In this document: one piece after another, positions 1 to 57,318 of the stretch
Layout of the letters: the number at the start of each line of letters is the position of its first letter
Position numbering within the stretch: the stretch's first letter is position 1
Made by a program: the position numbers and the translations under genes
The notes under the pieces: generated by a model
What the model was told of the DNA's origin: nothing
Databases searched by the model: none
Seen by the model: only the letters and a program-made list of their open reading frames with translations
Origin: an uncultured Candidatus Saccharibacteria bacterium
GTDB lineage: Bacteria > Patescibacteriota > Minisyncoccia > Phycocordibacterales > EsbW-18
DNA length: 57,318 nt
Direction of reading: 5' to 3'
Assembly: GCA_964608145.1 (NCBI GenBank)
Contig: CAZSMD010000001.1
Location: 1-57,318, forward strand

Positions 1-2348
1 CGCCTTCAACGCGGAGTGACGTGTCCTTCACGTCGCGCGCCTTATCTCCGAAGATGGAGCGGAGCAAACGCTCTTCCGGCGTCAGTTGTGACTCGCCTTT
101 CGGTGTGATTTTACCGACGAGAATGTCGCCCGGCTGCACCTCAGAACCGATGCGGATAATGCCGTCTTCGTCGAGGTTGCGGAGCTTCATTTCTCCGACG
201 TTCGGAATGTCGTTTGTGGTAACTTCCGGACCAAGTTTGGTGTCGCGGACGTTACACGAGAACTCTTCGATGCGGATTGAGGAGAGATAGTTGTCGCGGA
301 CAAGCCGTTCTGAAATGATGATGGCGTCTTCAAAGTTGTTTCCAGACCAGGACATGAACGCAACGAGCAGGTTCTGTCCGAGAGCAAGCTGACCGTCAAC
401 GGATGTCGATGTGTCTGCAAGCAGGTCGCCGCGCTTTACCGAGTCGCCGACTTTGACCGCCGGACGCTGGTGGAATACCGTGAAGCCGTTTGTTCGTGAG
501 AATGTCACCAAATCATAGCGGTCGTCCTTCCCTTTCGCGTTCTTCACGACGATGTGCTTTGCATCAACTGTTTTGACCGTTCCCGCTTCCTTCGCGTACA
601 CAAGGCGTCCCGAGTCGCGTGCGGCAAATTCTTCAATACCGGTCGCCACAAGCGGTGCCTGCGGGCGTACACACGGAACCGCCTGCTTCTGCATGTTTGA
701 ACCCATGAGCGCGCGGTTTGCGTCGTCGTGGTTCAAGAACGGAATTAATGCGGTGGCGATTGAGTATGCCTGGTTTGTCGCAACGTCCATGTAATGCACG
801 TCTTTAGCGGACACAACTTTCGGTCGTCCCTTAAAACGAACCTCCACGCGCTCGTTCGTGATCTTTCCGTTTTCGTCGCGTCCTGTTGCAGCGTGTGCGA
901 TGTTGTAATTTTCTTCGTCGCGGGCGTTGAGGTATGCGATTTCCTTTGTCACCTTGCCGTCAACAACCTTTGCGTACGGTGTTTCAATGATGCCGAAGTC
1001 GTTCAGGCGGGCGTATGTCGCCAAGTGAAGAATAAGACCGATGTTCGGACCTTCAGGTGTGTGAATCGGGCAGAGGCGTCCGTAGTGTGATACGTGCACG
1101 TCACGGACTTCGAATCCTGCGCGTTCGCGCGAAAGACCGCCCGGACCGAGTGCGGACAGAATGCGGAGGTGTTCAATCTCAGAGAGAATGTTCTCCTGGC
1201 TCATGAACTGTGAAAGCTGGTTCGTTGTAAAGAACTCCTTAATCTGCGCCTGCAGCGGCTTCGGGTTCAATACATGAATCGGCAGCGTCGTCTCAACATC
1301 GATAATGGACATGCGGTCCTGGATATTGCGCTTCATGCGCGCCAAACCGACACGCATTTTTGCCTGGAGCATTTCACCGACGTAACGAACGCGTCGTGAT
1401 GCGAGATCATCAACGTCGTCTGCTTCAGAGCCCGGCGTCGTGTTCAGCATCGCAATGTGGTTCACGATGGTCGCAATATCATCAAGCGAGAGCGTACGTT
1501 CGCCGAGTGCTTTCTTTTCAAGTGATTTGCCGAAGCGCTGGTTGAAACGAAAACGGCCGACTTCAGAAAAGTCGTAGCGTTCCGCATCGAAAATACTTTT
1601 GACGAATTCACGCGCGTTATCAACCGTTGCGAGCTCGCCGTCGCGGAGCTTCTTGTGAATCTCAATAAACGACTCATCTGCGGTCTGTGCGGTATCGTGC
1701 GCAAGCGTTTTCTCGATGAATTCAAGCGTTGCCGGATTGCCCGCAAAGAGCTTCTTTATCGCATCGTTTGATTCCGCACCCAGCACGCGCAGAAGGTGCG
1801 TCACCGGGAATTTGCGCTTTCGGTCAATGCGAACCTGGATGGTCTTGTTGGGTTCTGTCTCAATTTCAACCCATGCACCGCGCGACGGAATGATTTTTGC
1901 ACCGAAGTATTCCTTGCCGCGGAATTCCTGTGATGAAAACAGCACGCCGAATGAACGGATGAGCTGCGCGACAATCACGCGCTCAACACCGTTGATGATG
2001 AACGTGCCGTGGTCAGTCTGTACCGGGACGTCTGCAATGAAGATTTCCTGCTCTTTTTCCGTGCCGAGCGATTTGTTAACGAGCTTCACCTGTGCTTTGA
2101 GCTGCACATCATAATTGAGCTTATTCTCTTTGGCGTAATGCTCGTTGAACTTCGGCTCGCCGATAGTGAGTCCGAGAAAATGCAGTTCAAACTTTTTCCC
2201 TGAATAGTCGGAGATGGGAGAAAACTCCTTGAAGAGCTCCTTGATACCCTTCTCAAGAAACCACTTAAATGAAGTGATTTGAGCCTCAGAAAGGTTCGGG
2301 AGATCCATCAGGGGCGCGGTGAACTTCGCGAAGTGCTTTTGTTTCATG
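1..2348 (-). CDS. rpoB: DNA-directed RNA polymerase beta subunit, N-terminal ~780 codons; 3' end runs off the left edge and is absent from the ORF track
   Basis: Own minus-strand translation from ATG 2346-2348: MKQKHFAKFTAPLMDLPNLSEAQITSFKWFLEKGIKELF. Later canonical RpoB blocks: GTFIINGVERVIVAQLIRS, ALGPGGLSRERAGFEVRDVH, GRLCPIHTPEGPNIGLI, NHDDANRALMGSNMQKQAVP, GDILVGKITPKGE. Confidence 0.95.
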
Positions 2349-2542
2349 GGGATACACGTGCGGCGCCGATTAAGGGCCGAAAGCTAGCGCGCGAACATAC
2401 GAACACCTCCCCCGCAGGAATGATCAGTTCCCGCGTTTGTGACGGAAAAGGTGCTAGTGTGTTCTAGCAAATTGACTGTATAAGTCGGTATTAAAAGACG
2501 AGAAGTCCAGGGACAACTCATTCCACCCCTCGTAGATTTCAG

Positions 2543-2571
2543 AGTATATAGGATGACACTGGAAACGTCAA
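2543..2571 (-). promoter_or_regulatory. candidate sigma70-type promoter for rpoB (TTGACG-17-TATACT), implying a ~190-nt 5' UTR
   Basis: Minus strand: TTGACG (2566-2571), 17-nt spacer, TATACT (2543-2548). Motif match only. Confidence 0.4.
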
Positions 2572-2602
2572 TAGGTCGCCCTTCTGTGGATAACTTTCTT
2601 GA

Positions 2603-3268
2603 CTATCTCCTCTTCTTTTTTCTCCAATCCTCAATTTTTTTATGATTGCCGGAGAGCAGGACCTTCGGCACCGCATACGATTTCTTTTTCCAGACAAATG
2701 TTTCGGGGCGTGTAAATGTTTCCTCAGGCGCTTCGCGTTTTTCCTCAAGCGATTCCGTTTTTCCGAGAACTCCCGGGATATGCCGCGCAATCGCATCAAC
2801 AACAAGGAGTGCGGGGATCTCCCCGCCGGTCACCACAAACGGACCGACTGAAATGTCCGTCGCGCGAAGTGCTTTTTTAACGCGCGCATCGATACCTTCA
2901 TAGTGTCCGGCGATAAGTATCACCGTGTCATATTTTTTTGCGAACGACGCCGCGTCACGTGCGGTGAATTGTTTTCCGCGCGGCGACATGATGAAAACGC
3001 GAGCTTGTGGCTTGTGGCTTGTAGATTTCTTGGATTTTTTCAGAGCAGCGTCGACAGCTTTGAGAATCGGCTCCGCTTTCATAACCATACCGGGGCCTCC
3101 GCCGTACGGGCGGTCATCCGCGGTGTGATGCTTGTCCGTCGTAAAATCGCGCGGATTTATCGCTGACACCGAAATAAGCTTGTTTTTCTGGGCCCGTTTG
3201 AGCATTGAGGCGTCCGTAAACGCGGCGACCGCCTCCGGAAACAATGTAATGATGGAAAACCGTTTCAT
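2603..3268 (-). CDS. trmD: tRNA (guanine37-N1)-methyltransferase
   Basis: MKRFSIITLFPE...DDRPYGGGPGMVMKAEPI...ILIAGHYEGIDARV is typical TrmD. Sits in an rpsP-KH-trmD context. Confidence 0.93.
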   Translation of the reverse strand: MKRFSIITLFPEAVAAFTDASMLKRAQKNKLISVSAINPRDFTTDKHHTADDRPYGGGPGMVMKAEPILKAVDAALKKSKKSTSHKPQARVFIMSPRGKQFTARDAASFAKKYDTVILIAGHYEGIDARVKKALRATDISVGPFVVTGGEIPALLVVDAIARHIPGVLGKTESLEEKREAPEETFTRPETFVWKKKSYAVPKVLLSGNHKKIEDWRKKKRR

Positions 3269-3291
3269 ACGATGTGCTCGTATCCTAACAC

Positions 3292-3322
3292 AAAATCCGC
3301 GCCGCCGCGGATTTTGTTTTTT
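3292..3322. terminator. bidirectional hairpin terminator between the KH gene and trmD
   Basis: AAAATCCGCG (3292-3301) pairs with CGCGGATTTT (3306-3315). A-tract on one side, T-tract on the other. Confidence 0.55.
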
Positions 3323-3340
3323 GATTCAATACCTGCTGTT

Positions 3341-3655
3341 CTATTCTTCTTTGAGTGCTGCCATTGCGTCATCAACGTTTGCCGCCGCCATGCGTGTTGA
3401 ACCTTCCGGTTCAAGAATCTTCAGATTCACGCGTGCGTTGTTTCTCATGCCGACAACACGAAGCAATGTGCGGATTGCTTTCGCGGTGTTACCTGAGCGG
3501 CCGACAACCGTACCCATGTCTTTCTGATTGACCTTGAGGGTGATGAGAACGCCCATCTCGTCAACAGTGCGAACCACTTTGACGTCATCGGGATTCTCAA
3601 CTAATGCCTTCACAACGTGCTCAAGAAACGCTGCATCTTGGAACTCCTGTGCCAT
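3341..3655 (-). CDS. KH-domain RNA-binding protein (YlqC/UPF0109-like)
   Basis: VVGRSGNTAKAIRTLLRVVG contains the GxxG KH signature. Conserved position between rpsP and trmD. Confidence 0.8.
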   Translation of the reverse strand: MAQEFQDAAFLEHVVKALVENPDDVKVVRTVDEMGVLITLKVNQKDMGTVVGRSGNTAKAIRTLLRVVGMRNNARVNLKILEPEGSTRMAAANVDDAMAALKEE

Positions 3656-3756
3656 AAGCTTTTGTTACACTAAGTGTGCGTAAAGCTTTGTAATCGTGCT
3701 CTTCGAAAAGAGCCACCGCCTCATTGGAAAGACCCAGACGGTTGCATGGAGTATAG

Positions 3757-3790
3757 AAAAAAAGGGACGCCCTGTCTAGCGTTCCTTTTT
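3757..3790. terminator. hairpin terminator downstream of rpsP
   Basis: AAAAAGGGACGC / GCGTTCCTTTTT gives a 12-bp stem with one G-T, an 8-nt loop and flanking A/T tracts. Confidence 0.55.
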
Positions 3791-3811
3791 CCTGAAAATT
3801 GTCGTCGTGCG

Positions 3812-4273
3812 CTACGCAGCCGGTTCTTCTGCGGGAGCCGGTGCCTCAGCCGGAGCTTCTGGTGCTTCCTCTGCGGGTGCCGGAGACGCCTCCGGTTGAG
3901 CCGGAGCCGCTTCCTCTGCAGGCGCTTCCTCTTTCGGTGTTTCTGCCGGAGCTTCTGCCGCTACAGGGGCCGGAGCAGCCTCGGTCTCTTCTTTTTTGAT
4001 GGGTGTCTTTTTCGGAAGGGCGTTTCGTTTCTTGCCTTCAATGATGCCCTCCGTTATGAGCATGTTGTAAACCGTATCGGACGGCTGGGCGCCTTTCTGA
4101 ATCCATGCCTTGGCCTTTTCGCCGTCGAGACGCTTGTCCTTGGTAACTGCATTATAAAAACCAACCTGATCGATATGGTTACCGGTTCGCGGTCCTTCTG
4201 TTCCTTCAACGACAATAATACGGAACGAGGGGTCGTTCTTTCGTCCTACACGCTGTAATCTCATTTTGAGCAT
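3812..4273 (-). CDS. rpsP: 30S ribosomal protein S16 with ~70-aa Ala/Pro/Glu-rich C-terminal extension
   Basis: MLKMRLQRVGRKNDPSFRIIVVE...KAKAWIQKGAQPSDTV is the S16 core. The tail is ...EETEAAPAPVAAEAPAETPKEEAPAEEAAPAQPEASPAPAEEAPEAPAEAPAPAEEPAA. Start trimmed to M13 of the track ORF. Confidence 0.9.
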   Translation of the reverse strand: MLKMRLQRVGRKNDPSFRIIVVEGTEGPRTGNHIDQVGFYNAVTKDKRLDGEKAKAWIQKGAQPSDTVYNMLITEGIIEGKKRNALPKKTPIKKEETEAAPAPVAAEAPAETPKEEAPAEEAAPAQPEASPAPAEEAPEAPAEAPAPAEEPAA

Positions 4274-4323
4274 GGGCACCATAGTAACAAAACTTCGAAG
4301 AAAAGACAAGGACCCCTCTATGC

Positions 4324-4358
4324 AAAAACCCGCCCTCCTTTCGGAGAAGCGGGTTTTT
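4324..4358. terminator. hairpin terminator between the RRM gene and rpsP
   Basis: AAAAACCCGC...GCGGGTTTTT stem with an inner CUCC/GGAG. A second 12-bp hairpin lies at 4428-4458, right after the RRM stop. Confidence 0.55.
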
Positions 4359-4458
4359 GAATAGGTTTTACTGGCGACGTAGGGCGAGGCAGCGAAAATG
4401 TATTTTCATTGCCGAGCCCGAGGAGCCAGAAAGACTTTTGGGCTTTTGCCTAAAAGTC

Positions 4459-4755
4459 TTACCAGCGGTCGTTTCGATCACCACCAAAGCTCTTTCGAGG
4501 ACGATCCTCTTTCGGACGAGCTTCGTTAACAGTGAGCGTGCGGCCTTCGAAGTCCTTACCATCGAACATTTCGATGGCCTTCTGTGCGCCTGCTTCATCT
4601 GCCATCTCAACGAAACCGAAACCACGTGAGCGACCTGTCATCTTGTCCATGATGATGTTCGCTGACGCTACTGCTCCAGCTTGTGAGAAGTGATTCAAGA
4701 GACCGTCTTCGGTTGAGCTGTAAGGCAAACCTCCGACGTACAACTTTGTTGACAT
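4459..4755 (-). CDS. RRM-type RNA-binding protein
   Basis: MSTKLYVGGLPYSSTEDGLLNHF...RGFGFVEMADEAGAQKAI contains the RNP2 and RNP1 motifs. Start trimmed to M7. Confidence 0.88.
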   Translation of the reverse strand: MSTKLYVGGLPYSSTEDGLLNHFSQAGAVASANIIMDKMTGRSRGFGFVEMADEAGAQKAIEMFDGKDFEGRTLTVNEARPKEDRPRKSFGGDRNDRW

Positions 4756-4918
4756 TGTGTTTTGTGAGCACAACTAATGAATACTTGCGAGACGACCTTC
4801 TTTCGAACGTACGCACAGATGTTGTGCACACAATGAAAAGATAAATACTCGCACGAGAACACTATAGCACAGAGGTGCTCAAAAGTAAATCAAATCAGGG
4901 ATATGCCAAACAGTGGCT

Positions 4919-5371
4919 CTATTTAACACCCAAAAGCTTGACTTCAAAGATAAGAGTTGCCCCGGGAGGAATAACGCCGCCCGCGCCGCTGTCTCCGTAT
5001 GCGAGGTCCGGGGGAATGGTGAGCCGCCGCTTTTCACCTATTTTCATGCCGGCAACCCCCTGATCCCATCCCGCAATAACCTCTCCGACGCCGAGTGTGA
5101 AAGAAAACGGCTGTCCGCGTTCAATGCTTGAGTCGAATGTTGTGCCGTCAGTAAGCGTTCCCACGTAATCAACGGTAACCGTCTTTCCATTGACGGCTTC
5201 TGCACCATTCCCCTCTTCAAGCACTTCGATGATGAGTTCGTTTGTGTTCATGGTTTGTTCAATATCAGAAGTTTCTTCCTCTACTTCTTTTATGTTGGTA
5301 AGTGAAAGCAGTAAAAATCCGACGAGTACCGCGACCGCAAGAATGCCGAGTGACACAAGTGTGTTTTTCAT
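4919..5371 (-). CDS. FKBP-type peptidyl-prolyl cis-trans isomerase with N-terminal membrane anchor
   Basis: VTVDYVGTLTDGTTFDSS...FTLGVGEVIAGWDQGVAGMKIGEKRRLTIPPDLAYG...IPPGATLIFEVKLLGV. Start trimmed to MKNTLVSLGILAV. Confidence 0.9.
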   Translation of the reverse strand: MKNTLVSLGILAVAVLVGFLLLSLTNIKEVEEETSDIEQTMNTNELIIEVLEEGNGAEAVNGKTVTVDYVGTLTDGTTFDSSIERGQPFSFTLGVGEVIAGWDQGVAGMKIGEKRRLTIPPDLAYGDSGAGGVIPPGATLIFEVKLLGVK

Positions 5372-5381
5372 AACGTAAAGA

Positions 5382-6101
5382 TTAGATTGTTGTGTTTTCG
5401 ACAAGCACATGCAGACGGTACGCATCGTCCGGCGTTTCGACACCGGCTGTCGGAACCGGTTCGACGTTCTCAATGCTCACGAGAAAAGCATCAAAACCGT
5501 GCGGCTTTTCCCCCGCAGTGATGTCCACCGTCTCCGAGTCAGTGTCGGATAGGAGGGTCACACGTGCGGTAACGCTGCCTGCCTGCACACACATTGCATT
5601 CAGGGGACACCGGCTGTCAGCAACAATGCTGTCAAACGTTACCTTGACGCCGTTTACCAGTTTTGTTTCGCCCATTTTGAGCACTCCCCGCGTTGCGTCG
5701 CCCGCTTCGCCCTCCTTGGCCTCGAGCCGGTCAACAACAAGTGTGTTCCCTTCTGAAAAAGTACCAAACACAACAACGCGCGTACCAATGATATCCGCAA
5801 GTGCATTGCTGACTTTAAGCTCGAGCGGCATGACGTAGGTTGCTCCCGTCGTTACATCAGGTGTCTCCATGATGAGACGGAATCCGTTCTCCGTCTGTTC
5901 AAGAACGCCTTCAAACGAAGTCTGGTCGGGACATGCGAGAAATGCACACGACGGCCCGGTACGTCCGACGTACGAACCATCAGGACACATGAGCGCATCT
6001 TCGGTGCAGACCACCCCATTCGAGCCGCCTTTTTGAAGCGCAAAGAAAATAAGAATACCGGCAAGCACGAGCACAGAGAGAGAAATAAGGCTTTGTTTCA
6101 T
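5382..6101 (-). CDS. hypothetical secreted or membrane-anchored protein
   Basis: MKQSLISLSVLVLAGILIFFAL signal/anchor, Cys-rich N-terminal segment, no recognisable family. Confidence 0.6.
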   Translation of the reverse strand: MKQSLISLSVLVLAGILIFFALQKGGSNGVVCTEDALMCPDGSYVGRTGPSCAFLACPDQTSFEGVLEQTENGFRLIMETPDVTTGATYVMPLELKVSNALADIIGTRVVVFGTFSEGNTLVVDRLEAKEGEAGDATRGVLKMGETKLVNGVKVTFDSIVADSRCPLNAMCVQAGSVTARVTLLSDTDSETVDITAGEKPHGFDAFLVSIENVEPVPTAGVETPDDAYRLHVLVENTTI

Positions 6102-6135
6102 ATGCGGAAAGTATACCATCCCCGCCCGCTCAAAC

Positions 6136-6166
6136 AAAAAACCTCCGAGAATCTCGGAGGTTTTTT
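6136..6166. terminator. bidirectional hairpin terminator
   Basis: AAAAAACCTCCGAGAATCTCGGAGGTTTTTT. Confidence 0.65.
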
Positions 6167-6167
6167 G

Positions 6168-6368
6168 TTATTTGAGTGAATCTGCAAGTTCCTTGGAGAG
6201 GAACTTGAACATCCCCGTTCCGCACGTTGCGCACTTGCCTTTGGCGGAATACTTTATCGCTCCGCCCTTGCCCTCTTTCTCCTCAATCTTTACGTCGGTC
6301 ATTACCTGCATCTGGTGCTCTTTGCCTTTTTGTCGGCATTTCATGCACAGTGCCATTAGTTCTGCCAT
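6168..6368 (-). CDS. small zinc-ribbon protein (DUF5679-like)
   Basis: 66 aa with CMKC...CATCG spaced as a ribbon. Family assignment is from memory of CPR small proteins. Confidence 0.6.
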   Translation of the reverse strand: MAELMALCMKCRQKGKEHQMQVMTDVKIEEKEGKGGAIKYSAKGKCATCGTGMFKFLSKELADSLK

Positions 6369-6446
6369 AAAAGAGTTGTTAGCTGATTAATGGATAATCT
6401 ACATCCACAATGACATATTCGGGTGATCTTGTGAAGAGGGCTCTGT

Positions 6447-7169
6447 TTACAGACCGGCAAGCGTCACCACCGTGTACATAACGCCCATACCAAGAACCGT
6501 GGCGACTGTCGTCCAGAGAACAGGGTGTGCGTGATGACTTTCCGGAAGCAAATCGCTCGCGCCTATGTACAAAAAGAAACCGGAGAAGAGAGCCAGCAAG
6601 GGAGCGAGAGCTGTATCGGGAAGAGAAAAGAAAAAAGTTGCGGATACACCGAGGACAGGAGCAAGGGCATCTGCAAAAAGCCACTTTACCGCGCGCTTTT
6701 TGTCTCCCCCGTTCCGTAAAATCAATCCAACTGTGTTGATACCGTCCGAAAAATCGTGCGTGAGCACCGCGGCGGCAACGACAGCGCCGAGCGCGGGAGA
6801 AACCTGAAACGCCAGACCAATGCCGATACCGTCGAGAAAACTGTGCAGGGAGAGGCTTCCTGCGCCAAGCGTGCCCTTTCCCTCGTGTTCACAGTGTTCG
6901 CAGTGCTCATCGTGTCCGTGCATGAGGAGTGTCCTGTCGAGAAGCAAATACGCGACAAAGCCAAGCCCCACAATCGCCATGATGTGCGCCGGCTCATAGA
7001 CGCCAAGACCAAGTTCAATTGCCTCGGGTATGAGGTCAAAAAAAGCAACGCCGACAATTGCCCCCGCGCTAAAACCCAAAATCAGGTGCAGACGGTCTTT
7101 GAGACGAAGCGCAAAAACACCTCCGAGGAGCGTCATGCAGAAAGCCGCGACAGTTATCGCAATCAGCAT
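6447..7169 (-). CDS. ZIP-family divalent metal (zinc) transporter
   Basis: Multi-pass membrane protein with a His/Cys-rich loop HGHDEHCEHCEHEGKG and HDFSDGINTV motifs. Confidence 0.85.
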   Translation of the reverse strand: MLIAITVAAFCMTLLGGVFALRLKDRLHLILGFSAGAIVGVAFFDLIPEAIELGLGVYEPAHIMAIVGLGFVAYLLLDRTLLMHGHDEHCEHCEHEGKGTLGAGSLSLHSFLDGIGIGLAFQVSPALGAVVAAAVLTHDFSDGINTVGLILRNGGDKKRAVKWLFADALAPVLGVSATFFFSLPDTALAPLLALFSGFFLYIGASDLLPESHHAHPVLWTTVATVLGMGVMYTVVTLAGL

Positions 7170-7245
7170 ATGTGCTTTAGCATAGCAGAAAGCTCACGCA
7201 TGCGCGCGCCGTATTCGTCAAAAGCACAATTGTGTGCTATGCTCC

Positions 7246-9228
7246 ATGCACATCATGCAGAAACACAGGGATACGCATCAACAGCACGCTCACGGAAAGG
7301 CACACACTCCTCGAACCATAGAAGCCGTCGTCAGCACAACGGCAAAGGGACTCGGATTTGTGACACACCCCGACCTTGAAGAAGACGTCCGCATCGAAGC
7401 GGGCTTTTTGAACACAGCGCTCAACCGCGATCTCGTCGAGGTGCTTCTCCACCCCATGAAAAAAGACGAGCAGCCGACAGGAGAAGTGGTGCGCGTTGTA
7501 AAACGGGCACGGACAAAATTTGTCGGCACCGTTGCCGAAGAAAACGGCGCATGGTTTGTCATTCCCGATGACCGGCGCATGTACACAAATATCCTGCTTA
7601 CCGAAGCGCCGAAAGACGCCGGGGCCGGCGACAAAGTGTTCACGGAACTTAAACCGTGGACCGACCCGAAACAGCAGCCCGTCGGCACACTTCTCGAGAT
7701 TATCGGAAAGAAAGGAAATCACGAAGCGGAAATCCGCTCCATCATCCTTGAAAACGGCATCGACGATTCTTTCCCGGCGGCGGTTGAAACAGAAGCAGAG
7801 GAAATCTGGAAAGCACACGGTGTACACACACCGGAAGATTTGGCAGGACGCGAAGACATCCGTTCAACTCCTACCTGCACGATTGACCCCGTTGATGCAA
7901 AAGATTTTGACGACGCGCTTTCGCTGAAACAGCTGCCCGACGGCAACATCGAAGTCGGCGTTCACATCGCCGACGTAACGCACTACGTGACCCCGGGAAG
8001 CGCCCTTGACCAGGAAGCGCTCCTCCGTGCATTTTCGGTCTATCTCGTCGACCGCACCATCCCCATGCTTCCCGAGGTGCTCTCAAACGACCTTTGCAGT
8101 CTGAAGCCCGACGTTGACCGGCTCGCCTTCTCCTGCTTCGCGACGATCAACACAAATGCTGACGTCGTTTCATACCGGTTTGCAAAAACCATCATCCGTT
8201 CACAAAAACGATTTACCTACGAAGAAGCGCAAAGCGTGCTCAATGAGGGAGAGGGTCCGTTCTTTAAAGAACTGGAGATCCTCAACAGATACGCAACGAC
8301 TATGCGTGAACGCCGCATGCGCGCAGGTTCGATTGATTTTGAACAGCATGAGGTGCGCTTTGAACTCGCCGACGACGGCGTGCCGCTCTCGGCGTACACC
8401 AAGGAACGGCTCGACACACACAAACTCATTGAAGAGTTCATGTTGCTCGCAAACTACACTGTTGCCACGCATATCCGCGACCATTTCGGCGGCAAGGGCA
8501 AGCAGCACGTATTCATCTACCGCACACACGACCACCCGGACCGCGAAAAACTCAAAACGCTTGCTGAGTTTGTAAAGGTGACCGGCCATACGCTTGAGCT
8601 CTCCCGCAACGGTGACGTCACCGGACAAGCGCTTAATCGCCTGTTCACGTCTGTCGAAGGCACGCCCGAGGAAGACCTCATTAAAACCGCCGGCCTGCGT
8701 TCTATGGCAAAAGCCGCATACACCGTAGGAAACATCGGCCACTTCGGACTCGCACTCCCCGCGTATACGCACTTCACATCGCCGATTCGGCGCTACGCCG
8801 ACATGCTCGTGCACCGGCTCTTGTATGAGTCAATGATAAAAGGCTCACTGCCGAATCAGGAATGGGCGACATACGACCGTATTGCCCGCGACATTTCCGC
8901 GCGCGAAATCGACGTCATCGGAGCCGAACGCGACTCCGTGAAATACAAGCAGGTTGAGTACATGAGCTCGCGCATCGGCGAAACATTTGACGCAATTATT
9001 TCGGGCGTATCCGAATGGGGATTGTTTGTTTCTGAAATAACCACCAAAGCAGAAGGACTTGTGTCCATACGCTCGCTTGGCGACGACTTTTACGTTCTTG
9101 AACCCAAAAAGTACCGCCTCATCGGGCGGAAGAAAAAGAAAATATATGCGCTCGGAGACCGCGTACGCGTCAAACTCGAGGCGACCAATGTCGATCGAAA
9201 AACAATTGATTTCTCGTTTGTGCAATAG
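7246..9228 (+). CDS. rnr: ribonuclease R (RNB family 3'-5' exoribonuclease with C-terminal S1 domain)
   Basis: GFGFV-like N-terminal cold-shock region, then IDPVDAKDFDDALS...VGVHIADVTHYV...FSVYLVDRTIPMLP...HFGLALPAYTHFTSPIRRYADMLVHR and a C-terminal S1. Start is uncertain: GTG 7234, ATG 7246 or ATG 7255. Confidence 0.92.
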   Translation: MHIMQKHRDTHQQHAHGKAHTPRTIEAVVSTTAKGLGFVTHPDLEEDVRIEAGFLNTALNRDLVEVLLHPMKKDEQPTGEVVRVVKRARTKFVGTVAEENGAWFVIPDDRRMYTNILLTEAPKDAGAGDKVFTELKPWTDPKQQPVGTLLEIIGKKGNHEAEIRSIILENGIDDSFPAAVETEAEEIWKAHGVHTPEDLAGREDIRSTPTCTIDPVDAKDFDDALSLKQLPDGNIEVGVHIADVTHYVTPGSALDQEALLRAFSVYLVDRTIPMLPEVLSNDLCSLKPDVDRLAFSCFATINTNADVVSYRFAKTIIRSQKRFTYEEAQSVLNEGEGPFFKELEILNRYATTMRERRMRAGSIDFEQHEVRFELADDGVPLSAYTKERLDTHKLIEEFMLLANYTVATHIRDHFGGKGKQHVFIYRTHDHPDREKLKTLAEFVKVTGHTLELSRNGDVTGQALNRLFTSVEGTPEEDLIKTAGLRSMAKAAYTVGNIGHFGLALPAYTHFTSPIRRYADMLVHRLLYESMIKGSLPNQEWATYDRIARDISAREIDVIGAERDSVKYKQVEYMSSRIGETFDAIISGVSEWGLFVSEITTKAEGLVSIRSLGDDFYVLEPKKYRLIGRKKKKIYALGDRVRVKLEATNVDRKTIDFSFVQ

Positions 9229-9232
9229 AAAA

Positions 9233-9255
9233 GCCGCCGGCACGAAACCGGCGGC
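9233..9255. terminator. hairpin terminator (U-tract on the minus strand)
   Basis: GCCGCCGG / CCGGCGGC stem between rnr and the convergent small ORF. Confidence 0.55.
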
Positions 9256-9272
9256 ATAAAGCCGAGCCCCTG

Positions 9273-9560
9273 CTACCCTCCGTGAACCTGGGCGAGTTGC
9301 TCCGGGGAGGCCTTCCGAAGACCGACATACTCCACGAGCACGGTTTCGTTGCGTACGGCAAGCACCCGAAAGCGAAGCCGTATGCCGGAAGTAACCCATC
9401 GCTCGCTTCGCCTGTCGAGGACGTGTCTGACGCCGTTGACAAACGCGCGGAACTGCCACCCGTGCTTCTTGTCGAAACACCACGTGAAGGCCATTTCCAA
9501 CGTCCCGTCATCCAACCGAATAATCTCGGTCGTGTCCTGCCTGCCCGTCAAAGGAATCAT
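9273..9560 (-). CDS. hypothetical protein (95 aa)
   Basis: ORF with AAAGGGG 4-5 nt upstream of the internal ATG (MIPLTGRQDTTEII...). No family recognised. Confidence 0.45.
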   Translation of the reverse strand: MIPLTGRQDTTEIIRLDDGTLEMAFTWCFDKKHGWQFRAFVNGVRHVLDRRSERWVTSGIRLRFRVLAVRNETVLVEYVGLRKASPEQLAQVHGG

Positions 9561-9679
9561 ACAACCCCTTTCAGAGACGCCTCGTGCGTATAGAAAACCC
9601 AAAGAATTCTGAAAATATTATATCTTGGTAATTAAATAGAGTCAACCTGCACCGCGGCAATACAAAAAGTGGTACACTG

Positions 9680-9889
9680 ATGCACATGGAAACAGCGCTT
9701 CCGGCAAATGTGCTCTGGATTGTGTGGGCACTCATCCTCCTCATCACGGTGTTCATGACGTCGATACTCGCCTATCACTGGCGGCCACACCGCGCGTACG
9801 ACCCGCACGTGACGCTCATGGCCAAAGTGTATTACACCATTACGGGACTTCTGCTCCTCGGCTCCGCCGGAATTCTTATTGCACTCTAA
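9680..9889 (+). CDS. small two-TM membrane protein
   Basis: Two hydrophobic helices: VLWIVWALILLITVFMTSILAY and YYTITGLLLLGSAGILIAL. Confidence 0.5.
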   Translation: MHMETALPANVLWIVWALILLITVFMTSILAYHWRPHRAYDPHVTLMAKVYYTITGLLLLGSAGILIAL

Positions 9890-9897
9890 ACCTGCCT

Positions 9898-10455
9898 ATG
9901 TACGGCCCGCACTCACTGGTACAACTTGAAAACGGCGAGAACGTCATCCTGCAGATTCGACGGCATCTGTTCGTGTTTTATATGCGCATCGCGTTCGTCG
10001 TTGTCTTGGTTTTCCTTCCCCTGCTCCTCATCCCTGTTGCTGACGCCGCACTTGAAAAAATTTTTGACGCAAACGGCATTCTCGTCTTTTGGGCGCTCTA
10101 CCTTATGTGGCTTCTGGTACTCTCGACTATTTTGTTCGTGCAGTGGACCGACTACTACCTCGATGTGTGGATTGTGACGAATAAGCGCGTCATCGACATC
10201 GAGCAGAAGGGTGTTTTCAATTTTGAAGTATCGACATTCCGCCTGGAACAGATACAGGACATCTCCATTGAGATTAACGGCATCATCGCCAGCTTTTTGA
10301 AATTCGGCACGATTCATATTCACACCGCCGGCGAGAGTCCAAACCTCACCATCAGAGACGCCGCGCGACCCATCGAAGTCAAAGAAGCGCTCATGCGTGC
10401 ACATGGCGCGGTTATGGACGCACGAAACGGCGCGCTTTCGCGCGCCGCCGTCTAG
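9898..10455 (+). CDS. membrane protein with bacterial PH (bPH_2, YdbS/YdbT-like) domain
   Basis: Start trimmed to MYGPHSLVQLENGENVILQIRRH. Two TM helices, then YYLDVWIVTNKRVIDIEQKGVFNFEVSTFRLEQIQDISIE. Confidence 0.65.
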   Translation: MYGPHSLVQLENGENVILQIRRHLFVFYMRIAFVVVLVFLPLLLIPVADAALEKIFDANGILVFWALYLMWLLVLSTILFVQWTDYYLDVWIVTNKRVIDIEQKGVFNFEVSTFRLEQIQDISIEINGIIASFLKFGTIHIHTAGESPNLTIRDAARPIEVKEALMRAHGAVMDARNGALSRAAV

Positions 10456-10458
10456 TTT

Positions 10459-12759
10459 TTATTTTGCAACCCGCTCCGCTTCGTCAAACGAGACGGAGAG
10501 CACTTGTGACGCCGCGTCGGCGCTCATAGTGACGCCGTAAAGCACGCCCGCGCGGGACATCGTCTCACGGTTGTGGGTGATAAGTATCAGCTGTGTTTGC
10601 TGCGCCAGGCTTTCAATCATGTCGCCGTAGCGTTTTGAGTTTGCCTCGTCGAGCGCCGCATCAGTTTCGTCGAGAATAACGAACGGCGGCGGATTAACCT
10701 GCGACATCGCAAAGATAAGCGCGATTGATGTGAGCGCGCGCTCGCCGCCGGAGAGCATCTCCAGACTGCGCACTTTCTTGCGGGGCAATGACACATGAAT
10801 CTCAACGCCGAACTGCTCCTCCTTTTCCTCATCTTCCTCCGGTTCCGGTTCGGTCATTGCATCATCTTCGAGCGTCCGCAGAGCTTCCCTGGTACGCGGT
10901 TTCTCCTTAACGATAGCAAGCGCCGCGTCGCCGCCGCCGAACATGAGCGAGAAGAAGCTGGTAAATGCCGTGTTGATTTTTGAAACACCGCGCTCGAACT
11001 CATCCGCAAGTTTTTGATTCAGTTCCTGGATAAGAGCAGTGAGCGCATCGGCAGACGCGCGCAAATCGGCGATTTCACGTTCCAGGAATGCGTCACGCTC
11101 GCTGACCTCTTTGTGCTCCTTGAGAAGCTCCTCGGAACCCGACAAGCCGCTGTCTTCAAGGCGGATTTTCATGCGCTCAATGACGCGCTTACGCTCGTGT
11201 TGCACGTGCCGGTCTTCCTCGGCAGCCTCCGCGGCAAGCCCCGGCATAAGATCTTTGAACCCGACTGCAGAAAGTCCTGCGAGAGCTCCGGCTTCAGCAA
11301 GTTCGCGCTTGAGTTCTTCGGTTTCAAGCGTGAGTGCGTCTTCCTCGCCGGAAATCGTCTGCAGGGCAAGGCGCACTTCCTGCTGTTCGTTTGAAAGAGC
11401 AAACATGTTGCGCTCAAGTTCGCGTCCCGACACGCGGTCTCCTTCAATTTTCTGCTGCAGGGCGCGATACGTATCCGCGAGCGTCTTTTCCCGCTCTTCC
11501 ATGTGTGTACGTTTTTTCAGAAGCTCGTCTTTTTGCTTTTCGAGCACCGCAAGCTCTTTCATAAGCTCATCGCTCGCGTCGTGCGAAACACCGTCTTCAC
11601 GGAAGCGCGCGATAAATGCCCCGACCCGCTGACGCAGTGCGCGGACAAACTCCTTCAGACGTCCGACGTCATTTTCAGCTTCGAGCTGTGCGAGATCATC
11701 CGAAACCGTTGCAACAAATTCTGAAACCGTCTTGAGCGGAACTGTAGTTGCCTGTCCTTCCGCTTCGCGTTCCCGCTCGCGCTCCAGCTGTTTCTTGGTC
11801 GCTGCAATTTCACCCTCGACACGGCCGACCGATTCGGTCACGCCGTCTTTTTCCTTCCGCAGCTCGCGGAGATTTGCCTCGCTTAGAAGCAGATCCGTTG
11901 TGTCGGTGTCTTTTTTCTCAAGCTTCTCAAGTTCCTTGCGCGCATCAGCAAGCGACGCATCAAGCGTCCGCATGCGCTCAAGAAGCGGATGCTTCCTGGC
12001 GTTCAGTTCTTCCGTCATGCGTGCGACATAGAGATGTTCGCGCGCAAAGTAGTCCCGATATTTATCCACGAGCTCACCGGCAAGCTCCTGCGCCTTCTCG
12101 ACTTTAGCGACCTGCTTTGCCAAAAACACGAGATGCGGCTTGATTTCCCGGCGGATGCTCTCGGCTTTTTCGAGGTTTTCGTTCGTCTTTTCAAGCTTGC
12201 GCAGGCTTTCCTCTTTTTTGTACTGGTAGATTTTGAGCCCGAGCGCGTCCTCAATCATCGCGCGGCGTTCGCGCGGATTGACCGAGAGGATGCGGTCCGC
12301 TTCACCCTGCGAAATAATATGGTGCCCTGATGCGCCGATATGCGCACCGGCGAGCAGTTCAATGATGTCTTTGAGACGCACCGGCGAGCCATTCAACTGG
12401 TATTCACTCGATGCGTCGCGGTGAATAATGCGTTCAATCGTGACCTCGTCGAAATCTATGTCAAAAAGACGCTTTGTCCCTTCTCCGGTCGCATGCGGCG
12501 TATTGTCGAACACAAGTTTTGCGCTTGCGCGGTTTGATTTGGGCACCGTGCGCGAACCGTTCCAGATAAGGTCTTCCGTGCGCTTACCGCGCATGGACTT
12601 CATTGACTGTTCACCCAACACAAAACGAAACGCTTCGGCGACGTTTGACTTTCCGGAACCGTTGGGACCCACAATGCCCGTAATCGACGTTTTAAAAACG
12701 AGGGTTACTTTTTTCGCAAACGATTTAAATCCTGAAACTTCAAGCGATTTGAGATACAT
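10459..12759 (-). CDS. smc: SMC-like chromosome segregation ATPase, 766 aa, no recognisable hinge domain
   Basis: MYLKSLEVSGFKSFAKKVTLVFKTSITGIVGPNGSGKSNV (Walker A); C-terminal LSGGERALTSIALIFAM...PFVILDETDAALD (signature and Walker B). Only heptad-rich sequence lies between them. Start trimmed to M63. Confidence 0.88.
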   Translation of the reverse strand: MYLKSLEVSGFKSFAKKVTLVFKTSITGIVGPNGSGKSNVAEAFRFVLGEQSMKSMRGKRTEDLIWNGSRTVPKSNRASAKLVFDNTPHATGEGTKRLFDIDFDEVTIERIIHRDASSEYQLNGSPVRLKDIIELLAGAHIGASGHHIISQGEADRILSVNPRERRAMIEDALGLKIYQYKKEESLRKLEKTNENLEKAESIRREIKPHLVFLAKQVAKVEKAQELAGELVDKYRDYFAREHLYVARMTEELNARKHPLLERMRTLDASLADARKELEKLEKKDTDTTDLLLSEANLRELRKEKDGVTESVGRVEGEIAATKKQLEREREREAEGQATTVPLKTVSEFVATVSDDLAQLEAENDVGRLKEFVRALRQRVGAFIARFREDGVSHDASDELMKELAVLEKQKDELLKKRTHMEEREKTLADTYRALQQKIEGDRVSGRELERNMFALSNEQQEVRLALQTISGEEDALTLETEELKRELAEAGALAGLSAVGFKDLMPGLAAEAAEEDRHVQHERKRVIERMKIRLEDSGLSGSEELLKEHKEVSERDAFLEREIADLRASADALTALIQELNQKLADEFERGVSKINTAFTSFFSLMFGGGDAALAIVKEKPRTREALRTLEDDAMTEPEPEEDEEKEEQFGVEIHVSLPRKKVRSLEMLSGGERALTSIALIFAMSQVNPPPFVILDETDAALDEANSKRYGDMIESLAQQTQLILITHNRETMSRAGVLYGVTMSADAASQVLSVSFDEAERVAK

Positions 12760-12862
12760 ACAAAAATATCGTGCCCCGCGACACCTCATTATCGCAGAAA
12801 AAGAGCCTCCTGTCATGCAAAAACCGCGCCCTTTCGGAACGCGGCGGCACATCAGTATCGAC

Positions 12863-13273
12863 TCACCCGAGAAGGGCGTCGACTTTGTGCGCATCAAAAC
12901 TTTCCCCATCAAGTGTTTCGTAGGCCGAGCTGGTAACAACCTCAAAGAGCATGTTTACTGCGGCCAGCATCTTCCCGGAAACGGCGCCTTCGACAGCATG
13001 CGTCTGTTTTTGCTCATCGAAGATGGACAGGTAGTGAAAACCGTGGGTGCGGCACCTGCGATGGTACCCAAATCGGGCCCCGCTAATGTTTTGCCCGATT
13101 TCCTCCTTCGACGGTTTACGCCCGGGAAATTTTCTTGAGGTCCCCATGTACGCGGAGAAAAAGAAAAACTCCTGAGAGTGCACCCACCTGAGCCTTCCTG
13201 AAATCGTAAGCCGTATGAGTTGAACAACGTCTGCCACGCTTACTTCACCTGAACTCAAAAAAGTGTACGCCAC
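12863..13273 (-). CDS. hypothetical protein (136 aa) in the rnc-smc gap
   Basis: GTG start preceded by AAGGGGG. It fills an otherwise 580-nt gap in a compact genome. No family recognised. Confidence 0.4.
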   Translation of the reverse strand: MAYTFLSSGEVSVADVVQLIRLTISGRLRWVHSQEFFFFSAYMGTSRKFPGRKPSKEEIGQNISGARFGYHRRCRTHGFHYLSIFDEQKQTHAVEGAVSGKMLAAVNMLFEVVTSSAYETLDGESFDAHKVDALLG

Positions 13274-13340
13274 AGAGCCCCCTTTCGTACGGGTTGTCTT
13301 TTCCGTTCAGTACTGTATAGGAAACCGCGAAGCGACACAA

Positions 13341-14033
13341 CTAATGCCACCCTTTTGCCGTAAGTGCGTTCTGCGCGGCCTGCTGTTCGGCTTCCTGCTT
13401 GCTCTTCCCTTCCCCTTCGGCGATTTTTTCTTCGTCGACGAAAACACCGATTGTAAAATGTTTGTCGTGGTCCGGTCCCTCCTCGCGGAGTGATTTATAG
13501 AGCGGCGTGTGTCCTTCTTTTTCCTGCGCAACCTCCTGGAAACGGCTTTTTGCGTCACGCCAGAGGTGTTTTTCAACAATGTCATCGGTCAGCGGCAGCA
13601 CGTTGTCCTCAATAAAATCTTTTGCGGCGTCGTATCCCTGATCAAGATACAGTGCGCCGACAAGCGCTTCAAACGCGTTCGCGAGAATGAACTGACGCGC
13701 CCGGCCGGTATCACGCGCTTCACCCTTTGAAAGCAACAGATAGTCATTCATGCCGAGTCCCATTGCAACCGTTGCAAGTGTTGATGCGTTCACCAGTCCT
13801 GCGCGGTAGGAGGTCAAATCCCCTTCCGTGCGATCAGGATATTTTCCAAACAAAAAATCCGTCGTGATGAGTTCAAGAACCGCATCACCTAAAAACTCCA
13901 GCCGCTCGTTGTGCTGCCGTTTGCCGCTCCGGTGCTCATTCACAAATGAGCGGTGCGTAAAAGCGACTTCAAGCAGACGCTTGTCCTTGAAGGTGATTCC
14001 TATGCGTTCTTCAAATTCTTTAAAATCTTTCAT
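13341..14033 (-). CDS. rnc: ribonuclease III
   Basis: FTHRSFVNEH...NERLEFLGDAVLE catalytic signature plus a C-terminal dsRBD. Confidence 0.95.
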   Translation of the reverse strand: MKDFKEFEERIGITFKDKRLLEVAFTHRSFVNEHRSGKRQHNERLEFLGDAVLELITTDFLFGKYPDRTEGDLTSYRAGLVNASTLATVAMGLGMNDYLLLSKGEARDTGRARQFILANAFEALVGALYLDQGYDAAKDFIEDNVLPLTDDIVEKHLWRDAKSRFQEVAQEKEGHTPLYKSLREEGPDHDKHFTIGVFVDEEKIAEGEGKSKQEAEQQAAQNALTAKGWH

Positions 14034-14061
14034 ATGCTTACCGCGCTCTTGGCGCTGTTTC

Positions 14062-14955
14062 TTACTTTTTCGCCACCAAAATGTTGATTGCCTTCGTAAT
14101 GATGGGAAGGATGTCGTCGTAGATGTTGAGGTTCACGATTTCAGCAAGCTTGAACCAGCGTGCGTCATCGAGTCCGCCCGATGAGCCGAGTGTAATCTCG
14201 TGGAACGGCGCTTCGGCAAGGAAATAGTGTACCTGCTTTCGTGTCTTGCCTTTCTCCGGGTGCGACGCAACGTACTCGTTTGAGCCCAAATCGTCGTGAA
14301 GTGTTACATCAAGCCCGAGCTCTTCTTTGAGTTTCAAAACCGTGCCTTCGCGCACGTCATCCACCTCGATTTTTCCTTTGGAAAGCGTCCAGTGTCCGAA
14401 AACGTCGTGCACAAGCGCAACATAGACGTCACCGTCGTGCCGCGCGTAGACAACCGCACCGCCGAGATTCTCAATCGGCATTTTTTCAAACGGTACATCG
14501 GGAATCTTTTTCTTTGAAACCTCATTTTTGCCCGGCTCGCCGATTTCTTTGTATACGGAACCGAGCACGCCGTTTACAAACCGTCCGGAGGAATCCCCGC
14601 CGAAGCTCTTTGCAAGCTCAATCGCCTCGTTGATGGCCACTTTTGCGGGTACATCTTTGCGGTCGCTGAACAGCAATTCAAAAAGACCGAGTCGCAAAAC
14701 GTTACGGTCAATAGGGGAAATCTTATCAATGGGCCAGTCAGGCGCAGCCTTCGTGATAATGGTGTCTAAATCTTTTTGTTTTTCGCGTACGCCCTTCACC
14801 AGCCGTTCCATGAAGTCGTTCTCATTGATGCCGGGGCCGTACTCATCCCGCGTGCGATAGAGTGCAGCAAGAAGTTTCTTCGGATCTTGCTCGGCAAAAT
14901 CCGTTTCAAAGAGCGTCTGGAGCACTATTGATCGTGCGAGGTGTCTGTTACTCAT
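14062..14955 (-). CDS. nusB: NusB antitermination factor fused to a C-terminal Nudix domain
   Basis: N-terminal NusB: RHLARSIVLQTLFE...AINEAIELAKSFGGDSSGRFVNGVLG. From about aa 160: GAVVYARHDGDVYVALVH...GKIEVDDVREGTVLKLKEELGL, a Nudix box one residue short and lacking the RE glutamate. Confidence 0.85.
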   Translation of the reverse strand: MSNRHLARSIVLQTLFETDFAEQDPKKLLAALYRTRDEYGPGINENDFMERLVKGVREKQKDLDTIITKAAPDWPIDKISPIDRNVLRLGLFELLFSDRKDVPAKVAINEAIELAKSFGGDSSGRFVNGVLGSVYKEIGEPGKNEVSKKKIPDVPFEKMPIENLGGAVVYARHDGDVYVALVHDVFGHWTLSKGKIEVDDVREGTVLKLKEELGLDVTLHDDLGSNEYVASHPEKGKTRKQVHYFLAEAPFHEITLGSSGGLDDARWFKLAEIVNLNIYDDILPIITKAINILVAKK

Positions 14956-15008
14956 GATACTTCCTCCTCTCATCTGCCACTTGGCAAAGAACGATCACGC
15001 TTGCATTG

Positions 15009-15278
15009 TTATTCCTTTCCTTCTGTGTCTTTTGCCGCTTGTGACGCCGACTGTCCGAGCGCTTTGAGTTTCTCCTGCTTTCGCTTGAGAGCCCGCTCGT
15101 TCGCCGACTTGACGTCAACAACAGCGCGGCCGCGGTACATACCGCACTTCGGGCACATTTCGTGCCGAACGTGTTCCGCGCCGCAGGACGGGCACTTTGA
15201 AAAGCGCGCTTCCGTGAGAGCGTGGTGTCCACGACGGTTTCCCGTGTGGCCTTTGGTATGTCGCATTCGAACTGTCAT
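15009..15278 (-). CDS. rpmF: 50S ribosomal protein L32
   Basis: MTVRMRHTKGHTGNRRGHHAL...CPSCGAEHVRHEMCPKCGMYRGR. Start trimmed to M14. Confidence 0.9.
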   Translation of the reverse strand: MTVRMRHTKGHTGNRRGHHALTEARFSKCPSCGAEHVRHEMCPKCGMYRGRAVVDVKSANERALKRKQEKLKALGQSASQAAKDTEGKE

Positions 15279-15365
15279 AACGAAAAACACTATAGCAAAA
15301 CAAGGCCTCTCTGACAAGGTGTGGAAAAGAAAAAGCCCGCAGCGGCAGCTAACCGCCCGCGGGCA

Positions 15366-15899
15366 TCACAGGACCGGGTCAAGAATGCGTTGGTTTCGAC
15401 TGCCGAAGTAGTAGAAAGCCTCTGACTTCTGCATCGCCCACCGGCAGGCCTGCTTGAGACCTTCGTGGTGAGTGAGAATGACGCACTTTTTCGTAAAGAG
15501 CGCGGGCTCGATGGTCATCCATACGGGCGGTTCGAACCCGCCCTTCGCATGCGCGAGCGGTGTCCCGCTGAAAGAAAACGTAGCGTAGAACGAAGCATTC
15601 CGCGCCGGCTGTGTTTCATCGAAATCGAAGAGTCCCCGATTCTCCGATGAAATGAGCCGGCTGTTGAAACCCGACACAAAGAGCACGGGGGTGAGCCCGA
15701 TCGGCGTAACGCCGATTCTTTGCGCAATGACGACTGCGGTCTTTTCGCAGATCGTCCGGTTCCGCCAGACAAGTCCGCCGGGAAGCTGGTACAACGTATC
15801 GTCAAACCGCCTCACGAAGAGTACTTGCGGCTTTCTTTCATGCTCCCGGAATATTGCTATTCCTACGAATTCCTCAGGCGTGGAGTTTTTGAAGAGCAC
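15366..15899 (-). CDS. Nudix-fold-like protein with degenerate Nudix box
   Basis: LPGGLVWRNRTICEKTAVVIAQRIGV keeps the G/U scaffold of GX5EX7REUXEEXGU but lacks the catalytic R/E residues. Confidence 0.5.
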   Translation of the reverse strand: MLFKNSTPEEFVGIAIFREHERKPQVLFVRRFDDTLYQLPGGLVWRNRTICEKTAVVIAQRIGVTPIGLTPVLFVSGFNSRLISSENRGLFDFDETQPARNASFYATFSFSGTPLAHAKGGFEPPVWMTIEPALFTKKCVILTHHEGLKQACRWAMQKSEAFYYFGSRNQRILDPVL

Positions 15900-15979
15900 A
15901 CCTGCCTCCGAAATCGAAAACGACCCTTTCGGTCGCTATGGTCTGAATGCAATATATCAGAAATACAGACGTGTGTCAA

Positions 15980-16585
15980 TCATTCCCGAATAAGGGCTTC
16001 GCAGAAAGATTTTCGGTGTATTTTTGAGAGTCCATGCTTCCCTATCGCGTCCCGGTGCGCCTTGGTTCCGTAACCTTTATGTATTTCGAGGCCATATACA
16101 GAGTAGACCTTGGCGTACATTTTCATTCTCCTGTCACGGAGCACTTTCGCGGCAACTGATGCGAGGGCGATTTCGATGTGTGTCGCATCTCCGCGGACAA
16201 TGCTTTTTTGTCGCGTGTAGACGGAAGGCGCTTTGAGTCCGCCGTCAAGAAGCACCATCGTTTGCTTGGGATGTATGCCGAGCTTCTGCAGAGAGCGCGC
16301 GGTCGCGAGCGCGACCGCGCGCGTAATTCCTTTTGCATCAATTATTTTCGCCGACGAGAACGACACCGCCCATGAAAGATGCCCCGCCTTCGCAAGTCTT
16401 TTGATTTCAGCAAACCACGCCTCTCGTGCTTTTTCGGAGAGCTGTTTCGAATCTTTCACCTGGGGGAATGCTTTCTTGAGGGCCTGCCGGGAGCGGATAT
16501 TCTGGGCTACCGCGACAACACCGACGGCAACCGGACCCGCCAAGGGTCCTCTCCCCGCTTCATCAATACCGACAACGGTTTTCAT
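15980..16585 (-). CDS. rnhB: ribonuclease HII
   Basis: MKTVVGIDEAGRGPLAGPVAVGVVAV...HKGYGTKAHRDAI. Start trimmed to M52. Confidence 0.92.
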   Translation of the reverse strand: MKTVVGIDEAGRGPLAGPVAVGVVAVAQNIRSRQALKKAFPQVKDSKQLSEKAREAWFAEIKRLAKAGHLSWAVSFSSAKIIDAKGITRAVALATARSLQKLGIHPKQTMVLLDGGLKAPSVYTRQKSIVRGDATHIEIALASVAAKVLRDRRMKMYAKVYSVYGLEIHKGYGTKAHRDAIGKHGLSKIHRKSFCEALIRE

Positions 16586-16796
16586 GCTGAAATTGTAACA
16601 CTTTTCTGACTGCTGAATTCTAAAAAACCTTTGACATTTACGATTTGGATTTTGGAATGCGCAAAAAAGCAGAATCCACAGGGCTCCGGCGATACGGTGC
16701 GTGTACAATGTGTGGCGATGACAACGCCGTTCGTCCATCCCGCACGAAAGCTCGCTCCGCTCGCTTCATACGGGACAGGCCTCCATACGCCACACC

Positions 16797-19700
16797 ATGT
16801 CTAAATTCATCCACTTACATACCCACTCGCATTACTCTCTACTCTCCGCGCTCCCGCGCATTCCCAATCTCGTCAAACGGGCAAAGGAGCTGGGAATGCC
16901 GGCGCTTGCGCTCACCGACAGCGGCAACCTCTACGCCGCCATCGAATTTTATAAGGCATGCCAAAAAGCCGAGATCAAACCGATACTCGGCGTTGACTTC
17001 TATCTCGCCGCGCGCACGCGCTTCGACAAGGAAGCCGGCATCGACAGCCGCCGCAAACGCCTCGTCGTCATCGCCAAAAACGAGACCGGATACCAAAACC
17101 TCATCAAACTGGTTACCTATTCCCACCTTGAAGGGTTTTACTACAAGCCACGCATCGACCGTGAGCTTTTGGAGCGCTACCACGAAGGTCTTATCGTCGT
17201 CATTCCGACATTTAACGGCGAACTCGCGGGACTGCTTTCCCAAACAAACGACGCCGAGGCGCGTGCGGTTGTTGATTTCTATACAACCACTTTCGGCGCC
17301 GACCATGTCTTTCTTGAAATCACGCACCATCCCGAAGCGGAGGGACACGAAGCACTCACCAACGCAACGATTGCATTCGGCAAGAAATACAACGTGCCGC
17401 TCGTCGCGACCAATGACGTGTACTACCTCAACCCCGAAGACCGCGAGGCGCGCCGGACGCTGCTGTCCATCCAATCGGGTTCCGACGCGCGCGGAAAGGG
17501 ATTTGTGAACGCCGAGCTTGATTTTTCATTCCTTTCCGCCGAAGAAATGGCGGACCGTTTCTCTTATATTCCCGAGGCAATCGCAAACACAGCGAAAATT
17601 GCGGACATGTGTTCGCTTGAAATCAAGCTTGGCTCGTGGATGTTCCCTAACTTTGAAATTCCCGAGGGCTCGACATACGCATCGGAACTTCGCGCCCGCG
17701 TGCTCGAAGGACAAGAGCGCCGCGGTCTGCCCGACACAAAAGAAATACAAGATCGCATTGCATTTGAACTTGATACCATCATTTCAAAAGGATACGCGCC
17801 CTATTTCCTGGTCGTCGGTGATCTCCTCCGCCACGCGCGCGAAAACGGCATTCTCACCAACACCCGTGGTTCCGTTGCCGGTTCGCTTGTTTCCTATGTG
17901 CTCGGCATTACCACGGTTGACCCGATTGAGTATCAGCTGCCGTTTGAACGATTTCTCAACCCGCTGCGTCCGTCGCCGCCCGATATCGACCTCGATATCG
18001 CCGACAACCGTCGCGACGCCATGATTGCATATGCGCGGCAAAAATACGGCGCGGATAAAGTCGCGCAAATCGGCACATTCGGAACGATGATGGCGCGCGG
18101 GAGCGTCCGCGATACCGCGCGCGCTCTCGGATTTGAATTGTCATTCGCCGACCGCATCGCAAAAATTATTCCGTTCGGCGTGCAAGGATTTCCGATGTCA
18201 ATCGACCGCGCGCTTGAGGAGGAGCCGGAACTCAAAAAAATGTACGACACTGACCCGGACACCAAGCGCCTTCTGCTGATGGCGAAAAAAATCGAAGGGT
18301 GTGCGCGCCACATTTCAGTGCACGCCGCGGGGGTCGTCATCTCGCCGATTCCGCTTGAAGACATCGTGCCGGTGCAGTGGGACCCGAAGGGTGAGGGCAA
18401 GCTCATCACGCAATATGACATGCATGCAGTTGAGGACGTCGGCCTCCTCAAGTTTGACTTCCTGGGGCTTAAGAACCTTGCCGTGCTTGCCGACTCAATC
18501 CGCCGCGTTAAAAAAATCTACGGCACCGAGATTGATATTGAGAATGTGCCACTCGATGACAAGAAAACATTCGCCATGCTCGCGCGCGGAGAAACCATGT
18601 CGGTCTTCCAGCTCTCCGGCCAGGCAATGACGCAATTCCTGAAAGAGCTGCGCCCGACAAACATCCACGACATCAACGCCATGGTCGCCCTGTATCGTCC
18701 GGGTCCGATGAAAAACATCCCCGAATACATCGCACGCAAACACGGTCAGAAACAAACTGTGTATGCGCACCCGAAGATGAAAGAATTCCTGGAACGTTCA
18801 TACGGCATTCTTGTGTACCAAGACGATCTTCTTGCAACAGCGCTCAATCTTGCGGGATACACGTGGGAAACCGTGGATAAATTCCGTAAGGCCGTCGGAA
18901 AAAAGATTCCGGAAGAAATGGCGAAGCAGCATGTTATTTTCGTTCAGGGATGCATCGAGCACTCCGGTATGACCGAGGGACAGGCAGAGAATCTGTGGGC
19001 GCTTTTTGAACCGTTCCAGGGCTACGGCTTTAACAAGGCGCACGCAGCAAGTTACGGACGCCTCGCATATCAGACAGCCTACATGAAAGCCAATTTTCCT
19101 ACCGCATACATGGCGGCAGTTCTGACCGGTGACGCCGGAGATGTGGAGAAAATTGCCGAAATCATCAGTGAATGCAAACGTATGGGCATTGACGTGCTTC
19201 CGCCTGACGTAAACCAGAGTCTCGGCGACTTTTCCGTGGTAACGCGGGAGATGTCCGAGGATGATAACGAACACATTCGTTTTGGTCTCCACTCAATCAA
19301 GAACTTCGGTGAGGGTGTCGCTGACGCAATTATCGAAGAACGCAAGGCAAACGGGCCGTACACATCGCTCGAAGAATTTCTCTCGCGCGTCAAAGACCGT
19401 AATCTCAACAAGAAATCGCTCGAGGCGCTGATACAGTCGGGAGCGCTCGACGCCTTCGGTGAACGCGGGGCAATGCTTGCAAACATTGAAACTCTGCTCG
19501 CGCACCGCAAGCACGCGCTCACTGAACACAAAGGGCAGGATTCTCTTTTTGGCGGCGCCGACCTCGCACTTCCCGCACTCCGCCTTGAAAAAGCGGAGCC
19601 GGCGTCACAGATGCAGAAACTCGCGTGGGAAAAAGAGCTTCTCGGACTTTACATTTCGGGACATCCGCTGGACGCTCACAAAAATTTCCTCGAAAAAACA

Positions 19701-19982
19701 AATACAACTATACAGAAAGCGAAGGGACTTCCCCCGGGCGCTACGACCGTTGTATACGGTCTCATCGAAGACGTGCGTCCGATTCTGACAAAAAACGGCG
19801 ACAAGATGGCTTTTGTGCATATTTCCGACTACACCGGTCCGATTGAAGTTGTTTTCTTCCCGAAAACATTCAATGAAGTGAAGGACACACTCATTCCCGG
19901 TGCATGTGTCGGCGTCAAAGGAAAACTCTCCGTCCGGAACGGTGAAGTTTCGATTCTTAGCGACAAGATAAAAAAGATATAG
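16797..19982 (+). CDS. dnaE: DNA polymerase III alpha subunit
   Basis: PHP domain (FIHLHTHSHYSLL, ALTDSGNLYAAIEF), palm/fingers blocks (FDFLGLKNL, YRPGP, GYGFNKAHAASY), C-terminal OB fold. Confidence 0.95.
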   Translation: MSKFIHLHTHSHYSLLSALPRIPNLVKRAKELGMPALALTDSGNLYAAIEFYKACQKAEIKPILGVDFYLAARTRFDKEAGIDSRRKRLVVIAKNETGYQNLIKLVTYSHLEGFYYKPRIDRELLERYHEGLIVVIPTFNGELAGLLSQTNDAEARAVVDFYTTTFGADHVFLEITHHPEAEGHEALTNATIAFGKKYNVPLVATNDVYYLNPEDREARRTLLSIQSGSDARGKGFVNAELDFSFLSAEEMADRFSYIPEAIANTAKIADMCSLEIKLGSWMFPNFEIPEGSTYASELRARVLEGQERRGLPDTKEIQDRIAFELDTIISKGYAPYFLVVGDLLRHARENGILTNTRGSVAGSLVSYVLGITTVDPIEYQLPFERFLNPLRPSPPDIDLDIADNRRDAMIAYARQKYGADKVAQIGTFGTMMARGSVRDTARALGFELSFADRIAKIIPFGVQGFPMSIDRALEEEPELKKMYDTDPDTKRLLLMAKKIEGCARHISVHAAGVVISPIPLEDIVPVQWDPKGEGKLITQYDMHAVEDVGLLKFDFLGLKNLAVLADSIRRVKKIYGTEIDIENVPLDDKKTFAMLARGETMSVFQLSGQAMTQFLKELRPTNIHDINAMVALYRPGPMKNIPEYIARKHGQKQTVYAHPKMKEFLERSYGILVYQDDLLATALNLAGYTWETVDKFRKAVGKKIPEEMAKQHVIFVQGCIEHSGMTEGQAENLWALFEPFQGYGFNKAHAASYGRLAYQTAYMKANFPTAYMAAVLTGDAGDVEKIAEIISECKRMGIDVLPPDVNQSLGDFSVVTREMSEDDNEHIRFGLHSIKNFGEGVADAIIEERKANGPYTSLEEFLSRVKDRNLNKKSLEALIQSGALDAFGERGAMLANIETLLAHRKHALTEHKGQDSLFGGADLALPALRLEKAEPASQMQKLAWEKELLGLYISGHPLDAHKNFLEKTNTTIQKAKGLPPGATTVVYGLIEDVRPILTKNGDKMAFVHISDYTGPIEVVFFPKTFNEVKDTLIPGACVGVKGKLSVRNGEVSILSDKIKKI

Positions 19983-19984
19983 AA

Positions 19985-20009
19985 AGACCTCAGCCGGCGG
20001 CTGAGGTCT
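19985..20009. terminator. 11-bp hairpin shared by convergent dnaE and the 176-aa ORF
   Basis: AGACCTCAGCC GGC GGCTGAGGTCT. U-rich tail on the minus strand. Overlaps the last codons of ORF 19990-20520. Confidence 0.55.
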
Positions 20010-20520
20010 CGGAGGAATGCCTGGCAAGGAGGTGCCATGCATTGAGGTATGGAAACCAGAAATTTTCTCGGAGTACAACGTGAGGAATGTAGAAGCGGTG
20101 GGTCGCTTCGCCCTTACGAAATACATTCAAGAGTACTCCGGAAGGAACGATGAAGAGATTCGGCGGCAAAGACACCGCTTCCTGATACACGACAACGAAA
20201 TCTGATTCTTCGAGGGGGGTTCGACGAATCCCCGGCCGTGCATGCGGAGTACTGGCTCCTCTGGTGAACTTCGTGCTGGCCGGCTGAAGCAGGCGGCACC
20301 GGTAACCGTTGATGTCGACGGTTGTTTTGCGGTCTCCCCATTTACGATTGCCGACTAGATGGGGAACATTCCGGAGAAAAAACCCTTTGGAATGCGCCAT
20401 CTGCCGCAGAAGCGCAATGAGTTCTTCCTTGGAGAGCTTCTTTCGCGGCAGCGGCTGACTGCTTCTGCTCGGAGGCCTGACCGATCTTCGAGCTCCTTGA
20501 TTCCTTCGTGGATGAATCAT
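19990..20520 (-). CDS. hypothetical basic protein, possibly nuclease or homing-endonuclease related
   Basis: Arg-rich N-terminus; LSKEELIALLRQMAHSKGF resembles a homing-endonuclease-associated repeat; ESDFVVVYQEA...LFIVPSGVL looks like a beta-strand nuclease core. Weak, from memory. Confidence 0.4.
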   Translation of the reverse strand: MIHPRRNQGARRSVRPPSRSSQPLPRKKLSKEELIALLRQMAHSKGFFLRNVPHLVGNRKWGDRKTTVDINGYRCRLLQPASTKFTRGASTPHARPGIRRTPLEESDFVVVYQEAVSLPPNLFIVPSGVLLNVFRKGEATHRFYIPHVVLRENFWFPYLNAWHLLARHSSETSAAG

Positions 20521-20613
20521 GGATTCGTCCCTTCCCGAGTATGTGGTTTCCTGGTTGTTACGTTCCGGAAAAACTATATACTACAGAGATACAAGGGGCA
20601 ATAATTTTCGTAT

Positions 20614-22368
20614 ATGAGCAAGCAATCACCGGAACAGTTGGAGCACATGCGGCATACTCTGTCCCACCTCATGGCGGCGGCAGTTCTAGAAGTTCGTCCG
20701 GATGCGCTTCCGACGCTCGGTCCGGCGGTTGAAAACGGCTTCTACTATGACTTTGACTTCCCCACCCCCATCACAGATGAGAACCTGAAGGACATAGAGA
20801 AGCGGATGAAAAAACTGCTTCCGTCGTGGAAAGAATTTACGCATGAGGAAGTATCGCAGGAGGAAGCACTCAAGCGTTTCGCCGGAAACCCATACAAGGA
20901 AGAACTGATTCGTGAGATTGTCTCACGCGGCGAGAAAATCACGCTCTACACATGCGGTGAATTTACTGATTTGTGCCGCGGCGGACACACCGACCATCCC
21001 TCAAAAGACATCGGCCCCGACGCGTTCAAGCTTTCACATCTTGCAGGCGCGTACTGGCGCGGCGACGAAAAGAACAAGATGCTCACGCGCATCTACGGTT
21101 TTGCGTTTGCGACAAAGGAAGACCTCGACGCGTATGAAACACAAATCGAAGAAGCAAAGAAGCGCGACCACCGAAAGCTTGGCAAAGAACTCGACCTGTT
21201 CACCTTTTCCGACTACATCGGTTCAGGTCTCCCGCTCTACACGCCGCGCGGAGCACTCATCCGCCGCCTCTTGAACGAATACATCGAATCACTCCAAACC
21301 AAAGAGGGTTACGAGCAGGTATGGACCCCGCAAATGGCAAAAGCGTCGCTCTTTAAGCAATCGGGGCACTATGACAAATACAAGGATGACATGTTCCGCG
21401 TCATTTCGAACTACTCTGACGAAGAGTTCTTCCTGAAGCCGATGAACTGCCCGCAGCACACCCAAATTTACGCAAGCCGCAAGCGAAGCTACCGTGATTT
21501 GCCGCTCCGGTATACGGACTTCGCAATGTTGTACCGCGATGAACAGCCGGGACAGTTAAACGGTCTTGCACGCGTCCGCTCGTTCTCGCAGGATGACTGC
21601 CATATCTTCTGCCGCGAAGACCAGGTAGACGAAGAGATTGACCGCGCGCTTGCAATGACAAAAAAAGTCATGGCAACCTTTGGCCTCAAGTATAAATACC
21701 GTCTCTCCACCCGCGACCCGGAACACCCCGAAAAATATCTCGGCAATCCTGATACGTGGAATAAGGTAGAGAAGTGGGCCGAGAAAATCATGCAACGGAA
21801 TGAAATCGAGTCATTCCCCGGACCCGGCGAGGCGGCGTTTTATGCACCTAAGATGGATCTCATCGCAACTGATGCACTGGGCCGGGAATGGCAGCTCTCG
21901 ACTGTGCAGATTGACTACGTCATGCCCGAGCGTTTTGACCTCACCTACACCGACCAGGACGGCAAAGAAAAACACCCTGTCATGCTGCACCGCGCAATCA
22001 TCGGCTCGCCCGAGCGCTTCATTATGATTTTGCTTGAACATTTTGCAGGCGCACTCCCGACATGGCTCTCGCCGGTGCAAGTGAATGTGCTCCCCATTAG
22101 CGAGAAACATATGGAGTATGCGAATGAAGTAACGAACACGCTCAAAGAGGCGGGCATACGTGTTGAACTGAATGATTCAAACGAAACGCTTGGCAAAAAA
22201 ATCCGTGCGTGGAAAATGTCAAAAACTCCGTACGCAATCGTACTCGGCGACAACGAGGCAAAAGACAAAACACTTACGGTTGAACACCGAAACGGTACGA
22301 AAGAGGTTTTTGCGGTTTCCGCATTTGTAGAAAAGATTTCAAAAGAAATCGCTGATCGCGCGCTGTAA
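20614..22368 (+). CDS. thrS: threonyl-tRNA synthetase lacking the N-terminal TGS domain
   Basis: Starts at the editing domain (HMRHTLSHLMAAAV...CRGGH). Class II core follows (FLKPMNCPQH, RVRSFSQDDCHIF), then the anticodon-binding domain. Confidence 0.93.
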   Translation: MSKQSPEQLEHMRHTLSHLMAAAVLEVRPDALPTLGPAVENGFYYDFDFPTPITDENLKDIEKRMKKLLPSWKEFTHEEVSQEEALKRFAGNPYKEELIREIVSRGEKITLYTCGEFTDLCRGGHTDHPSKDIGPDAFKLSHLAGAYWRGDEKNKMLTRIYGFAFATKEDLDAYETQIEEAKKRDHRKLGKELDLFTFSDYIGSGLPLYTPRGALIRRLLNEYIESLQTKEGYEQVWTPQMAKASLFKQSGHYDKYKDDMFRVISNYSDEEFFLKPMNCPQHTQIYASRKRSYRDLPLRYTDFAMLYRDEQPGQLNGLARVRSFSQDDCHIFCREDQVDEEIDRALAMTKKVMATFGLKYKYRLSTRDPEHPEKYLGNPDTWNKVEKWAEKIMQRNEIESFPGPGEAAFYAPKMDLIATDALGREWQLSTVQIDYVMPERFDLTYTDQDGKEKHPVMLHRAIIGSPERFIMILLEHFAGALPTWLSPVQVNVLPISEKHMEYANEVTNTLKEAGIRVELNDSNETLGKKIRAWKMSKTPYAIVLGDNEAKDKTLTVEHRNGTKEVFAVSAFVEKISKEIADRAL

Positions 22369-22389
22369 AAATGTGATATACAAAGAAAA

Positions 22390-22434
22390 AATCCCCGCGG
22401 GGTTACGAGCGTGAGCCCGAACCCCGCGGGGATT
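22390..22434. terminator. 15-bp hairpin between convergent thrS and the secreted-protein gene
   Basis: AATCCCCGCGGGGTT / AACCCCGCGGGGATT with a 15-nt loop. A-tract upstream gives a U-tract on the minus strand. Confidence 0.6.
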
Positions 22435-22449
22435 GTCGTTCCGAATCTT

Positions 22450-23304
22450 CTACTGAGTCGGCCAGACGGGCATCATGCCCTTCCGTTCCGGAATCACGCG
22501 TCCGGGTGTGAAGAGCGACTCCGTCGTCACCTCATCAGTCCACCGCGACGTGTCCTCGGTCTCGAAGTCGTCCGAGAAGATGTTCGGACTCCAGAGGAGA
22601 ACCGTCGCCGTCCCGCTGTTCTCGTATCCGCCGACCGAGTACCCGCCCGAGATGATGATGTTCTCATCCCAGATGTAATCCGCGGTCTCGTCGAGTGCGG
22701 CTTGGTCGGGAGTTGTTCCTCCGGGCCAGTACGCATTCCCGACACCGACATAGAAGAGTGCATCGAGTGCCGTCGTATCGGGCTCACCAGAATCGTAGAT
22801 GGTGTCATCCCCGCCACCGAGTACCCGATCATCGCCGTAATCGACGCCAACCCGAGACGTACCGTTGAGGGAGGTCCCGGAGAGATCGCCGATGTAGTTA
22901 AGTTCGCCATCCGAACTCAGGATAGAAAACTGCACGTCAGCGAGCGTGAAGCGCTCGACTCCATCGCCAAGGGCGACGAGAGCGAAATGCAGGCGGTTGC
23001 CGTACTCGCCGGCAAACGGCGCCAGCGGTTCTGCAATGCCGCGCCACGAGCTGAAACTCGTGACCATGACATCACCGGGCGTGAAGCGCACAATCTTCTC
23101 GTACGCAGTCGGATCCGTGGTGCGATCGCCGACCGACAGAAGACCGTTCTGGAGCGCTTGCATGACGTTCGCCATGTAGGCACCCCAGCTTGGCGACCCA
23201 AAACCGTTGGGGGCGGAGTGCGCATGGACAGCCACGGTGATTTCGGCAGAGCCGGACGCCGGGAGAGCCAGCAGGATCAAGAAAAACACCAAGAGACTCT
23301 TCAT
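22450..23304 (-). CDS. hypothetical secreted protein (284 aa)
   Basis: AGGAGA RBS, signal peptide MKSLLVFFLILLALPASGSA, acidic Gly/Asp-rich body, C-terminal FSDDFETEDTSRW motif. Confidence 0.7.
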   Translation of the reverse strand: MKSLLVFFLILLALPASGSAEITVAVHAHSAPNGFGSPSWGAYMANVMQALQNGLLSVGDRTTDPTAYEKIVRFTPGDVMVTSFSSWRGIAEPLAPFAGEYGNRLHFALVALGDGVERFTLADVQFSILSSDGELNYIGDLSGTSLNGTSRVGVDYGDDRVLGGGDDTIYDSGEPDTTALDALFYVGVGNAYWPGGTTPDQAALDETADYIWDENIIISGGYSVGGYENSGTATVLLWSPNIFSDDFETEDTSRWTDEVTTESLFTPGRVIPERKGMMPVWPTQ

Positions 23305-23386
23305 ACCTGATTCTCCTATGGGTACTGCAGTGAACAAAAAAGAGGCACAGCGCCTCATTCAACTGAAACTACTCTACACTGTTATT

Positions 23387-23818
23387 CTAGTTTTGTCGAG
23401 CCCCCCCTTGGTTTCGTTCTCCCGAGCCGAATTCCTCGTTTTCCCGCTTCCCCACCGCCTCCTCGTCGAGGCCAAAGTGGTGGCCGATTTCGTGCCACAG
23501 CGTCTCGTATATGACGTCAGGAAGGGCTTTCCCGGTCTCCTGCGCGTGTTCTTCAATAGGAAGCTTGTACAGCGTAACGGTGTCCGGAAACGTAAAACCC
23601 GCATCATTATTGCGCTCCGTCAGCGGAACACCGGTGTAGAGCCCCAGAAGGTCTTTGTCTGAAGTGAGCCCAAGCTCCCGGCAAGTCTTCTTACTCACGA
23701 CATCTTCAACAAGAATCGCGACATTCTTTACGAGCACACGAAACTTCTCCGGCAGCCGCCCGAACGCTTCGTCCGCCATCGCTTCAAATTTTTCTCGGGA
23801 AACTTTTTCTGGATTCAT
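23387..23818 (-). CDS. zincin-like metallopeptidase family protein
   Basis: C-terminal YETLWHEIGHHFGLDEE contains the HExxH motif. Small (143 aa). Confidence 0.75.
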   Translation of the reverse strand: MNPEKVSREKFEAMADEAFGRLPEKFRVLVKNVAILVEDVVSKKTCRELGLTSDKDLLGLYTGVPLTERNNDAGFTFPDTVTLYKLPIEEHAQETGKALPDVIYETLWHEIGHHFGLDEEAVGKRENEEFGSGERNQGGARQN

Positions 23819-23947
23819 ACAGCGCCAAGTATAGCACCGATAAAAAATTGACTTTTACAATAAATTTTGTAAAATCTTTGATAGTTGCTGTTCTCTTGGA
23901 ACCATTTCGGTTCCGTGTTCCCTCCGAAAAGGAGAAAGGAGTTATCT

Positions 23948-24271
23948 GTGAGAAGTCTTCTGCTGGGGTGCGTCGTGACGATAGCGCTCATCCTCGTGCT
24001 CAATGCGATGGGTGTCTGGAGCGGTCCGACGCCGATCTCCGATCAGGAACGCATCACTCAGGCGATTTCTGAGGTGGATGAACTGCTGTCTGAGTGGCAG
24101 CGGCTCGAGAGCGACGTCGCGCTTCTCGCAGCTGACGGCGGGAACAGCGGCGCCATCGGTGCCAAACAGGCCCGCCAGGACAAGATTGTCGGTAAGATGC
24201 GTTCGATTGCAGTCACCCTGCCGCCCGCACAGGTGCCGGAAAAGATTCAAGAGTTCCTCCGCGCGCACTGA
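23948..24271 (+). CDS. hypothetical membrane-anchored protein (107 aa)
   Basis: GGAGAAAGGAG RBS, GTG start, TM helix LLLGCVVTIALILVLNAMGVW, helical C-terminal part. Confidence 0.5.
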   Translation: MRSLLLGCVVTIALILVLNAMGVWSGPTPISDQERITQAISEVDELLSEWQRLESDVALLAADGGNSGAIGAKQARQDKIVGKMRSIAVTLPPAQVPEKIQEFLRAH

Positions 24272-24325
24272 CTCCGCGCCCGCAGGACCACACAAAGACC
24301 TCGCATCCGTTGCGAGGCCTTCTTT

Positions 24326-24892
24326 TTATTTTTTGCGCCGAAAACAATCGACCGTGTGGTCGTTTACCATGCCAACCGCCTGCATATGGGCATAGAGAAC
24401 CGTGGGACCGAGAAACTTGAATCCCCTCTTTTTCATATCTTTTGCCATCGCTTCCGCTTCGGGTACGACAACGGGATACTCGGATATTTTTTTAAGTGTG
24501 TGCACAATCGGTTTTCCTTTCACAAAGGACCACTGGTAGCGCGCGAATGTGCCAAATTCCTTCTGTACGGCAAGAAATTGTTTTGCGTTTTCAATCGCCG
24601 CGTTAATTTTCTGCCGGTTGCGGATGATGCCCGCATCTTTGAGCAGCTTTCCAACTTCACGGTTTTTGAATCGCGCAACGCGTACGGGGTTAAAGTTCGC
24701 AAATGCTTTTCTGAAATTGTCCCGCTTGTGGAGCACGGTCCGCCACGAAAGCCCCGCCTGAAACGCCTCAAGAATGAGGAACTCAAAAAGAATACGGTCA
24801 TTGTGCACGGGCACGCCCCATTCCGTGTCATGGTACGCAACGTAGAGCGGGTCTTCCTCGGGCACCCACGGGCAACGTTTTTTATTTTTCAT
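24326..24892 (-). CDS. tag: DNA-3-methyladenine glycosylase I
   Basis: CPWVPEEDPLYVAYHDTEWGVPVHNDRILFEFLILEAFQAGLSWRTVL. Confidence 0.92.
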   Translation of the reverse strand: MKNKKRCPWVPEEDPLYVAYHDTEWGVPVHNDRILFEFLILEAFQAGLSWRTVLHKRDNFRKAFANFNPVRVARFKNREVGKLLKDAGIIRNRQKINAAIENAKQFLAVQKEFGTFARYQWSFVKGKPIVHTLKKISEYPVVVPEAEAMAKDMKKRGFKFLGPTVLYAHMQAVGMVNDHTVDCFRRKK

Positions 24893-24914
24893 ACCACAGT
24901 ATAGCGTACGAAAA

Positions 24915-24941
24915 GCGCGCCCCGCATGAAGCGGGGCGCGC
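24915..24941. terminator. 11-bp GC hairpin downstream of typA
   Basis: GCGCGCCCCGC ATGAA GCGGGGCGCGC with a flanking A-tract and T-rich tail. Confidence 0.6.
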
Positions 24942-24949
24942 GTATCTCT

Positions 24950-26740
24950 TTATTCTGCTGTCCGGCGCACCTTTGCGCGTTCAAGTTCAGTCAAATACTG
25001 CTTCCGCAAACGGACTGACTTCGGAGTAATTTCAAGATATTCGTCGTCGGCCATAATTTCCAAACCGCGCTCGATTGAAAGCGTAAACGGAGGCACAAGC
25101 ATGATCGCTTCGTCAGAGCCCGATGCCCGCATGTTCGTGAGCTGTTTCCCCTTGGTCGGATTAACCGGCATTTCTTCACCCTTTGATGTGTTGCCGATGA
25201 CCATGCCTTCGTACACTTCCGTAGCCGGACCAACATACAGCACGCCGCGGTCCTGAAGATTCCAGAGCGAGTACCCAAGTGTCTTTCCCGAAACCATGGA
25301 GATCATAGAGCCTGTCGGCCGTTTGACAATCTCTCCCGCAAAATGACGGAAGCCGACAACGCGTGACGACAAAATCCCTTCTCCTTTTGTATCAATGATG
25401 AATTGGTTGCGGTATCCGAGAAGCCCGCGGGTCGGACCCTCAAAAATAAGGCGGACAACGTCGCCGTGTGTGCGCATATCATGAAGCACAAATCCTCGCA
25501 TGCCGAGGCGTTCAATGATAGACCCCTGGTATGTAACCGGCGTATCGACGACCACTTCTTCAAACGGCTCTACTTTGACGCCGTTCTCTTCGCGCGTAAT
25601 AACGTGCGGCTGTGACACCTGCAGTTCGTACCCCTCACGGCTCATGTTTTCGAGCAAAATCGCAATATGCAGTTCTCCGCGTCCTGACACGACAAAACTG
25701 TCTGACGCATTAAAATCCACACGAAGACCGACGTTTACTTCAAGTTCGCGTTCCAATCGTTCCCGGATTTGCCGCGTCGTGACAAACTTCCCCTCGCGCC
25801 CCGTAAACGGCGAGTTGTTGACCAAAAAATTAAGCGTAATCGTCGGTTCGTCAACAGCAATTGCCGGCAACGGTGCAATATCCGCATCCGTCGTTACGGT
25901 TTCGCCGATATCAATGTCAGGAAGACCTGCAATCATGACGATATCGCCCGCCTGCGCTTCTGCAGAGTCGACTCGTTCAAGCCCGTTGAATGTAAAGAGT
26001 TTTGTAATTTTGCCTTGACGTGTTTCGCCGGTCGCTTTTTTTACAAACACGTTTTGGTTGGCAAGCACTTTGCCTTCATACACACGCGCAACCGCGAGGC
26101 GTCCGAGAAAGTTATCGTATGCCAGGTTGAACGGCTGGAGACGAAGCGTCTTCTCTTCCTCGCCTTTTCCCGCAGACGGAACATGCTCAAGGATTGTATC
26201 GAGAAGCGGCGTCAAGTCGTCCGACTCGTCGGTCAGCTTCTTTTTTGCCGTACCTGTGCGGCCGATGGCATACACAATCGGGAAACTTGCCTGCTCATCG
26301 TTGGCACCAAGCTCCAAGAAAAGTTCAAGCACCTGCTCCTCGGCATGCGCCGGATTTGCAGCCGGTTTATCAATTTTATTGATGACAACAATCGGGTGCA
26401 GTCCGAGTTCAAGTGATTTTTTGAGCACAAAGCGTGTCTGCGGCATCGGACCTTCCTGGGCATCAACAACCAAAAGCACCGAATCAACCGAGCGGAGCAC
26501 GCGCTCCACTTCCGAACCGAAGTCGGCATGTCCGGGCGTATCAACGATGTTGATCTTCGTATCCCGGTACATAACCGAGGCGTTTTTCGCATAAATCGTA
26601 ATACCGCGCTCTTTTTCAAGCGTGTTCGAGTCCATGGAGACGCCCTCAGCGACGGCACCGCACTGGCGGAGCATCGCATCGGTCAAAGTCGTCTTGCCGT
26701 GGTCGACGTGGGCAATAATGGCGATATTTCTGATTTCCAT
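24950..26740 (-). CDS. typA: translational GTPase TypA/BipA
   Basis: MEIRNIAIIAHVDHGKTTLTDAML...DTPGHADFG...NKIDKP. Start trimmed to M20. Confidence 0.95.
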   Translation of the reverse strand: MEIRNIAIIAHVDHGKTTLTDAMLRQCGAVAEGVSMDSNTLEKERGITIYAKNASVMYRDTKINIVDTPGHADFGSEVERVLRSVDSVLLVVDAQEGPMPQTRFVLKKSLELGLHPIVVINKIDKPAANPAHAEEQVLELFLELGANDEQASFPIVYAIGRTGTAKKKLTDESDDLTPLLDTILEHVPSAGKGEEEKTLRLQPFNLAYDNFLGRLAVARVYEGKVLANQNVFVKKATGETRQGKITKLFTFNGLERVDSAEAQAGDIVMIAGLPDIDIGETVTTDADIAPLPAIAVDEPTITLNFLVNNSPFTGREGKFVTTRQIRERLERELEVNVGLRVDFNASDSFVVSGRGELHIAILLENMSREGYELQVSQPHVITREENGVKVEPFEEVVVDTPVTYQGSIIERLGMRGFVLHDMRTHGDVVRLIFEGPTRGLLGYRNQFIIDTKGEGILSSRVVGFRHFAGEIVKRPTGSMISMVSGKTLGYSLWNLQDRGVLYVGPATEVYEGMVIGNTSKGEEMPVNPTKGKQLTNMRASGSDEAIMLVPPFTLSIERGLEIMADDEYLEITPKSVRLRKQYLTELERAKVRRTAE

Positions 26741-26797
26741 AAAAAATTCGCCTCGGAGGCGTGTATCCATAATACAACAAAAATGCTTCGCGGGCAA

Positions 26798-27127
26798 TCA
26801 AAACTCAAAAAGCACATCGGGAAAGTTCTTGATTCGGCCGCGGTCATCAACTTCAATCCCCTCTTCTTTGTAGAGTTTCATGCGCTTTGCGCGGTATGCT
26901 TCGGTAACCCAAATGCGTCCGTCGGCATACACAATCCGGTGAAACGGTATCGGAGCACCCTCATCAGCAGCTCGGGACAAAATTGATGTAATACTTTGTG
27001 CCGCCATGCCGCCGCCGCCCGCCGCGCGAGCGATTCTCCCGTACGTTGTTACACGGCCGCGCGGAATCTTTCGTGCTGCCCGCACCACGCGCTCGCTGAA
27101 TGTCGGTCCGACGGATTTCTTTTTCAT
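26798..27127 (-). CDS. alkyltransferase-like (ATL) protein: MGMT DNA-binding fold without the acceptor Cys
   Basis: RIPRGRVTTYGRIA...PIPFHRIV. The canonical PCHRV has Phe in place of Cys. Confidence 0.75.
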   Translation of the reverse strand: MKKKSVGPTFSERVVRAARKIPRGRVTTYGRIARAAGGGGMAAQSITSILSRAADEGAPIPFHRIVYADGRIWVTEAYRAKRMKLYKEEGIEVDDRGRIKNFPDVLFEF

Positions 27128-27174
27128 ATTTTTTCCATTCTACCATTTACACGGTATCCCGATATACTTGAAGT

Positions 27175-27801
27175 ATGAAACGATTTCCGGCATACGATGT
27201 ACCTGAGTTTGATGTGTTCAAAAAACTCGACACTCCCGCAAAGGTGCAGGATTTCCTTGAAACCTTCCCCATAAATTTTGAAGCGCACGGAAGCACCTGC
27301 CACTCGCCGCTCTATGTCCTCCGTCATAAAAAAGCGCAGTGTCTTGAGGGTGCACTGCTTGCCGCCGCAATTTTCTGGTACCACGGCGAGCGCCCGCTTT
27401 TGCTTGACCTTGAGACAACCGACGATGACGATGACCACGTCGTCGCCCTGTTTAAGCAGGACGGCTGTTGGGGCGCCGTAAGCAAAACAAACCATGCTGT
27501 TTTGCGTTATCGAGACCCTGTATTTAAAACCATTCGGGAACTCGTGCTGTCATATTTCAGTGAATATTTTCTTGACGACGGCAGAAAGACGCTCCGCCGG
27601 TATTCAGAACCATTTGACATGCTTCAGTTTGAAGATGCCTGGCTGACATCGCGCCGGCACATGTGGAACATTGAGGACGAAATCATCAAATCTCCGCACA
27701 AAAAAATCCTCACGCCGCGGCAGATTCGCAGACTGCGTCCCGCCGATCCGATTGAGAGCGCCGCAGGAAAACTTGTCGCGTGGAAGAAGAAAGAAAAATA
27801 G
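27175..27801 (+). CDS. transglutaminase-like cysteine-protease-fold protein
   Basis: Candidate Cys-His-Asp triad context: KAQCLEGALLAAA, DDHVVALF, WGAVSKTNH. Confidence 0.6.
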   Translation: MKRFPAYDVPEFDVFKKLDTPAKVQDFLETFPINFEAHGSTCHSPLYVLRHKKAQCLEGALLAAAIFWYHGERPLLLDLETTDDDDDHVVALFKQDGCWGAVSKTNHAVLRYRDPVFKTIRELVLSYFSEYFLDDGRKTLRRYSEPFDMLQFEDAWLTSRRHMWNIEDEIIKSPHKKILTPRQIRRLRPADPIESAAGKLVAWKKKEK

Positions 27802-27806
27802 TGCTG

Positions 27807-27881
27807 TGACCTCATCGGGATTTGAACCCGAGTTTGCGCCGTGAGAGGGCGCCGTCCTGGACCAGGCTAGACGATGAGGCC
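27807..27881 (-). tRNA. tRNA-Glu (anticodon CUC), no encoded CCA
   Basis: Minus strand GGCCUCAUCGUCUAGCCUGGUCCAGGACGGCGCCCUCUCACGGCGCAAACUCGGGUUCAAAUCCCGAUGAGGUCA. 7-bp acceptor, anticodon stem GCGCC/GGCGC, loop CUCUCAC, T arm UCGGG-UUCAAAU-CCCGA. Confidence 0.93.
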
Positions 27882-27889
27882 AATTTTTT

Positions 27890-27997
27890 ACAGAACACCT
27901 AATCATTCTGCCTTGGTGCACTCTCACGGCACCGTGAGAGGGGTGAGACAGTGCGGGGCACTGTCGAACCACGGACCTTGGCGAACAATGAGGCCGT
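27890..27997 (-). ncRNA. tRNA-Glu-derived structured RNA (degenerate tandem tRNA copy or novel small RNA; outer arms also resemble 4.5S RNA), cotranscribed with tRNA-Glu
   Basis: ORF-free. Starts GGCCUCAU, the same as tRNA positions 1-8, 114 nt upstream of the tRNA. Shares the 11-mer CCCUCUCACGG with the tRNA anticodon arm. Perfect hairpins at 27947-27965 and 27921-27940. Own promoter. Confidence 0.55.
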
Positions 27998-28003
27998 GCG
28001 GTG

Positions 28004-28032
28004 ATAATACCAAAAAACTCCCATGTTTCCAA
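28004..28032 (-). promoter_or_regulatory. sigma70-type promoter TTGGAA-17-TATTAT driving the structured RNA plus tRNA-Glu
   Basis: Minus strand: TTGGAA (28027-28032), 17-nt spacer, TATTAT (28004-28009). The predicted start falls 0-2 nt before GGCCUCAU. Confidence 0.6.
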
Positions 28033-28125
28033 GGTTTTATGTATGTGTTAAAAAATATTTTGCACTTTTCCGTTTTTGGTGTACTTTATCGAACAGACAA
28101 CCAGCCCCCACAAGGAGGTGGCGCA

Positions 28126-28332
28126 ATGGGAGGACCCGAAAGAGTCGTGGCGCGCATCCAACAGTTGTGCGAAGCACTCTCGAACGACGTGGGGAAGACC
28201 AGCATGGAGTACGCTGTGCTCAGGGTCTGGGCCGTGTTCGACCCGCGTTTTACGTTCGCGGGAGTGAACTGCAAGGAGGTCATCCGGGACTATTTCCACC
28301 CCGACCAGGAGTCCCTTCCCGGGCTCTCTTGA
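28126..28332 (+). CDS. hypothetical small protein P1 (68 aa)
   Basis: AAGGAGG 7 nt upstream of ATG: MGGPERVVARIQQLCEALSNDVGKTSMEYAVLRVWAVFDPRF... Followed by its own terminator. This is an internal start within track ORF 27874-28332. Confidence 0.6.
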   Translation: MGGPERVVARIQQLCEALSNDVGKTSMEYAVLRVWAVFDPRFTFAGVNCKEVIRDYFHPDQESLPGLS

Positions 28333-28352
28333 GCAAGCACTCGTTGTACAGA

Positions 28353-28378
28353 GGCGGCCGCACGGCCGCCTTTTCTCT
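28353..28378 (+). terminator. intrinsic terminator after P1
   Basis: GGCGGCCG CA CGGCCGCC followed by TTTTCTCTT. Confidence 0.7.
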
Positions 28379-28432
28379 TATTGACTTTATACCGCAAAAG
28401 AACAGAATCAAGAGCAGAGAAAGGGGGTCTTT

Positions 28433-28648
28433 ATGGAAATGAAGTTTCCACCGGGAACCTGGGTCGGAGACACCATCGGATACCTCGGCGTCAACGGCGG
28501 TATCGTCGTCTCTGCCCGCACATCAAGCTGGCCTGGGTTTGACGGCGGCAGACCGTATTACCTCTACACCGTCCGTCTTAAGGACGGCAGCACCCGCGAC
28601 GAGGCCGAGTGTTATCTCTTTTCCTTTGAGAAAGAGAAGTCTGCGTGA
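28433..28648 (+). CDS. hypothetical small soluble protein P2 (71 aa)
   Basis: AAAGGGGG RBS. MEMKFPPGTWVGDTIGYLGVNGGIVVSARTSSWPGFDGGRPYYLYTVRLKDGSTRDEAECYLFSFEKEKSA is beta-rich (SH3-like guess). Confidence 0.6.
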   Translation: MEMKFPPGTWVGDTIGYLGVNGGIVVSARTSSWPGFDGGRPYYLYTVRLKDGSTRDEAECYLFSFEKEKSA

Positions 28649-28767
28649 GCGTCCATACGTTGTTCAAGGCGGGCATCGCGACACTTCTCGTCGGAGGACT
28701 CATCGTTCTGTGTTCCGTGAGCGTTGCGTATACGCTCATCCGTGGAAAACCTGTGCGCTTTACATGA
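28645..28767 (+). CDS. 40-aa hydrophobic peptide P3, translationally coupled to P2 (GTGA overlap); below the ORF-track size cutoff
   Basis: Own translation: (M)SVHTLFKAGIATLLVGGLIVLCSVSVAYTLIRGKPVRFT. One TM helix and a basic C-terminus. Its GTG overlaps the P2 TGA stop. Confidence 0.5.
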   Translation: MSVHTLFKAGIATLLVGGLIVLCSVSVAYTLIRGKPVRFT

Positions 28768-28768
28768 A

Positions 28769-28801
28769 GCGGCGGTCGAGTTGCTCGACCGCCGCGTTTT
28801 T
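28769..28801 (+). terminator. strong intrinsic terminator after P3
   Basis: GCGGCGGTCGAG TTG CTCGACCGCCGC followed by GTTTTT. Confidence 0.8.
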
Positions 28802-28848
28802 GCGCCTTGTGTTTTTACCTCTCACTTCACGATTTACTCTCCTCATTT

Positions 28849-30135
28849 TTACCTCTCCTTCCACGCTTTTCCCTGCCGAACCAGGAGTTTTTCCTTCTTT
28901 TCGGGTTCCGCCATGACATGTTCAACGACATGCTCGAGACGAACACCTTGCGAACCCTTTACAAGCACCACATCACCTTCCGCGACAACATTTGCGAGAT
29001 ATGCCCCCGCTTGGTGCGCATTGCTATAGAGCGATACATTTGAGAGCCCGTGCTGCTGTGCACTTTTCGCTGTCTCTTGAACAGAGGAACCGACACAGAC
29101 AAGCATACTCACTGTTTTTGCGGCCTGCTCACCCAAAAATGCATGCGCCTCTGACGAATGTTTGCCGAGTTCCCGCATATCTCCGAGAACGGCGATTTTC
29201 CTTCCCTGTGTCGAAATCTCACTCAGCGTTTCAAGAGCGTGTTCCGCGGCAATTGGGGACGCATTATACGAATCATCAATAATCACGCTGCCCTTTTTCC
29301 CGGGAACAAGGTGCATACGCCCGGGCGGTGTTTTAAACGTACTTAGCGCCTCGGTCATCTCCACGACACTAATCCCCTGTGAAAGCCCTACGGAAAGCGC
29401 GGCAAGCACGGGGTACATGATGTGCCGTCCGAGTACATCGTGAAGACGTATCGGCACAACATTTCCTTCAAACATCACTTTGAAACTTACTCCCTCAGGG
29501 CGTCCTGCCTCGTCATATTCAATCGCATAGTAGTCGGCATACAGGTCCGCATCCTGGTTATAACCAAACGTATAGACGCGATTTTTTATGCTGCCCGACA
29601 GTTCGCGCACTTTTTCATCGTCATAGCCGAGAAGAGCGACGCCGTTTGGTTTGAGCGCCTTGAGAATCATGCTTTTTTCAACAAAAACCGCATGCGGGGA
29701 AGAAAAAAATTCAACGTGCACCGGTGTCTCGGCGACAAGCGTAATCACCGCGGCGTCAAGCCGTACCCACCGTACAAGCCGTTCCATGTCACCCGGATGA
29801 TCAACGCCCATTTCAAGCACGACCCAGTCGGGATAACTGTGGAAACCGAAAGCAACCCAAAAACCTCGCAGGATATTCATCAGCCATCCACCCGGGCTAT
29901 CCCACGCGGTGTCGAGTCCTAAGATGGTCAGCGGAACGCCCAAATCCGAATTAAAACTTTTATCGCTCTTCGCAACAGTAAACAGAGAACCGAAGATGGT
30001 CGCAATGGCGTCCTTCGTTGTCGTTTTTCCAACGCTTCCGGTGACTCCGATGACACGCGGTTTAAAACGCCACAACACTACCCGCGCCTCAAACGTGAGC
30101 ATTGCAACAACAATTTTTTTAAGAAACGATTTCAT
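28849..30135 (-). CDS. murF: UDP-N-acetylmuramoyl-tripeptide--D-alanyl-D-alanine ligase
   Basis: VIGVTGSVGKTTTKD P-loop with Mur ligase middle and C-terminal domains. Sits in the dcw cluster. Confidence 0.92.
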   Translation of the reverse strand: MKSFLKKIVVAMLTFEARVVLWRFKPRVIGVTGSVGKTTTKDAIATIFGSLFTVAKSDKSFNSDLGVPLTILGLDTAWDSPGGWLMNILRGFWVAFGFHSYPDWVVLEMGVDHPGDMERLVRWVRLDAAVITLVAETPVHVEFFSSPHAVFVEKSMILKALKPNGVALLGYDDEKVRELSGSIKNRVYTFGYNQDADLYADYYAIEYDEAGRPEGVSFKVMFEGNVVPIRLHDVLGRHIMYPVLAALSVGLSQGISVVEMTEALSTFKTPPGRMHLVPGKKGSVIIDDSYNASPIAAEHALETLSEISTQGRKIAVLGDMRELGKHSSEAHAFLGEQAAKTVSMLVCVGSSVQETAKSAQQHGLSNVSLYSNAHQAGAYLANVVAEGDVVLVKGSQGVRLEHVVEHVMAEPEKKEKLLVRQGKAWKER

Positions 30136-30170
30136 TCTGTTTTTCTTCTCTCCTCTTCTGTATTTTCCAC

Positions 30171-30204
30171 TTTACAACTTTATAACTTTACAAACTTTAT
30201 AACT
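30171..30204. repeat. left arm of a 34-nt inverted repeat pair bracketing ftsL-ftsI
   Basis: TTTACAACTTTATAACTTTACAAACTTTATAACT. Its reverse complement matches 32252-32285 at 33 of 34 positions (28 consecutive identities). Confidence 0.9.
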
Positions 30205-30205
30205 G

Positions 30206-31918
30206 TCATCGGTCCGGCGGAATTTCGTAATAGTTAATGAGAAACTCGGTAAGCTCCATAAAAGGATGCGTCAGTGTCTGCGACGCAAATTCTACGTTCT
30301 TCGGCTCCTCGTTATACAGGAAAATAATGAACTTCGGATCGTATGCGGGAAAATAGCCGAAGAACGAGTGGAGATACCTGTCATCATAATACCCTTTTCC
30401 TGCCTTATTGGATATCTGAGCGGTACCGGTTTTTGCGGCAACGCTATAGCGTTCAAGCTTCACTGTTCCGCCAAGAAGGAATTCGTCTACGACTTTGACG
30501 AGCATTTTGGTAATTGTTTCGCTCGCTTCTTCGGAGAGTACGCGTTCGTTTGACGCAAAGGTTTTTGTTTTCGTAATACCGAGATCGTATTCAATCTCTT
30601 TCACCAGATGCGGGTCAACAAGCATGCCGCCGTTTGCAAGCACGGCGAGCGCGCGAATCATCTCAATCGGCGTCACGGCAATTCCCTGTCCGTACGATGC
30701 AGTCGCATATTCAATGTCACGGGGGCTGTCCAAAGGATCCAGGAGACCGGCAATTTCACCCGGCAAGTCAATGCCGGTTTCGCGGCCAAGCCCGAATGCC
30801 CGCAGGTAGTCGGCAAAACGCTTGTTGCCGAGCTCGCCGACAACAAACGCAACGCCCGTGTTGAGCGACTCGCCAAGCACGTTGTACATAGGCACAACGC
30901 CGCGCCCGCGCCCGTCATAGTTCGAAATGGTGCGCCCGTCAAGCGTGAGAGAGCCGGTATCGTTATAGGTCGTTTCGGGTGTGACCACACGGGCATCGAG
31001 TCCCGCGGCCATCGTCAGCGGCTTCATGATAGAACCCATCTCATACACGTTTTCAACAAGGGGGTTTTTGAACACACCGAGATTCTCCACAGAAGCGAAG
31101 TTGTTCGGATCAAACGTCGGGTACGCAGCCATCGCAATAATTTCTCCCGTCGCCGGATTCATGATGATGCCGCCGACTGATTTGGACGACCATTCTTCAG
31201 CAATCTGTGCGAGCGTCTGTTCGAGTACGCCCTCGACGGTCGGCTCAATTGTCGTCACGATGTCTCCCGCTCCTTCTCCCTCTTCAATCTCTGCAACTTC
31301 ATTAAGACTTCCGAATATCTCGGCGAAGAAATTCACATGCATGTTCTGCGCATTTCGTGAAAGCGTTCGTTCGTAGTACCGTTCGAGACCGTATTGTCCG
31401 ACAAGTTCATTGCCGTTAAAACCGACAAAGCCGAGCGCGTGCGCCGCGCGCTCCCCGCCCGGATAAAAACGCCATCGCTCCTTTTCAAGTTCAACGCCCG
31501 GTATGCCGAGCGCGGAAATCGCGTCTGCAGTTTCAGTTGAAAGTTTTTGCGCCAGCTCTTCATGCGGGTCGTCGCTTTTTTCCGCTTTTTTGAAAAAATC
31601 TTCCCGGTCAAGTTCGACGAGCGGTGAAAGCGCCTCGTACGCGGCTTCCGCGTCAATCAGCTTCTTCGGGTTAAGTACGAGTGTAAAACCCGGTTCAAGA
31701 GTTGCGGCAGAAATGCGCCGTCCCGCTTTGTCCTCAAAAAAAATAGCCCCGCGGTCGAACAACGCCCCTTGAGGCGTGACGTACTGCCGGTCTGCTTTTA
31801 CTGCGTACTCTTCATTTCTGACAATCTGCTCAAGGTACAGTTTGCCCACAAGTATGAGGGCAAAAATAAAAAGCACCCCGAACAAAATCCTGATTCGGTT
31901 GGTGCTTGGATCACTCAT
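30206..31918 (-). CDS. ftsI: penicillin-binding protein (FtsI/PBP3-type transpeptidase)
   Basis: N-terminal TM, PBP dimerisation domain, transpeptidase motifs (GSIMKP, SNT-like, KTGTA). Start trimmed to MSDPSTNRIRILFG, overlapping the ftsL stop. Confidence 0.9.
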   Translation of the reverse strand: MSDPSTNRIRILFGVLFIFALILVGKLYLEQIVRNEEYAVKADRQYVTPQGALFDRGAIFFEDKAGRRISAATLEPGFTLVLNPKKLIDAEAAYEALSPLVELDREDFFKKAEKSDDPHEELAQKLSTETADAISALGIPGVELEKERWRFYPGGERAAHALGFVGFNGNELVGQYGLERYYERTLSRNAQNMHVNFFAEIFGSLNEVAEIEEGEGAGDIVTTIEPTVEGVLEQTLAQIAEEWSSKSVGGIIMNPATGEIIAMAAYPTFDPNNFASVENLGVFKNPLVENVYEMGSIMKPLTMAAGLDARVVTPETTYNDTGSLTLDGRTISNYDGRGRGVVPMYNVLGESLNTGVAFVVGELGNKRFADYLRAFGLGRETGIDLPGEIAGLLDPLDSPRDIEYATASYGQGIAVTPIEMIRALAVLANGGMLVDPHLVKEIEYDLGITKTKTFASNERVLSEEASETITKMLVKVVDEFLLGGTVKLERYSVAAKTGTAQISNKAGKGYYDDRYLHSFFGYFPAYDPKFIIFLYNEEPKNVEFASQTLTHPFMELTEFLINYYEIPPDR

Positions 31919-32228
31919 TGCCGTAGCGGACAGAAAGCGGATGCGTATCGCGGGAAACAAATACCTTCGGTTTTTTCTCGATGAAACCAAGCTCAAGCGC
32001 GCGTCCGAGCGTTACCGCCTGAAGAGCCTCCATGTATGCGAGTTCGAGGACACTGACGTGCGCCGCCAAATCAACCGTTTCTGCCTCGATAGTCTCGCGC
32101 AACACCACATTAGCGACTGTTTTTCGCACCAAGGCACCGTAGGACACAACACACACGAGCAAAAGCGCCGAGAGCACGAGCAGTGCGCGTTTTTCAAAAC
32201 TGTTGAGTTGCAGGAGATCGCGGACCAT
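31911..32228 (-). CDS. ftsL: FtsL-like cell division protein
   Basis: Small bitopic protein: TM LLVLSALLLVCVVSYGAL then a coiled segment. Located between rsmH and ftsI. Confidence 0.7.
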   Translation of the reverse strand: MVRDLLQLNSFEKRALLVLSALLLVCVVSYGALVRKTVANVVLRETIEAETVDLAAHVSVLELAYMEALQAVTLGRALELGFIEKKPKVFVSRDTHPLSVRYGNE

Positions 32229-32251
32229 AGGGCAGTTATTAAAAGTTAGAA

Positions 32252-32285
32252 AGTTATAAAGTTTGTAAAGTTATAAAGTCGTAAA
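32252..32285. repeat. right arm of the 34-nt inverted repeat pair
   Basis: AGTTATAAAGTTTGTAAAGTTATAAAGTCGTAAA, lying between the rsmH stop and the ftsL start. Confidence 0.9.
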
Positions 32286-32288
32286 ATG

Positions 32289-33182
32289 TTATGAAGTCTT
32301 TTCGAGGATACGAAGCTTTGCAGAGCGCGCCCGTGGATTTACACGTTCTTCCTCATCGGTCGGAACAATCGGTTTTTTTGTGAGCACAACAGCCCCGTCT
32401 TCGTCCGACCGCGCTTTGAAGTACTGCTTCACGATGCGGTCTTCAAGACTGTGGAATGACACCACAACAAGCCGGCCTCCGGGAGCGAGCGCCGCATATG
32501 CTTTTGCAAGACCTTCCGTGAGTGCGTTCAGCTCATCGTTGACCGCAATGCGGAGCGCCTGGAATGTTCGCGTCGCCGGATGAATCGCACCGTGGTTGTA
32601 ACGCACCGGCACTGCTTTCCTAATACAGTCGACGAGCGCCATGGTCGAGAGAATCGGCGACTTCGTACGCGTCGCGACGATTTCCTTTGCAATCCGCCGC
32701 GCATATCGCTCCTCGCCGTATCCGAAAATCACGTTCGCGATGTCTTCCTCCTTCCACGTGTTCACAATGTCTGCCGCAGTGAACGCCGCGCTTTCCGCAA
32801 CGCTGGCAAATGTCATGTGCAGAGGTTCATCGCGCAGGAAACTGAATCCGCGGCCGGACGACTCAAGCTGCAGCGAGCTCATGCCGAGGTCAAACGTCGC
32901 TCCGTCAATTGCCGCGACACCCAAAGATTCGAGCACCGTATCAAGATTTCGAAAATCTTCCTCCACCAGATGCAGTGTTGCCGGCACGTGCGAGAGACGT
33001 TCGCGCACGTCGTTTAACGTTCCCGCGTCCCGGTCAAGACCGATAACGGTTCCGCTTTTCCCGACGCGCTCACAGAGCGCTTTCGTGTACCCACCTCCGC
33101 CGACCGTCGCATCAAGGATGGTCATGCCGGGAACGGCGCGTACTCCTTCTATGACTTCATGTAAAAGAACAGGAATGTGCAT
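32289..33182 (-). CDS. rsmH: 16S rRNA (cytosine1402-N4)-methyltransferase
   Basis: MHIPVLLHEVIEG...ILDATVGGGGYT...SFHSLEDRIVK. Confidence 0.95.
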   Translation of the reverse strand: MHIPVLLHEVIEGVRAVPGMTILDATVGGGGYTKALCERVGKSGTVIGLDRDAGTLNDVRERLSHVPATLHLVEEDFRNLDTVLESLGVAAIDGATFDLGMSSLQLESSGRGFSFLRDEPLHMTFASVAESAAFTAADIVNTWKEEDIANVIFGYGEERYARRIAKEIVATRTKSPILSTMALVDCIRKAVPVRYNHGAIHPATRTFQALRIAVNDELNALTEGLAKAYAALAPGGRLVVVSFHSLEDRIVKQYFKARSDEDGAVVLTKKPIVPTDEEERVNPRARSAKLRILEKTS

Positions 33183-33186
33183 AACG

Positions 33187-33270
33187 AGCTTGTAGCTTGG
33201 GGCTTGTGGTGAGTAGGCGAGATCGAGATATAGTACACAAACCTACACGCTACCTTCCTACAAGCTAGAG
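33187..33270. repeat. long imperfect palindrome built from short word repeats (mraZ-rsmH spacer)
   Basis: AGCTTGTAG...CTACAAGCT closing arms. Inner TTGTG/CACAA, GTAGG/CCTAC and GTAGGCG/CGCTAC pairings. Tandem AGACTGCAC x2 at the 3' end. Confidence 0.6.
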
Positions 33271-33276
33271 ACTGCA

Positions 33277-33711
33277 CTAGACTGCACCAATCTCGCCCAA
33301 ACGCTCCGCAAGCATATCGGCCTCTTTTTCGATGCGTCGCGTGTACGCGTCCCACGCCTTGTCGTTCCATACTTCCACTCGTGTCTGCACTCCCGCGAAG
33401 ATCACTTTATTTTTGAGCCCCGCGAAATTCTTAAGGAAGTCCGGAATGAGAATGCGCCCAGACGCGTCCACCTCTACCTCTGCCGCGCCTGCGAGCATGA
33501 AGCGCGTAAAGCCGCGCATGCTTGCCTGACCCATGCCAAGTTCGCCCAAACGTTTTGAAATTGCGTTCCACTCTTTCTGCGAGTACACAAAAAGACACCC
33601 TTCGAGTCCGCGCGTGACAACGAGCTTTTTACCGAGCTCGGAACGGAAACGAACCGGAAGCGAGAGCCGCTTCTTTTCGTCCAATGTATGTGTGTACTCG
33701 CCGATTAACAT
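33277..33711 (-). CDS. mraZ: division/cell wall cluster transcriptional regulator MraZ
   Basis: MLIGEYTHTLDEKKRLSLPVRFR...GRILIP with duplicated SpoVT-AbrB motifs. Confidence 0.95.
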   Translation of the reverse strand: MLIGEYTHTLDEKKRLSLPVRFRSELGKKLVVTRGLEGCLFVYSQKEWNAISKRLGELGMGQASMRGFTRFMLAGAAEVEVDASGRILIPDFLKNFAGLKNKVIFAGVQTRVEVWNDKAWDAYTRRIEKEADMLAERLGEIGAV

Positions 33712-33813
33712 GTTTTACGTAAGTACCACTTTATCCCACTTGGATATTATTCTATACCACCCTGCCCCACATACAAACATAGTTATCCACTTTCTGAACC
33801 TCCAGTACACAAC

Positions 33814-33843
33814 AAAAAACTGCCCCGTAAAGGGCAGTTTTTG
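33814..33843. terminator. bidirectional hairpin terminator downstream of lysS
   Basis: AAAAAACTGCCC CGTAAA GGGCAGTTTTT. Confidence 0.65.
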
Positions 33844-33859
33844 AATCGTGGGTTTTGGT

Positions 33860-35323
33860 TTAATTCTTATCCCGCGGACGCATTAAGGGGAAAATTTGTC
33901 CTTCGCGGACGCTGATGTTCATGAGAAAACTGAAGAGCCGTTCTGACGTACCGAAGCCGAAGGTCGGCGGCATGCCGTACTCAAGCGCTTCAACATATTC
34001 ATCGTCTGCGCGCTGTGCTTCCGCATCCCCTTTCTCGCGAAGCGCCTGCTGTTCCGCAAACCGTCCCGCCTGGTCCAAGGGATCGTTCAACTCAGAGAAG
34101 CCTTTGCCGACTTCTGAACCCGCAATGATAATTTGAAACCGTTCAACAACATTCGGGTTCTCAGGTGAACGTTTTGCAAGCGGTTCCAAAAATACCGGAA
34201 CACCAATCAAGAATGCCGGACCACCGATTGTCTTCCTGATTTTTTTCCACAGGCCGTCAATCGCCCGTTCGCGCGATTCAGGTTTCGGCTGTCCGCGATA
34301 TACATCTGCATACGCGGCAAACGCTTCTTCTTCGGAAACAGTGATAGGGTTAAAACCGTACTCTTTTTCAATTTCCTTGCAAAAATCTATCGTCGGCCAC
34401 TCACCGCGAAAATCAACTTCGAAATCACCGATGGTAAACGTTGTTGTGCCAAACACCTTTTCGGCGAGTGTGATGTAGAGTTCGCGCACAAGATCCATGC
34501 CGTAGCGGTAATCCGCATAGGCTTCATAAAACTCAAGCTGGGTATAATCCTGCAGATGTTCGTGCGACATGCCCTCATTTCTGAAAATACGGCCGATTTC
34601 AAATGTTTTTGGCACGCCCGCAACCATAAGTTTTTTCTGCCACAATTCTCCCGCTGAAATACGGAGATATACGTCAATGTCGAGCGCGTTGTGGTGTGTA
34701 ACAAACGGCTGTGCATCTGCGCCCCCCGGAATCGTTTCGAGAACAGGTGTTTCAACTTCTATAAAACCGCGCTCCAGAAGAAACTGACGCGCCGTGTTCC
34801 AAAAGAGCGAACGCTTCTCGACAATTGTCCGCGCTTCGGGACTCATGAGAATATCAAGGTAGCGGCGACGCAACCGCTCCTCGGGGTCTTGAATGCCCAC
34901 CCATTTTTCAGGAAGCGAGCGAAGTCCCTTCGCGAGCATGCGCCACGACGAAACGAGAATACTTGCCTCGCCGCGTTTTGTCCGAACAGGAACGCCGGAA
35001 ACATCCACAAAATCACCGATATCAACGGTCGCAGTAAAAAGCGCAAAAGATTCCGCCGGCATCTGGTCTTCCTTCAAATATCCTTGGATTTTCCCCGAAC
35101 CGTCGAATACATCAATGAACACCGAACCGCCGTGTTCGCGAATTGCCATAACGCGGCCCGAAATTGTTTCAGTTTTTTCCGCCGCAACCCGTTCGTCAAA
35201 GTTCGCGAGCATGTCACCCATGGAGAGCGTGCGCCCCGCGGTGACGGGATACGGGTCAATACCCTGCGCCCTGAGCGCGTTCAGTTTCTTCAAACGATCA
35301 TTGCGGATATCTTCAAGGGACAT
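33860..35323 (-). CDS. lysS: lysyl-tRNA synthetase, class II
   Basis: OB-fold N-domain plus class II core: FIEVETPVL, FEIGRIFRNEG, GMPPTFGFGTSERL. Confidence 0.95.
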   Translation of the reverse strand: MSLEDIRNDRLKKLNALRAQGIDPYPVTAGRTLSMGDMLANFDERVAAEKTETISGRVMAIREHGGSVFIDVFDGSGKIQGYLKEDQMPAESFALFTATVDIGDFVDVSGVPVRTKRGEASILVSSWRMLAKGLRSLPEKWVGIQDPEERLRRRYLDILMSPEARTIVEKRSLFWNTARQFLLERGFIEVETPVLETIPGGADAQPFVTHHNALDIDVYLRISAGELWQKKLMVAGVPKTFEIGRIFRNEGMSHEHLQDYTQLEFYEAYADYRYGMDLVRELYITLAEKVFGTTTFTIGDFEVDFRGEWPTIDFCKEIEKEYGFNPITVSEEEAFAAYADVYRGQPKPESRERAIDGLWKKIRKTIGGPAFLIGVPVFLEPLAKRSPENPNVVERFQIIIAGSEVGKGFSELNDPLDQAGRFAEQQALREKGDAEAQRADDEYVEALEYGMPPTFGFGTSERLFSFLMNISVREGQIFPLMRPRDKN

Positions 35324-35428
35324 GGGGGTGTAAGACGTAATAGTGAAGTAAGACGTAAAAAGGACGAGGGTAGTTGTTATGCTCTCCTCCTTACCTACTC
35401 TACATCTTACCCTTTACCATGATTTTTT
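35324..35428. repeat. imperfect palindromic low-complexity spacer (greA-lysS)
   Basis: 5' arm GTAAGACGTAATAGTGAAGTAAGACGTAAAAAGG (GTAAGACGTAA repeated twice) faces the 3' arm CCTCCTTACCTACTCTACATCTTACCC. Confidence 0.55.
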
Positions 35429-35899
35429 CTAGTCTATCTTGAGAATCTTGTACTCAATCTTCTTGCCGGTCGGGGCGGTAAACACGAAAGAGTCCCCTTT
35501 CTTTTTGCCCATCATACCCTGGCCTAACGGCGAATTAAGCGAGATGCGGCGTTCTGCGGTATTTGCTTCTTCTGAGCCGACGATATTGTAGGTATACTTC
35601 TCTCCGTCATCTTTTCGTTCAAGTGTGACGGCTGAACCGACGGCGACAGTGTCCCCCTTGTGATGTGTCACAATTTCTGCGTTCTTGAGCACTCCGGAAA
35701 GATACCGGATACGCGACTCAATCTCGCCCTGCATCTGGCGCGCTTCGTGGTATTCGGCGTTTTCAGACAAATCCCCGAGTGAGCGTGCGTATTCCAGCTG
35801 CTCCGCAATTTCGCGGCGTTTTTCAGATGTTAAAAAATCAAGCTCCTTTTTGAGCTCGTCGTACTTTTCCTGTGAAAGATAGTTTTTTTGTTCGTGCAT
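35429..35899 (-). CDS. greA: transcription elongation factor GreA
   Basis: LSQEKYDELKKELDFL...EARSLGDLSENAEYHEAR...SPLGQGMMGKKKGD. Start trimmed to M14. Confidence 0.93.
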   Translation of the reverse strand: MHEQKNYLSQEKYDELKKELDFLTSEKRREIAEQLEYARSLGDLSENAEYHEARQMQGEIESRIRYLSGVLKNAEIVTHHKGDTVAVGSAVTLERKDDGEKYTYNIVGSEEANTAERRISLNSPLGQGMMGKKKGDSFVFTAPTGKKIEYKILKID

Positions 35900-35958
35900 A
35901 TGCGGTATGGTGTGCCAGTCTACCGTTTTATCCCTCAAAAGTCAATCTCGCGGCAATG

Positions 35959-37695
35959 TTACTCCGTAAAATATTCCGGCGTATTGAGGTGCATCCAGTC
36001 AAACAGTTTGCGCATAACAGACGCTGAACCGATGAGGTTGGTCGCCGGACCGCTTTCCATGACGGTGACGAACGCGTACCGCGGATGTTCATAGGGCCAA
36101 AAACCGATAATCCACGAGTTTACGTTTGCCTTTGTCGCGCCGAGTTCGGCGGTTCCCGTTTTCCCGGCCATTTCTGTATACGCAACATTTATTGCTTTTG
36201 CCGTTCCTTCAAGCGCACCGAGTCGCATACCCTCGCGGACAATCCGGAGTGTTTCCTCAGAAACGGCAACGCGTTTCTGCGGCATACCTTCGGTTGTCAT
36301 GTGGAGATGCGGCGTCACCAGAATTCCGCCGTTTGCAATCGCCGCGACCGCCCGCACCATCTGAAGCGGCGTAACCTGGAACCCGTACTGCCCGATAGAT
36401 GTGTTGTAGGTGTCACCGAGACGCCATGGGTCGTCAGGAAAGAGTTCTTTTTTCCAGGCCTCGTTTGGAATAGTTCCTTCAACCTCTCCGGGCAAATCAA
36501 TTCCGGTCATTTCTCCGATTTCAAAAAGCCGAGTATACTTTTCAATACCCTTGATGCCGATACCCGGCTGGTCACCGAATCCCCCTCCGATGGTCATGAA
36601 ATACACGTTTGAGGAAACCGCGATGGCATGACGCATATCAACCCAGCCGTGCGCCTTCCAGTCCTTAAAAACGGTCGGTTGGTCGGGGTTGTACGGATTC
36701 GGCACGCGAAGTGCGCCGTCGCTGTATATTTGTTTTTCAGGAGAGATGATGTGTTCTTCGAGAGCACCAATTGCGGTGAACGGTTTGATAACGGAGCCCG
36801 GTGTGTAGAGTCCACCGACCGCCCGGTTCAAAAAAGGCGTCGCCTCGTCCGTCTGATACGCGACAATCGCGGCTCGATCCTCGCCCTCCGTCATAACATT
36901 TGCATCAAATTCCGGCATGCTCACAAGCGAAATGATTTCCCCGCTTCCAACGTCAAGAATAACCGAGGCGCCGCCGTCAAAACCGACGGAATCGGCAAGT
37001 TCGGTCATTAGTTCATACACCTTTCCCTGAATCCGGCTGTCAATCGCAATATAGAGTGGTTCCCCCGGTTCAGGACTGTCGATGACCGATTCGGACACGA
37101 TTGCACCGAGTGCGTTTTCCTCGACAATCTTCTTCCCGGGGCTCCCGGCAATGCTTGCGTCGTATAGTTTTTCAACACCGTCACGTCCGATGCTGGTGTC
37201 TTGAAAATAAATCCCCGATGCATCCTTCTGCGGATACGTCACAAAGCCGAGGACATGCGCAAAACCGGGAGTTTCAATGTATTTGCGGAGCGGAACGCCT
37301 GTGTGCCCGGCGGCAACAACTGTCGTGGATGCATCAGAGGTTGTCGCCTCATCAAACGGCGCTTCATTCCAGGCAAGCGGAACACCGTTCCTGTCGTAGA
37401 TAACACCGCGCTCTGCAAACAGTAATTCATGATCAAGGCGGTTGTTTTCTGACTGAGCATAATATGCCTCCCCGTCAGTAATCTGCAGCACAAAAACGCG
37501 AGCAAGAAGCAGGAGTGCAATACAAGCGATTGCGGCGCCAAAGATACGGATGGTCATCCGCCCGATGGGACGTTCAATGCGACCCTCAAACTGTGAACGG
37601 TCGAACTGCGGACTGTTGTGCGAGTCCATAAAAATCTCATCCGGCGCAATATCAGCCGTCCGCTCAATAAACCCTTTACGCTTGAAAAACATCAT
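35959..37695 (-). CDS. mrdA: penicillin-binding protein 2 (elongasome transpeptidase)
   Basis: TM anchor, PBP dimerisation and transpeptidase domains (GSVIKP, SSN, KTGTA). Follows mreBCD. Start trimmed to MMFFKRKG. Confidence 0.88.
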   Translation of the reverse strand: MMFFKRKGFIERTADIAPDEIFMDSHNSPQFDRSQFEGRIERPIGRMTIRIFGAAIACIALLLLARVFVLQITDGEAYYAQSENNRLDHELLFAERGVIYDRNGVPLAWNEAPFDEATTSDASTTVVAAGHTGVPLRKYIETPGFAHVLGFVTYPQKDASGIYFQDTSIGRDGVEKLYDASIAGSPGKKIVEENALGAIVSESVIDSPEPGEPLYIAIDSRIQGKVYELMTELADSVGFDGGASVILDVGSGEIISLVSMPEFDANVMTEGEDRAAIVAYQTDEATPFLNRAVGGLYTPGSVIKPFTAIGALEEHIISPEKQIYSDGALRVPNPYNPDQPTVFKDWKAHGWVDMRHAIAVSSNVYFMTIGGGFGDQPGIGIKGIEKYTRLFEIGEMTGIDLPGEVEGTIPNEAWKKELFPDDPWRLGDTYNTSIGQYGFQVTPLQMVRAVAAIANGGILVTPHLHMTTEGMPQKRVAVSEETLRIVREGMRLGALEGTAKAINVAYTEMAGKTGTAELGATKANVNSWIIGFWPYEHPRYAFVTVMESGPATNLIGSASVMRKLFDWMHLNTPEYFTE

Positions 37696-37945
37696 GGCGA
37701 AGACGAGAGGCAACAATCTCACGGACAATAAAGAGAGCACACACGGCGGCCGTAACAGTGCCGAAAAAACCGAAAAGCGGCGCCCCGGCGTACGCAAGGT
37801 CAAACAGAAGGGCGAGTGCACACCCTTCGACATAATGCGGAAAGAGAATGATACCGAGGAGCATCAGCAGCACGGAAAGCCACCACGGAAGCAGAAAAAC
37901 ACCCACGAGTGACGTGCCGATAAGCAGGAGTCGGGGAAAGAGCAT
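37676..37945 (-). CDS. mreD: MreD-like small membrane protein
   Basis: 89 aa, three hydrophobic helices (MLFPRLLLIGTSLVGVFLLPWWLSVLLMLLGIILF...). Positioned between mreC and mrdA. Internal start of track ORF 37676-38263. Confidence 0.55.
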   Translation of the reverse strand: MLFPRLLLIGTSLVGVFLLPWWLSVLLMLLGIILFPHYVEGCALALLFDLAYAGAPLFGFFGTVTAAVCALFIVREIVASRLRHDVFQA

Positions 37946-37946
37946 A

Positions 37947-38741
37947 TTAGTCTTCACGCGGGGTTGCAACAAAGACATACATGAGTTCATAGATGTTGAC
38001 CGGAATTCCTGCGCGCACGGTCTGAAATGCGTCGGTGTCATGCGTGACCGATTCAACAACCTGCGCAAGAATGTCGTGATCCCCAACGCGCCGCACCACA
38101 TCACCCGGCGCAACGACGATATCTTTCGGCACACGAAGCACGAATGACCCGCCTCCTTCTCCGTATGCAGTCGTCGAAAGCGAAACAGACGGCACGATGA
38201 CACTCTCTTCTGAAAGCGGAGAAGAAAACAACACCACGCGGGAAGTGTGCGTCCCGACAGCATCGACGCGGCCCAATGCGATGTCCCCTTCTGTTGTTAC
38301 AACATCACCGACTGCAACACCCTCCGAGGCGCCGATATCAATCAAAAAAATATCATAGGGAGAAACCCCTGGAGACGCCAGGACGCGCGCAATACGAGTC
38401 TCGGCAAGAGTGATGCCGCTTGCGAGCGCATAGAGTTCATCATATGCATCTTCAGCTTCATCAAACAGTTCCGCCTTCGCGCGCAGCATTGTATTTTCTT
38501 CGCGAAGCCGCTCATTTTCAACAATCAGCGTTCCTTTCGACGCAAAAAGACCCGCGACAAAACGCGCGCCTTCATTTGCGGCTGCCCGCACATGCAGAAA
38601 GGGTGTCCCAAAGGACAGCACTTCCTCCGAACTGCGCTTGGGAGTCGCCAAAACAACAATCCCGACAAAAAGCAGCACGACGGCCGTTCCGGTCAAAAGC
38701 TTTATGTGTGAACGAGATTTACGTTGTTGGGGGAAGAACAT
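37947..38741 (-). CDS. mreC: rod shape-determining protein MreC
   Basis: TM, a coiled coil (ENERLREENTMLRAKAELF) and beta-barrel domains. Start trimmed to MFFPQQRKSR. Confidence 0.85.
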   Translation of the reverse strand: MFFPQQRKSRSHIKLLTGTAVVLLFVGIVVLATPKRSSEEVLSFGTPFLHVRAAANEGARFVAGLFASKGTLIVENERLREENTMLRAKAELFDEAEDAYDELYALASGITLAETRIARVLASPGVSPYDIFLIDIGASEGVAVGDVVTTEGDIALGRVDAVGTHTSRVVLFSSPLSEESVIVPSVSLSTTAYGEGGGSFVLRVPKDIVVAPGDVVRRVGDHDILAQVVESVTHDTDAFQTVRAGIPVNIYELMYVFVATPRED

Positions 38742-39783
38742 TTTCCTCGATAATGATGACGTCCTGATAACGCTTTGTGTCTTCAACGACGACGCCCGTG
38801 CCTCGTGCAACCGAAGTCAGCGGGTCGTCAGCAACATAAACGGGAAGTTTGAGCCATTCGGTAAGAAAAACATCAAAACCGCGGATAAGTGCGCCGCCGC
38901 CCACAAGATAGATACCGCGCCGCATGACGTCGGACACAATTTCAGGCGGAGTCGTTTCAAGCACTTCTTTGATGGACTCAACAAGTGTGTCGATAGATGT
39001 GCCGATTGCCTCGCGCACATCCGCATCAGTTACTACAACTTCGCGCGGAAGTCCTGTCACCAAATCACGCCCGCGTACCGTCACTTCAATCGGCTGCGGC
39101 CCCGGAATAATGGAACCCACCTGTATTTTAAGGTCTTCCGCCGTACGCTCTCCGATTAAAATCTTAAATTCATCACGAATATAGCTCACGATGTCGTTAT
39201 TGAGACGGTCGCCGGCAATCTTGATATTCTTGCCGTTCACCACGCCGCCCAGTGAAATAACGGTGATGTCAGTCGTTCCGCCGCCAATATCGACGACCAT
39301 GCTCCCCGACGCGTCCTCAACCGGAAGCCGAACTCCGAGCGCCGCCGCCATAGGCTGCTCAACGACGTGCACTTCGCGCGCGCCCGCATTTTTTGCGGCG
39401 TCGCGCACCGCGCGGCGCTCGACGTTTGTCGTTCCAAACGGTACACCGATGACCACCTTGGGTCCGAGCAATTTTTTTCCTTCGCCTTGTGCGCGCCGGA
39501 TAAGATGCGCGAGAAATTCTTCCGTTACTTCGAAGTCAGAAATGACGCCGTCAACGAGCGGACGAACCGCGCTGATGTGTTCGGGCGTTCGACCGAGCAT
39601 GCGTTTTGCTTCATGACCGATTGCAACCACTTGTCCTGTTTTCTGGTTCAACGCGACAACCGTCGGTTCATTGATGATGATTCCTTTTCCACGAACATAC
39701 ACCAGCGTATTCGCCGTTCCCAAGTCAATTCCAATATCATCCGAGATAAAACTCCGGACTTTTTGTTTTAGTTTCTCCCACAT
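38719..39783 (-). CDS. mreB: rod shape-determining protein MreB
   Basis: IGIDLGTANTLVYV...VVDIGGGTTDITVISLGG actin-fold motifs. Confidence 0.96.
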   Translation of the reverse strand: MWEKLKQKVRSFISDDIGIDLGTANTLVYVRGKGIIINEPTVVALNQKTGQVVAIGHEAKRMLGRTPEHISAVRPLVDGVISDFEVTEEFLAHLIRRAQGEGKKLLGPKVVIGVPFGTTNVERRAVRDAAKNAGAREVHVVEQPMAAALGVRLPVEDASGSMVVDIGGGTTDITVISLGGVVNGKNIKIAGDRLNNDIVSYIRDEFKILIGERTAEDLKIQVGSIIPGPQPIEVTVRGRDLVTGLPREVVVTDADVREAIGTSIDTLVESIKEVLETTPPEIVSDVMRRGIYLVGGGALIRGFDVFLTEWLKLPVYVADDPLTSVARGTGVVVEDTKRYQDVIIIEENVLPPTT

Positions 39784-39878
39784 GTACCCCTGTGTGCACC
39801 CATTGTAGCCCGATTATACGCACGCGCAAACGCGCCGCCACACACTTCCGATTGTGGCAAACGACATCCGAGATATGA

Positions 39879-41135
39879 CTACCCGCGGCAAAGCGCCGCG
39901 ACGTCTTTCGGTTGAACAAAACGCGGTTCGCTTTCAGTCCGTCCTTTTACCTCAACGGTTCCCTGGGCAATTGTCTTTGCACTGATAACAACGCGAAGAG
40001 GAATGCCGATTAAATCAGCATCGGCGAATTTTTCTCCCGTGCGAACATCACGGTCGTCATACAGCACTGAAATTCCCTCCTGTTCAAGTTCTGCAACAAA
40101 TGTTTCCGCATAGGCGGCAACCGCCTCATCTTTTGCGGGATCAAGCGCGAGCACGTGCACCGCAAACGGCGCCACCTCTTTCGGCCAGACCATGCCCTTT
40201 TCATCAGCAAGCACCTCGACAATCGTCCCCATAAGACGCGTCGGGCCGATACCGTAACTGCCCATCACAACCGGCTTTGAAACCCCGCTTTCATCTTTGT
40301 AGGTAAGGCCGAGTGCATCAGAAAAGCGCGTACCGAGTGAAAAAATGTTTCCCACCTCAATTGCCTTCTTCTCAACCAGTTCATCGCGCGCAACACCGAG
40401 GTCTGCGAGTACTTCATCAAGCATGACTTCTTTGTTGACCGCAATGTTCTTTGCTTCATGCACAAACACCGTATCTTCTCCGCTCTCACACAGCGTCTGA
40501 AATTCATGCGAGTACTTCGCAAAAACACCGCCTGACGCGAAGGTCAGATACGTTCGGTCGCCAAGCCCGGCGCGGCGGAATACATTGCGGTATGCCTCTT
40601 TTGCTTTTTCGTAAAATGCTTCATGTTCTTCGGTCGTGCTCGAGAATGAATACAAATCTTTCATGAGAAACTCGCGGCCGCGCAGCACGCCGCTCTTTGC
40701 ACGCGCTTCATTGCGGAATTTCGTCTGAATCTGATATGCGCTTTTCGGCAAATCTTTGTATGACGAAATATGGTCGCGCATAATGTTCGTCAGCGCTTCT
40801 TCGTGCGTAAATCCCAAACCTAGCTCGCCTCCTGATTTGAGCGCGGTCTTAAACCAAATCTCATCGGCATCCCCTGTCCACCGGTCGGTCTGCTTCCAGA
40901 TTTCCGGATTCTGAAACGCGGAGAGAAACACCTCTTCTCCGCCGATTGCATTCATTTCCTCACGGATGATGGTGTTGATGTTGTTGACAACACGCAGTCC
41001 CAGCGGCAACAGCGAATACACGCCGGCCATTTCTTTGTGCACAAACCCGGCGCGGATAAGCAGCTGAGCATTTTTTGACACCTCGTCGGATGGCGCTTCA
41101 CGCCGTGTTTTCGTAAAAAGATGTGACTGCTTCAT
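39879..41135 (-). CDS. proS: prolyl-tRNA synthetase, bacterial-type core without the INS editing domain (418 aa)
   Basis: FRNEARAKSGVLRGREFLMKDLYSF (motif 2), GSYGIGPTRL (motif 3). Only about 65 aa lie between them where INS normally sits. Confidence 0.9.
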   Translation of the reverse strand: MKQSHLFTKTRREAPSDEVSKNAQLLIRAGFVHKEMAGVYSLLPLGLRVVNNINTIIREEMNAIGGEEVFLSAFQNPEIWKQTDRWTGDADEIWFKTALKSGGELGLGFTHEEALTNIMRDHISSYKDLPKSAYQIQTKFRNEARAKSGVLRGREFLMKDLYSFSSTTEEHEAFYEKAKEAYRNVFRRAGLGDRTYLTFASGGVFAKYSHEFQTLCESGEDTVFVHEAKNIAVNKEVMLDEVLADLGVARDELVEKKAIEVGNIFSLGTRFSDALGLTYKDESGVSKPVVMGSYGIGPTRLMGTIVEVLADEKGMVWPKEVAPFAVHVLALDPAKDEAVAAYAETFVAELEQEGISVLYDDRDVRTGEKFADADLIGIPLRVVISAKTIAQGTVEVKGRTESEPRFVQPKDVAALCRG

Positions 41136-41144
41136 ATACGTAGG

Positions 41145-42239
41145 TTAGAACAACTTCACTATATCATGCACCGTTACGACGACCATAAGCACAATCAGGA
41201 TGCCGAAACCGATAAGATTGACTGTCTGTGCGACCTTGGTAGGAATCGGCGAACCTTTTATTTTTTCGATAATGACAAAGAGAATGCGTCCGCCGTCGAG
41301 CGCCGGAAAAGGCAGGAGGTTGAGGACAGCGAGATTGAGCGAAATAAACGCAGCAAACGAAATGAGCGCAATAAATCCTTCCTTCGCGGCTGTACCGATA
41401 AGACCGGCAATTCCGACCGGGCCGGCGACCTGAGAAACATCCGCGTCTCCGCGCACCGCGTCTGCAAGAAAAGCAAAAAGTCCTTCTGCTGTTCCCACAA
41501 AAACGTTCGCCGTTGTTCGTACGCCCTCAAAGAGAGCGCTGTACCAGGGCAGCTTTACCGTGCCGATGTAATCAAGCGCGACACCGATTGCCCCGCGCCC
41601 CCCGTCACCGGTATCCGTCGGCATAATTTCGACTTCAGTTTCGACTCCATCGCGTACATAGCCGAGTACAAACGGCTCTCCCGCCCGCTGTCCGATGAAT
41701 GTCTGCACTTCGTCAACCGTCGGATTCATCATGCGATCCGTGCTCTGGGGAAGTTCAAAGTAGATGATTTCGTCACCCGCCGTGAGCCCGGCTGCTTCTG
41801 CCGGCGTGTCAGGAAACACCTGCAGGACGGTGACCACGGGAGTCCCGATGACGCCTTCGGTTTGAGGTGTGACCGACATGGGAAGCCCGCTCATAAACCC
41901 GATGGAAATAAGCACCCAGGCGAGAACCACGTTAAAAAAGACACCCGCAGCAAGCGTCCAAATCTGTGCCCACGCGGGTTTGCGCGCCAGGCTGCGCTCC
42001 GAGACATCGGCGTTTTCATCTCCGTCTTCGCCAAGAATCTTCACAAACCCGCCGAACGGAATCCAGTTCAGCGAATACATCGTCTCACTGCCCTTTGGCC
42101 GCCAGCCCCAGACGCGGGGAGGGAAACCAAGCCCGAATTCATCAACACGTGCGCCGACTGATTTTGCGGCGATAAAATGCCCGAGCTCATGCGCGAGGAT
42201 AAGCACGGCGAGCACAATGATGAAAATAAGAGCGGTCAT
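41145..42239 (-). CDS. rseP: RIP metalloprotease RseP (site-2 protease)
   Basis: ILAHELGHFIAAK HExxH motif, PDZ domain, C-terminal NLLPFPALDGG. Confidence 0.93.
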   Translation of the reverse strand: MTALIFIIVLAVLILAHELGHFIAAKSVGARVDEFGLGFPPRVWGWRPKGSETMYSLNWIPFGGFVKILGEDGDENADVSERSLARKPAWAQIWTLAAGVFFNVVLAWVLISIGFMSGLPMSVTPQTEGVIGTPVVTVLQVFPDTPAEAAGLTAGDEIIYFELPQSTDRMMNPTVDEVQTFIGQRAGEPFVLGYVRDGVETEVEIMPTDTGDGGRGAIGVALDYIGTVKLPWYSALFEGVRTTANVFVGTAEGLFAFLADAVRGDADVSQVAGPVGIAGLIGTAAKEGFIALISFAAFISLNLAVLNLLPFPALDGGRILFVIIEKIKGSPIPTKVAQTVNLIGFGILIVLMVVVTVHDIVKLF

Positions 42240-42241
42240 GA

Positions 42242-42793
42242 CTAGCTCAGAATTTCTTCTTCCTTGCGTTTTGCAATCGCATCAAGCGCTTCGTTTGCCT
42301 CTTTGATGACTTTTTCCATTTCGTCCTTTCCGCGGAATTTTTCGTCTTCAGAAAGTTCTCCGTCTTTTTCTTTTTTTTGAATATCACTCCAGACTTCTTC
42401 GCGGGCGCTGCGCACTGAAATACGCGCTTCTTCGAGTTTCTTGCCGACCATCTTGATGTACTTGTCCCGGCTTTCTCCGGTCATTTCAGGAAAGATAACG
42501 CGGATACCTTTATCATCGCCGACAATCGAAACTCCGAGGTCGGCATCACGAAGCGCCTTGTCAATTGCTGCTGTATTTCCGTGATCCCACGGCGCAATGC
42601 GAATCGTCCGCGCATCTTCAACAGTGACCCCGGCGACCTGATTGAGGGGCATTTTTGAGCCGTATACGTCCGCGCGAACACCGTCCAAAAGCGCAACTGA
42701 CGCGCGGCCGGTGCGAATTGCAGAGCATTCCTTCTTAAACCACTCCTGAATCTCTGCGCTCTTTGTCTTTAATTGTGCGAGGTTGTAAGCCAT
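42242..42793 (-). CDS. frr: ribosome recycling factor
   Basis: IRTGRASVALLDGVRADVYG...RIAPWD...SRDKYIKMVGKKLEEARISVR. Confidence 0.95.
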   Translation of the reverse strand: MAYNLAQLKTKSAEIQEWFKKECSAIRTGRASVALLDGVRADVYGSKMPLNQVAGVTVEDARTIRIAPWDHGNTAAIDKALRDADLGVSIVGDDKGIRVIFPEMTGESRDKYIKMVGKKLEEARISVRSAREEVWSDIQKKEKDGELSEDEKFRGKDEMEKVIKEANEALDAIAKRKEEEILS

Positions 42794-42808
42794 ATATAAC
42801 CGAGTATA

Positions 42809-43105
42809 TCACAGAGCGCCTTCCTTTTTGAGCATCGCACGCTTTTTTGCACTGCCGCCGAACGCATACCCGCCCATGCCGCCGTCCGCACGAATAACGC
42901 GGTGGCAGGGGACGCGCTTGTCGCGGTTTTTGCCCATGATGGTACCCACAGCGCGGGCCGCCCGAAGGCGGCCCGCGCGTTTCGCAACCTCACCGTACGC
43001 CATCGTCTTCCCTCTCGGAATTTTTGCGACGACCGTATACACTTTTTGCGCAAACACGGTGTTGCTACCCGAAAAGAGTTTCGTTTTTTGCTTTTTCCTT
43101 TCCAT
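42809..43105 (-). CDS. ogt: methylated-DNA--protein-cysteine methyltransferase (C-terminal domain only, active-site Cys present)
   Basis: FAQKVYTVVAKIPRGKTMAYGEVA...RVPCHRVIRADGGMGGY. Start trimmed to MERKKQ. Overlaps the upstream nuclease gene by 41 nt. Confidence 0.85.
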   Translation of the reverse strand: MERKKQKTKLFSGSNTVFAQKVYTVVAKIPRGKTMAYGEVAKRAGRLRAARAVGTIMGKNRDKRVPCHRVIRADGGMGGYAFGGSAKKRAMLKKEGAL

Positions 43106-43856
43106 TTTTGACAAGCGCCTGGAGCGACTTCCCCGCCGATTCACGGTATGGGCAGTACTCGCATCGCTCTCCTGTCGGAGGCAGTGCCTCCGCCATAAGT
43201 GTTTTCTTTGCCTCAATGAGCACCGGCTGAATCCATGAATCATTGCCGACATACGGAATGAGAAGCACGTCAAACTCCAGCTTTGCATCAAATGCAGCGC
43301 GGTCTTTTTTCCCGTTCACATACACAAAATATCCCGTATTCGAAACCGTAAACCCGTTTTTGCGGAGCAGCCATTGGTACACTTCCATCTGCCGCTTGTA
43401 TCCCTGCTGCCAAATGCCGTCCAGGTTTGGGTCCTCTTCTTTCGACGTCGCCTTGTAATCCACAACATGCAGCTCGCCTGAAGGAGAAACCCACACATCG
43501 TCAACAGCGCCGGTGATCAAAAAATTCGTCTCCGGCTCTACATACTGCACGCCCTTAAAGTTTTCCCGCCACACGTCCATGTCCGGGTGGTCAAACGGAA
43601 CCGCGTCGACACCGTATTGCTCCATCAAAGGATGCGCGGTGCCTTTTGCGCGATGCATATCGAATTCCTTTTTGAGAAGATGGTCGACCGCGACGTTCAG
43701 CGTAAAACCGGGCATTGAAGGACGCGAAACACCGAGGCGGCGGTCAAGATAAAAACAGCGCGGGCACTCATGAAAGAGGTCGATTTTCGAACGTGAAAGT
43801 TTAAAGGGTTCGCTTGACTGCGGATCAAACAATTTTTGTCTGCGCGTGAAAGCCAT
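43065..43856 (-). CDS. PD-(D/E)XK nuclease, Cas4/RecB-like, with 2+2 Cys metal or Fe-S ligands
   Basis: HECPRCFYLD near the N-terminus, DDVWVSPSGELHVVDYKAT core, YQWLL, C-terminal GERCEYCPY. ATG 43856 lies 8 nt after a TACAAT box. Confidence 0.7.
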   Translation of the reverse strand: MAFTRRQKLFDPQSSEPFKLSRSKIDLFHECPRCFYLDRRLGVSRPSMPGFTLNVAVDHLLKKEFDMHRAKGTAHPLMEQYGVDAVPFDHPDMDVWRENFKGVQYVEPETNFLITGAVDDVWVSPSGELHVVDYKATSKEEDPNLDGIWQQGYKRQMEVYQWLLRKNGFTVSNTGYFVYVNGKKDRAAFDAKLEFDVLLIPYVGNDSWIQPVLIEAKKTLMAEALPPTGERCEYCPYRESAGKSLQALVKNGKEKAKNETLFG

Positions 43857-43916
43857 ATGCCGCGATTGTAGCACGAAAAAGAAAAACGCCGCGTCCCCAG
43901 GGAATTGGGACGGGCG

Positions 43917-44147
43917 TTATGAGGCCTCGGAAAGGTCTCGAAGAACTGCGAGAGCAGCTGCGGACCCCGGGACGTAGCACTTGCCCCGGATTTCGATAAT
44001 CTTCTGCTCCCGAATAAGTTTCGGGAGGAGGGTCATCGCCTCGAACCGAAACTTCGAGGGCAGCCGCTTGACCGTCTCGTCACGCTCGAGCGGTCCGAAG
44101 CGCTTGAGCGCACTGTACAGCGCGCTCTCGATTGCGGACTGTCTCAT
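43917..44147 (-). CDS. hypothetical small protein (76 aa), possibly winged-helix
   Basis: AAAGGAGA RBS: MRQSAIESALYSALKRFGPLERDETVKRL...REQKIIEIRGKCYVPG. Confidence 0.5.
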   Translation of the reverse strand: MRQSAIESALYSALKRFGPLERDETVKRLPSKFRFEAMTLLPKLIREQKIIEIRGKCYVPGSAAALAVLRDLSEAS

Positions 44148-44258
44148 CGAATCTCCTTTCTGGCTGCCTAAGCAGCCCAGATGTTCTTTCTATTGTTTAT
44201 TATAACAGATGTATTCTAAAAGTCAATATCCGTTATCCACACCCTCTCTCCCCTGCTC

Positions 44259-44717
44259 CTAAAGGCCGCTTTTTGTGCCTTCGGTTATGTGGGCAACTCT
44301 CTGCTCAATAAACCAAAAAACGGTGAATGCAATGAGTGTAAGAATAGTTGCGGCGAATGCGATTGCATATAGTTCCATACCGACGGTCGCGCCGATACCC
44401 GCAGCCACCCAGAGTCCGGCCGCTGTTGTAAGGCCGACTGCGCTTTCTTCACGCAAGATAATCACACCGCCGCCGAGAAATCCGATACCGGTCACAATGC
44501 CGGCGATGATGCGTGTAATATCTGATCCCGAAATGCCGAGCGTCTCCGCCGATGCGAGTCCCATCACCACAAAGAGGCATGAACCGAGCGCAACAATGCC
44601 GTATGTGCGAAGCCCTGCAGCTTTACGCGCGAGCGTGCGTTCCGCGCCAATAGCCATGCCGAGAAGCATTGCGACAGTAAGCTGGACAACAAACGGGGTT
44701 ACGGAAGAAAAATCCAT
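44259..44717 (-). CDS. MgtC/SapB family membrane protein
   Basis: LLGMAIGAERTLARKAAGLRTYGIVALGSCLF...GIGFLGGGVIL. Confidence 0.88.
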   Translation of the reverse strand: MDFSSVTPFVVQLTVAMLLGMAIGAERTLARKAAGLRTYGIVALGSCLFVVMGLASAETLGISGSDITRIIAGIVTGIGFLGGGVIILREESAVGLTTAAGLWVAAGIGATVGMELYAIAFAATILTLIAFTVFWFIEQRVAHITEGTKSGL

Positions 44718-44768
44718 AGACGATGCTTGATAAATGTATAAATGTATCTGTGTGACGTCGTGTGTTGC

Positions 44769-45311
44769 CTAATACGTTTCAAACGGCATGCCGACTGGCG
44801 TATCACCTTCTTCAACAACCAGTGTGTCTTTTTTGAAATCAAACAGTCCGTCGCCGTCATCCCTATACATGAGTGCGATATAGACGCGCCCTTTCTCGGT
44901 CGCGCGCAGTAACAACACATCACCCTGCCACACGCCCGCGTCGAAACGCGCCGCGCCGAGGATATTACCGTACGAGGAACCGGCAAATTCACGCACCGCG
45001 ACCCAGCCCGGAGAAAGCAGCGATACTTTGCTCAGAAATACTTTTTTCCCGGCTTCCTGGTCCTTCACAAACACCTCGTTGCCTTCGGCCAAATTTGTCG
45101 CGTTTAAATCTTCCGCAACAACAGGTGCCCGGTACGGGTATCCTGCTTCAAGATACGGTTTGGGAGACTCATCAGCAGCCGAGTCCTCGGGCAAGGGCGC
45201 TTCAGCTGTGTTTCTTGTGCGATGCCAGATAATGAACCCCACGAGTACGGCGAGTGCGATAAAAATCGCGGTCCATGCTTTTCGAGCGTCTTTAACAAAT
45301 GCGGATGCCAT
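44769..45311 (-). CDS. hypothetical membrane-anchored protein with beta-rich ectodomain
   Basis: TM AWTAIFIALAVLVGFIIW, then FLSKVSLLSPGWVAVREF...VYIALMYRDDGDGLFDF. Confidence 0.55.
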   Translation of the reverse strand: MASAFVKDARKAWTAIFIALAVLVGFIIWHRTRNTAEAPLPEDSAADESPKPYLEAGYPYRAPVVAEDLNATNLAEGNEVFVKDQEAGKKVFLSKVSLLSPGWVAVREFAGSSYGNILGAARFDAGVWQGDVLLLRATEKGRVYIALMYRDDGDGLFDFKKDTLVVEEGDTPVGMPFETY

Positions 45312-45320
45312 ACGTGTACA

Positions 45321-46172
45321 TTATAGGTTCTCCAGCGGGAGCGCGCACAAGCGGTTCGCCTCGGCAAGCACCGTGTCTACTTTCTTGCCTGATATGCCTG
45401 CAACTTCAAGAATATTCGGGTTTTCGGTAACCGTTTTACACAGAACAACCCCGCGCTCGTAGAGAATCGCCTTTTCCTTGCCGGTCAAAGACGTGAGACA
45501 TGAGAGCGGGTGCAGGCCGGACTCTTCGATGAGATCCTGCATGTTTCCTTTCGACGGATACCCCCATCCGATCATGCGAATATCAACGCACTTGCCGTAA
45601 CGGATGGCGTTCTCGGTAAATTTCGTATTTGTGACAAGCCATGACTGGCATGTGCCGCCTTTGGGGCAAAGCCCCGAAAAATCACGCGCCTGCAGATCGA
45701 GAAAACGCGCATGGATATACAGCGCAACTTTTACGTCAGTCTTGAATCCCTGGGCATTGTGAAATTTTGCTTCAACAAGAATGAGCTCTTTGTCGTTCTT
45801 CGCGACCACGTCCACTTCGTGTGTAACGCAGTGACCCTTGAGCGTTTCCCCGACTTTCACCTGGTATCCTTTTTGCTTAAAAATTTCTCCGAGTAATTTC
45901 TCAAAGGGAAATCCGGACGGACCTAAATCAAGCACTGCGCGGCGGAGCGAATACCGCGCGGCAACCGGCGCGTCAGAATGTTTTTTGAGCAGTCGGCGCG
46001 CGTGCTGATAAATCTCCGATGTTGTCATGCCGTCACGCAGCTGTTTTTCAATCTGCGAAACAATTGTCTCTGCAGTATCAGAGGCTGCACCCGAACGCAC
46101 TAAAGAGCTCACCAGTTTTTGGGGAGCAAAGGGTTCGAATGTTCCGTCTATTTTTCGAATCAGCGGTTCCAT
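45321..46172 (-). CDS. ATP-cone domain fused to an Mrr-like restriction-endonuclease (PD-(D/E)XK) domain
   Basis: N-terminal IRKIDGTFEPFAPQKLVSSLVRSG (ATP-cone). FEKLLGEIFKQKGY...HEVDVVAKNDKELILVEAKF gives the D...E-x-K core. Confidence 0.75.
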   Translation of the reverse strand: MEPLIRKIDGTFEPFAPQKLVSSLVRSGAASDTAETIVSQIEKQLRDGMTTSEIYQHARRLLKKHSDAPVAARYSLRRAVLDLGPSGFPFEKLLGEIFKQKGYQVKVGETLKGHCVTHEVDVVAKNDKELILVEAKFHNAQGFKTDVKVALYIHARFLDLQARDFSGLCPKGGTCQSWLVTNTKFTENAIRYGKCVDIRMIGWGYPSKGNMQDLIEESGLHPLSCLTSLTGKEKAILYERGVVLCKTVTENPNILEVAGISGKKVDTVLAEANRLCALPLENL

Positions 46173-46189
46173 CCCGTTGAGTATACCAC

Positions 46190-47290
46190 TTATTCGGCTT
46201 GTGTAGACTGGATAATTCCCCCGCCGACGACTTCTTCGCCCGAATAGATGACCACAGACTGCCCCGGCGCAACTGCGGTCTGAGGAGTGTCAAAACGAAT
46301 GGAAGTGCCTGATGCTGTCTCCTCGATACGGCACCCGAAGAGCAGCTGCCGGTAACGGAACCTGCACGTATACGGGATGTGCGTGTCGGGAGTCTCCCCT
46401 GAAACCCATGCAACGGATTGAAGAGCGACGTGGGAAACCGCGTGACTGTTATCCGTGCCGCCGCGTTCATGGGAAACGGTGAGTGTATTTTTTTTGATAT
46501 CTTTCGCAATAACGTACCACGGTCCGTCATTCGGACCCTTCTTTGTTACCGTAAATCCGTGCCTCTCGCCGAGCGTGTAGAGAAGCGCACCGTCATGCGT
46601 GCCAATCGCCTCGCCTGCTTCGTTCACGACTTCGCCGGGTTTTGCCTCAATGTAGTGAGTCAAAAACTCTTTCATTTCCACGTGTCCGAGAAAACACACA
46701 CCCTGGCTGTCCTTTTTTGTCGCAACCGGAAGACCGAAGTCTTTTGCGAGAGCCCGCACCTCCGGTTTTGTGAGATTGCCTACAGGAAACATGACGTGTG
46801 CCAACACATCCTGGGGCAGCGTCCAGAGAAAATAACTTTGATCTTTATTTGCATCAACACCTGCCAGCAGTTTTGCCTCCGGCATGTGGTGCTTGGCGCT
46901 TGGCGCTTTCTGCTGAGTACGGGCGTAATGACCTGTCGCAATCATGTCCGCTCCTTTTTCCCGCGCATAGTCGAAAAACGCACCGAATTTGATATACCGG
47001 TTGCACATAACATCGGGGTTCGGCGTCCGTCCGGCTTTGTACTCTGCAATCATGTAATCGGCAACATCACGCTTGTACTCCGCTTCAAGATCGAGCGTTT
47101 CAAACGGAATACCGAGATGCGCGCACACGCGCATTGCGTCGTGCCGTTCAGAACGCCAGTCGCACGCCAAAAAATCCGGGTGCCACGTTTTGATGAAAAC
47201 ACCCGTCACTGTGTGCCCTGCCTCTTTGAGGAGCGCGGCGGAAACCGAACTATCCACACCCCCGCTCATGCCGACATATACATTGCTCAT
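46190..47290 (-). CDS. mnmA: tRNA 2-thiouridine(34) synthase
   Basis: MSNVYVGMSGGVDSSVSAALL PP-loop, then GHYAR...KDQSYFL. Start trimmed to M26. Confidence 0.94.
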   Translation of the reverse strand: MSNVYVGMSGGVDSSVSAALLKEAGHTVTGVFIKTWHPDFLACDWRSERHDAMRVCAHLGIPFETLDLEAEYKRDVADYMIAEYKAGRTPNPDVMCNRYIKFGAFFDYAREKGADMIATGHYARTQQKAPSAKHHMPEAKLLAGVDANKDQSYFLWTLPQDVLAHVMFPVGNLTKPEVRALAKDFGLPVATKKDSQGVCFLGHVEMKEFLTHYIEAKPGEVVNEAGEAIGTHDGALLYTLGERHGFTVTKKGPNDGPWYVIAKDIKKNTLTVSHERGGTDNSHAVSHVALQSVAWVSGETPDTHIPYTCRFRYRQLLFGCRIEETASGTSIRFDTPQTAVAPGQSVVIYSGEEVVGGGIIQSTQAE

Positions 47291-47344
47291 AGGCGGGAGC
47301 AGTATAGCAGACGTATTGACTTTTTTCAGTATGCGTAGCAGGAT

Positions 47345-47436
47345 GGTATCCAGACAGCGGGACATATCCGAGCCCTGGTTCCCGCACGCGGCCTTCTGCT
47401 TTCTTCAGCCGCGCATCTCACCGGAGCTCGATAATA
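47345..47436 (+). ncRNA. candidate structured leader or small RNA ending at an orphan terminator upstream of def
   Basis: ORF-free. Closing helix GGUAUC/GAUAAUACC. Hairpins 47357-47385 (GCGGGA/UCCCGC) and 47387-47413 (CGCGGC/GCCGCG, pyrimidine-rich loop). Possible loop-to-3' pairing CGAGC/GCUCG. Confidence 0.4.
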
Positions 47437-47479
47437 CCCCTCAGTGGTACTCCCTCCACTGCTGGGGGGTCTTTTTTTA
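47437..47479 (+). terminator. intrinsic terminator with no upstream plus-strand gene
   Basis: CCCCUCAGUGG UACUCCCU CCACUGCUGGGG followed by GGUCUUUUUUU. Confidence 0.7.
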
Positions 47480-47515
47480 GGAACACAAAAGACAATTGTT
47501 TTGTATACTGGAACC

Positions 47516-48025
47516 ATGGTTGCTATCGTCCAAAAAGAAAATCCCGTACTCCGCCAGACCGCAGGCACCGTCTCGGAAAAAGATTTTGGAACCAAAAAAC
47601 TCCTTGAAATCATCGGGCGAATGAAACAGGCGCTCGCGTCACAGGAAGACGGTGTTGCGATTGCCGCTCCGCAAATCGGCCTGCCGCTGCGCATTTTTGT
47701 TGTGTCAGGAAAAATGTTTCAAAAGGACGAGACGCCGGCCCCCGACCGCGTCTTCATCAACCCGGAGATTACAAAAACGTCAAAAGATAAAGCGTGGATG
47801 GAAGAAGGGTGTCTCTCGGTACGGTGGCAGTACGGCGAAGTCTACCGCTACAAAAAAGCCACTGTCCGGGCGTATGACGAGCACGGCAACCTTTTCACGT
47901 TGGGCGGCAGCGGCATCCTCGCACAGATTTTTCAGCACGAGACAGACCACTTGAACGGCATCTTGTTTACTGATACTGCACGAAATGTCCATGACATTCC
48001 TCCAGAAGAACCCCATGACAACTAA
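47516..48025 (+). CDS. def: peptide deformylase
   Basis: GVAIAAPQIG, EGCLS, QHETDHLNG motifs. ATG lies 6 nt after TATACT (47504-47509), so the mRNA is probably leaderless. Confidence 0.94.
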   Translation: MVAIVQKENPVLRQTAGTVSEKDFGTKKLLEIIGRMKQALASQEDGVAIAAPQIGLPLRIFVVSGKMFQKDETPAPDRVFINPEITKTSKDKAWMEEGCLSVRWQYGEVYRYKKATVRAYDEHGNLFTLGGSGILAQIFQHETDHLNGILFTDTARNVHDIPPEEPHDN

Positions 48026-48881
48026 GCCTTCCTTCGTTTTTTTCGGCACACCGGACATCGCAGTTGCCGCGCTTGACGCGCTCCTTGAAGCGGGGCTCAT
48101 ACCCGAACTCGTTGTTACCGCACCCGATGCACCGCAAGGACGGGGTCTCACGCTTACTCCGCCGCCGGTCAAACTATGGGCAGAAGCACATTCGATTCCC
48201 GTGATTCAGCCGCTGAAGCTTTCTGACAAAACATTCCTCGCAAAGCTTCGCGGGAAACCGTACGATGCGTTCGTGCTTGTCGCCTACGGAAAAATAATTC
48301 CCGAATCTGTTCTTGCTGTCCCCCGCATGGGTACTCTCAACATGCACCCGTCGCTTCTTCCGAACTATCGCGGCCCGTCCCCTATCGAATCACAGATTCT
48401 CGGAGAGAAGGACGCTGACGGTGTCGGCGTATCCGTCATGCTGCTTGACGCGGAGATGGATCACGGCCCTCTCCTCGCACAGCAAACGGCGGCGCTTCCG
48501 TCCTGGCCCATCGGCGCACGCGCGCTTCGCGAAACGCTCGCGCGCTTGGGCGGCACACTTCTTGCGAAGACCCTCCCCGAATACCTCGCCGGCAACATAA
48601 AACCGCACGAGCAAAATCACGCTCTGGCGACATACTGCAAAAAAATTCAAAAAAATGATGCGCACATTGACCTCTCCGGCGATGTAGAAAAAAATTACCG
48701 CATGATACTCGCCTATGAGGTGTGGCCGCGCGCGTACTTCACAAAAAACCGCAACGGAAAAGAAATACGCGTCATCATCACGAAAGCGACGCGCACAAAT
48801 GACGCGCTCGTCATCGAGCGCGTCATCCCTGAAGGGAAAAAAGAAATGACGTACGAAGAATTTTTGGCAGGACTACACTAA
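48015..48881 (+). CDS. fmt: methionyl-tRNA formyltransferase
   Basis: FVFFGTPDIAV...LNMHPSLLPNYRGPSPI. Start trimmed to MTTKPS, overlapping the def end. Confidence 0.93.
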   Translation: MTTKPSFVFFGTPDIAVAALDALLEAGLIPELVVTAPDAPQGRGLTLTPPPVKLWAEAHSIPVIQPLKLSDKTFLAKLRGKPYDAFVLVAYGKIIPESVLAVPRMGTLNMHPSLLPNYRGPSPIESQILGEKDADGVGVSVMLLDAEMDHGPLLAQQTAALPSWPIGARALRETLARLGGTLLAKTLPEYLAGNIKPHEQNHALATYCKKIQKNDAHIDLSGDVEKNYRMILAYEVWPRAYFTKNRNGKEIRVIITKATRTNDALVIERVIPEGKKEMTYEEFLAGLH

Positions 48882-48884
48882 TTC

Positions 48885-49259
48885 CTACTCCTCATTCTCG
48901 GCCCGTCCGAGCATGCGCTTGAACAAACGCTGCCCGCGGCGCACCAGGCTTACTTTCTTATCCTTTCGGTCACGAATTTCATCCATAAGCTCGTCCTTCG
49001 CACGGTCGATAGACGCGTACAAATCAGCTTCTTCAATTTCAATACGGAATGAACCTTGTTTTGATACCAGATTTATCTCCGTGCGAAATACGTTTCCGGA
49101 CTGGTGGTGTTTTGTCGTTTGCCCCACTTCGACATCCGCGTGTGCGGTTGTGTCACTCGCGGGAATAAGCTTATCAACGTGTGCTACTTTTTCCTCCACG
49201 TACGCACGAATCGCCGGGGTTAATTCAATCCCGGTTGCTTTTATAGTTATGTGTATCAT
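48885..49259 (-). CDS. hpf: ribosome hibernation promoting factor (short HPF/RaiA type)
   Basis: MIHITIKATGIELTPAIRAYVEEKVAHVDKL...DLYASIDRAKDELMDEI. Confidence 0.88.
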   Translation of the reverse strand: MIHITIKATGIELTPAIRAYVEEKVAHVDKLIPASDTTAHADVEVGQTTKHHQSGNVFRTEINLVSKQGSFRIEIEEADLYASIDRAKDELMDEIRDRKDKKVSLVRRGQRLFKRMLGRAENEE

Positions 49260-49316
49260 GCCCCAAGTATACCAAAGAAACATCGGCCGCTTCAACGCAC
49301 AACCGCTTGATACCTG

Positions 49317-49814
49317 TTACCGGGCTGACGGGGTGTTAATTTCCTTTTCTGCTTCAGTCGCAAGCTCAAGGAGTACGGCTATATCTGCAGGTCCCATGCT
49401 TCTTGGTTTTGTGTCCTTAATACAAAACACACCGACGGGAAGCCCGCTTTTCTTGTCGTAGAGAGAAACTCCGGCGTAAAAACGGATATGGGGAGCGCCG
49501 ATAACCTGCGGATTATCCCTGAAACGTTCGTCTTTAAGCGTATCCTCAACAATAAATACCGTATCGGCAAGCATTGCATGCCCGCAGAATGAACTCGTGC
49601 GGGGCGCTTCTTTGATATCTAGTCCCTGGCAGGACTTGAACCACTCGCGATCCTTGTCGACAAGCGTAATTGTTGATATCGGTGCACCAAGTTTTTCTAT
49701 CGCCGCTTTGGTGATGCGGTCAAATCGTTCTTCCGGTTCGGTGTCGAGCAGTGCGAGACCGTGGACGGCTTCGAGGCGTGCATCTTCCTGTGGGTGAAGG
49801 GGTGCTGGTTGCAT
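49317..49814 (-). CDS. stand-alone GAF domain protein
   Basis: EDARLEAVHGLALLDTEPEERFDRITKAAIEKLGAPISTITLVD...FCGHA...FYAGVSL. Confidence 0.8.
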   Translation of the reverse strand: MQPAPLHPQEDARLEAVHGLALLDTEPEERFDRITKAAIEKLGAPISTITLVDKDREWFKSCQGLDIKEAPRTSSFCGHAMLADTVFIVEDTLKDERFRDNPQVIGAPHIRFYAGVSLYDKKSGLPVGVFCIKDTKPRSMGPADIAVLLELATEAEKEINTPSAR

Positions 49815-49823
49815 GAGTTCGAG

Positions 49824-50321
49824 TTATTTTGTATGCGCACTTTTTTGTTTGCTGTTCCCGTTTATTTTTTGGGTCATTGCAAAGAAATATTTGATTGTGC
49901 CGTCCCGGTCAAGAATCGGCGAAATGCGCAGAATCGCATCGTACAGTTCTCCGTCTTTCCGTTTGTTTGTAACGCGCACGACAACCGCTTTTTTCAAATC
50001 TTTTATCTCATGCCAGAGACGCACATAAAATTCTTTTGGCATCTGCGTGCCCCACAATGACGGCCGCTGCCCGATAATCTCGTCGAGGTCGAAGCCGGTG
50101 ATATCAGCCGTTTTTTGATTGGCATACAAAATAACGCCCTCCGCATCGGTGAGGACGACCTGGTCGCCAAATTCTTCAAAAAGAGAGTTTAGTTTTCCAC
50201 ACCGCGTGCACTTTATTTCAAGTGACGCACTAAAAATGTCTCCCCTCGCAAGTAGTTTTCCGCACTCGAGACAACGATATTCACTGAACACTGGGCGTCC
50301 TTCTGTCGAAGACATAATCAT
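49824..50321 (-). CDS. Com-like zinc ribbon fused to a PAS domain, no output domain
   Basis: CLECGKLL...CTRCGKLN, then VVLTDAEGVILYANQKTADITGFDLDEIIGQ...KDGELYDAILRISPILDRDG. Confidence 0.75.
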   Translation of the reverse strand: MIMSSTEGRPVFSEYRCLECGKLLARGDIFSASLEIKCTRCGKLNSLFEEFGDQVVLTDAEGVILYANQKTADITGFDLDEIIGQRPSLWGTQMPKEFYVRLWHEIKDLKKAVVVRVTNKRKDGELYDAILRISPILDRDGTIKYFFAMTQKINGNSKQKSAHTK

Positions 50322-50429
50322 CCCAGAGCCTCGAGGGCTTCTTTTTTGGGCTACGAATAATCATACCGATGGGTATAAAAAAATAAAGTCACTCTGTGAA
50401 CAACTCCGGAAAAAACGGCGCAGGGACAA

Positions 50430-51311
50430 CTAATCAAAAAAATCGAGGAGGTATTCGTCTATGACGCGCTGATCAACGTCGTAGAAATGCAGATCTTTTT
50501 TGTCTAGGTATCGTGCCAGATCACGGCTCACAAAGCGCCAATGCCACGGCTCAAACTGGTAGTATGCATTCCCTTCAGGATATGAGAGCACGAAGCCATA
50601 CCGATATGCGTTTTTAAGCAGCCATGTATACGCGGGAGTATTCTGAAATCCGTCGAGGCCGCCGTTTATGCCGGTTGTCGTAAAGTCAACCGTTGTGCCA
50701 AGCTGGTGTTCTGAGTAACCCTGGTCAGCCGAAAAGGCATTCGCGCCTGAACCGTAGGTCACACTGTACCCTGTTTTGAGTGATGCCTGTGTGCCGAACG
50801 AACGGTATGCAGAGCGGACATACAACGTGACGCCGTCGTCCGCCGCGTCTTCAATCATGTCTTCGAGATAATTTCGAATGTCGCGGTGAATCTGCTGCGG
50901 AGTATTCTCGTCATAGAGATAGGCTTCATCGATATCAACAAGCTTTGAGGGTTCGTAGTGTTCGTTCAGGAAAAACACTTTCGAATATTTCTGCAGCAGC
51001 TCCTTGTCTATCTCGGCAAGTTTCTCCAAATCGCCGACAGTGCCCGTCAGATCTTCCACCTGCTCACCAAGTGCGCGAAGCCGTTCTTGCTCCGCTTGCA
51101 ACGATTCAAGCAAATGCGCGCTCGTCAGTCGCTCGTTTTCAAGAGCACTTGTTGTCGATGCGAGTTCGCCTTCAGCCCACGTTACGTATGTGCGCAGTGT
51201 CGCATTCGCGTTATAGAGCCACCAGAAACCGAAGGCGCATACCGCAAGAAAAAAACCCGCAAACGTCGCTACTGTGTTTCGAGCCTTATTGTCCGTAAAA
51301 AACTGCTGCAT
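50430..51311 (-). CDS. M15-family D-alanyl-D-alanine carboxypeptidase (VanY-like) with TM and coiled-coil N-terminus
   Basis: SAYRSFGTQ...SEHQLGTTVDF...EPWHWRF. Start trimmed to MQQFFTDNK. TATACT lies 9 nt upstream of the ATG. Confidence 0.85.
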   Translation of the reverse strand: MQQFFTDNKARNTVATFAGFFLAVCAFGFWWLYNANATLRTYVTWAEGELASTTSALENERLTSAHLLESLQAEQERLRALGEQVEDLTGTVGDLEKLAEIDKELLQKYSKVFFLNEHYEPSKLVDIDEAYLYDENTPQQIHRDIRNYLEDMIEDAADDGVTLYVRSAYRSFGTQASLKTGYSVTYGSGANAFSADQGYSEHQLGTTVDFTTTGINGGLDGFQNTPAYTWLLKNAYRYGFVLSYPEGNAYYQFEPWHWRFVSRDLARYLDKKDLHFYDVDQRVIDEYLLDFFD

Positions 51312-51390
51312 GGATTCCGTAGTATAGCACGGCGGTTTTAGGAAGAAGCACCCGCCTTTCCACTTGTGTATCCCCCGCATACGGCACCAA

Positions 51391-51423
51391 AACAAAAAGA
51401 AAAACCCGCAACCACTTCGGGTT
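51391..51423 (-). terminator. intrinsic terminator after the 126-aa ORF
   Basis: Minus strand AACCCG AAGUGGUUG CGGGUU followed by UUUCUUUUUGUUUU. Confidence 0.7.
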
Positions 51424-51802
51424 ACGAGTCCTCAGAAACAGTTTCCTCAGTTGTTTCGGGCGGGGGCCAGGAAAGGAAGATCTTGATCTCGTCCGGCAAA
51501 CACCCATTCCGCACCGGCTCGAAGACCATGACCATAGCAAGCCCTTTGACCGGAATTCTCTCCAAGAATTCAAAGAATTTCCTGTGCACGAGGAGAAATT
51601 TGCTCTCAGTAATTTCTCCGCCATTCGGAGCGTAATCAAGCCCCTTGTAGAGAGTGACACCGAGATCAAGTTCCAGCATTCCATGTGCGCGGGCACGGGA
51701 GAGTGCATACAGCACATTCTTTGCCCGGTCAAACAGCCGGTCTTCCTGATCCCTTTCGTACAGCAGACGCTCCTGCCTGTTTCGAAAACCACGCGTAGGC
51801 AC
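51422..51802 (-). CDS. hypothetical protein (126 aa), own transcription unit
   Basis: GTG start 6 nt after GGAGGGAGG. Extended -10 promoter upstream and a terminator downstream. No family recognised. Confidence 0.55.
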   Translation of the reverse strand: MPTRGFRNRQERLLYERDQEDRLFDRAKNVLYALSRARAHGMLELDLGVTLYKGLDYAPNGGEITESKFLLVHRKFFEFLERIPVKGLAMVMVFEPVRNGCLPDEIKIFLSWPPPETTEETVSEDS

Positions 51803-51842
51803 AGAGAACCTCCCTCCACAGTATGAACCGTGTCTGGGAGCG

Positions 51843-51870
51843 ATTATACCACATTTTTTGGAAAAAACAA
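51843..51870 (-). promoter_or_regulatory. promoter TTGTTT-16-(TGG)TATAAT
   Basis: Minus strand TGGTATAAT (51843-51851) is a perfect extended -10. TTGTTT sits at 51865-51870. Confidence 0.55.
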
Positions 51871-51871
51871 A

Positions 51872-53581
51872 TTACAGAACTCGAAGTGAAAGCGGGAGTG
51901 CATAAACGCCAAACCCGCGATTTGCCGCATTGCCGATGACGAAGAACGTGGAAGGTACAACTGCACCGAGCTGTGTCGCTCCGCTGTCAGAGAACATGGG
52001 ATAGGTGAGGTTAAGCGTCCCCCACCCTCCTGTTTTTTGTTCAAGTACAACGGGTTCAGAATGTTTCCAGCTGCCGGGGTCATCGCTTATACGGAGCACC
52101 ACCCGCGCCACATTGGAGTCCGGAATGTATTGCTCCTCGAGAGAAAGGTAATACGGTGTGCCGTCAACACGGGCGACACTAAACCATGTTCCTGAATACG
52201 TCGCGTCAAACAGACATGCCGGCTCTGCAACCGTACTGTCATAAAAATCACGGATTGATGCAATCGAATACCCGTTCGGACGAGCCGCCTGAGAGAATGT
52301 TCCGTCTGCTGCAAGCGTCAAGAATTTTGACGGCAGACCGTTGCCTTTGATACTTGCACGAGCTGCGGTAATACATCCCCATCCCCATGACGGACTGATG
52401 CTCGCGTATAGGTAGAAATATGAGTCATCCTTGAAAAGCGTCGGGTGGTACGGGCCGCCGCCGTTTTCCGCATACGAACGATGGTTCCAGAGCACCGGGC
52501 CAATATCGTGCGGCGTTTCGCCGTTGAGAAAATCATTCTTCTCCCACCAGACAATATTTGCGAACGAAGCAAACTGCGTCCAACAGTTCTGCCAGACACC
52601 ATTTGCGTCATACCCGGCAACGCAATCCGAATCAACATCCTCTTTAACCGTGTTGAGATACGTCTCCGAGCCGCGGCGGATATTCTGGTTCTCACCGTGG
52701 ACAACGCCGACGACTTTGTCTTTTGAAGAAACCGCCGCAAGAATGCCTCCGTACGAACGCCGCCACGGCGCTTCATCATCGGCGTCATTTTCGTATTGTG
52801 CCTCACCTGTCGCTGAAACCCCTGTCATGAGATCTTCCATAAGCACGGTGTCGCAGTCAGAAAAATAGATGCTCTGGTTGAGGTAGTTCGCCGTCGAACG
52901 ACATACGTTTGAGAATGAGGTTGAGAGCAGGTACGAACGTTCATTGCCGTTCTTGAGGATAACGCGCGGAGGCAGTTCACTCGGATATCCGTATTGCCGG
53001 GCTTCGAGCATGTCGAGCGCCCCCTGCGAAACACATGCGACGACGACGCCGTCTTGAGTCAGCGCTGATTCTCCCGCGGAACAGCCGGCAGTGGTCGTTG
53101 TCGTTGTTGTCCCCGTCGACGGTGGTGTCGTCGTGCCTGCAGGCGGAGTTGTCGGGGGCGTTGTCGGAGGTGTTGTTGGAGGAGTCGTCGGGGGATCTTG
53201 ATCAGTTGGCGGATCCTGGTCGGTTGCCGGAGGTGTTGTCGGCGGCAAAGTTACACCTGGTTTTGTTGTCCCCCAAATATCAATTGTCGGGCGCGAGAAC
53301 GTCGTAACACTTTCCGTTGCAGGAACAACCATGACTGATGTTCTTGAAATCGTTGCCGTAGCCGAGGATGCATTTCGAAAACTGTTTTTGACAATCCGGA
53401 CACCACGCTCAAGCGTTGAAAGAAAATCCTGCACAAAAGCAACCACTGCCGAAGTTTCCGCATCAGCAACGGCAGCACTCACGCGGATTGTCGGTCCGGC
53501 AAAAGAAACCGCCGGAATGCTTGCCAAAAAAATAAAAGCAACCGCGTACTGCGTTGCTGCCCTCATGAATCCTTTTTTCAT
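51872..53581 (-). CDS. large secreted protein: signal peptide, ~130-aa N-domain, Pro/Thr-rich linker, ~400-aa C-terminal domain of unknown function
   Basis: MKKGFMRAATQYAVAFIFLASIPAVSFA signal peptide. Linker PPTTPPATDQDPPTDQDPPTTPPTTPPTTPPTTPPAGTTTPPSTGTTTTTTTAG. Start trimmed to M71. Confidence 0.7.
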   Translation of the reverse strand: MKKGFMRAATQYAVAFIFLASIPAVSFAGPTIRVSAAVADAETSAVVAFVQDFLSTLERGVRIVKNSFRNASSATATISRTSVMVVPATESVTTFSRPTIDIWGTTKPGVTLPPTTPPATDQDPPTDQDPPTTPPTTPPTTPPTTPPAGTTTPPSTGTTTTTTTAGCSAGESALTQDGVVVACVSQGALDMLEARQYGYPSELPPRVILKNGNERSYLLSTSFSNVCRSTANYLNQSIYFSDCDTVLMEDLMTGVSATGEAQYENDADDEAPWRRSYGGILAAVSSKDKVVGVVHGENQNIRRGSETYLNTVKEDVDSDCVAGYDANGVWQNCWTQFASFANIVWWEKNDFLNGETPHDIGPVLWNHRSYAENGGGPYHPTLFKDDSYFYLYASISPSWGWGCITAARASIKGNGLPSKFLTLAADGTFSQAARPNGYSIASIRDFYDSTVAEPACLFDATYSGTWFSVARVDGTPYYLSLEEQYIPDSNVARVVLRISDDPGSWKHSEPVVLEQKTGGWGTLNLTYPMFSDSGATQLGAVVPSTFFVIGNAANRGFGVYALPLSLRVL

Positions 53582-53652
53582 AAAATAGTTACTGCTAGAA
53601 GCACGATGTATATACCCAAGGGTACACCCAAAAAAGAATGCGGCAAAGATTT

Positions 53653-54396
53653 TTATCCGACGAAGTGGGGTTTTTCGCGCGCCGATCGAAGATAGGCCCG
53701 CGCAAAGAGATAGAGACCGACAAAAAATATTACCGCATTGCCCATCTGTACTGCAGAAATCTCCACTGAGGTAATTGACGAGTAGAGCCAAAAATCACGC
53801 TTGTACGAAGCAAGTTGAACAAAGATGTAGAGGAAAGAAACGATGGTCGTCAGAACTCCCGCCAAAGAGAGGAAGAAAACCCCGAGACGCGGAATAATGA
53901 ACCCCTCACACGGGTCATGCACCACTTGCCAGAGCGTATAGAGAAAAAGAATCTTGACAGGAATATAAAAGATAAGATGACTTGCCCAGACCGGCGTATA
54001 AGAAACATCGAAACCGGTGACAAAAAAACTGCATGCAAAGTAGGCCGCTGAGCATCCTAGCCACAGAAAAATAAACCGATAGTAACGTTTTTCCGGCTGC
54101 CGTTTTCTGAAGAAAAGCAAACCCTGCGTAAAAGCAAGAAACGCAATGAAATGAATGATGAGTGTTATAAAAAAGAAGGTGTATAAACCCTGCTGCTCCA
54201 AACCTTGCACGCCCCCATTCAAGAGAACATTTGGAAGTTTAAACCAGAAGAGGAGGCCAAGCCCATACGCCCAGTGCAATAAAAAAATGGGGCGCTCCGA
54301 GCTTCGTAGCCACTGCAATAAAAAAAATGCTCCGCCTGTGACGGACAAGGTTATTGCAAGGAGTGGAAAGAAAAAGTCGATGCTCGTCGCCAGCAT
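53653..54396 (-). CDS. polytopic membrane protein, about 7 predicted TM helices
   Basis: Seven hydrophobic stretches by eye. No Lys in the last helix, so not rhodopsin-like. Confidence 0.6.
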   Translation of the reverse strand: MLATSIDFFFPLLAITLSVTGGAFFLLQWLRSSERPIFLLHWAYGLGLLFWFKLPNVLLNGGVQGLEQQGLYTFFFITLIIHFIAFLAFTQGLLFFRKRQPEKRYYRFIFLWLGCSAAYFACSFFVTGFDVSYTPVWASHLIFYIPVKILFLYTLWQVVHDPCEGFIIPRLGVFFLSLAGVLTTIVSFLYIFVQLASYKRDFWLYSSITSVEISAVQMGNAVIFFVGLYLFARAYLRSAREKPHFVG

Positions 54397-54632
54397 AATT
54401 CAATCATGGGCGCTTCACGATAAAAGACAACCCCTGTTATCAACATAAAAAGATCAGGTACTTTGCCGGCTTCATGGGTCTTTCTGATTTTCAAAGCAAA
54501 ACGCCGCCCGGGTTTCCCCAGACGGCGTGCGTAGTTCTGCATGGTCGCGTGACCAGCCCCATGCTCATCCCAGGAACGATTTGCCGTGATGGTCCGGTTC
54601 AAATCGTTTTGTCCCGGGAAACCGAGATTCAC
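54351..54632 (-). CDS. hypothetical protein (93 aa)
   Basis: GTG start directly after the TAG of a 30-codon upstream mini-ORF. GGGAGGA lies 4 nt upstream. The 3' end overlaps the 7TM gene start by 46 nt. Confidence 0.4.
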   Translation of the reverse strand: MNLGFPGQNDLNRTITANRSWDEHGAGHATMQNYARRLGKPGRRFALKIRKTHEAGKVPDLFMLITGVVFYREAPMIELCWRRASTFSFHSLQ

Positions 54633-54754
54633 CTATCCTCCCGCAACACGTATCAGGTGCATTGGTCGGAATCGGATCGCCTTGTGGGCCTGCTCTCGGC
54701 TGTCGCAGGGAGTTTCCACCTCCATTTCTTTGCCGTAGGTTGTCGGATGCCCCC

Positions 54755-55012
54755 CTAGAAGGAGGAGCTGGCGAGGACGAAGGTCGCGGCCTGTCGCCGC
54801 GGGGTGATGAAGAGCTTCGCCAGGGCCGTCCTGATGCGGACGGGCTTGGCTCCCGTCGGCGCCCTCAGGCACCTGGAGCTGCGCCTTCCGCCCTTCTTCA
54901 GGTCGCAGGCCTCTGCGCAAAGCGCGTCGTAGTTCCGGTGACGCCGGCGTTCCTTCTCCCACCACCGTCGCTGCTTCTCCGCACGACGAGCCTTCTCCTG
55001 GAGCTTGTCCAT
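54755..55012 (-). CDS. hypothetical Arg-rich basic protein (85 aa) with extreme GC3
   Basis: AGGAGG 5 nt upstream of ATG: MDKLQEKARRAEKQRRWWEKERRRHRNYDALCAEACDLKKGGRR... About 74 of 85 third positions are G/C by my count. Consensus promoter upstream. Confidence 0.55.
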   Translation of the reverse strand: MDKLQEKARRAEKQRRWWEKERRRHRNYDALCAEACDLKKGGRRSSRCLRAPTGAKPVRIRTALAKLFITPRRQAATFVLASSSF

Positions 55013-55064
55013 CTCGTCCTCCTGGGCAATGAGGTCTTGAAACCTCGGTTCAGCTTCTGTTCCT

Positions 55065-55092
55065 ATTATAGCACCCCCAACCTATTTGTCAA
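55065..55092 (-). promoter_or_regulatory. consensus sigma70 promoter TTGACA-16-TATAAT
   Basis: Minus strand TTGACA (55087-55092) and TATAAT (55065-55070). Confidence 0.65.
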
Positions 55093-55109
55093 GTCCCCTC
55101 TCCAGAACA

Positions 55110-55137
55110 AGATAACTTGGTTTTTGCCAACTTATCT
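55110..55137. promoter_or_regulatory. palindromic operator candidate just upstream of the -35 box
   Basis: AGATAACTTGG-TTTTTG-CCAACTTATCT. 11-nt arms with one central mismatch. Confidence 0.45.
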
Positions 55138-55157
55138 CAAAATCTCTAGCAATGCTT

Positions 55158-55219
55158 CGCGGAGCAGTGCCAACAGAAAAACACCCCCTTGGGGTGCTTT
55201 TCGTGCTGACTGCTCCGCG
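55158..55219 (-). terminator. nested hairpins: inner intrinsic terminator (55176-55202) enclosed by an 11-bp outer stem
   Basis: The inner hairpin on the minus strand is GAAAAGCACCCC AAG GGGGUGUUUUUC followed by a U-rich tail. The outer stem pairs CGCGGAGCAGT (55158-55168) with ACTGCTCCGCG (55209-55219). Confidence 0.55.
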
Positions 55220-55223
55220 GGTA
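55212..55223 (-). repeat. 12-nt direct copy of the tRNA-Asn 3' end
   Basis: GCTCCGCGGGTA also occurs at 55292-55303, the tRNA acceptor 3' strand. An inverted partial copy lies at 55158-55168. Confidence 0.8.
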
Positions 55224-55256
55224 AATACGTTTTCCCGTGTTCACTTCGGTATAAAT

Positions 55257-55286
55257 AAAAAAGCCCACAAGGGCTCTTTTATTTTT
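55257..55286. terminator. hairpin terminator immediately downstream of tRNA-Asn
   Basis: AAAAAAGCCC ACAA GGGCTCTTTTATTTTT. Confidence 0.65.
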
Positions 55287-55292
55287 CCTCAG

Positions 55293-55364
55293 CTCCGCGG
55301 GTAGGATTCGAACCTACGACCAACTCCTTAACAGGGAGTCGCTCTACCACTGAGCTACCGCGGA
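55293..55364 (-). tRNA. tRNA-Asn (anticodon GUU), no encoded CCA
   Basis: Minus strand UCCGCGGUAGCUCAGUGGUAGAGCGACUCCCUGUUAAGGAGUUGGUCGUAGGUUCGAAUCCUACCCGCGGAG. Anticodon loop CUGUUAA. Confidence 0.93.
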
Positions 55365-55525
55365 ATATTGTGTCGTGGACACATACCACTATTTCGAGGT
55401 GCTCATATCTGAGCTACTACGACAAGCGAGGATGAACGCGAAAGCCGTGCTTTCATGTTCTTCGAGCGCCGTCGGAGAAAGGCCGGCTCTCGCCGGACTT
55501 ACCGCGGAATATTGTGGTGCATCCG
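55365..55525 (-). ncRNA. hairpin-rich ~150-nt leader of tRNA-Asn containing partial copies of the tRNA 5' end and D arm
   Basis: The 17-mer TACCGCGGAATATTGTG occurs at 55356-55372 and 55500-55516. CTGAGCTAC occurs at 55350-55358 and 55409-55417. Hairpins at 55483-55496, 55458-55479, 55434-55460, 55401-55414 and 55370-55382. No ORF. Confidence 0.5.
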
Positions 55526-55531
55526 AGCAAA

Positions 55532-55560
55532 ATTATACACGGGGAGGTTTATAAAACAAC
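55532..55560 (-). promoter_or_regulatory. promoter with extended -10 (TGTATAAT) for the leader plus tRNA-Asn
   Basis: Minus strand TATAAT (55532-55537) preceded by TG. TTGTTT-like -35 lies 16 nt upstream. Confidence 0.5.
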
Positions 55561-55589
55561 CCTTAAAGAGACGCAAGACCTGACTACTT

Positions 55590-55624
55590 CCTCCTCTCTG
55601 CTACACTGTCCGCCAGAGAGGAGG
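55590..55624 (+). promoter_or_regulatory. 11-bp hairpin sequestering the Shine-Dalgarno of the downstream nuclease gene
   Basis: CCTCCTCTCTG (55590-55600) pairs perfectly with CAGAGAGGAGG (55614-55624). GGAGG at 55620-55624 is the only SD for the TTG start at 55634. Confidence 0.6.
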
Positions 55625-55633
55625 TGAAACGAC

Positions 55634-56359
55634 TTGGAGACCGAGTCACAAGAAAACATCGTCGTCGGAGACAAAACCACATTCGTCGGTCAGTTCTTCG
55701 AAGCGGTTGGGCATCACATTCTCGGCGGCGATTTGTCGCGTAACGAGAACGGAGATATCTGCCTCTGGCGAACCGAAACCGCAGTTGAGGTCAAGTCATC
55801 GGGCGTACAATCCTCGTACGGATTTCGCCTGAGCGTCGAGCAGATTGAGCATTACGAGCGTGTCAGCGTGTTCCCCTTCAGCCGTGCGTGGTACATGTTC
55901 TTTGCATATCGCAACCACTCACGAAAAAATGGGGGCGGTAAGCGTGCGAGCGAGCTCTCTCTGCATACGACTCCCGCGGCAATCAGAGCATACCTCGCAG
56001 ACGCCATAGTGTGGTGTCTCCTTGTTGACCTCTCCATCATCACGCGCTGGAGAGAGACAAGGCCGCATTCCACAAAGAGCATTCTGGGACACCTCGGAGC
56101 CGAAACGGTGGACCTCAAGTGTCCGTACGTGCACGAATTTGTGAACGGCGGGCTCGCCGACGGACTCAAAGGGCTCAACCTTGATCCCGCGTCGTACGGC
56201 ACGCTTTTCGGTAACGTGAAAGCCACTTTCCAACCTGATCTTTTCACAGAACATCTCGTGCACTTTCCCATGACGGCAGTCCTGCCGTCTTCAGAAATCC
56301 GTTCGGTTCAACGCATGCTGAGCCGGCGCGGATTTCGCCTCCGACAAGGAGTGCCCTGA
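55634..56359 (+). CDS. orphan PD-(D/E)XK (restriction-endonuclease-like) protein, 241 aa, TTG start
   Basis: FFEAVGHHILGG...NGDICLWRTETAVEVKSS has D-x(n)-E-x-K geometry. No adjacent methyltransferase. Own terminator. Confidence 0.6.
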   Translation: METESQENIVVGDKTTFVGQFFEAVGHHILGGDLSRNENGDICLWRTETAVEVKSSGVQSSYGFRLSVEQIEHYERVSVFPFSRAWYMFFAYRNHSRKNGGGKRASELSLHTTPAAIRAYLADAIVWCLLVDLSIITRWRETRPHSTKSILGHLGAETVDLKCPYVHEFVNGGLADGLKGLNLDPASYGTLFGNVKATFQPDLFTEHLVHFPMTAVLPSSEIRSVQRMLSRRGFRLRQGVP

Positions 56360-56360
56360 C

Positions 56361-56398
56361 CCGCCGCCTGTCCAGAGGACAGGGGGCGGTTTGTTTTT
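56361..56398 (+). terminator. intrinsic terminator after the nuclease gene
   Basis: CCGCCGCCTGTCC AGA GGACAGGGGGCGG followed by TTTGTTTTT. Confidence 0.75.
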
Positions 56399-56404
56399 AA
56401 GCTT

Positions 56405-56482
56405 CCCGGCTCCCGGTTTTCACATCCCTCCCGCTATCCCCCGCGAATCCCCCCGCCTTCCCCAACTCCAAGTTTTGCCCCC
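56405..56482. repeat. C-run-rich tract (G-runs on the minus strand) upstream of dnaB
   Basis: At least 8 runs of 3-6 C within ~80 nt: CCC, CCC, CCC, CCC, CCCCC, CCCCCC, CCCC, CCCCC. Confidence 0.7.
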
Positions 56483-56500
56483 TTGTGGCGCTGGTATACC

Positions 56501-57318
56501 ATGTACCCGATGCCGGAGGAAAAACACAAACCATTGCGTACACCGCCGCAGGATATCGAGGCAGAAAAAGCGCTTCTCGGTTCTATTTTGCTTCGTCCCG
56601 ATACTATTTTTGAAGTAGTTGATGTCGTTTCTGCCGACGCTTTCTACTCGCACAAACACCGCACCATCTGGGGCGCGATGTTTGATCTCTTCAAAAAAAG
56701 CGAGCCCATCGATCTCGTCTCGCTCTCATCACGCCTCAAGGAACTGAAAGAGCTCGAGCACGCGGGCGGCATGAGCTATCTCGCGTCGCTCGTCGATACC
56801 GTGCCGTCGTCAATGAACGCGAAACACTACGCGGAAATCGTCGCGCGCAAGTACACGATGCGCATGTTGATTGAGGCCGCGCATCACATCACCGAACTCG
56901 GCTACAGCGAGGAGCAGGAGCTCGACGAGCTCTTGGATTCCGCGGAAAAGAAAATTTACGAAATCACAAGCGCACCGGGAAATCAGAAATTCACGGCGCT
57001 CTCATACGTCCTCGGGGACGCCTTCGAGCGCCTCGACAAATTGCACAAATCGGGCGATGAATTGCGCGGCGTGCCGACCGGCTTCCCCGAACTTGATAAC
57101 AAGATTGCGGGACTTCAAAAATCCGACCTTATCATTCTCGCCGCACGTCCCTCGATGGGTAAAACATCGCTCGCGCTTGATATCGCACGCAACACGTCAA
57201 TCCGCCACGGCAAACATGTCGGCATCTTCTCGCTTGAAATGAGCGCGCAGCAGCTGGTTGACCGCATGCTCGCATCCGAAGCGCAGGTGGACGCATGGCG
57301 CCTCCGCACCGGAAAATT
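56501..57318 (+). CDS. dnaB: replicative DNA helicase, N-terminal ~270 codons; runs off the right edge and is absent from the ORF track
   Basis: Own translation: MYPMPEEKHKPLRTPPQDIEAEKALLGSILLRPD...GVPTGFPELDNKIAGLQKSDLIILAARPSMGKTSLALDIA...IFSLEMSAQQLVDRML. The start could instead be ATG 56510. Confidence 0.93.
   Translation, partial: MYPMPEEKHKPLRTPPQDIEAEKALLGSILLRPDTIFEVVDVVSADAFYSHKHRTIWGAMFDLFKKSEPIDLVSLSSRLKELKELEHAGGMSYLASLVDTVPSSMNAKHYAEIVARKYTMRMLIEAAHHITELGYSEEQELDELLDSAEKKIYEITSAPGNQKFTALSYVLGDAFERLDKLHKSGDELRGVPTGFPELDNKIAGLQKSDLIILAARPSMGKTSLALDIARNTSIRHGKHVGIFSLEMSAQQLVDRMLASEAQVDAWRLRTGK

What the first reader, a model, noticed from the sequence alone, without database searches (positions are those of the whole stretch)
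27882..28032. Promoter-driven structured RNA derived from tRNA-Glu sits directly upstream of tRNA-Glu(CUC)
A near-consensus minus-strand promoter (TTGGAA-17-TATTAT) drives a ~110-nt ORF-free RNA that runs straight into tRNA-Glu. The tRNA has no promoter of its own. The RNA begins with GGCCUCAU (27988-27995), identical to tRNA positions 1-8, exactly 114 nt upstream of the tRNA 5' end. It repeats the GGUCC of the D region. It contains CCCUCUCACGG (27932-27942), identical to the tRNA anticodon-arm block including CUC (27839-27849). It ends with AUGAUUAGGU, which resembles the acceptor 3' strand. Three things make it not a tRNA. A perfect 8-bp hairpin (27947-27965) accounts for the extra ~21 nt between the 5' end and the anticodon block. 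The anticodon block has become a perfect 9+9 palindrome (27921-27940). There is no T arm. Two CACGG and two CCGUG motifs allow mutually exclusive pairings. The outer arms (UGUUCGCCAAGGUC and GCACCAAGGCAGAAUGA) also resemble helix 5/8 strands of E. coli 4.5S RNA as I recall it, with an AA/AA internal loop. The GGAA-GGAAGCA apex is missing, so it is neither a canonical tRNA nor a canonical SRP RNA.
Basis: partly seen in the sequence, partly recalled or inferred. Interest (0 to 1): 0.75.

Follow-up and report, generated by a model that had tools for sequence, protein, structure and literature searches.

The report
tRNA-derived fold-back leader before tRNA-Glu
A roughly 100-base structured RNA leader, built from a sense copy and an antisense copy of the front half of tRNA-Glu, sits between the promoter and the real tRNA-Glu gene in a few related Parcubacteria and is missing in sibling strains; it is a real, undescribed element, but it is not an SRP RNA or a tRNA.

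Summary
The element (U, minus strand 27995→27882) is no Rfam family, tRNA or SRP RNA.

Homologues exist in three other Parcubacteria species (MurF 74%, 70% and 52% identical). Each has the same layout: promoter, then U of 112-116 nt, then tRNA-Glu(CUC). All fold alike. Seven base pairs changed on both sides, and the central core is about 92% conserved while the flanks are about 60-70%.

U is best described as a fold-back. Its 5' arm resembles the tRNA 5' half, its 3' arm is the antisense of that, HP2 is the apex and HP1 is a side branch. The DNA therefore reads sense-antisense-sense, as a tandem-inversion duplication would.

Strains of the window's own species carry other versions of this locus. 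One has the tRNA inverted, no U and a downstream tRNA-3'-end fold-back. Another has a U variant behind a different promoter. So U is dispensable.

tRNA-Asn in the window has an analogous leader.

My best reading is a co-transcribed, self-masking pre-tRNA leader removed by RNase P. A maturation switch, a trans-acting RNA or a DNA-level scar are not excluded. Transcription was not tested.

The parts
28027..28032 (-). -35 hexamer TTGGAA of the promoter that drives U and tRNA-Glu
   Evidence: a 9 of 12 match with a 17-nt spacer. The region is homologous to the promoter in front of U in L049 (sequences, compared by eye).
28004..28009 (-). -10 hexamer TATTAT with a TG extension, 8 nt before G27995
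   Evidence: A TATTCT/TATTAT box also lies 8-10 nt before the first G of U in L038, L046 and L049. A TATTCT or TATCCT box lies 8-9 nt before the tRNA itself in the U-less loci L001, L037, L050 and L054.
27882..27995 (-). U, the whole tRNA-Glu-derived leader (114 nt from its first G to the base before the tRNA)
   Evidence: Fold. The covariance model R1 hits 27894-27995 at 70 bits. Homologues are in L038, L046, L049 and, partially, L002.
27971..27995 (-). Sense arm: a copy of tRNA-Glu positions 1-25 (acceptor 5' strand and D region). It forms the 5' strands of helices P1-P3.
   Evidence: Direct repeat with the tRNA (D3). Pairing partners are listed.
27942..27970 (-). Branch P4 plus HP1. HP1 is the perfect 8-bp hairpin at 27947-27965.
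   Evidence: Four pairs changed on both sides between the window type and L038 (helix 3).
27921..27940 (-). HP2, the apex of the fold-back. The 5' arm is an anticodon-loop copy (CUCUCACGG) and the 3' arm is its antisense (CCGUGAGAG).
   Evidence: I5. Conserved in all four homologues. There is one A-U to G-U change, and the innermost pair changes from G-C to A-U in L046.
27897..27920 (-). Antisense arm: the 3' strands of P3-P1, complementary to the sense arm and to the 5' half of the real tRNA
   Evidence: The duplex with the real tRNA 5' half is -39.9 kcal/mol, z = -4.5.
27882..27896 (-). Unstructured A/U-rich spacer between U and the tRNA
   Evidence: Unpaired. It is variable and unpaired in all homologues.
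27807..27881 (-). tRNA-Glu(CUC), with no encoded CCA
   Evidence: 55.9 bits.
27801..28069 (.). Allele-specific cassette, replaced wholesale in sibling strains of the same species
   Evidence: L001 aligns to 25543-27800 at 99.7% and to 28070-30071 at 98.2%. In between, only the 77-nt tRNA segment matches, and in the opposite orientation.

Best explanation
U is the 5' leader of the tRNA-Glu(CUC) primary transcript.

Origin. The promoter-proximal half of the tRNA gene was duplicated as sense-antisense-sense. This is the pattern of a tandem-inversion duplication, a replication U-turn at a short inverted repeat. A small perfect hairpin (HP1) was added later.

Proposed action.
1. The tRNA's own type of promoter now sits 114 nt upstream and starts transcription at or within 1-2 nt of G27995.
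2. As the RNA emerges, the tRNA-like sense arm and the antisense arm zip into a self-contained fold-back. HP2 is the apex and HP1 is a side branch.
3. The tRNA then folds on its own.
4. RNase P cuts at G27881 and releases the tRNA and a 100-114-nt leader.

Why the structure is kept. Selection keeps the two arms complementary. An unmasked antisense arm, or an unmasked second copy of the acceptor 5' strand, would trap the tRNA's 5' half or 3' end and block maturation.

Dispensability. The leader is otherwise dispensable. I propose that recombination between the direct repeats (U 5' end and tRNA 5' end) can delete it. No sequenced allele shows that junction.

Shown: anatomy, promoter match, conservation, compensatory changes, complementarity, polymorphism. 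Inferred: transcription, co-transcriptional folding, RNase P cleavage, and the selective reason.
For: - Promoter. It is the only promoter-like site upstream of the tRNA. The same -10 type at the same 8-10-nt distance precedes U in L038, L046 and L049. It precedes the tRNA directly in the U-less loci L001, L037, L050 and L054.
- Homologues. They occur in 3 further species, with MurF 74%, 70% and 52% identical. Start-to-start spacing is the same, at 112-116 nt.
- Fold. The three-way fold is the same in each, with z from -2.7 to -5.4.
- Covariation. On the hand-made alignment, 86.6% of cells pair, against 30-49% when partners are slid. Seven pairs changed on both sides, against 0-1 when slid, and only 1 of 500 shuffles is as good.
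- Differential conservation. By my count from the hand alignment, window against L049, the core P4/HP1/HP2 is about 92% identical and the arms about 60-73%. The tRNA itself is about 89% identical, window against L046 (sequences printed).
- Complementarity. The 3' arm is complementary to the real tRNA 5' half at -33 to -40 kcal/mol, z -2.5 to -5.4. Modular and interleaved folds of the precursor are close in energy. Masking therefore has something to act on.
- Dispensability. Allele B strains of the same species lack U.
- A parallel case. An analogous self-closing leader, starting with a copy of the tRNA 5' end, precedes tRNA-Asn.
Against: - No expression data exist. The transcription start, processing and stability are inferred.
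- In thermodynamic folding of the whole precursor, the native leader does not protect the tRNA acceptor stem. Its pairing probability is 0.00-0.31, and leaders with a shuffled 3' strand give 0.00-0.06, so no clear protection is seen. The masking argument therefore rests on untested folding kinetics.
- Pure masking does not explain why the HP1 stems are 100% identical in three species, or why the HP2 sequence is nearly invariant.
- The closing rod is weak in L049 (duplex p = 0.23).
- Only four full sequences exist, and the alignment was fitted by hand to the structure.
Confidence: 0.45

Rival explanations
1. Maturation switch. The leader toggles between its own fold-back and an interleaved fold. 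In the interleaved fold its antisense arm pairs with the tRNA 5' half and anticodon loop, and its sense arm pairs with the tRNA 3' end. That would gate how much mature tRNA-Glu(CUC) is made, for example in response to temperature, a protein, or free tRNA-Glu.
For: The two folds are nearly isoenergetic in all three complete precursors: -75.4 against -78.8, -73.7 against -73.9, and -82.2 against -88.5 kcal/mol. The antisense arm pairs with 10 contiguous bases of the real anticodon loop and stem (inverted repeat I1). The high sequence conservation of HP2 fits a need to match the tRNA.
Against: Near-equal energies follow automatically from the sense arm being a tRNA copy, so they are not independent evidence. 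No ligand or protein partner is identified. Strains without U appear to manage without such control.
Confidence: 0.2
2. Stable trans-acting small RNA. After RNase P cleavage, the leader persists and works on its own as a protein-binding RNA or decoy, through the conserved HP1/HP2 core.
For: By my count from the hand alignment, the core is about 92% identical between species whose flanks and promoters are about 60-70% identical. That is as conserved as the tRNA itself. The fold is compact and the 5' and 3' ends are paired. Patchy, polymorphic distribution is typical of accessory functions.
Against: No partner gene is consistently linked. Neighbours are cell-wall genes and small conserved ORFs. 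No Rfam family matches. No targets were identified. Most sampled strains of the species lack it.
Confidence: 0.13
3. DNA-level scar. The element is a by-product of replication template-switching at a highly transcribed tRNA gene. Quasi-palindrome correction and gene conversion with the tRNA keep it looking 'perfect'. It has no RNA function, or the palindromes serve a DNA-binding or recombination role.
For: - The DNA order is sense-antisense-sense.
- The innermost pair of HP2 covaries (G-C to A-U in L046) although a 2-nt loop cannot close in RNA (helix 5).
- Both hairpins are perfect.
- Similar tRNA-end copies flank tRNA-Asn, and a tRNA-3'-end fold-back follows tRNA-Glu in allele B, L045, L052 and L054.
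- The locus is rearranged between strains and species, including inversion of the tRNA.
- The mechanism is documented elsewhere: U-turn-like inversions at short inverted repeats (PMC4417113) and tandem inversion duplications (Kugelberg et al. 2010, as cited there).
Against: A neutral scar should not keep the same length, branch position and pairing between lineages whose MurF is only 52% identical. It should also not show a core four to five times better conserved than its arms. No recombinase is encoded within about 8 kb.
Confidence: 0.17
4. A divergent SRP (4.5S) RNA or an unconventional but functional tRNA.
For: The acceptor-like closing helix starts with the tRNA's own first 8 bases.
Against: No hit to any SRP or tRNA model appears even at E <= 10, and ARAGORN is negative. 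There is no GNRA apex and no T arm. The SRP-like strings are absent in L046 and L038. The element is absent from sibling strains, which an essential SRP RNA could not be.
Confidence: 0.02

Closest known systems
Bacterial pre-tRNA 5' leaders and external transcribed spacers, some of which act as RNAs in their own right (for example 3'ETS-leuZ of E. coli; from my own knowledge)
   Same: It is transcribed with a tRNA from one promoter and is expected to be released by RNase P. It has no ORF and sits immediately next to the tRNA.
   Different: It is much longer and more structured than ordinary leaders. It is built from a sense copy and an antisense copy of the tRNA itself. No trans target is known.
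tRNA (Rfam RF00005) and tRNA pseudogenes from tandem duplication
   Same: It shares the first 8-22 bases, D-region residues, the 7-nt anticodon loop sequence and an acceptor-like 3' strand with the adjacent tRNA-Glu. It lies in tandem with that tRNA.
   Different: It has no cloverleaf, no T arm and no exposed anticodon loop. The middle is replaced by HP1 and an antisense arm. Its structure is conserved and distinct from a tRNA, rather than decaying.
[quoted passage not shown] 2010, as cited in PMC12625342 and PMC4417113; Zampini et al. 2015, PMC4417113)
   Same: The copies run sense-antisense-sense with a short spacer. The junction lies at a short inverted repeat. The arrangement could in principle be lost by recombination between the direct copies, which I propose here but did not demonstrate.
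   Different: Those are transient laboratory or somatic rearrangements of kilobases, or under 50 bp. Here the product is about 100 bp, fixed in several species, and apparently under structural constraint.
Bacterial small SRP RNA (4.5S, RF00169)
   Same: Similar length. The 5' and 3' ends pair into a rod. Two short strings in the window copy are similar.
   Different: No helix-8 tetraloop or conserved loops, and no model hit. The similar strings are not conserved in homologues. The element is dispensable.
Bacterial Y RNAs with a tRNA-like module (YrlA; from my own knowledge)
   Same: About 100 nt, with a closing stem formed by both ends plus tRNA-derived sequence.
   Different: No T-arm or D-arm mimic is folded as in a tRNA. 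No Rfam hit. No rsr (Ro) gene nearby.

Membership tests
tRNA (RF00005) | Cloverleaf with a T arm and an exposed 7-nt anticodon loop, scored by a covariance model | tested here: not met
   cmscan at E <= 10 and ARAGORN find only the downstream tRNA. The same holds in homologues.
Bacterial small SRP RNA (RF00169) | Helix 8 with a GNRA tetraloop and conserved symmetric and asymmetric loops; score above threshold | tested here: not met
   No SRP-family hit at E <= 10. The CCAAGGCAGA string is absent in L046 and L038.
Bacterial small SRP RNA (RF00169) | Essential, single and universally present in every strain | tested here: not met
   The element is missing from allele B strains of the same species.
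Pre-tRNA 5' leader | Lies between the only promoter and the tRNA 5' end, with no terminator in between | tested here: met
   Promoter at 28032-28004. No second promoter or terminator-like site lies between it and 27881.
Pre-tRNA 5' leader | Actually transcribed and removed by RNase P | not testable with these tools
   No expression data are available. RNase P (RNA or protein-only) could not be looked for outside the 57-kb window.
Conserved structured RNA | Same secondary structure in divergent homologues, with compensatory changes | tested here: met
   7 pairs changed on both sides and 86.6% of cells paired. Caveat: only 4 sequences, aligned by hand.
Tandem inversion duplication product | Three adjacent copies of one segment with the middle one inverted | tested here: met
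   The sense arm repeats the tRNA 5' half (D1, D3). The middle arm is complementary to both (I1, 66, 87).
Integrase att-site remnant at a tRNA | Direct repeat of the tRNA 3' end flanking an island with an integrase | tested here: not met
   In U the repeat is of the 5' half. There is no island and no integrase within about 8 kb. The downstream D module of allele B does carry a 3'-end repeat, but only about 140 nt separate the copies.
MITE / REP / IS200-IS605-derived palindromic element | Many dispersed copies in a genome | tested here: not met
   HP1 and HP2 occur once each in the window. The covariance model finds copies only in front of tRNA-Glu in 345 kb of loci.
Y RNA / YrlA | Model hit and a linked rsr gene | tested here: not met
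   No Rfam hit. Neighbouring genes are TypA, an Ogt-like gene, MurF and FtsI.

The most novel reading that the evidence does not exclude
In a clade of Parcubacteria, tRNA genes repeatedly acquire fold-back modules made from sense and antisense copies of their own ends. Examples are U in front of tRNA-Glu, the D module behind it in other alleles, and the leader of tRNA-Asn. Under this reading the modules are kept because they gate tRNA maturation or act as tRNA-directed antisense or decoy RNAs. That would be a strain-variable layer of tRNA control born by inverted duplication, much as young hairpin-RNA genes arise from their targets in plants.
Probability: 0.2. Interest if true: 0.75.

Novelty: new variant of a known kind. 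Interest (0 to 1): 0.5.

Why it matters
It would be a documented case of a new structured RNA born from a tRNA gene by inverted duplication and then held under structural constraint for a long time, in the little-studied candidate phyla radiation. The same species carries strains with and without the element, and with the tRNA in either orientation. That offers a natural experiment on what such a leader does to tRNA maturation. The parallel modules at tRNA-Asn and downstream of tRNA-Glu suggest a more general process at tRNA genes in these reduced genomes. If the element is only a tolerated scar, it is still a useful warning that perfect hairpins and compensatory changes can arise from DNA-level processes.

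Tried and rejected
- Rfam. Searched at gathering threshold on the whole window, and at E <= 10 or lower on the locus, on the homologues and on the tRNA-Asn leader. Only tRNAs were found.
- SRP RNA, tRNA, Y RNA, terminator or attenuator, and MITE readings were all rejected (see the membership table).
- Viral contig scan with a joint tRNA/element pattern found only unrelated phage tRNA-Glu(UUC) genes.
- The genome-collection scan with the same pattern returned 24 loci, none matching U directly. L038's U was found only by reading upstream of its tRNA.
- The metagenome scan with the HP1 pattern gave two chance hits in unrelated coding sequence with no similarity to the window.
- Synteny through the 208-aa neighbour failed. 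Relatives at 79-82% identity have no tRNA there.
- The 68-aa neighbour has no database homologue found by word search. A weak match to an L038 ORF shows up by BLASTP.
- In-silico 'insulation' test. Thermodynamic folding does not show that the native leader protects the tRNA better than scrambled leaders.
- A simple inversion cannot convert allele A into allele B. The promoters and flanking modules are unrelated.
- The literature searches found no description of such an element.

Full report
**Observation**

On the minus strand, a promoter-like site TTGGAA-17-TATTAT with a TG extension lies at 28032-28004. It is the only such site upstream of tRNA-Glu(CUC) at 27807-27881.

Eight bases after the -10 box the sequence GGCCTCAT begins at 27995. 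It repeats the first 8 bases of the tRNA exactly 114 nt upstream (D3). The anticodon block is repeated 13 of 14, including an exact CCCTCTCACGG (D1). The perfect 8-bp hairpin (27947-27965) and the perfect 9+9 palindrome (27921-27940) are both present.

The 114-nt RNA folds at -44.3 kcal/mol, z = -4.4, and none of 200 shuffles folds as well. An independent assembly reproduces the locus base for base (L015).

**What it is not**

Rfam finds nothing here except the tRNA, even at E <= 10. The same is true for the homologues. ARAGORN sees no second tRNA.

The 4.5S-like strings are not conserved in two of the three homologues, and the element is missing from sibling strains. It cannot be the SRP RNA. 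The 5' CCGUG needed for the 'mutually exclusive pairing' idea is absent in every homologue.

**Organism and context**

The neighbouring genes are MraZ, RsmH, FtsI, MurF, TypA, ThrRS and LysRS. Database names of relatives include Campbell-, Pace-, Jorgensen- and Wolfebacteria. Both place the window in Parcubacteria, part of the candidate phyla radiation. FtsI-MurF-tRNA-Glu is an old synteny in this radiation.

**Homologues**

Two collection scans with sequence patterns did not find the element directly. Reading upstream of tRNA-Glu in MurF-linked loci did.
- L038, a Campbellbacteria MAG with MurF 52% identical.
- L046, MurF 74% identical.
- L049, MurF 70% identical.
- A truncated variant in L002, a strain of the window's own species.

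In each, a TATTCT/TATTAT box lies 8-10 nt before GGCCTCAT. The element is 112-116 nt and tRNA-Glu(CUC) follows directly.

A covariance model built from the four copies finds only these copies in 345 kb, which includes about 35 tRNA-Glu loci. The element is therefore confined to a small part of the group.

**Structure**

All four copies fold the same way. The two ends pair into a rod (P1-P3). A short helix P4 carries hairpin HP1, and HP2 completes a three-way junction (z -4.4, -3.6, -2.7, -5.4).

I aligned the four copies by hand.
- 86.6% of cells pair, against 30-49% when partners are slid by 1-3 columns.
- Seven pairs changed on both sides, against 0-1 when slid.
- Only 1 of 500 shuffles does as well.
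- Four of the double changes are in HP1/P4. There L038 has a different sequence at the same place and length.

By my count from the hand alignment (window against L049), the P4/HP1/HP2 core is about 92% identical. The arms are about 60-73% identical. Comparing the promoter sequences by eye gives about 68%. The tRNA itself is about 89% identical, window against L046 (sequences printed).

Caveats: there are only four sequences, the alignment was fitted to the structure, and the rod is weak in L049.

**A simpler description**

The 3' strand runs continuously from the 3' arm of HP2 through P3, P2 and P1. It is the antisense of the tRNA-like 5' strand. HP2 is the apex of a long imperfect fold-back, and HP1 is an insertion in the sense arm.

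The same 3' half is strongly complementary to the 5' half of the real tRNA: -33 to -40 kcal/mol, z -2.5 to -5.4 (I1). The DNA therefore reads sense (U 5' arm), antisense (U 3' arm), sense (tRNA). [quoted passage not shown] 2010 as cited there and in PMC12625342). My account of that mechanism is from memory.

**Polymorphism**

Contigs whose neighbouring 208-aa protein is 100% identical carry three versions of the interval 27801-28069. Their flanks are 98-99.7% identical.
- Allele A is the window, plus L004 and L015.
- Allele B is found in the contigs from six sequencing runs. It has a different promoter immediately after the 208-aa gene. The tRNA is in the opposite orientation, U is absent, and a terminator follows. 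Then comes a module of about 130 nt (D) that ends in a 21-nt copy of the tRNA 3' end. That copy is paired to an antisense T-arm piece.
- Allele C (L002) has allele B's promoter followed by a U variant. The contig ends there.

Allele A's arrangement and promoter match L049 and L046. Allele B's match L045, and the D module recurs in L052 and L054. Each sample shows one allele, so these are strain differences and not phase variation.

U is therefore dispensable. I propose, without a sequenced junction to show it, that it can be lost through its 8-22-nt direct repeat with the tRNA.

**Second example**

tRNA-Asn (55292-55364, minus strand) is preceded by a leader that begins with a 17-nt copy of the tRNA start and its upstream 8 bases. 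The two copies lie 144 nt apart. The leader contains other tRNA-Asn pieces and is closed by an antisense copy of its own 5' end. It folds with z = -3.4. A 12-nt copy of the tRNA-Asn 3' end lies 71 nt downstream.

**Mechanism**

Best reading (0.45): a co-transcribed leader that folds on itself and is cut off by RNase P. The arms stay complementary because an unmasked antisense arm, or an unmasked second acceptor strand, would trap the tRNA.

Against this reading, equilibrium folding of the whole precursor shows no protection. It gives near-equal energies for the modular and the interleaved fold. That result leaves room for a maturation switch (0.2).

The strong conservation of the core leaves room for a free-standing small RNA (0.13). 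Several features keep a DNA-level scar alive (0.17): the covarying innermost pair of HP2, which cannot close in RNA; the perfect hairpins; and the recurrent tRNA-end copies. SRP RNA or tRNA: 0.02.

**Novelty**

There is no Rfam family, and I found no literature describing such an element. It is a new variant of known kinds: pre-tRNA leaders and tRNA-derived RNAs, arising by inverted duplication. It is of moderate interest until expression data exist.

Noticed in passing
window 55365-55530 (minus strand), with repeats at 55500-55516 and 55356-55372: tRNA-Asn(GUU) also has a long structured leader. It starts with a 17-nt copy of the tRNA 5' end plus its 8 upstream bases, 144 nt upstream. It contains D-arm-like and T-stem-like pieces and is closed by an antisense copy of that 5' end. 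The 166-nt stretch folds at -61 kcal/mol, z = -3.4. It matches no Rfam family.
   Followed up: partly
window 55212-55223 (minus strand): A 12-nt copy of the tRNA-Asn 3' end (TACCCGCGGAGC) lies 71 nt downstream of the tRNA, just after its terminator.
   Followed up: no
L001 2375-2548; also L045, L052 and L054 downstream of tRNA-Glu: In loci without U, tRNA-Glu is followed by a terminator and a module of about 130 nt (D). D ends in a near-invariant copy of the tRNA T-loop-to-3'-end sequence, GTGACCAAATCCCGATGAGGTCACA in L001, L045 and L052. In L054 the copy is a diverged variant (...GAATCCCGATAGGGTCACA). The copy is paired to an antisense T-arm piece. In L052 it differs from the resident tRNA's own 3' end.
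   Followed up: partly
window 27801-28069 compared with L001, L002 and L045-L049: The tRNA-Glu gene sits in opposite orientations relative to MurF and the small ORFs. This is seen in strains of one species and again between related species. Assembly contigs often break at this locus.
   Followed up: partly
window 28126-28332 and 28433-28648 (plus strand): The small ORFs between tRNA-Glu and MurF look like orphans in the word-indexed database but belong to conserved small-protein families. The 71-aa ORF is 36% identical to ORFs in L049 and L054. The 68-aa ORF matches an L038 ORF weakly. L046 and L045 share two others.
   Followed up: partly
promoters before tRNA-Glu in L001, L037, L050 and L054, and before U in the window, L038 and L049: The -10 box lies only 8-9 nt before the first base of the tRNA or of U, so these transcripts would start within 1-2 nt of the mature 5' end. 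L045 and L052 have longer leaders.
   Followed up: no
L048 5040-5063 compared with L049 2274-2297: Two contigs with an identical MurF and 99.9% identical DNA diverge after the 17th base behind the same promoter: CCTGGTCCA against CCATAGTCCA. L048 ends there. It may lack U, or it may carry a more tRNA-like U variant.
   Followed up: no

Follow-up and report, generated by a model that had tools for sequence, protein, structure and literature searches.

Results

The window analysed here is a stretch of 57,318 nucleotides, read on the forward strand of contig CAZSMD010000001.1 from an uncultured Candidatus Saccharibacteria bacterium. Between a tRNA-Glu gene and murF it holds a trio of small open reading frames, P1, P2 and P3, with the following features:

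27806-27881, minus strand: tRNA-Glu(CTC), a neighbour that the trio keeps across lineages; listed as context, not as a shown part of the mechanism
28112-28118, plus strand: Shine-Dalgarno sequence AAGGAGG of P1, 7 nt 5' of the ATG; direct reading
28126-28332, plus strand: P1, ATG start, 68 aa; open reading frame read in the sequence
28350-28380, plus strand: intrinsic terminator of P1, a 10-bp GC-rich hairpin (28350-28373) and then the T-tract TTTTCTCTT
28381-28408, plus strand: promoter-like site TTGACT-16-CAGAAT for the P2-P3 transcript, from a promoter scan
28433-28648, plus strand: P2, 71 aa; acidic, predicted cytoplasmic five-strand SH3-like/KOW-like barrel
28645-28767, plus strand: P3, GTG start, 40 aa; putative single-pass membrane peptide
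28769-28801, plus strand: intrinsic terminator of P3, a 12-bp stem with 10 GC pairs (28769-28795) and the T-tract GTTTTTG
28849-30135, minus strand: murF, the end of the mraZ-mraW-ftsL-PBP-murF cluster

A preliminary description of this DNA had placed three small open reading frames between the tRNA-Glu gene and the end of the dcw cluster, and both flanks were located. The signals it had listed could also be read: P1 has its AAGGAGG ribosome-binding site and its own GC hairpin with a T-tract, which folds well (-19.1 kcal/mol, z -3.7); the TGA of P2 shares bases with the GTG of P3 (GTGA); and the P2-P3 pair ends in a terminator with a 12-bp stem (-26.4 kcal/mol, z -5.0). This terminator faces murF, which is convergent with the trio, and between strains its loop alone varies (TTG to CAA). 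P2 has the ribosome-binding site AGGGGG, 5 nt 5' of its ATG, and the site of P3 in the window is weak and purine-rich; the P3 GTG is the first start codon 3' of an in-frame stop that lies five codons upstream. P3 had originally been found by hand. It was recovered at the same place with the same 40-residue sequence, and an exact look-up gave no called gene for it in this species. P1 is called as 68 aa on the sister-strain contigs and is identical in all of them; the 97-aa version given by some gene callers (start at 28039) was rejected, as the extension enters a stretch for which sister strains carry other sequence. A sigma-70-type scan, which sees consensus promoters only, detected neither promoter-like nor terminator-like sites on the minus strand across 28400-28850, where read-through from murF is possible. 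There was no Rfam match at the locus.

The neighbours of the trio are housekeeping genes (ogt-like, tRNA-Glu, murF and PBP), and its GC content is 0.55-0.57 versus about 0.52 in the surroundings. The locus is single-copy, with no paralogue of the trio genes within the window; no integrase or phage-type gene is among the genes called around it, and no plasmid or defence-island signal was found at the site. The tRNA region beside the trio differs in arrangement between strains. Sister strains and the related locus L043 have the 3' end of the tRNA duplicated as a direct repeat; this repeat flanks only a non-coding piece of about 165 nt, with the trio outside. Possibly the place of the trio by the dcw cluster is a mere consequence of the position of tRNA-Glu.

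We analysed whether the three frames look like genes. The codon scores of P1, P2 and P3 are 0.10, 0.20 and 0.30, respectively (true genes, 0.36±0.16; shadow ORFs, -0.2), and each of the three scores best among its six frames. The score of P3 is within the true-gene range and those of P1 and P2 are below the 95th percentile of shadow ORFs; on its own, codon usage is weak evidence for the three. They are more than chance ORFs because they are conserved in other lineages, and this comparison confirms the open reading frames of the preliminary description and identifies P1, P2 and P3, with high probability, as real genes.

An exhaustive HMMER search of 1.84 billion proteins (representatives) was performed with P2. 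Only three cluster-level relatives appeared among the 1.84 billion representatives and 5.8 billion clusters, and all three (P0009, P0007 and P0010) are true ones, with shuffle z of 6.7-23. The giant repeat proteins P0003-P0006 and P0008 were rejected as homologues, their scores being sums over 5-10 short repeats around a YYLYTV hairpin, and P2 matches none of the cell-wall-binding, PKD or Calx-beta repeat models in Pfam. A word-indexed homologue search with P1 and P2 returned the queries themselves only, the P2 profile found nothing in JGI metagenome contigs or IMG/VR viral contigs, and exact look-ups of the 208-aa neighbour and MurF gave no further cassette alleles, several contigs ending at the tRNA.

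The relatives of P2 are all in related Patescibacteria, between tRNA-Glu(CTC) and murF as in the window, and tRNA-Glu adjoins the trio in all three lineages. Outside these three, tblastn and HMM scans of more than 60 Patescibacteria loci anchored on MurF, taken from GTDB and JGI, found none of P1, P2 and P3; in more distant relatives tRNA-Glu comes directly after murF and the trio is absent. The preliminary description had seen a non-housekeeping spot next to a tRNA. A simple mobile spot is unsupported, as the same tRNA-Glu/murF junction is occupied although MurF is only 49% identical between the trio-bearing lineages. As judged from these comparisons, the locus is syntenic and vertically inherited.

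The earlier proposal to ask whether a short transmembrane ORF follows P2 homologues had a positive outcome. A P3-like single-pass peptide is present with P2 in both other lineages with readable DNA:

603-728 of L040: P3-like peptide of 41 aa, beside the P2 homologue
5418-5525 of L036: P3-like peptide of 35 aa, beside the P2 homologue

In L040/L043 it overlaps the P2 stop, and in L036 it belongs to the same cluster, upstream. The wiring of the trio varies among the three lineages while the trio itself is kept. In the window P1 and its terminator are followed by P2-P3 and theirs. L043 has a single P1'-P2'-P3' operon with one promoter and one terminator, an ATGA overlap of P1' and P2', a 7-nt overlap of P2' and P3', AAGGAGG before P3', and a 13-bp terminator 3' of P3' that is equivalent to the window's; the aligned Shine-Dalgarno position of P1 reads ACGGAGA there. 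The order in L036 is tRNA, P3', P1' and P2'. There P3' has a AAAGGAGG site and a hairpin to itself, and P1' and P2' both lie behind a promoter-like site (before P2' TTGACA-16-CAGAAT, the same hexamer pair as in the window). The L036 terminators after P1', equivalent to the window's, and after P3' come from the scan or folding, and the terminator-like hairpin after P2' was seen by eye only. P3' of L036 has a strong ribosome-binding site directly behind the tRNA gene, with neither a promoter nor a strong terminator detected by the scan in between, and is not coupled to P2'. Bicistronic coupling of P2 and P3 is thus present in two lineages, the window (GTGA) and L040/L043 (7 nt), and absent in L036. 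The preliminary description had described two autonomous units. However, a P1-position gene accompanies P2 and P3 in three of the three lineages and is coupled to P2' in L043. Because both this gene and the P3-like peptide accompany P2 across lineages, P1, P2 and P3 are best described, on comparative grounds, as one conserved module that includes P1; the synteny supports a biological link between P2 and P3.

P3 has an uncharged core of 24 residues, and its 19-residue hydropathy peaks at 2.35; the N-flank carries a charge of +1 and the C-tail one of +3. All four P3 variants have an N-flank of +1 and a C-flank of +2 or +3, and no C-tail has an acidic residue; the residues thus lay P3 out as a predicted transmembrane helix obeying the positive-inside rule. 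The peptides are alike beyond composition (shuffle z 3.6-6.6) and have in common a mid-helix Gly and the motif (A/G)Y(K/R/T)L. The gene calls of L037 and L038 include a P3-like version of 35 aa. In strain L006 P3 contains a divergent, recombined patch in which the reading frame, the length and the stop are preserved. A P2-P3 fusion by frameshift was considered and rejected, the genes being separate in all lineages and P3' relocated in L036.

P2 had been described as beta-rich, and AlphaFold predicts a beta-rich fold. With an alignment of four sequences the AF2 model is a five-strand barrel (strands 10-13, 23-31, 42-48, 54-58 and 62-64) with pLDDT 86.7 and pTM 0.74; the single-sequence model (pLDDT 50.6) is unusable. 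Foldseek matched the four-sequence model to the eS4 KOW domain, PetP and phage DUF2158/KOW proteins (probability about 1.0, TM 0.6-0.7), none of them at E < 1e-3, and the matched fold is a very common superfold. PetP (64 aa) is one of the full-length structural matches (TM 0.62/0.68). The homologues of P2 gave no KOW-, DUF2158- or SH3-type family at E ≤ 5 (one unrelated match had E 0.19), and the best match of the P2 profile in PDB was the L2 SH3-like region at E 0.67, which is not sequence-level family membership. The P2 family is acidic (pI 4.8-6.0), and P2 has no signal peptide and no recognisable DNA-binding domain, the model being a plain barrel. We predict from the model that P2 is an SH3-like/KOW-like five-strand barrel.

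P1 is also acidic (pI 5.2), with a residue pattern that looks helix-like when the sequence is judged by eye. Its VLRVWAVFDPRF matches LLRMWSVLDATF of the L036 protein (shuffle z 4.5, p 0.0025; hhalign P 7.7e-4). This motif was seen by shuffle and hhalign only, BLASTP giving no alignment of P1 with the P1-position proteins of L036 and L040, and homology of the L040 gene to P1 went undetected by BLASTP, shuffle and hhalign.

We compared the rates of change of the trio and its neighbours. Between L036 and L044 dN/dS is 0.12 for P2' and 0.23 for P1' (0.25 for the neighbouring PhoH), and three of the three coding SNPs between strains are synonymous, showing at sequence level the pattern of purifying selection. 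Between the window and L040 identity is 43% for P2, 24% for P3 and 13% for P1, versus 70-95% for the neighbours, including 75% for the FtsL-like one (105 aa).

The preliminary description knew no family for any of the three, and searches of Pfam, NCBIfam, PHROGs, PADLOC and PDB sequences agree that none belongs to a known one. P1 has no family matches, and neither P1 nor P1' of L036 finds a sequence in PDB. The best PHROG match was insignificant (E 0.0097, to a family of unknown function), with none for any P3 peptide. P3 and two relatives gave no toxin family in Pfam/NCBIfam at E ≤ 1-5, the P3 profile found nothing among PDB sequences, and no Pfam holin family matched. An origin of P3 from a holin or prophage was rejected in view of the housekeeping neighbours and these PHROG and Pfam results. 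A literature search found no description of such a trio.

Discussion

Small membrane proteins with a co-encoded partner include UgtS/UgtL, CydX/CydAB and KdpF/KdpABC (PMC12648545). P3 has the properties of this class (<50 aa, a single transmembrane helix with short flanks, positive-inside, encoded with a partner): like UgtS, CydX and KdpF it is encoded in or near the operon of its presumed partner, and it is lineage-restricted, poorly conserved in sequence and conserved in position. However, it has no homology to any of them, and unlike the CydX/KdpF type its partners would be two tiny soluble proteins rather than a large membrane complex. The predicted five-strand barrel of P2, of about 65-70 residues, resembles PetP of cytochrome b6f (7r0w_V), DUF2158 (YodC-like) and eS4 KOW; by sequence it differs from all three, with no Pfam family at E ≤ 1, and unlike RNA-binding KOW domains P2 is acidic. 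PetP is a soluble SH3-fold protein, a peripheral subunit at the cytoplasmic side of its membrane complex, and its likeness to P2 is one of predicted fold.

It is quite possible, and is the reading we tentatively adopt, that P1, P2 and P3 are partners or subunits of one narrow-clade small-protein module at the cytoplasmic membrane. P3 would insert as a single transmembrane helix with its N-terminus out and its C-terminus in, so that the conserved interfacial Tyr and a brief basic tail, RGKPVRFT, stay on the cytoplasmic side. P2 would be made in step with P3 via the GTGA stop-start overlap, and its barrel may dock on the tail of P3, or else on some partner in the membrane that P3 marks; the charges fit this, the P2 family being acidic and the P3 tail basic on what the predicted topology makes the cytoplasmic side. 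P1 would be a third, fast-changing partner or modulator. Such a module may be a non-lethal membrane adaptor or regulator, as are small membrane proteins and PetP-like SH3-fold subunits on larger complexes, and its target may be envelope synthesis or division because of the fixed position beside murF/PBP. We infer the physical contact between P2, P3 and P1, the absence of toxicity and any connection with the cell envelope; the data are compatible with signalling or an adaptor function at the membrane.

The trio could instead be a toxin-antitoxin or conflict module, with P3 a membrane-depolarising toxin, P2 a protein antitoxin synthesised just before it and P1 a regulator or second antitoxin, for which we see a real but minor chance. 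Small membrane toxins are of <60 aa with one transmembrane helix and short charged ends (PMC12648545), a size and shape that P3 shares; it lies within the size limit of type I toxins (less than about 60 aa, one transmembrane helix) and is like Hok, TisB, Ldr, Fst and SpoIISA/SpoIISB-SpoIISC in size, single helix and cationic ends. The coupling of P2 to P3 recalls the upstream ORF of mok-hok, and the soluble-then-hydrophobic order with a stop-start overlap recurs in two lineages. The three-gene layout resembles that of tripartite toxin-antitoxin systems such as omega-epsilon-zeta and SpoIISABC. In addition, the divergence of the trio between the window and L040 far exceeds that of its neighbours, P3 has a recombined divergent patch in one strain and the adjoining tRNA region is rearranged between strains; the excess divergence and the patch suit conflict genes better than a housekeeping adaptor. 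In a specific form that we hold to be doubtful, the trio would be a tripartite CPR conflict or addiction module in which P2 captures the basic G-K/R-P tail of the toxin P3, P1 is a specificity or regulatory factor, and diverged alleles are swapped in place by recombination between the tRNA-Glu and murF flanks. However, Pfam, NCBIfam, PADLOC and PHROGs give no match to models of toxins, antitoxins, holins or defence systems, P3 gave no Pfam or NCBIfam match to Hok/Gef, Ldr, TisB, Fst or Ibs, and no antisense promoter-like site or RNA signal crosses it in the scan. Unlike the mok-hok leader ORF, P2 is a conserved and predicted folded protein, and it lacks a recognisable DNA-binding domain; for type II antitoxins, no RHH, HTH, AbrB or Phd domain and no toxin-antitoxin or defence family was found in Pfam, NCBIfam or PADLOC. 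Nor is the distribution the patchy, mobile one of type II systems: the genes are single-copy at the same site in three lineages with MurF 49% identical, absent from IMG/VR viral contigs and without phage- or integrase-like called neighbours. P2' and P1' are under ordinary purifying selection (L036 vs L044), and P3' of L036 fits a potent toxin poorly because it is expressed apart from P2', upstream and uncoupled, with a strong ribosome-binding site behind the tRNA gene. Of the toxin/immunity or signalling module put forward in the preliminary description, the size and shape of P3 stand, and toxin/immunity has gained no other positive evidence.

Three further explanations concern whether there is a module at all. 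That the genes are functionally unrelated and share a permissive tRNA-Glu/murF intergenic site, with P3 a stand-alone regulator of some other membrane protein, seems rather improbable: the separate promoter-like sites and terminators in the window and L036, the changed position of P3' in L036 and the weak or undetectable homology of P1 fit it, but all three types co-occur in each of the three lineages and in none of the other scanned MurF-anchored loci, L043 has a tightly overlapped single operon, and the P2-P3 overlap is retained in two lineages. We consider very unlikely a leftover of a mobile element integrated at tRNA-Glu, its cargo having no host function. Such an element would agree with the trio-free distant relatives in which tRNA-Glu directly follows murF, and with the tRNA 3'-end direct repeat in sister strains and L043; that repeat, however, brackets the ~165-nt non-coding piece and not the trio, no integrase or phage-type gene is called around the trio, its GC content is near that of the surroundings, and the genes are retained in three lineages under purifying selection. 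It is hardly credible that P3 or the whole set are untranslated chance ORFs. P3 is uncalled by gene finders in this species and has a weak, purine-rich ribosome-binding site in the window, and the codon scores of P1 and P2 are under the shadow-ORF 95th percentile, but in two other lineages the P3-like ORFs begin with ATG behind strong ribosome-binding sites, gene callers pick up the 35-aa version in L037 and L038, the similarity exceeds composition, dN/dS is well under 1 and the P2 fold is predicted confidently.

The genomes of Patescibacteria (CPR) are small, come from uncultured organisms and are rich in unannotated small genes. Here three ORFs of 40-71 codons emerge, from comparison alone, as real genes that are under selection and linked in function; gene finders never called one of the three, P3, in this species. 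The trio is a new and very rare set of protein families, P2 forming four clusters in a total of about 15 billion proteins, and the SH3-like barrel with its single-pass peptide is a concrete testable pairing. If the toxin-antitoxin explanation is true, the trio would be a new type of protein-neutralised membrane toxin in reduced-genome symbionts; if the membrane adaptor that we tentatively adopt is true, it would offer a minimal example of how an SH3 fold may dock to a small membrane protein.

Organization of the locus

Sequence reading and an ORF listing of 27400-29400 reproduced the ORF and terminator layout of the preliminary description, with the P3 peptide exactly as given there.

Features of the window between tRNA-Glu and murF
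27806-27881 (-), tRNA-Glu(CTC)
28126-28332 (+), P1, 68 aa, with AAGGAGG at 28112-28118
28350-28380, 10-bp GC hairpin with T-tract, 3' of P1 (-19.1 kcal/mol, z -3.7)
28381-28408, promoter-like site TTGACT-16-CAGAAT ahead of P2
28433-28648 (+), P2, 71 aa
28645-28767 (+), P3, 40 aa, its GTG start sharing GTGA with the TGA stop of P2
28769-28801, closing hairpin after P3, 12-bp stem with T-tract (-26.4 kcal/mol, z -5.0)
28849-30135 (-), murF, last gene of the mraZ-mraW-ftsL-like-PBP-murF cluster

In six-frame codon usage the top frame was the ORF itself for each of the three (scores of 0.30 for P3, 0.20 for P2 and 0.10 for P1, only that of P3 being clearly within the true-gene range). In the P3 terminator the window has TTG as its loop (28781-28783), and six sister contigs have the reverse complement, CAA, on an identical stem, which is a hairpin-loop inversion.

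Against GTDB genomes and JGI metagenomes, the best full-length matches of the window MurF reached just 45-50% identity (the highest value, 56%, came from one 157-residue fragment only). The matching Patescibacteria/CPR MAGs carry the labels Taylorbacteria, Parcubacteria or 'Saccharibacteria', and the window thus belongs to a CPR lineage that has been poorly sampled. At the trio locus, nine Logan contigs match it with 97-100% identity and are therefore of the same species.

Relatives of the three proteins

Pfam, NCBIfam, PHROGs and PADLOC gave no significant match for P1, P2, P3 or their relatives, and neither did PDB sequences, in agreement with the earlier statement that no member matches a known family. 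Word-indexed homologue searches returned the queries themselves and nothing more. An exhaustive HMMER search with P2 over 1.84 billion representatives yielded two small proteins, P0009 (68 aa, 40% identity, likewise beginning MEMKFP) and P0007 (84 aa), and a subsequent profile search added P0010. The exhaustive search also returned several giant proteins (P0003-P0006, P0008) with cell-wall-binding, PKD or Calx-type repeats, whose scores sum 5-10 repeated short matches around a YYLYTV hairpin. P2 residues 31-65 (SWPGFDGGRPYYLYTVRLKDGSTRDEAECYLFS) look like a pair of successive hairpins from the cell-wall-binding-type repeats in a 1090-aa protein among them (44% identity over 35 residues, with the E-value inflated to 7e-22 by 7 repeats). 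As P2 matches none of those Pfam models, we judged the giant proteins to be probable motif-level resemblances and rejected them as homologues.

Contig look-up showed that the P2 relatives all adjoin the dcw cluster at its murF end, each in a related Patescibacteria genome (contigs L036-L039 of GCA_964631485.1, L040-L043 of GCA_964443645.1, and L044, a wastewater contig), with tRNA-Glu(CTC) as a neighbour wherever the contig extends far enough. HMMs of P1, P2 and P3 had no match in 60+ other MurF-anchored Patescibacteria loci and found no paralogues within the window. In several of these more distant relatives tRNA-Glu immediately follows murF, so that outside the trio-bearing lineages the junction is empty or occupied by different lineage-specific genes. 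A distinct 72-aa protein with two TM segments (MKGLHMVTF...) lies downstream of murF in two more distant MAGs (L009 5216-5434, L011 6265-6483); the junction thus seems to gather lineage-specific small membrane genes. A PIN-PhoH ATPase gene separates the P2 homologue from murF in the L036/L044 lineage (L036 6357-7814; L044 618-1751), and has no counterpart there in the window and L040 lineages.

The preliminary description asked whether a short TM ORF always follows P2 homologues; an ORF of this kind was present in the gene cluster of both related lineages. In L040, the P2 homologue and this ORF are arranged as follows.

355-609, P2 homologue
603-728, P3-type ORF, 41 aa (MVNPVKVGLFLVLTGVTAGMFFFAAGYRLLVGRPSPYGNGR), overlapping the P2-homologue stop and starting with ATG 5 nt after AAGGAGG

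In L040/L043 a 13-bp terminator comes after the 41-aa ORF, and an upstream 76-aa ORF shares an ATGA overlap with the P2 homologue. The three genes together are bounded by a single promoter-like site (TTGACA-17-TATCGT) and a single terminator. The 76-aa protein of L040 showed no significant similarity to P1, the two being equivalent by position only. In the L036/L037 lineage tRNA-Glu is followed immediately by a 35-aa P3-type ORF (MPKWFQLAVAGVVVGASVVFFSFAVGYKLYKSVTR) that is among the called genes of L037 and L038 and that has AAAGGAGG and a hairpin of its own. The next gene, of 74 aa, has a separate TTGACA-16-TATGAT site and a terminator, and the last is the P2 homologue, after TTGACA-16-CAGAAT, hexamers as in the window.

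Aligned, the three P3-type peptides have in common a mid-helix Gly and an (A/G)Y(K/R/T)L motif, and exceed composition-matched shuffles in similarity (z 3.6-6.6, p <= 0.0045). P1 (VLRVWAVFDPRF) shares a motif with the 74-aa protein of L036 (LLRMWSVLDATF; shuffle z 4.5, hhalign P 7.7e-4). Across the lineages, both P3 and a gene at the P1 position are conserved.

Selection and divergence

Between L036 and L044 (dS about 1), dN/dS was 0.12 for P2' (the P2 counterpart), 0.23 for as much of P1' as was available and 0.25 for the neighbouring PIN-PhoH gene; by this measure P2' and P1' are ordinary constrained proteins. Among strains of the window species 3/3 coding SNPs were synonymous, a count biased for P2 alone, since the contigs were retrieved by the exact P2 sequence. 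Between the window and L040, the trio is far more diverged than its neighbours.

Protein identity between the window and L040
MraZ, 95%
MraW, 78%
PBP, 76%
FtsL-like (105 aa), 75%
MurF, 70%
P2, 43%
P3, 24%
P1, 13%

P2 distance is roughly equal in all lineage pairs (33-43% identity). Strain L006 carries 16 substitutions in a 49-nt patch of the P3 3' half (window 28716-28764) within DNA about 99% identical, with frame, length and stop all retained (product ...CSASVLYQFINGKPVRFS), suggesting recombination or gene conversion from a diverged, unsampled P3 allele. Together, the dN/dS values, the excess divergence and this patch indicate that the module is selected, yet changes fast or by allele replacement in at least one branch.

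Variation around tRNA-Glu and murF

Strains of the species differ in the structure of the tRNA-Glu segment (window 27803-28069; L001 2260-2559, L002, L006): the window, L003 and L008 have the tRNA on the minus strand, and L001, L002 and L006 have it on the plus strand with wholly different flanks. The breakpoints, at which several assemblies end (L082-L084), lie exactly at the stop of a 208-aa gene and about 55 nt ahead of the P1 start. The 208-aa protein (27175-27801, +, between an ogt-like gene and tRNA-Glu) is identical across sister strains and has no Pfam or NCBIfam family, the only trace being a weak transglutaminase-like match (DUF553, E 0.065).

Roughly 115 nt between a TTGGAA-17-TATTAT promoter-like site and tRNA-Glu are highly similar at the nucleotide level in the window (27882-28000, -) and L043 (485-603, -); mean column identity, counting the tRNA and less conserved flanks, is 80%, against 70% for the MurF protein. 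The stretch folds into an outer stem and two conserved hairpins (z -3.8 and -3.4), the L043 version opens by repeating the 5' half of tRNA-Glu (GGCCTCATCGTCTAGCCTGGTCCA), and one plus-strand difference between the two, A-C by eye, would correspond to G-U pairing on the minus strand. Rfam had no match for it; it may be a structured leader or tRNA-like RNA. A roughly 165-nt non-coding element 3' of tRNA-Glu (L001 2375-2555; L043 241-408) comprises a terminator hairpin and then sequence whose end directly repeats the 3' end of the tRNA (AAATCCCGATGAGGTCAC). Some window-species strains and the L043 species have it, oriented oppositely with respect to P1, and the window does not. It resembles an att-type scar or decayed tandem tRNA copy. 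A direct repeat (TTTTTACCTCTC, 34-nt spacing) spans the murF stop codon (28812-28857); L005 has lost exactly one 34-nt unit with a stop still present, and six sister contigs have TGA in place of the window's TAA (28850 T to C).

Structure and possible function

AF2 with a 4-sequence alignment modelled P2 as a five-strand barrel (pLDDT 86.7, pTM 0.74; a single sequence gave no usable model). Foldseek matched this model to the KOW domain of ribosomal protein eS4, to PetP (7r0w_V, TM 0.62/0.68), a 64-aa SH3-fold peripheral subunit of cytochrome b6f whose fold the predicted barrel resembles, and to small phage DUF2158, KOW and SH3-C proteins. TM was 0.6-0.7 and probability about 1, but E no lower than 6e-3; the fold is a generic SH3-like small barrel and implies no family membership. 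The pI of the P2 proteins is acidic (4.8-6.0). P3 peptides lack acidic residues and have an uncharged core of 21-24 residues flanked by +1 on the N side and +2/+3 on the C side; by the positive-inside rule, the predicted topology is N-out, C-in, with the basic tail in the compartment of P2 and P1.

The preliminary description proposed P1 and P2-P3 as two autonomous units, and P2-P3 as a candidate toxin/immunity or signalling module. A module with a conserved P3 is borne out, although it comprises three genes, not two separate units, and is vertically kept. A toxin-antitoxin function would accord with how P3 is shaped and the genes are ordered, with the rapid divergence of the trio and with the recombined patch of L006, but it has no family support whatever and fits uneasily with the strict synteny and with L036, where P3' is uncoupled from P2' behind the tRNA gene; we consider it unlikely. 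Lower still we place the view that the three genes are unrelated and merely co-resident. That the trio is a mobile-element remnant seems improbable, and that the ORFs are not translated more improbable again.

The reading we favour, tentatively and at somewhat less than even chance, is that the three small proteins make up one module acting at the membrane. P3 would serve as an anchor or marker helix there, P2 as an SH3-like partner made in step with it, and P1 as a variable third partner; we infer that the three would contact one another without being toxic, and that there may be a link to the envelope. There is precedent for small membrane proteins acting on larger complexes (PMC12648545), and PetP, an SH3-fold peripheral subunit working on a larger complex, offers a possible analogy for P2. 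P1, P2 and P3 are a new, extremely rare set of families, the general logic of which is familiar.

What the first reader, a model, noticed from the sequence alone, without database searches (positions are those of the whole stretch)
30171..32285. 34-nt inverted repeats 2 kb apart bracket exactly ftsL-ftsI; the only difference is a G-U wobble in the sense transcript
The left arm is TTTACAACTTTATAACTTTACAAACTTTATAACT (30171-30204, abutting the ftsI stop). The right arm is AGTTATAAAGTTTGTAAAGTTATAAAGTCGTAAA (32252-32285, between the rsmH stop and the ftsL start). The two arms are reverse complements at 33 of 34 positions, with 28 consecutive identities. They are AT-rich islands in a GC-rich operon. 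In the minus-strand (sense) polycistronic mRNA the single mismatch becomes a U-G wobble. In an antisense transcript it would be A-C. All 34 positions can therefore pair only in the sense RNA. A 34-bp duplex enclosing two cistrons resembles the RNase III processing stems that flank 16S and 23S rRNA. RNase III is encoded in this window. Such a stem could excise or stabilise an ftsL-ftsI sub-transcript, or couple its expression to folding.
Basis: partly seen in the sequence, partly recalled or inferred. Interest (0 to 1): 0.7.

Follow-up and report, generated by a model that had tools for sequence, protein, structure and literature searches.

The report
Inverted octamer arrays flanking ftsL-ftsI
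Two 37-40-nt copies of a fast-evolving A/T-rich tandem-octamer array sit in opposite orientation on either side of the cell-division genes ftsL-ftsI of an uncultured Parcubacterium; they could zip the operon mRNA into a long double-stranded stem, but a 99.5%-identical strain lacks one copy, so this looks like a young, dispensable structure rather than a conserved processing signal.

Summary
Arms 30168-30207 and 32249-32288 are 37/40 complementary. They are the only strong inverted repeat in the 57-kb window and bracket exactly ftsL-ftsI in a lysS-mraZ-rsmH-ftsL-ftsI-murF operon of a Patescibacterium. In silico the 2.2-kb sense RNA closes into a 37-bp stem (about -48 kcal/mol, pair probabilities about 0.99). 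RNase III is encoded at 13341-14033.

The arms are not a private pair. Each is a tandem array of 8/9-nt units (CTTTAYAA). Its 26-nt core occurs verbatim in 10 unrelated Bacteroidota, Ignavibacteria and Patescibacteria loci. Similar arrays with other unit sequences fill operon spacers across Parcubacteria.

The pair is not conserved. A strain with 9 differences in 2004 nt of ftsL-ftsI keeps a variant 5' array but has only 3 nt between ftsI and murF. Species-level relatives (75-77% FtsI identity) lack complementarity. A 67%-identity clade has a different array family that is also complementary at these junctions.

Best reading: a strain-level, recently made inverted copy of a hypervariable leader array. 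It would form an RNase III-type duplex if both arms are co-transcribed, but it is not a conserved processing element.

The parts
32249..32288 (-). 5' arm (F2). In the sense RNA it reads CAUUUUACGA CUUUAUAA CUUUACAAA CUUUAUAA CU. It is a G-poor tandem 8/9-nt array in the rsmH-ftsL spacer. The array continues in degenerate units to 32232, and the duplex ends 24 nt before the ftsL ATG.
30168..30207 (-). 3' arm (R2). It is the reverse-complement array (AGUUAUAAAGUUUGUAAAGUUAUAAAGUUGUAAAGUG) and starts 1-2 nt after the ftsI stop codon. It is absent from the near-identical strain L212/L213.
31911..32228 (-). FtsL-like ORF of 105 aa with an N-terminal TM helix. It has no family match and is assigned by conserved position. 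No Shine-Dalgarno sequence precedes it in this window or in the 12 close relatives whose rsmH-ftsL spacer was read; all of those leaders are G-poor.
30206..31960 (-). ftsI-type class B penicillin-binding protein (PBP_dimer + Transpeptidase).
32289..33182 (-). rsmH. Its last codons plus stop (GACTTCATAA) already resemble the array unit.
30136..30167 (-). murF leader left outside the duplex. It carries the GAGGAG Shine-Dalgarno sequence (30150-30155) and is homologous to the 3' part of the L121 spacer (AATACAGAA).
28849..30135 (-). murF.
33277..33711 (-). mraZ, the first gene of the cluster.
33724..33792 (-). GTGG(G) boxes, two pairs at 10-nt spacing, upstream of mraZ. This is the expected MraZ operator/promoter region and is unrelated in sequence to the arms.
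   Evidence: the interpretation rests on established knowledge of MraZ operators
13341..14033 (-). rnc (RNase III: Ribonuclease_3 + dsrm domains, ERLEFLGD motif). It is the enzyme that would cut such a duplex.

Best explanation
The two arms are inverted copies of one hypervariable tandem-repeat array with 8/9-nt units CTTTAYAA. This is a type of short intergenic array that is widespread in Patescibacteria and FCB-group genomes.

The 5' copy is the older one. It fills the rsmH-ftsL spacer, starts at the rsmH stop codon, and forms the G-poor leader of ftsL, which has no Shine-Dalgarno sequence. The 3' copy is a recent inverted copy lodged 1-2 nt after the ftsI stop codon. It is present in this strain and absent in a 99.5%-identical one.

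One arm has almost no G and the other almost no C. Neither can fold on itself, so in a transcript that carries both they should pair into a 37-bp A-U-rich duplex. That duplex would loop out ftsL-ftsI and be a good RNase III substrate.

Shown: the anatomy, the array nature, the dispersal of the motif, the strain-level presence/absence, and the thermodynamic potential. Inferred: the direction of copying, co-transcription of both arms, duplex formation in vivo, and cleavage. I judge the pair to be a young structural polymorphism that is at most mildly regulatory, not a conserved processing signal.
For: - Array nature: TRF period 8 and 17 at both arms.
- Dispersed motif: more than 119 genome loci match three consecutive units. 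The exact 26-mer is in 10 unrelated loci from three phyla, nearly always intergenic and next to housekeeping genes.
- Partner copies within 8 kb in those genomes are direct (20) about as often as inverted (18).
- Hypervariability: against strain L212, the ftsL-ftsI CDS differs at 9/2004 nt and the rsmH end at 0/173, but the 5' array differs at 7 substitutions plus 4 gaps in 63 columns.
- Strain-level absence of the 3' arm: the L212/L213 ftsI-murF spacer is TAA-CCT-ATG.
- No complementarity in L121, L122, L125, L123, L124, L209 or L211.
- Only 2 of 59 rsmH|ftsL x ftsI|murF spacer pairs (84 distinct Parcubacteria loci in all) show a strong complement.
- The 3' arm matches this strain's 5' arm (2 mismatches in the 37 nt) better than L212's 5' array appears to (about 4-5 differences by eye in the alignment, not formally counted). 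This argues for recent copying or conversion.
- The rest of the ftsI-murF spacer is homologous to L121's, so the arm looks like an added or replaced block.
- Pairing potential: duplex -48.6 kcal/mol, z = -8.8. The stem is in the MFE of the 2.2-kb RNA with probability about 0.99.
- RNase III is present.
Against: - A different array family (CTAAYNAAG) is complementary at the same two junctions in L127 (19 nt perfect, -37.8 kcal/mol) and L210.
- L128 has a 58-nt inverted repeat (24 nt perfect) flanking rsmH...murF. Recurrence of gene-bracketing complementary arrays hints at selection for pairing, or at a directed copying mechanism that I cannot name.
- Both transition mismatches in the window are G.U in the sense strand.
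- Across phyla the arrays obey a polarity rule relative to stop codons (MWU p = 1e-4). A purely neutral process does not obviously predict this.
- The L212 spacer may be a secondary deletion or a recombination import: the first 100 nt of murF are 24% diverged. Its lack of the arm shows dispensability, not the ancestral state.
- The rest of the source genome could not be scanned.
Confidence: 0.5

Rival explanations
1. A selected long-range processing or stability stem. The duplex is maintained because RNase III cuts it, releasing an ftsL-ftsI sub-transcript with base-paired, exonuclease-protected ends, as happens for 16S and 23S rRNA.
For: - The duplex is 37 bp and positioned exactly between ORFs and ribosome-binding sites.
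- RNase III is encoded in the window.
- Two G.U pairs occur in the sense strand.
- Complementary arrays of another sequence sit at the same junctions in L127 and L210, and there is an outer bracket in L128.
- Local hairpins whose arms are tandem repeats are common in the operon spacers of other Parcubacteria: L193 (58-nt arms, 91%), L140, L156, L165.
Against: - The 3' arm is absent in a 99.5%-identical strain and in all 75-77% relatives.
- L128 changed its 5' array without compensation in the 3' array (-21.9 kcal/mol), and that 3' array pairs better with other arrays.
- The antisense duplex is more stable than the sense one in L127 and L128.
- In that clade all arrays belong to one family, so complementarity follows from orientation alone.
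Confidence: 0.2
2. Translational control. The 3' arm closes the unstructured standby region upstream of ftsL once ftsI has been transcribed. This would limit FtsL/FtsI synthesis, or ribosomes terminating at the ftsI stop would reopen the region and so couple ftsL initiation to ftsI termination.
For: - ftsL has no Shine-Dalgarno sequence and a G-poor leader in every close relative examined.
- The 3' arm begins 1-2 nt after the ftsI stop codon, within reach of a terminating ribosome.
- Long-range mRNA pairing that affects initiation or decay is documented in B. subtilis (PMC5737220; PMC12697547).
Against: - The duplex ends 24 nt upstream of the ATG, so the start codon and the -20 region stay free.
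- The dispensability and non-conservation arguments above apply here too.
Confidence: 0.1
3. DNA-level function. The arrays are oriented multi-site binding platforms for a protein (a regulator, nucleoid protein or polar roadblock), placed facing the gene block from both sides.
For: - The repeats are regular and tandem.
- The same 26-mer appears in three phyla.
- There is orientation polarity relative to gene ends.
Against: - The 8/9-nt period is out of phase with the DNA helix.
- Unit sequences differ completely between related genomes (CTTTAYAA, CTAAYNAAG, AAGATAC, TTCCAAC, CAATTTT...), which would need many specificities.
- There is no sigma70-like promoter in the arms, and the MraZ boxes are different.
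Confidence: 0.07
4. A recombination substrate or mobile cassette: an invertible segment or composite element bounded by terminal inverted repeats.
For: Inverted repeats of 37-40 nt flank a 2-kb segment.
Against: - The rsmH-ftsL-ftsI-murF order and orientation are conserved in all ~90 related loci, including same-strain contig L120 and L212/L213.
- Genes next to arrays elsewhere are housekeeping genes, not transposases.
- The 26-mer has 0 hits in viral contigs.
- Inverting essential division genes would disconnect them from their promoter.
Confidence: 0.03

Closest known systems
RNase III processing stems that flank 16S and 23S rRNA in primary rRNA transcripts (my own knowledge)
   Same: Two complementary segments kilobases apart in one transcript enclose a functional unit. 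The duplex is long enough for RNase III, and the enzyme is encoded in the genome.
   Different: Those stems are conserved with compensatory changes across phyla, and cleavage has been shown. Here the pair encloses protein-coding cistrons, is missing in a near-identical strain, and no cleavage data exist.
5'/3'-UTR long-range pairing in bacterial mRNAs: B. subtilis hbs (14 bp, modulates RNase Y cleavage; PMC5737220), S. aureus icaR (my own knowledge), and long-range anti-SD/RBS folding (PMC12697547)
   Same: Intramolecular pairing between sequences upstream of a start codon and sequences hundreds to thousands of nt downstream.
   Different: Those interactions are short (8-14 bp) and overlap the SD sequence or a cleavage site. 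This one is 37 bp, avoids the ribosome-binding region, lies between cistrons of an operon, and is built from tandem repeats.
Dispersed intergenic repeats: REP/BIME (PMC2817692), Neisseria Correia elements, ERIC (the last two from my own knowledge)
   Same: Short repeats confined to intergenic or intercistronic DNA, found in both orientations. When transcribed they can form hairpins that are RNase targets or mRNA stabilisers.
   Different: REP units are individually palindromic and genome-specific. Here the units are non-palindromic 8/9-mers in head-to-tail arrays, pairing needs a second inverted array, and one unit type recurs across phyla.
Slippage-prone short tandem repeats (contingency-locus type), and intergenic tandem repeats of Borg elements (PMC9879509)
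   Same: Head-to-tail units, rapid unit gain and loss between close strains, and unit lengths not divisible by three in intergenic DNA.
   Different: Contingency repeats switch promoters or reading frames. Borg repeats are perfect and unique to each locus. Neither is described as coming in inverted, gene-bracketing pairs.

Membership tests
RNase III long-range processing stem (rRNA-type) | Two flanking segments form a duplex of at least ~20 bp in the primary transcript | tested here: met
   37 consecutive pairs, -48.6 kcal/mol. The stem is in the MFE of the 2.2-kb sense RNA with probability about 0.99. In silico only.
RNase III long-range processing stem (rRNA-type) | Complementarity conserved in relatives through compensatory change | tested here: not met
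   Absent in strain L212/L213 and in L121, L122, L125, L123 and L124. A different complementary array pair exists in L127 and L210, but L128 shows uncompensated change.
RNase III long-range processing stem (rRNA-type) | Both arms lie on one transcript | tested here: inconclusive
   The genes are co-directional and tightly spaced in conserved order. The consensus scan gives 5 minus-strand terminator-like sites between the arms (7 on both strands), not clearly above the shuffles (3.9 +/- 2.1). No expression data.
RNase III long-range processing stem (rRNA-type) | Staggered RNase III cleavage within the stem | not testable with these tools
   Only the presence of rnc is shown.
5'/3'-UTR regulatory pairing (hbs / icaR type) | The downstream segment pairs with the ribosome-binding site or an RNase site of the upstream leader | tested here: not met
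   The duplex ends 24 nt before the ftsL ATG and there is no SD sequence to mask. An effect on a standby site is not excluded.
REP/BIME- or MITE-like dispersed element | Many copies per genome in intergenic DNA | tested here: inconclusive
   Only 2 copies in this 57-kb contig. Several per 8 kb occur in other genomes (L074, L128). The rest of the source genome is unavailable.
REP/BIME- or MITE-like dispersed element | The unit is itself an imperfect palindrome, or the element has terminal inverted repeats plus a target-site duplication | tested here: not met
   The arrays are direct repeats with almost no G on one strand, so they cannot self-pair. No duplication flanks either arm.
Invertible DNA segment | Both orientations of the bracketed segment occur; a recombinase is nearby | tested here: not met
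   Only one orientation is seen in ~90 related loci and in same-strain contigs. The neighbouring genes are lysS, mraZ, rsmH, murF and typA.
MraZ operator repeats | Direct repeats of a GTGG(G)-type box at ~10-nt spacing upstream of mraZ | tested here: not met
   Such boxes exist at 33724-33792. The arms have a different unit, an 8/9-nt period and a different location.
Slippage-type hypervariable tandem repeat | Head-to-tail units whose number and sequence vary between very close strains | tested here: met
   TRF arrays. The array shows 17% change against 0.45% in the adjacent CDS between the window and L212.

The most novel reading that the evidence does not exclude
Tandem 7-10-nt arrays would be an undescribed class of intercistronic element in Patescibacteria, and for the CTTTAYAA type also in Bacteroidota and Ignavibacteria.

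- Arrays after stop codons would be the reverse complement of arrays before start codons.
- In the operon mRNA they would pair locally or over kilobases, in some cases nested, as in L128.
- The pairing would punctuate polycistronic transcripts for RNase III or set cistron-specific stability and translation.
- The window's ftsL-ftsI bracket would be one young instance of this system.
Probability: 0.15. Interest if true: 0.75.

Novelty: new variant of a known kind. Interest (0 to 1): 0.38.

Why it matters
If the duplex forms and is cut, it would be an mRNA counterpart of rRNA processing stems. It would sit in the most conserved cell-division operon of an ultra-small bacterium, and two natural strains (with and without the 3' arm) would serve as a ready-made experiment.

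More broadly, the survey shows that short tandem-repeat arrays are common in the intercistronic spacers of Parcubacteria. Their units are lineage-specific, they turn over fast, and they are often complementary to one another. I found no description of this in the literature searched. It bears on how streamlined genomes with few regulators tune expression within operons.

As it stands, the specific pair is best seen as a strain polymorphism, so its importance is moderate.

Tried and rejected
- Rfam at gathering thresholds finds only two tRNAs in the window and nothing at the arms.
- The sigma70-type promoter scan finds none in or near the arms. The Bacteroidetes -33/-7 and sigma70 hexamer geometries, checked by eye, do not fit the 8/9/17-nt periods.
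- The arms are not MraZ operators; the real GTGG boxes lie upstream of mraZ.
- I suspected a local tandem-repeat hairpin in the window's mraZ-rsmH spacer, but it folds no better than shuffles (z = 0.06).
- G.U versus A.C asymmetry as a test of RNA-level selection gave 43 versus 27 in local hairpins of operon spacers. The hairpins are homologous and not independent, so this is only suggestive. Sense versus antisense duplex energies disagree among the four genomes with arm pairs.
- Mobile-cassette idea: the flanking genes are housekeeping, the 26-mer is absent from viral contigs, and synteny is fixed.
- Assembly artefact: the arms differ at 3 positions and the 3' arm sits in unique sequence homologous to L121's spacer. 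An independent contig (L120) confirms the 5' arm, but the 3' arm has no independent confirmation.
- Formal covariation counting was not attempted. The arrays of different clades cannot be aligned because whole units turn over.
- Literature searches for the sequence itself and for intergenic repeats in Patescibacteria found nothing relevant.
The source genome's other contigs were therefore not retrieved and copy number per genome is unknown.
Full report
**1. What is there**

The window is a complete 57,318-nt NCBI contig of an uncultured Patescibacterium. The best FtsI matches are annotated as Patescibacteria: Parcubacteria/Paceibacterota group, with Kaiser-, Campbell- and Wolfebacteria.

- On the minus strand lie lysS, mraZ, rsmH, a 105-aa FtsL-like ORF, a class B PBP (ftsI) and murF.
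- The claimed arms are present as written.
- The repeat finder extends them to 40 nt at 93% complementarity, 30168-30207 against 32249-32288.
- The 29-mer has no other copy in the window and none is expected by chance.
- No other inverted repeat in the window comes close.
- The right arm lies between the rsmH stop and the ftsL start. The left arm starts 1-2 nt after the ftsI stop and ends 32 nt before the murF ATG, leaving murF's GAGGAG Shine-Dalgarno sequence outside.

**2.

- Each arm is a head-to-tail array of 8/9-nt units with a 17-nt super-period.
- In the sense RNA the upstream arm reads CUUUAYAA units and has almost no G. The downstream arm reads the complement and has almost no C.
- The upstream array continues in degenerate units up to the ftsL start. 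It begins at the rsmH stop codon, whose context GACTTCATAA already resembles a unit.
- ftsL has no Shine-Dalgarno sequence here or in any close relative. All of their leaders are G-poor.

**3. Pairing potential**

- RNAduplex gives -48.6 kcal/mol for the sense RNA (z = -8.8 against shuffles) and -40.3 kcal/mol for the antisense.
- Folding the whole 2.2-kb sense RNA puts 37 consecutive pairs of the long-range stem in the MFE, with pair probabilities about 0.99. Two transition mismatches are G.U in the sense strand.
- RNase III (Ribonuclease_3 + dsrm) is encoded at 13341-14033.

**4. The motif is not private**

Most were from Bacteroidota, Ignavibacteria and many Patescibacteria lineages.
- The exact 26-nt core CTTTATAACTTTACAAACTTTATAAC is in 10 unrelated loci. 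The full 34-mer is found only in a same-strain contig.
- The arrays are almost always intergenic and lie next to ordinary genes: S13, SecY, UvrD, ribonucleotide reductase, RNase E/G, topoisomerase I, aldolase and FBPase.
- A second copy within 8 kb is direct (20 cases) about as often as inverted (18 cases).
- In co-directional spacers there is a polarity. Arrays that read TTRTAAAG in the sense strand start a median 14 nt after the preceding stop codon. Arrays that read CTTTAYAA sit a median 67 nt after it, near the next start (Mann-Whitney p = 1e-4).
- The window's two arms obey this rule. I have no proven explanation for it.

**5. Relatives**

I recovered 13 close loci via FtsI (62-100% identity) and 80 more distant ones (48-60%). 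All keep mraZ-rsmH-(ftsL)-ftsI-murF.

- The species-level neighbours L121, L122 and L125 (75-77%) have partial CTTT-type units before ftsL. After ftsI they have unrelated sequence or GGGAAYA repeats. Their duplex energies are at background.
- A 66-68% clade (L127, L128, L209, L210) carries a different array family, CTAAYNAAG. In L127 it gives a 19-nt perfect complement at exactly the same two junctions (-37.8 kcal/mol, z = -8.1). L210 gives -28.1 kcal/mol.
- In L128 the strongest pair (58 nt at 79%, 24 nt perfect, -57.5 kcal/mol) flanks rsmH...murF instead. The ftsL-ftsI pair there has decayed to -21.9 kcal/mol without compensation.
- In that clade, arrays of the one family occupy most spacers, so complementarity follows from orientation alone.
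- The window arms do not cross-pair with that family.
- Of 59 rsmH|ftsL x ftsI|murF spacer pairs compared (84 distinct loci in all), only the window and L127 show a strong complement.
- Tandem 7-10-nt arrays with lineage-specific units are nevertheless common in these spacers. They often form local hairpins: L193 (58-nt arms, 91%), L140 (window-type units), L156 and L165.

**6. The decisive comparison**

Contigs L212 and L213 come from two other sequencing runs and encode an identical FtsI protein.

| Region (window vs L212) | Differences |
|---|---|
| ftsL-ftsI CDS | 9 in 2004 nt |
| last 173 nt of rsmH | 0 |
| upstream array | 7 substitutions + 4 gaps in 63 columns |
| ftsI-murF spacer | 3 nt in L212 (TAA-CCT-ATG) |
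| last 19 nt of ftsI | 5 |
| first 100 nt of murF | 24 |

- In L212 the rsmH stop codon is mutated, so RsmH runs 6 codons into the array.
- With a 3-nt ftsI-murF spacer, the downstream arm and the murF leader are both missing.
- The divergence at the end of ftsI and the start of murF suggests a recombination tract.
- The inverted pair is therefore a strain-level polymorphism. The upstream array persists and evolves fast without a partner.
- In the window the downstream arm matches the upstream arm (2 mismatches in 37 nt) better than the two strains' upstream arrays appear to match each other (about 4-5 differences by eye in the alignment, not formally counted). This points to recent copying or conversion.

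**7. Interpretation**

The best-supported account is a recent inverted copy of a hypervariable leader array. The pair can form an RNase III-grade duplex if both arms are co-transcribed. It is dispensable and not conserved, so a selected processing role is possible but not favoured (about 0.2). A translational role for the duplex is less likely still, because it stops 24 nt short of the start codon.

DNA-level protein binding, an inversion switch, a mobile cassette and assembly error are each disfavoured by specific tests.

The recurrence of gene-bracketing complementary arrays in a sister clade, and the cross-phylum polarity rule, remain unexplained. They keep open a more novel reading (about 0.15): such arrays are a general device for structuring operon mRNAs.

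**8. Comparison with known systems**

The feature would work like the rRNA processing stems and like the 5'/3'-UTR interactions described for hbs (PMC5737220). It would also resemble the long-range RBS pairing described in PMC12697547. It fails the conservation criterion for membership in the first group and the RBS-overlap criterion for the second. It shares intergenic dispersal with REP/BIME (PMC2817692), but its units are not palindromic.

Searches of the held literature found no description of these arrays.

Noticed in passing
L212/L213 (Logan SRR35931335, SRR35931338) vs window 29750-32480: A near-identical strain shows a sharply bounded divergent tract from the last 19 nt of ftsI through about 400 nt of murF (26%, 24%, then 4% divergence against 0.45% elsewhere). 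It also lacks the whole ftsI-murF spacer. This looks like a recombination import or a deletion. The rsmH stop codon is TAA in the window and TAC in L212, which extends RsmH by 6 residues into the repeat array.
   Followed up: partly
L128 2701-2758 and 7072-7129: A 58-nt inverted repeat (79% complementary, 24 nt perfect, -57.5 kcal/mol) made of 10-nt units CAACGAAGCT flanks rsmH-ftsL-ftsI-murF, 4.3 kb apart. It lies outside the weaker ftsL-ftsI pair, giving a nested arrangement.
   Followed up: partly
L001-L119 (genome-contig hits), e.g. L006, L013, L019, L028, L043, L050, L077, L096, L103, L113: The exact 26-mer CTTTATAACTTTACAAACTTTATAAC recurs in unrelated Ignavibacteria, Bacteroidales, Saccharibacteria, Zambryski-, Yanofsky- and Peribacteria genomes. 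Arrays reading TTRTAAAG in the sense strand abut stop codons (median 14 nt), while CTTTAYAA-reading arrays sit near starts (p = 1e-4). The cause is unknown.
   Followed up: partly
L074 3680-5500 (chromosome OW818676.1): Every spacer of an operon of glycosyltransferase- and glycoside-hydrolase-like genes (judged by eye, not family-tested) carries CTTTACAA-type arrays, in both orientations. They include three ~62-nt direct modules and an inward-pointing pair that brackets one of these genes, as in the window.
   Followed up: partly
L017, L025, L039, L040, L048, L061, L071, L079 (Ignavibacteriaceae and Bacteroidetes MAG contigs): Many contigs begin or end in these arrays, some with a 27-nt period. 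The arrays therefore appear to break assemblies and are probably high-copy in those genomes.
   Followed up: no
mraZ-rsmH spacers of L157, L174, L182, L189, L201, L202, L204, L205, L207: A recurring hairpin has a 5' arm containing GCTGGAGGA(T), and its mismatches are mostly G.U in the sense strand. This may be a conserved structured element upstream of rsmH in many Parcubacteria. It is not present in the window.
   Followed up: no
L193 3302-3438: A local hairpin between ftsI and murF has 58-nt arms (91% complementary) built from AAGATAC heptamer repeats. It is the clearest example of a hairpin whose arms are tandem repeats.
   Followed up: no
window 33724-33792 and 33811-33840 (minus strand): GTGG(G) boxes in two pairs at 10-nt spacing lie upstream of mraZ and are the likely MraZ operator. 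They are preceded by a terminator-like hairpin with a T-run (AAACTGCCCTTTACGGGGCAGTTTTTTG) after lysS, so the dcw transcript probably starts here.
   Followed up: no
window 28769-28860 (minus strand): A 16/17-nt direct repeat (GAGAGGTAAAAA...) overlaps the murF stop codon. A perfect 12-bp GC-rich hairpin (GCGGCGGTCGAG-CAA-CTCGACCGCCGC) follows it without a T-run.
   Followed up: no
L121 7720-7747, L125 4622-4642: In the closest species-level relatives the position just after the ftsI stop is occupied by GGGAAYA heptamer repeats instead of the window's array. No complementary partner was found in those loci.
   Followed up: yes

What the first reader, a model, noticed from the sequence alone, without database searches (positions are those of the whole stretch)
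54351..55140. GC3-extreme small basic-protein operon under a consensus promoter and palindromic operator
On the minus strand there is a palindrome (AGATAACTTGG-N6-CCAACTTATCT) about 20 nt upstream of a textbook promoter (TTGACA-16-TATAAT). This is followed by AGGAGG-N5-ATG and an 85-aa Arg-rich ORF. By my hand count about 74 of its 85 third positions are G/C, and overall G+C is roughly two-thirds. That is clearly above the neighbouring T-rich 7TM gene. A 30-codon mini-ORF (54633-54725) follows. Its last codons GGA GGA TAG supply the SD for a GTG that abuts the stop (TAGGTG) and opens a 93-aa ORF. This 93-aa ORF overlaps the start of the 7TM gene. None of the three products resembles a family I recognise. 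The compositional jump next to a tRNA suggests horizontal acquisition. A high-GC donor such as an actinobacterial host would fit an episymbiont lifestyle, but that is speculation. The operator, strong promoter and coupled tiny ORFs look like a tightly regulated module of the TA or regulatory type.
Basis: partly seen in the sequence, partly recalled or inferred. Interest (0 to 1): 0.65.

Follow-up and report, generated by a model that had tools for sequence, protein, structure and literature searches.

The report
Conserved arginine-rich small gene, extreme GC3
A real, lineage-restricted gene for an 85-residue, very basic protein sits next to tRNA-Asn in a Patescibacteria (CPR) genome; its odd G/C-ending codon usage is an old, maintained trait rather than a sign of recent gene transfer, and the two "coupled" ORFs behind it are probably not genes.

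Summary
That includes the palindrome, the 12/12 promoter, AGGAGG-N5-ATG, the 85-aa ORF with 74/85 G/C third positions, the 30-codon ORF and the TAGGTG 93-aa ORF.

Only the 85-aa ORF holds up as a gene. Homologues of 82 and 85 aa (36-39% identity) occur in two other lineages, also downstream of tRNA-Asn. In the one homologue contig long enough to show it, the VanY and fmt/def neighbourhood is also the same. All three lineages share these features:
- TTGACA-16-TATAAT with TG
- a leader hairpin at the same position
- a strong SD
- GC3 of 0.83-0.87, against 0.50-0.58 in neighbouring genes

Half of the third positions have changed between lineages, yet GC3 is kept. No homologue exists in any high-GC organism searched. 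The composition is therefore maintained and is not a transfer scar.

The four genes in the window with promoters matching at least 11/12 are all small orphans with high GC3. This looks like a codon-usage class linked to strong promoters.

The mini-ORF and the 93-aa ORF are absent from the other lineages, lack coding signal, and the 93-aa ORF runs through a strong terminator. The palindrome is lineage-specific.

The product has net charge +16 and an N-terminal helix, and matches no known family. The most likely function is an abundant RNA-binding protein. Interest is modest.

The parts
55292..55364 (-). tRNA-Asn(GTT), the conserved upstream neighbour of the gene family
   Evidence: ARAGORN and Rfam. 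The same tRNA 3' end starts contigs L002, L003 and L005.
55212..55223 (-). Second copy of the tRNA 3' end (TACCCGCGGAGC), between the tRNA and the promoter
   Evidence: Exact 12-mer repeat. Equivalent copies occur in L003, L004 and L005.
55158..55219 (-). Long hairpin: the tRNA-end copy and its inverted copy enclose a terminator-like stem-loop
   Evidence: -46.6 kcal/mol, z = -7.9; inverted repeat I14.
55110..55137 (.). A/T-rich palindrome (10/11, 6-nt loop), centred about 65 nt upstream of the inferred transcription start. Present only in the window lineage.
55065..55092 (-). Sigma-70-type promoter TTGACA-16-TATAAT with TG. Both hexamers and the TG are identical in all three lineages; the 16-nt spacer differs between them.
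55031..55046 (-). Leader hairpin (6 bp, 4-nt loop). A hairpin of 8 bp occupies the same position in L003 and L004, with different inner pairs.
55018..55023 (-). Shine-Dalgarno AGGAGG, 5 nt before the ATG
   Evidence: GAGGAG sits at the same place in L003 and L004.
54755..55012 (-). CDS of the 85-aa arginine-rich protein (pI 11.4, net charge +16), GC3 0.87
   Evidence: Homologues P0001, P0002 and P0003. Codon-position substitution pattern and best identity in this frame. GC3.
54529..54754 (-). 3' extension of the transcript. It has no coding signal, is present only in the window lineage, and is moderately structured.
   Evidence: z = -3.2 including the terminator. No Rfam match. No similarity to L003 or L004.
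54492..54528 (-). Intrinsic terminator (12-bp stem, GAAA loop, U-tract), the inferred end of the transcription unit
   Evidence: The stem is kept through paired changes in L002.
54633..54725 (-). 30-codon ORF: exists as an ORF but is not supported as a gene
   Evidence: No SD. Codon score -0.11. Absent from L003 and L004.
54351..54632 (-). 93-aa GTG ORF: exists as an ORF but is not supported as a gene
   Evidence: It crosses the terminator. Codon score -0.10. GC by position is 0.53/0.46/0.51. The C-terminal half is replaced in L002.

Best explanation
This is a single-gene transcription unit, not a three-gene operon. A maximal sigma-70 promoter, a short leader with a stabilising or regulatory hairpin, and a strong SD drive an 82-85-residue protein. 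The protein is arginine-rich (net charge about +16/+17, pI 11.4-11.7), with a long N-terminal helix and a low-confidence remainder.

The gene is an old, vertically inherited resident downstream of tRNA-Asn in a small clade of Patescibacteria (Minisyncoccota-like). Its extreme G/C-ending codon usage is a maintained trait, shared in weaker form with the other strong-promoter small genes of this genome. It is not a mark of recent transfer.

Inferred, not shown: the product is made in large amounts and binds nucleic acid. RNA is the most likely ligand, with the protein either ribosome-associated or a chaperone, and possibly binding its own leader hairpin.

In the window lineage the transcript continues for about 250 non-coding nt to a strong terminator.
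For: Shown:
- Protein homologues of the same length at 36-39% identity (E = 3.6e-8 with a single sequence, 5e-28 with the profile), with invariant W17, KERRRH, TG-K, LF--PRR-AA.
- Between L003 and L004, nucleotide identity by codon position is 0.79/0.87/0.68, and amino-acid identity is highest in this frame.
- All three lineages lie downstream of tRNA-Asn. VanY then fmt/def follow downstream in both the window and L004.
- The promoter is 12/12 with TG in all three, with diverged spacers. The leader hairpin sits at the same position with changed inner pairs. The SD is conserved.
- GC3 is 0.87/0.83/0.83 against 0.45-0.65 in neighbours. 41 of 82 third positions differ between the window and L003, 20 of them S<->S.
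- Lys is AAG in 23/23 codons, Glu is GAG in 13/15, Phe is TTC in 8/8. Housekeeping genes use AAG 38%, GAG 36%, TTC 39%.
- The four genes with promoters of 11/12 or better are 4 of the 6 highest-GC3 genes out of 53.
- The terminator at 54528-54501 is kept by paired changes in L002.
- AlphaFold2 predicts a helix at 2-37, with pLDDT about 90 for the first 20 residues.
- Charge and pI.
Against: - The function is inferred from composition only. There is no match to any protein family or solved structure.
- The family is known from only three lineages, all on short contigs, so purifying selection and hairpin covariation rest on very few comparisons.
- Housekeeping genes usually thought to be well expressed (RRF, TypA, MreB) have ordinary GC3 of 0.52-0.56. 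'High expression' therefore does not obviously explain the codon bias. No ribosomal-protein genes are in the window for comparison.
- By the genome's own codon table the gene scores -0.06, within the range of non-coding frames.
- Transcription start, termination and translation are all predicted, not measured.
Confidence: 0.55

Rival explanations
1. Lambda-N-like regulator. The protein is an arginine-rich-motif (ARM) RNA-binding factor that recognises the hairpin in its own leader. It either represses its own translation or lets RNA polymerase read through the terminator behind the gene. It would be a remnant of an element once integrated at tRNA-Asn.
For: - The layout resembles pL-nutL-N-tL1 (from my own knowledge of phage lambda): strong promoter, leader hairpin, small basic protein that is largely low-confidence in the model, then a terminator followed by further genes.
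- Residues 9-17 RRAEKQRRW match lambda N 10-18 RRAEKQAQW (7/9, pairwise E = 0.014). W17 is invariant in the family.
- Copies of the tRNA 3' end between the tRNA and the gene look like integration scars.
Against: - The RRAEKQ match is not kept in P0002 or P0003, and nothing was found in PDB, PHROGs, phage or viral collections.
- No phage genes lie nearby, and synteny with housekeeping genes is conserved.
- Leader hairpins of the same kind precede unrelated strong-promoter genes in the window, so the hairpin is a generic feature.
- In L003 and L004 the gene after the terminator has a possible extended -10 of its own.
Confidence: 0.12
2. The 3' extension (54529-54754) with its terminator is a regulatory leader (attenuator or unknown riboswitch) for the downstream gene(s). 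The 93-aa ORF acts as a translated coupling or regulatory ORF rather than encoding a functional protein.
For: - The extension folds better than shuffles (z = -3.2).
- A 13-nt segment at 54611-54623 is complementary to the 5' half of the terminator (inverted repeat I12), which could form an anti-terminator.
- The GTG ORF stays open through different downstream sequence in both the window and L002. In L002 it ends in an ATGA overlap with the next gene's start.
Against: - No Rfam match even at E = 10.
- There is no comparative data: the extension exists only in near-identical sequences, so nothing can be tested by covariation.
- The SD-to-GTG spacing is only 3-4 nt.
- Open frames of this length are not rare (rough estimate of order 0.01, made post hoc).
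- The other lineages lack the element entirely.
Confidence: 0.1
3. One reading: a module recently acquired from a high-GC donor at a tRNA site.
For: - Composition is a strong outlier.
- The gene is next to tRNA-Asn with att-like repeats.
- Its codon usage is atypical for the genome.
Against: - High GC3 is conserved across three diverged lineages with turnover of third positions.
- Synteny is conserved.
- No homologue was found anywhere outside this clade.
- The gene lies outside, not between, the tRNA-end repeats.
Confidence: 0.06
4. Toxin-antitoxin or tightly repressed three-ORF regulatory module controlled through the palindromic operator.
For: - Small ORFs lie close together behind a strong promoter with a nearby palindrome.
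- L003 and L004 also have a second small gene (68-70 aa) downstream.
Against: - ORFs 2 and 3 are not conserved and lack coding signal.
- In L003 and L004 a strong terminator separates the two genes, and the second gene has no counterpart in the window.
- There are no PADLOC or Pfam TA hits.
- The palindrome is not conserved and sits near -65, not over the core promoter.
Confidence: 0.05
5. The region is a structured non-coding RNA and the 85-codon ORF is accidental.
For: The whole unit folds better than shuffles (z = -3.8). It is G+C-rich and flanked by a promoter and a terminator.
Against: - The CDS alone gives z = -1.6, which is not significant.
- There is no Rfam match.
- Protein-level conservation holds at about 50% nucleotide identity. 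ORF length, ATG and SD are conserved, and the third position is the most variable.
Confidence: 0.03

Closest known systems
Arginine-rich-motif (ARM) RNA-binding proteins such as the phage lambda N antiterminator
   Same: It is a small, very basic protein, largely low-confidence in the model, with an N-terminal arginine-rich helix containing a conserved Trp. It is encoded behind a strong promoter and a leader hairpin and is followed by a terminator. There is a local 7/9 match to the lambda N ARM.
   Different: There is no detectable homology, and the local match is not conserved in the family. The gene has a chromosomal, syntenic context without phage genes. The hairpins have 4-nt loops of varying sequence. 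No boxA-like element has been established.
Small basic bacterial ribosomal proteins (for example bS20, bS21) and lineage-specific ribosome-associated proteins
   Same: Size of about 85 aa, pI above 11, helical or extended, strong promoter and SD, a leader structure that could serve autogenous control, and vertical inheritance.
   Different: There is no Pfam or NCBIfam ribosomal-protein match at E <= 1. The gene is found in only three lineages of one clade. It is not in a ribosomal-protein operon. Association with ribosomes is untested.
tRNA-linked genomic islands
   Same: The gene is adjacent to a tRNA gene, repeated copies of the tRNA 3' end are present, and composition is atypical.
   Different: The gene lies beyond the last repeat, not between repeats. 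There is no integrase. The neighbourhood is conserved across lineages, and the composition is maintained rather than decaying towards that of the host.

Membership tests
Lambda-N-type ARM antiterminators | Sequence or profile similarity to N-family proteins | tested here: not met
   No PHROGs, Pfam or PDB hit. Only a 9-residue local match with E = 0.014.
Lambda-N-type ARM antiterminators | nut site (boxA plus boxB hairpin) in the transcript upstream of terminators | tested here: inconclusive
   A leader hairpin is conserved in position in three lineages. However, similar hairpins precede unrelated genes, and no boxA has been defined.
Lambda-N-type ARM antiterminators | Protein-dependent read-through of terminators | not testable with these tools
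   This needs a reporter assay or in vitro transcription.
Type II toxin-antitoxin module | Two conserved, co-transcribed small genes | tested here: not met
   The second and third ORFs are not conserved and lack coding signal. A terminator separates the genes in L003 and L004.
Type II toxin-antitoxin module | Match to known toxin or antitoxin families | tested here: not met
   Pfam and PADLOC gave no hits.
Recently acquired genomic island at a tRNA | Gene lies between direct repeats of the tRNA 3' end, with integrase or mobility genes | tested here: not met
   The repeats are at 55292-55303 and 55212-55223 and the gene lies outside them. No further exact copy exists in the window (one 11/12 match at 27591-27602, taken as chance), and there is no integrase.
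Recently acquired genomic island at a tRNA | Patchy presence and donor-like homologues elsewhere | tested here: not met
   The locus is syntenic in the window and L004 and tRNA-Asn-linked in all three lineages. No homologues were found outside the clade.
Bacterial ribosomal proteins | Profile match to a ribosomal-protein family | tested here: not met
   Pfam at E <= 1 found none.
Bacterial ribosomal proteins | Physical presence in purified ribosomes | not testable with these tools
   This needs biochemistry or cryo-EM.
Known structured RNA families (Rfam 15) | Covariance-model match | tested here: not met
   Only tRNA passed at the gathering threshold. Nothing credible appeared at E <= 10.

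The most novel reading that the evidence does not exclude
The family is a previously undescribed Patescibacteria-specific RNA-binding protein. It could be a new ribosome-associated protein, or an ARM-type regulator that binds the hairpin in its own leader. Together with the other strong-promoter small orphans, it would belong to a separate codon-usage class (AAG/GAG/NNC/CGG) whose translation is set apart from housekeeping genes, for example through dedicated tRNAs such as the tRNA-Glu(CUC) in this window.
Probability: 0.15. Interest if true: 0.55.

Novelty: new member of a known kind. Interest (0 to 1): 0.3.

Why it matters
Patescibacteria genomes are full of small orphan genes of unknown role. 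This one is a clean case. It is evidently under selection for maximal promoter strength and for an unusual codon usage across diverged lineages, so it is probably abundant and functionally important in its clade.

The link between near-consensus promoters and G/C-ending codons in this genome could help predict highly expressed genes in uncultivated CPR bacteria.

It is also a caution. A sharp compositional jump next to a tRNA is not enough to call horizontal transfer.

Otherwise the finding is an ordinary single-gene unit of unknown function.

Tried and rejected
- **Rfam.** Gathering threshold on the whole window and E <= 10 on 54300-55300 gave only tRNAs. RNase P, tmRNA, 6S and SRP were considered because of the promoter-to-terminator layout and the G+C content, and were rejected.
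- **Protein searches.** The first word-index search timed out. The later one found only a 99% identical copy. The full HMMER search added P0002, and the profile search added P0003.
- **Exact look-ups.** Window ORFs 85, 110 and the 7TM protein are not on record.
- **Collection scans.** GTDB species genomes twice, JGI metagenomes twice (the second with my own DNA pattern for W-x-x-KERRRH, which gave 10 chance hits), and viral contigs twice. None found a relative.
- **Phage and plasmid DNA searches.** Nothing.
- **Family and structure libraries.** PDB, PHROGs, PADLOC, Pfam and NCBIfam gave nothing for the family.
- **Structure prediction.** The AlphaFold2 model (mean pLDDT 61) is too poor, and too close to a single helix, for a meaningful fold search, so none was run.
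- **Decayed-copy test.** I tested whether the window's 3' extension is a decayed copy of the 68-70-aa second gene of L003 and L004. There is no similarity. It is also not a repeat elsewhere.
- **Overlapping or antisense frames.** I tested whether these explain the GC3. Their amino-acid identity is lower than that of the annotated frame.
- **Literature.** SRA run numbers were not found in the paper library. A search for a Patescibacteria-specific ribosomal protein turned up nothing relevant.
- **Promoter score against GC3.** The overall rank correlation is not significant (rho 0.08). Only the class with promoters of 11/12 or better stands out.
Full report
**1. Observation**

- On the minus strand there is an A/T-rich palindrome at 55137-55110. 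It has 11-nt arms, 10/11 complementary, and a 6-nt loop. It ends 17 nt before a perfect TTGACA-16-TATAAT promoter with an upstream TG at 55092-55065. This is the only 12/12 site in the window.
- AGGAGG-ACGAG-ATG opens an 85-codon ORF at 55012-54755.
- Exactly 74 of 85 third positions are G/C. G+C is 0.674 and GC1/2/3 is 0.59/0.56/0.87.
- The window has 52.6% G+C, and its long ORFs have GC3 of 0.58 +/- 0.04. No other 86-codon frame in the window reaches 0.85.
- The 30-codon ORF (54725-54633), the TAGGTG junction and the 93-aa GTG ORF (54632-54351, overlapping the 7TM start at 54396) exist as ORFs.
- Two independent public assemblies reproduce the region at 99% identity (L001, L002), so it is not a chimera.

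**2. Genomic setting**

The window is a complete 57,318-bp NCBI contig carrying ordinary bacterial housekeeping genes. These include DnaE, SMC, RNase R, ThrRS, TypA, two PBPs, LysRS, MurF, ProRS, MreB, RRF, RseP, MraZ/MraW, MnmA and def/fmt. The named relatives among the closest ThrRS matches (about 72% identity and below) are labelled Patescibacteria group, Minisyncoccota or Minisyncoccia; the closest matches (75-84%) carry no name.

**3. The 85-aa ORF is a real gene**

A full HMMER scan of 1.8 billion representative proteins found one distant relative. This is P0002, 82 aa, 39% identity over the whole length, E = 3.6e-8. A profile search found a third, P0003, 85 aa, E = 5e-28.

The alignment has no internal gaps. 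The invariant residues are W17, K20-E-R-R-R-H25, R43-R44, T53-G54, L67-F68 and P71-R-R.

Between L003 and L004, nucleotide identity by codon position is 0.79/0.87/0.68. Amino-acid identity is highest in the annotated frame: 0.74, against 0.56-0.68 in the other five frames. This is the pattern expected of a coding sequence. The CDS on its own does not fold better than shuffled sequence (z = -1.6), and nothing matches Rfam.

**4. The locus is old and inherited vertically**
- In all three lineages the gene lies downstream of tRNA-Asn. L002, L003 and L005 begin with the identical tRNA 3' end.
- Downstream, the window has VanY followed by convergent fmt/def. L004 has the same order.
- The core promoter is 12/12 with TG in all three, although the spacers differ.
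- The leader starts with ACAGAWGCTRA and carries a hairpin at the same place. It is 6 bp in the window and 8 bp in L003 and L004. The basal GAG/CUC-type pairs are kept and the inner pairs differ.
- A strong SD precedes ATGGA in each.

**5. The composition is maintained, not a transfer scar**
- The homologues have GC3 of 0.83 and 0.83, whereas their neighbours have 0.45-0.65.
- Between the window and L003, 41 of 82 third positions differ. Of these, 20 are G<->C exchanges.
- The family uses AAG for 23/23 Lys, GAG for 13/15 Glu and TTC for 8/8 Phe. Housekeeping genes of the window prefer AAA (62%), GAA (64%) and TTT (61%).
- No relative exists in GTDB species genomes, JGI metagenomes, viral contigs, phage or plasmid records. 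No donor can therefore be named.
- The gene also lies outside the pair of tRNA-end repeats rather than between them.

Recent acquisition from a high-GC donor is therefore not supported.

**6. A codon-usage class linked to strong promoters**

Only four sites in the window match the promoter consensus at 11/12 or better. They are at 55092, 44226, 15979 and 9645, all on the minus strand.

Each is followed by a leader hairpin, a strong SD and a small ORF without family matches (85, 76, 177 and 95 aa). Their GC3 values are 0.87, 0.73, 0.68 and 0.74. These are four of the six highest values among 53 genes. A simple hypergeometric estimate puts this at about 5e-5.

These genes share the AAG/GAG/TTC/CGG preference. 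The promoter, the leader hairpin and the elevated GC3 are thus a recurrent architecture in this genome, of which the 85-aa gene is the extreme case.

I cannot decide here whether this reflects selection on highly expressed genes or a distinct class of genes. RRF, TypA and MreB have ordinary GC3, and the window has no ribosomal-protein genes.

**7. The two downstream ORFs are not supported**
- In L003 and L004 a 12-bp terminator follows the stop codon directly. After it comes an unrelated 68-70-aa gene.
- The window's 250-nt stretch between the stop and its own terminator (54528-54501: 12-bp stem, GAAA loop, U-tract) has no similarity to that gene.
- Codon scores are -0.11 for the 30-codon ORF and -0.10 for the 93-aa ORF. 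Real genes score 0.1 to 0.47, and wrong-frame ORFs average -0.31 +/- 0.23.
- The 30-codon ORF has no SD.
- The 93-aa ORF has only 3-4 nt between its SD and the GTG. It runs through the terminator. In L002 it continues into entirely different sequence, because the 880-bp block holding the 7TM gene (53613-54492) is replaced there by 54 nt.
- The terminator stem differs at several positions in L002 but stays paired. This supports its function as the end of the unit.

One weak alternative remains. The extension is structured (z = -3.2). It contains a segment complementary to the terminator's 5' half. The GTG ORF stays open in both downstream contexts and ends in an ATGA overlap with the next gene in L002. 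An attenuator-like role cannot be excluded, but it cannot be tested without diverged copies.

**8. The palindrome**

It is identical in L001 and L002 but absent from L003 and L004, where the core promoter is nevertheless conserved. Its centre lies about 65 nt upstream of the inferred start and does not overlap the core promoter. A single 10/11 palindrome is not statistically compelling. It may bind a lineage-specific factor, but the operator reading is untested.

**9. The protein**
- Net charge is +16/+17 and pI is 11.4-11.7, with 24-25 Arg+Lys in 82-85 residues.
- AlphaFold2, given a three-sequence alignment, predicts a helix at 2-37. pLDDT is about 90 for the first 20 residues, the rest is low confidence, and the mean is 61.5.
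- There is no hit in Pfam, PHROGs, PADLOC or PDB.
- Residues 9-17 (RRAEKQRRW) match the lambda N arginine-rich motif at 7 of 9 positions at the same distance from the N-terminus (the lambda N sequence is from my own knowledge). W17 is invariant. The match is not kept in the homologues, so it is a lead and not evidence of membership.

The most economical reading is an abundant, basic, RNA-binding protein, either ribosome-associated or chaperone-like, possibly acting on its own leader. A lambda-N-like regulator is the more specific rival.

**10. Verdict**

It is mostly wrong on operon structure, horizontal transfer, the operator and the TA nature.

The gene family is new in the sense that it is undescribed. 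The kind of object, a small basic protein gene with a strong promoter, is ordinary. The maintained extreme GC3 and its link with consensus promoters are the only mildly surprising points.

Noticed in passing
window 55212-55223, 55292-55303, 55356-55372, 55500-55516; L003 1-215; L005 1-300: tRNA-Asn is surrounded by partial copies of itself. Its 3'-end 12-mer recurs 80 nt downstream. Its first 9 nt plus 8 nt of leader recur 144 nt upstream. L003 and L005 carry two to three copies of the 3' end plus a T-arm-like fragment. These look like scars of repeated integration and excision at this tRNA.
   Followed up: partly
window 55158-55219: The tRNA-end copy and an exact 11-nt inverted copy of it enclose a terminator-like stem-loop, giving a very stable long hairpin (-46.6 kcal/mol, z = -7.9).
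   Followed up: no
window 53613-54492 (7TM gene 53653-54396): The block with the 7TM membrane-protein gene is replaced by 54 unrelated nt in the 98.8% identical contig L002. There the unit is followed directly by the start of the 639-aa secreted-protein gene. This is a strain-level presence/absence difference.
   Followed up: partly
window 43917-44226, 15366-15979, 9273-9645 (all minus strand): Three more near-consensus promoters (11/12) are each followed by a leader hairpin, a strong SD and a small orphan ORF (76, 177 and 95 aa). GC3 is 0.68-0.74 with AAG/GAG/TTC/CGG codon preference. This is the same architecture as the gene under study.
   Followed up: partly
L004 1-1000 / L005 200-1220: A His_Phos_1 (phosphoglycerate-mutase-like) gene is inserted between a tRNA-end copy and the promoter of the orf85 homologue. 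It is flanked by two copies of a roughly 30-nt motif (TTATTTATWACGAAGTGAAC...GAAA) that occurs once, right after the tRNA terminator, in the window.
   Followed up: no
window 54746-54751 vs L002: The G-run right after the orf85 stop codon has 6 G in the window and L001 and 7 G in L002. In L002 this puts the 30-codon ORF in frame with orf85, behind the TAG. It may be a homopolymer sequencing difference.
   Followed up: no
window 27806-27881: tRNA-Glu with anticodon CTC, a dedicated GAG reader. This is of possible relevance to the GAG-preferring gene class.
   Followed up: no
window 51872-53578 and 22450-23358: Two secreted-looking orphan proteins. One has a long Pro/Thr repeat (PPTTPPTT...). 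The other (302 aa) has GC3 of 0.72 and a fully open antisense frame (22411-23310).
   Followed up: no
L003 714-926; L004 1441-1647: A conserved 68-70-aa orphan gene (28% identity between the two lineages) follows the terminator of the orf85 homologue. It has its own SD and a possible extended -10. It has no counterpart in the window.
   Followed up: partly
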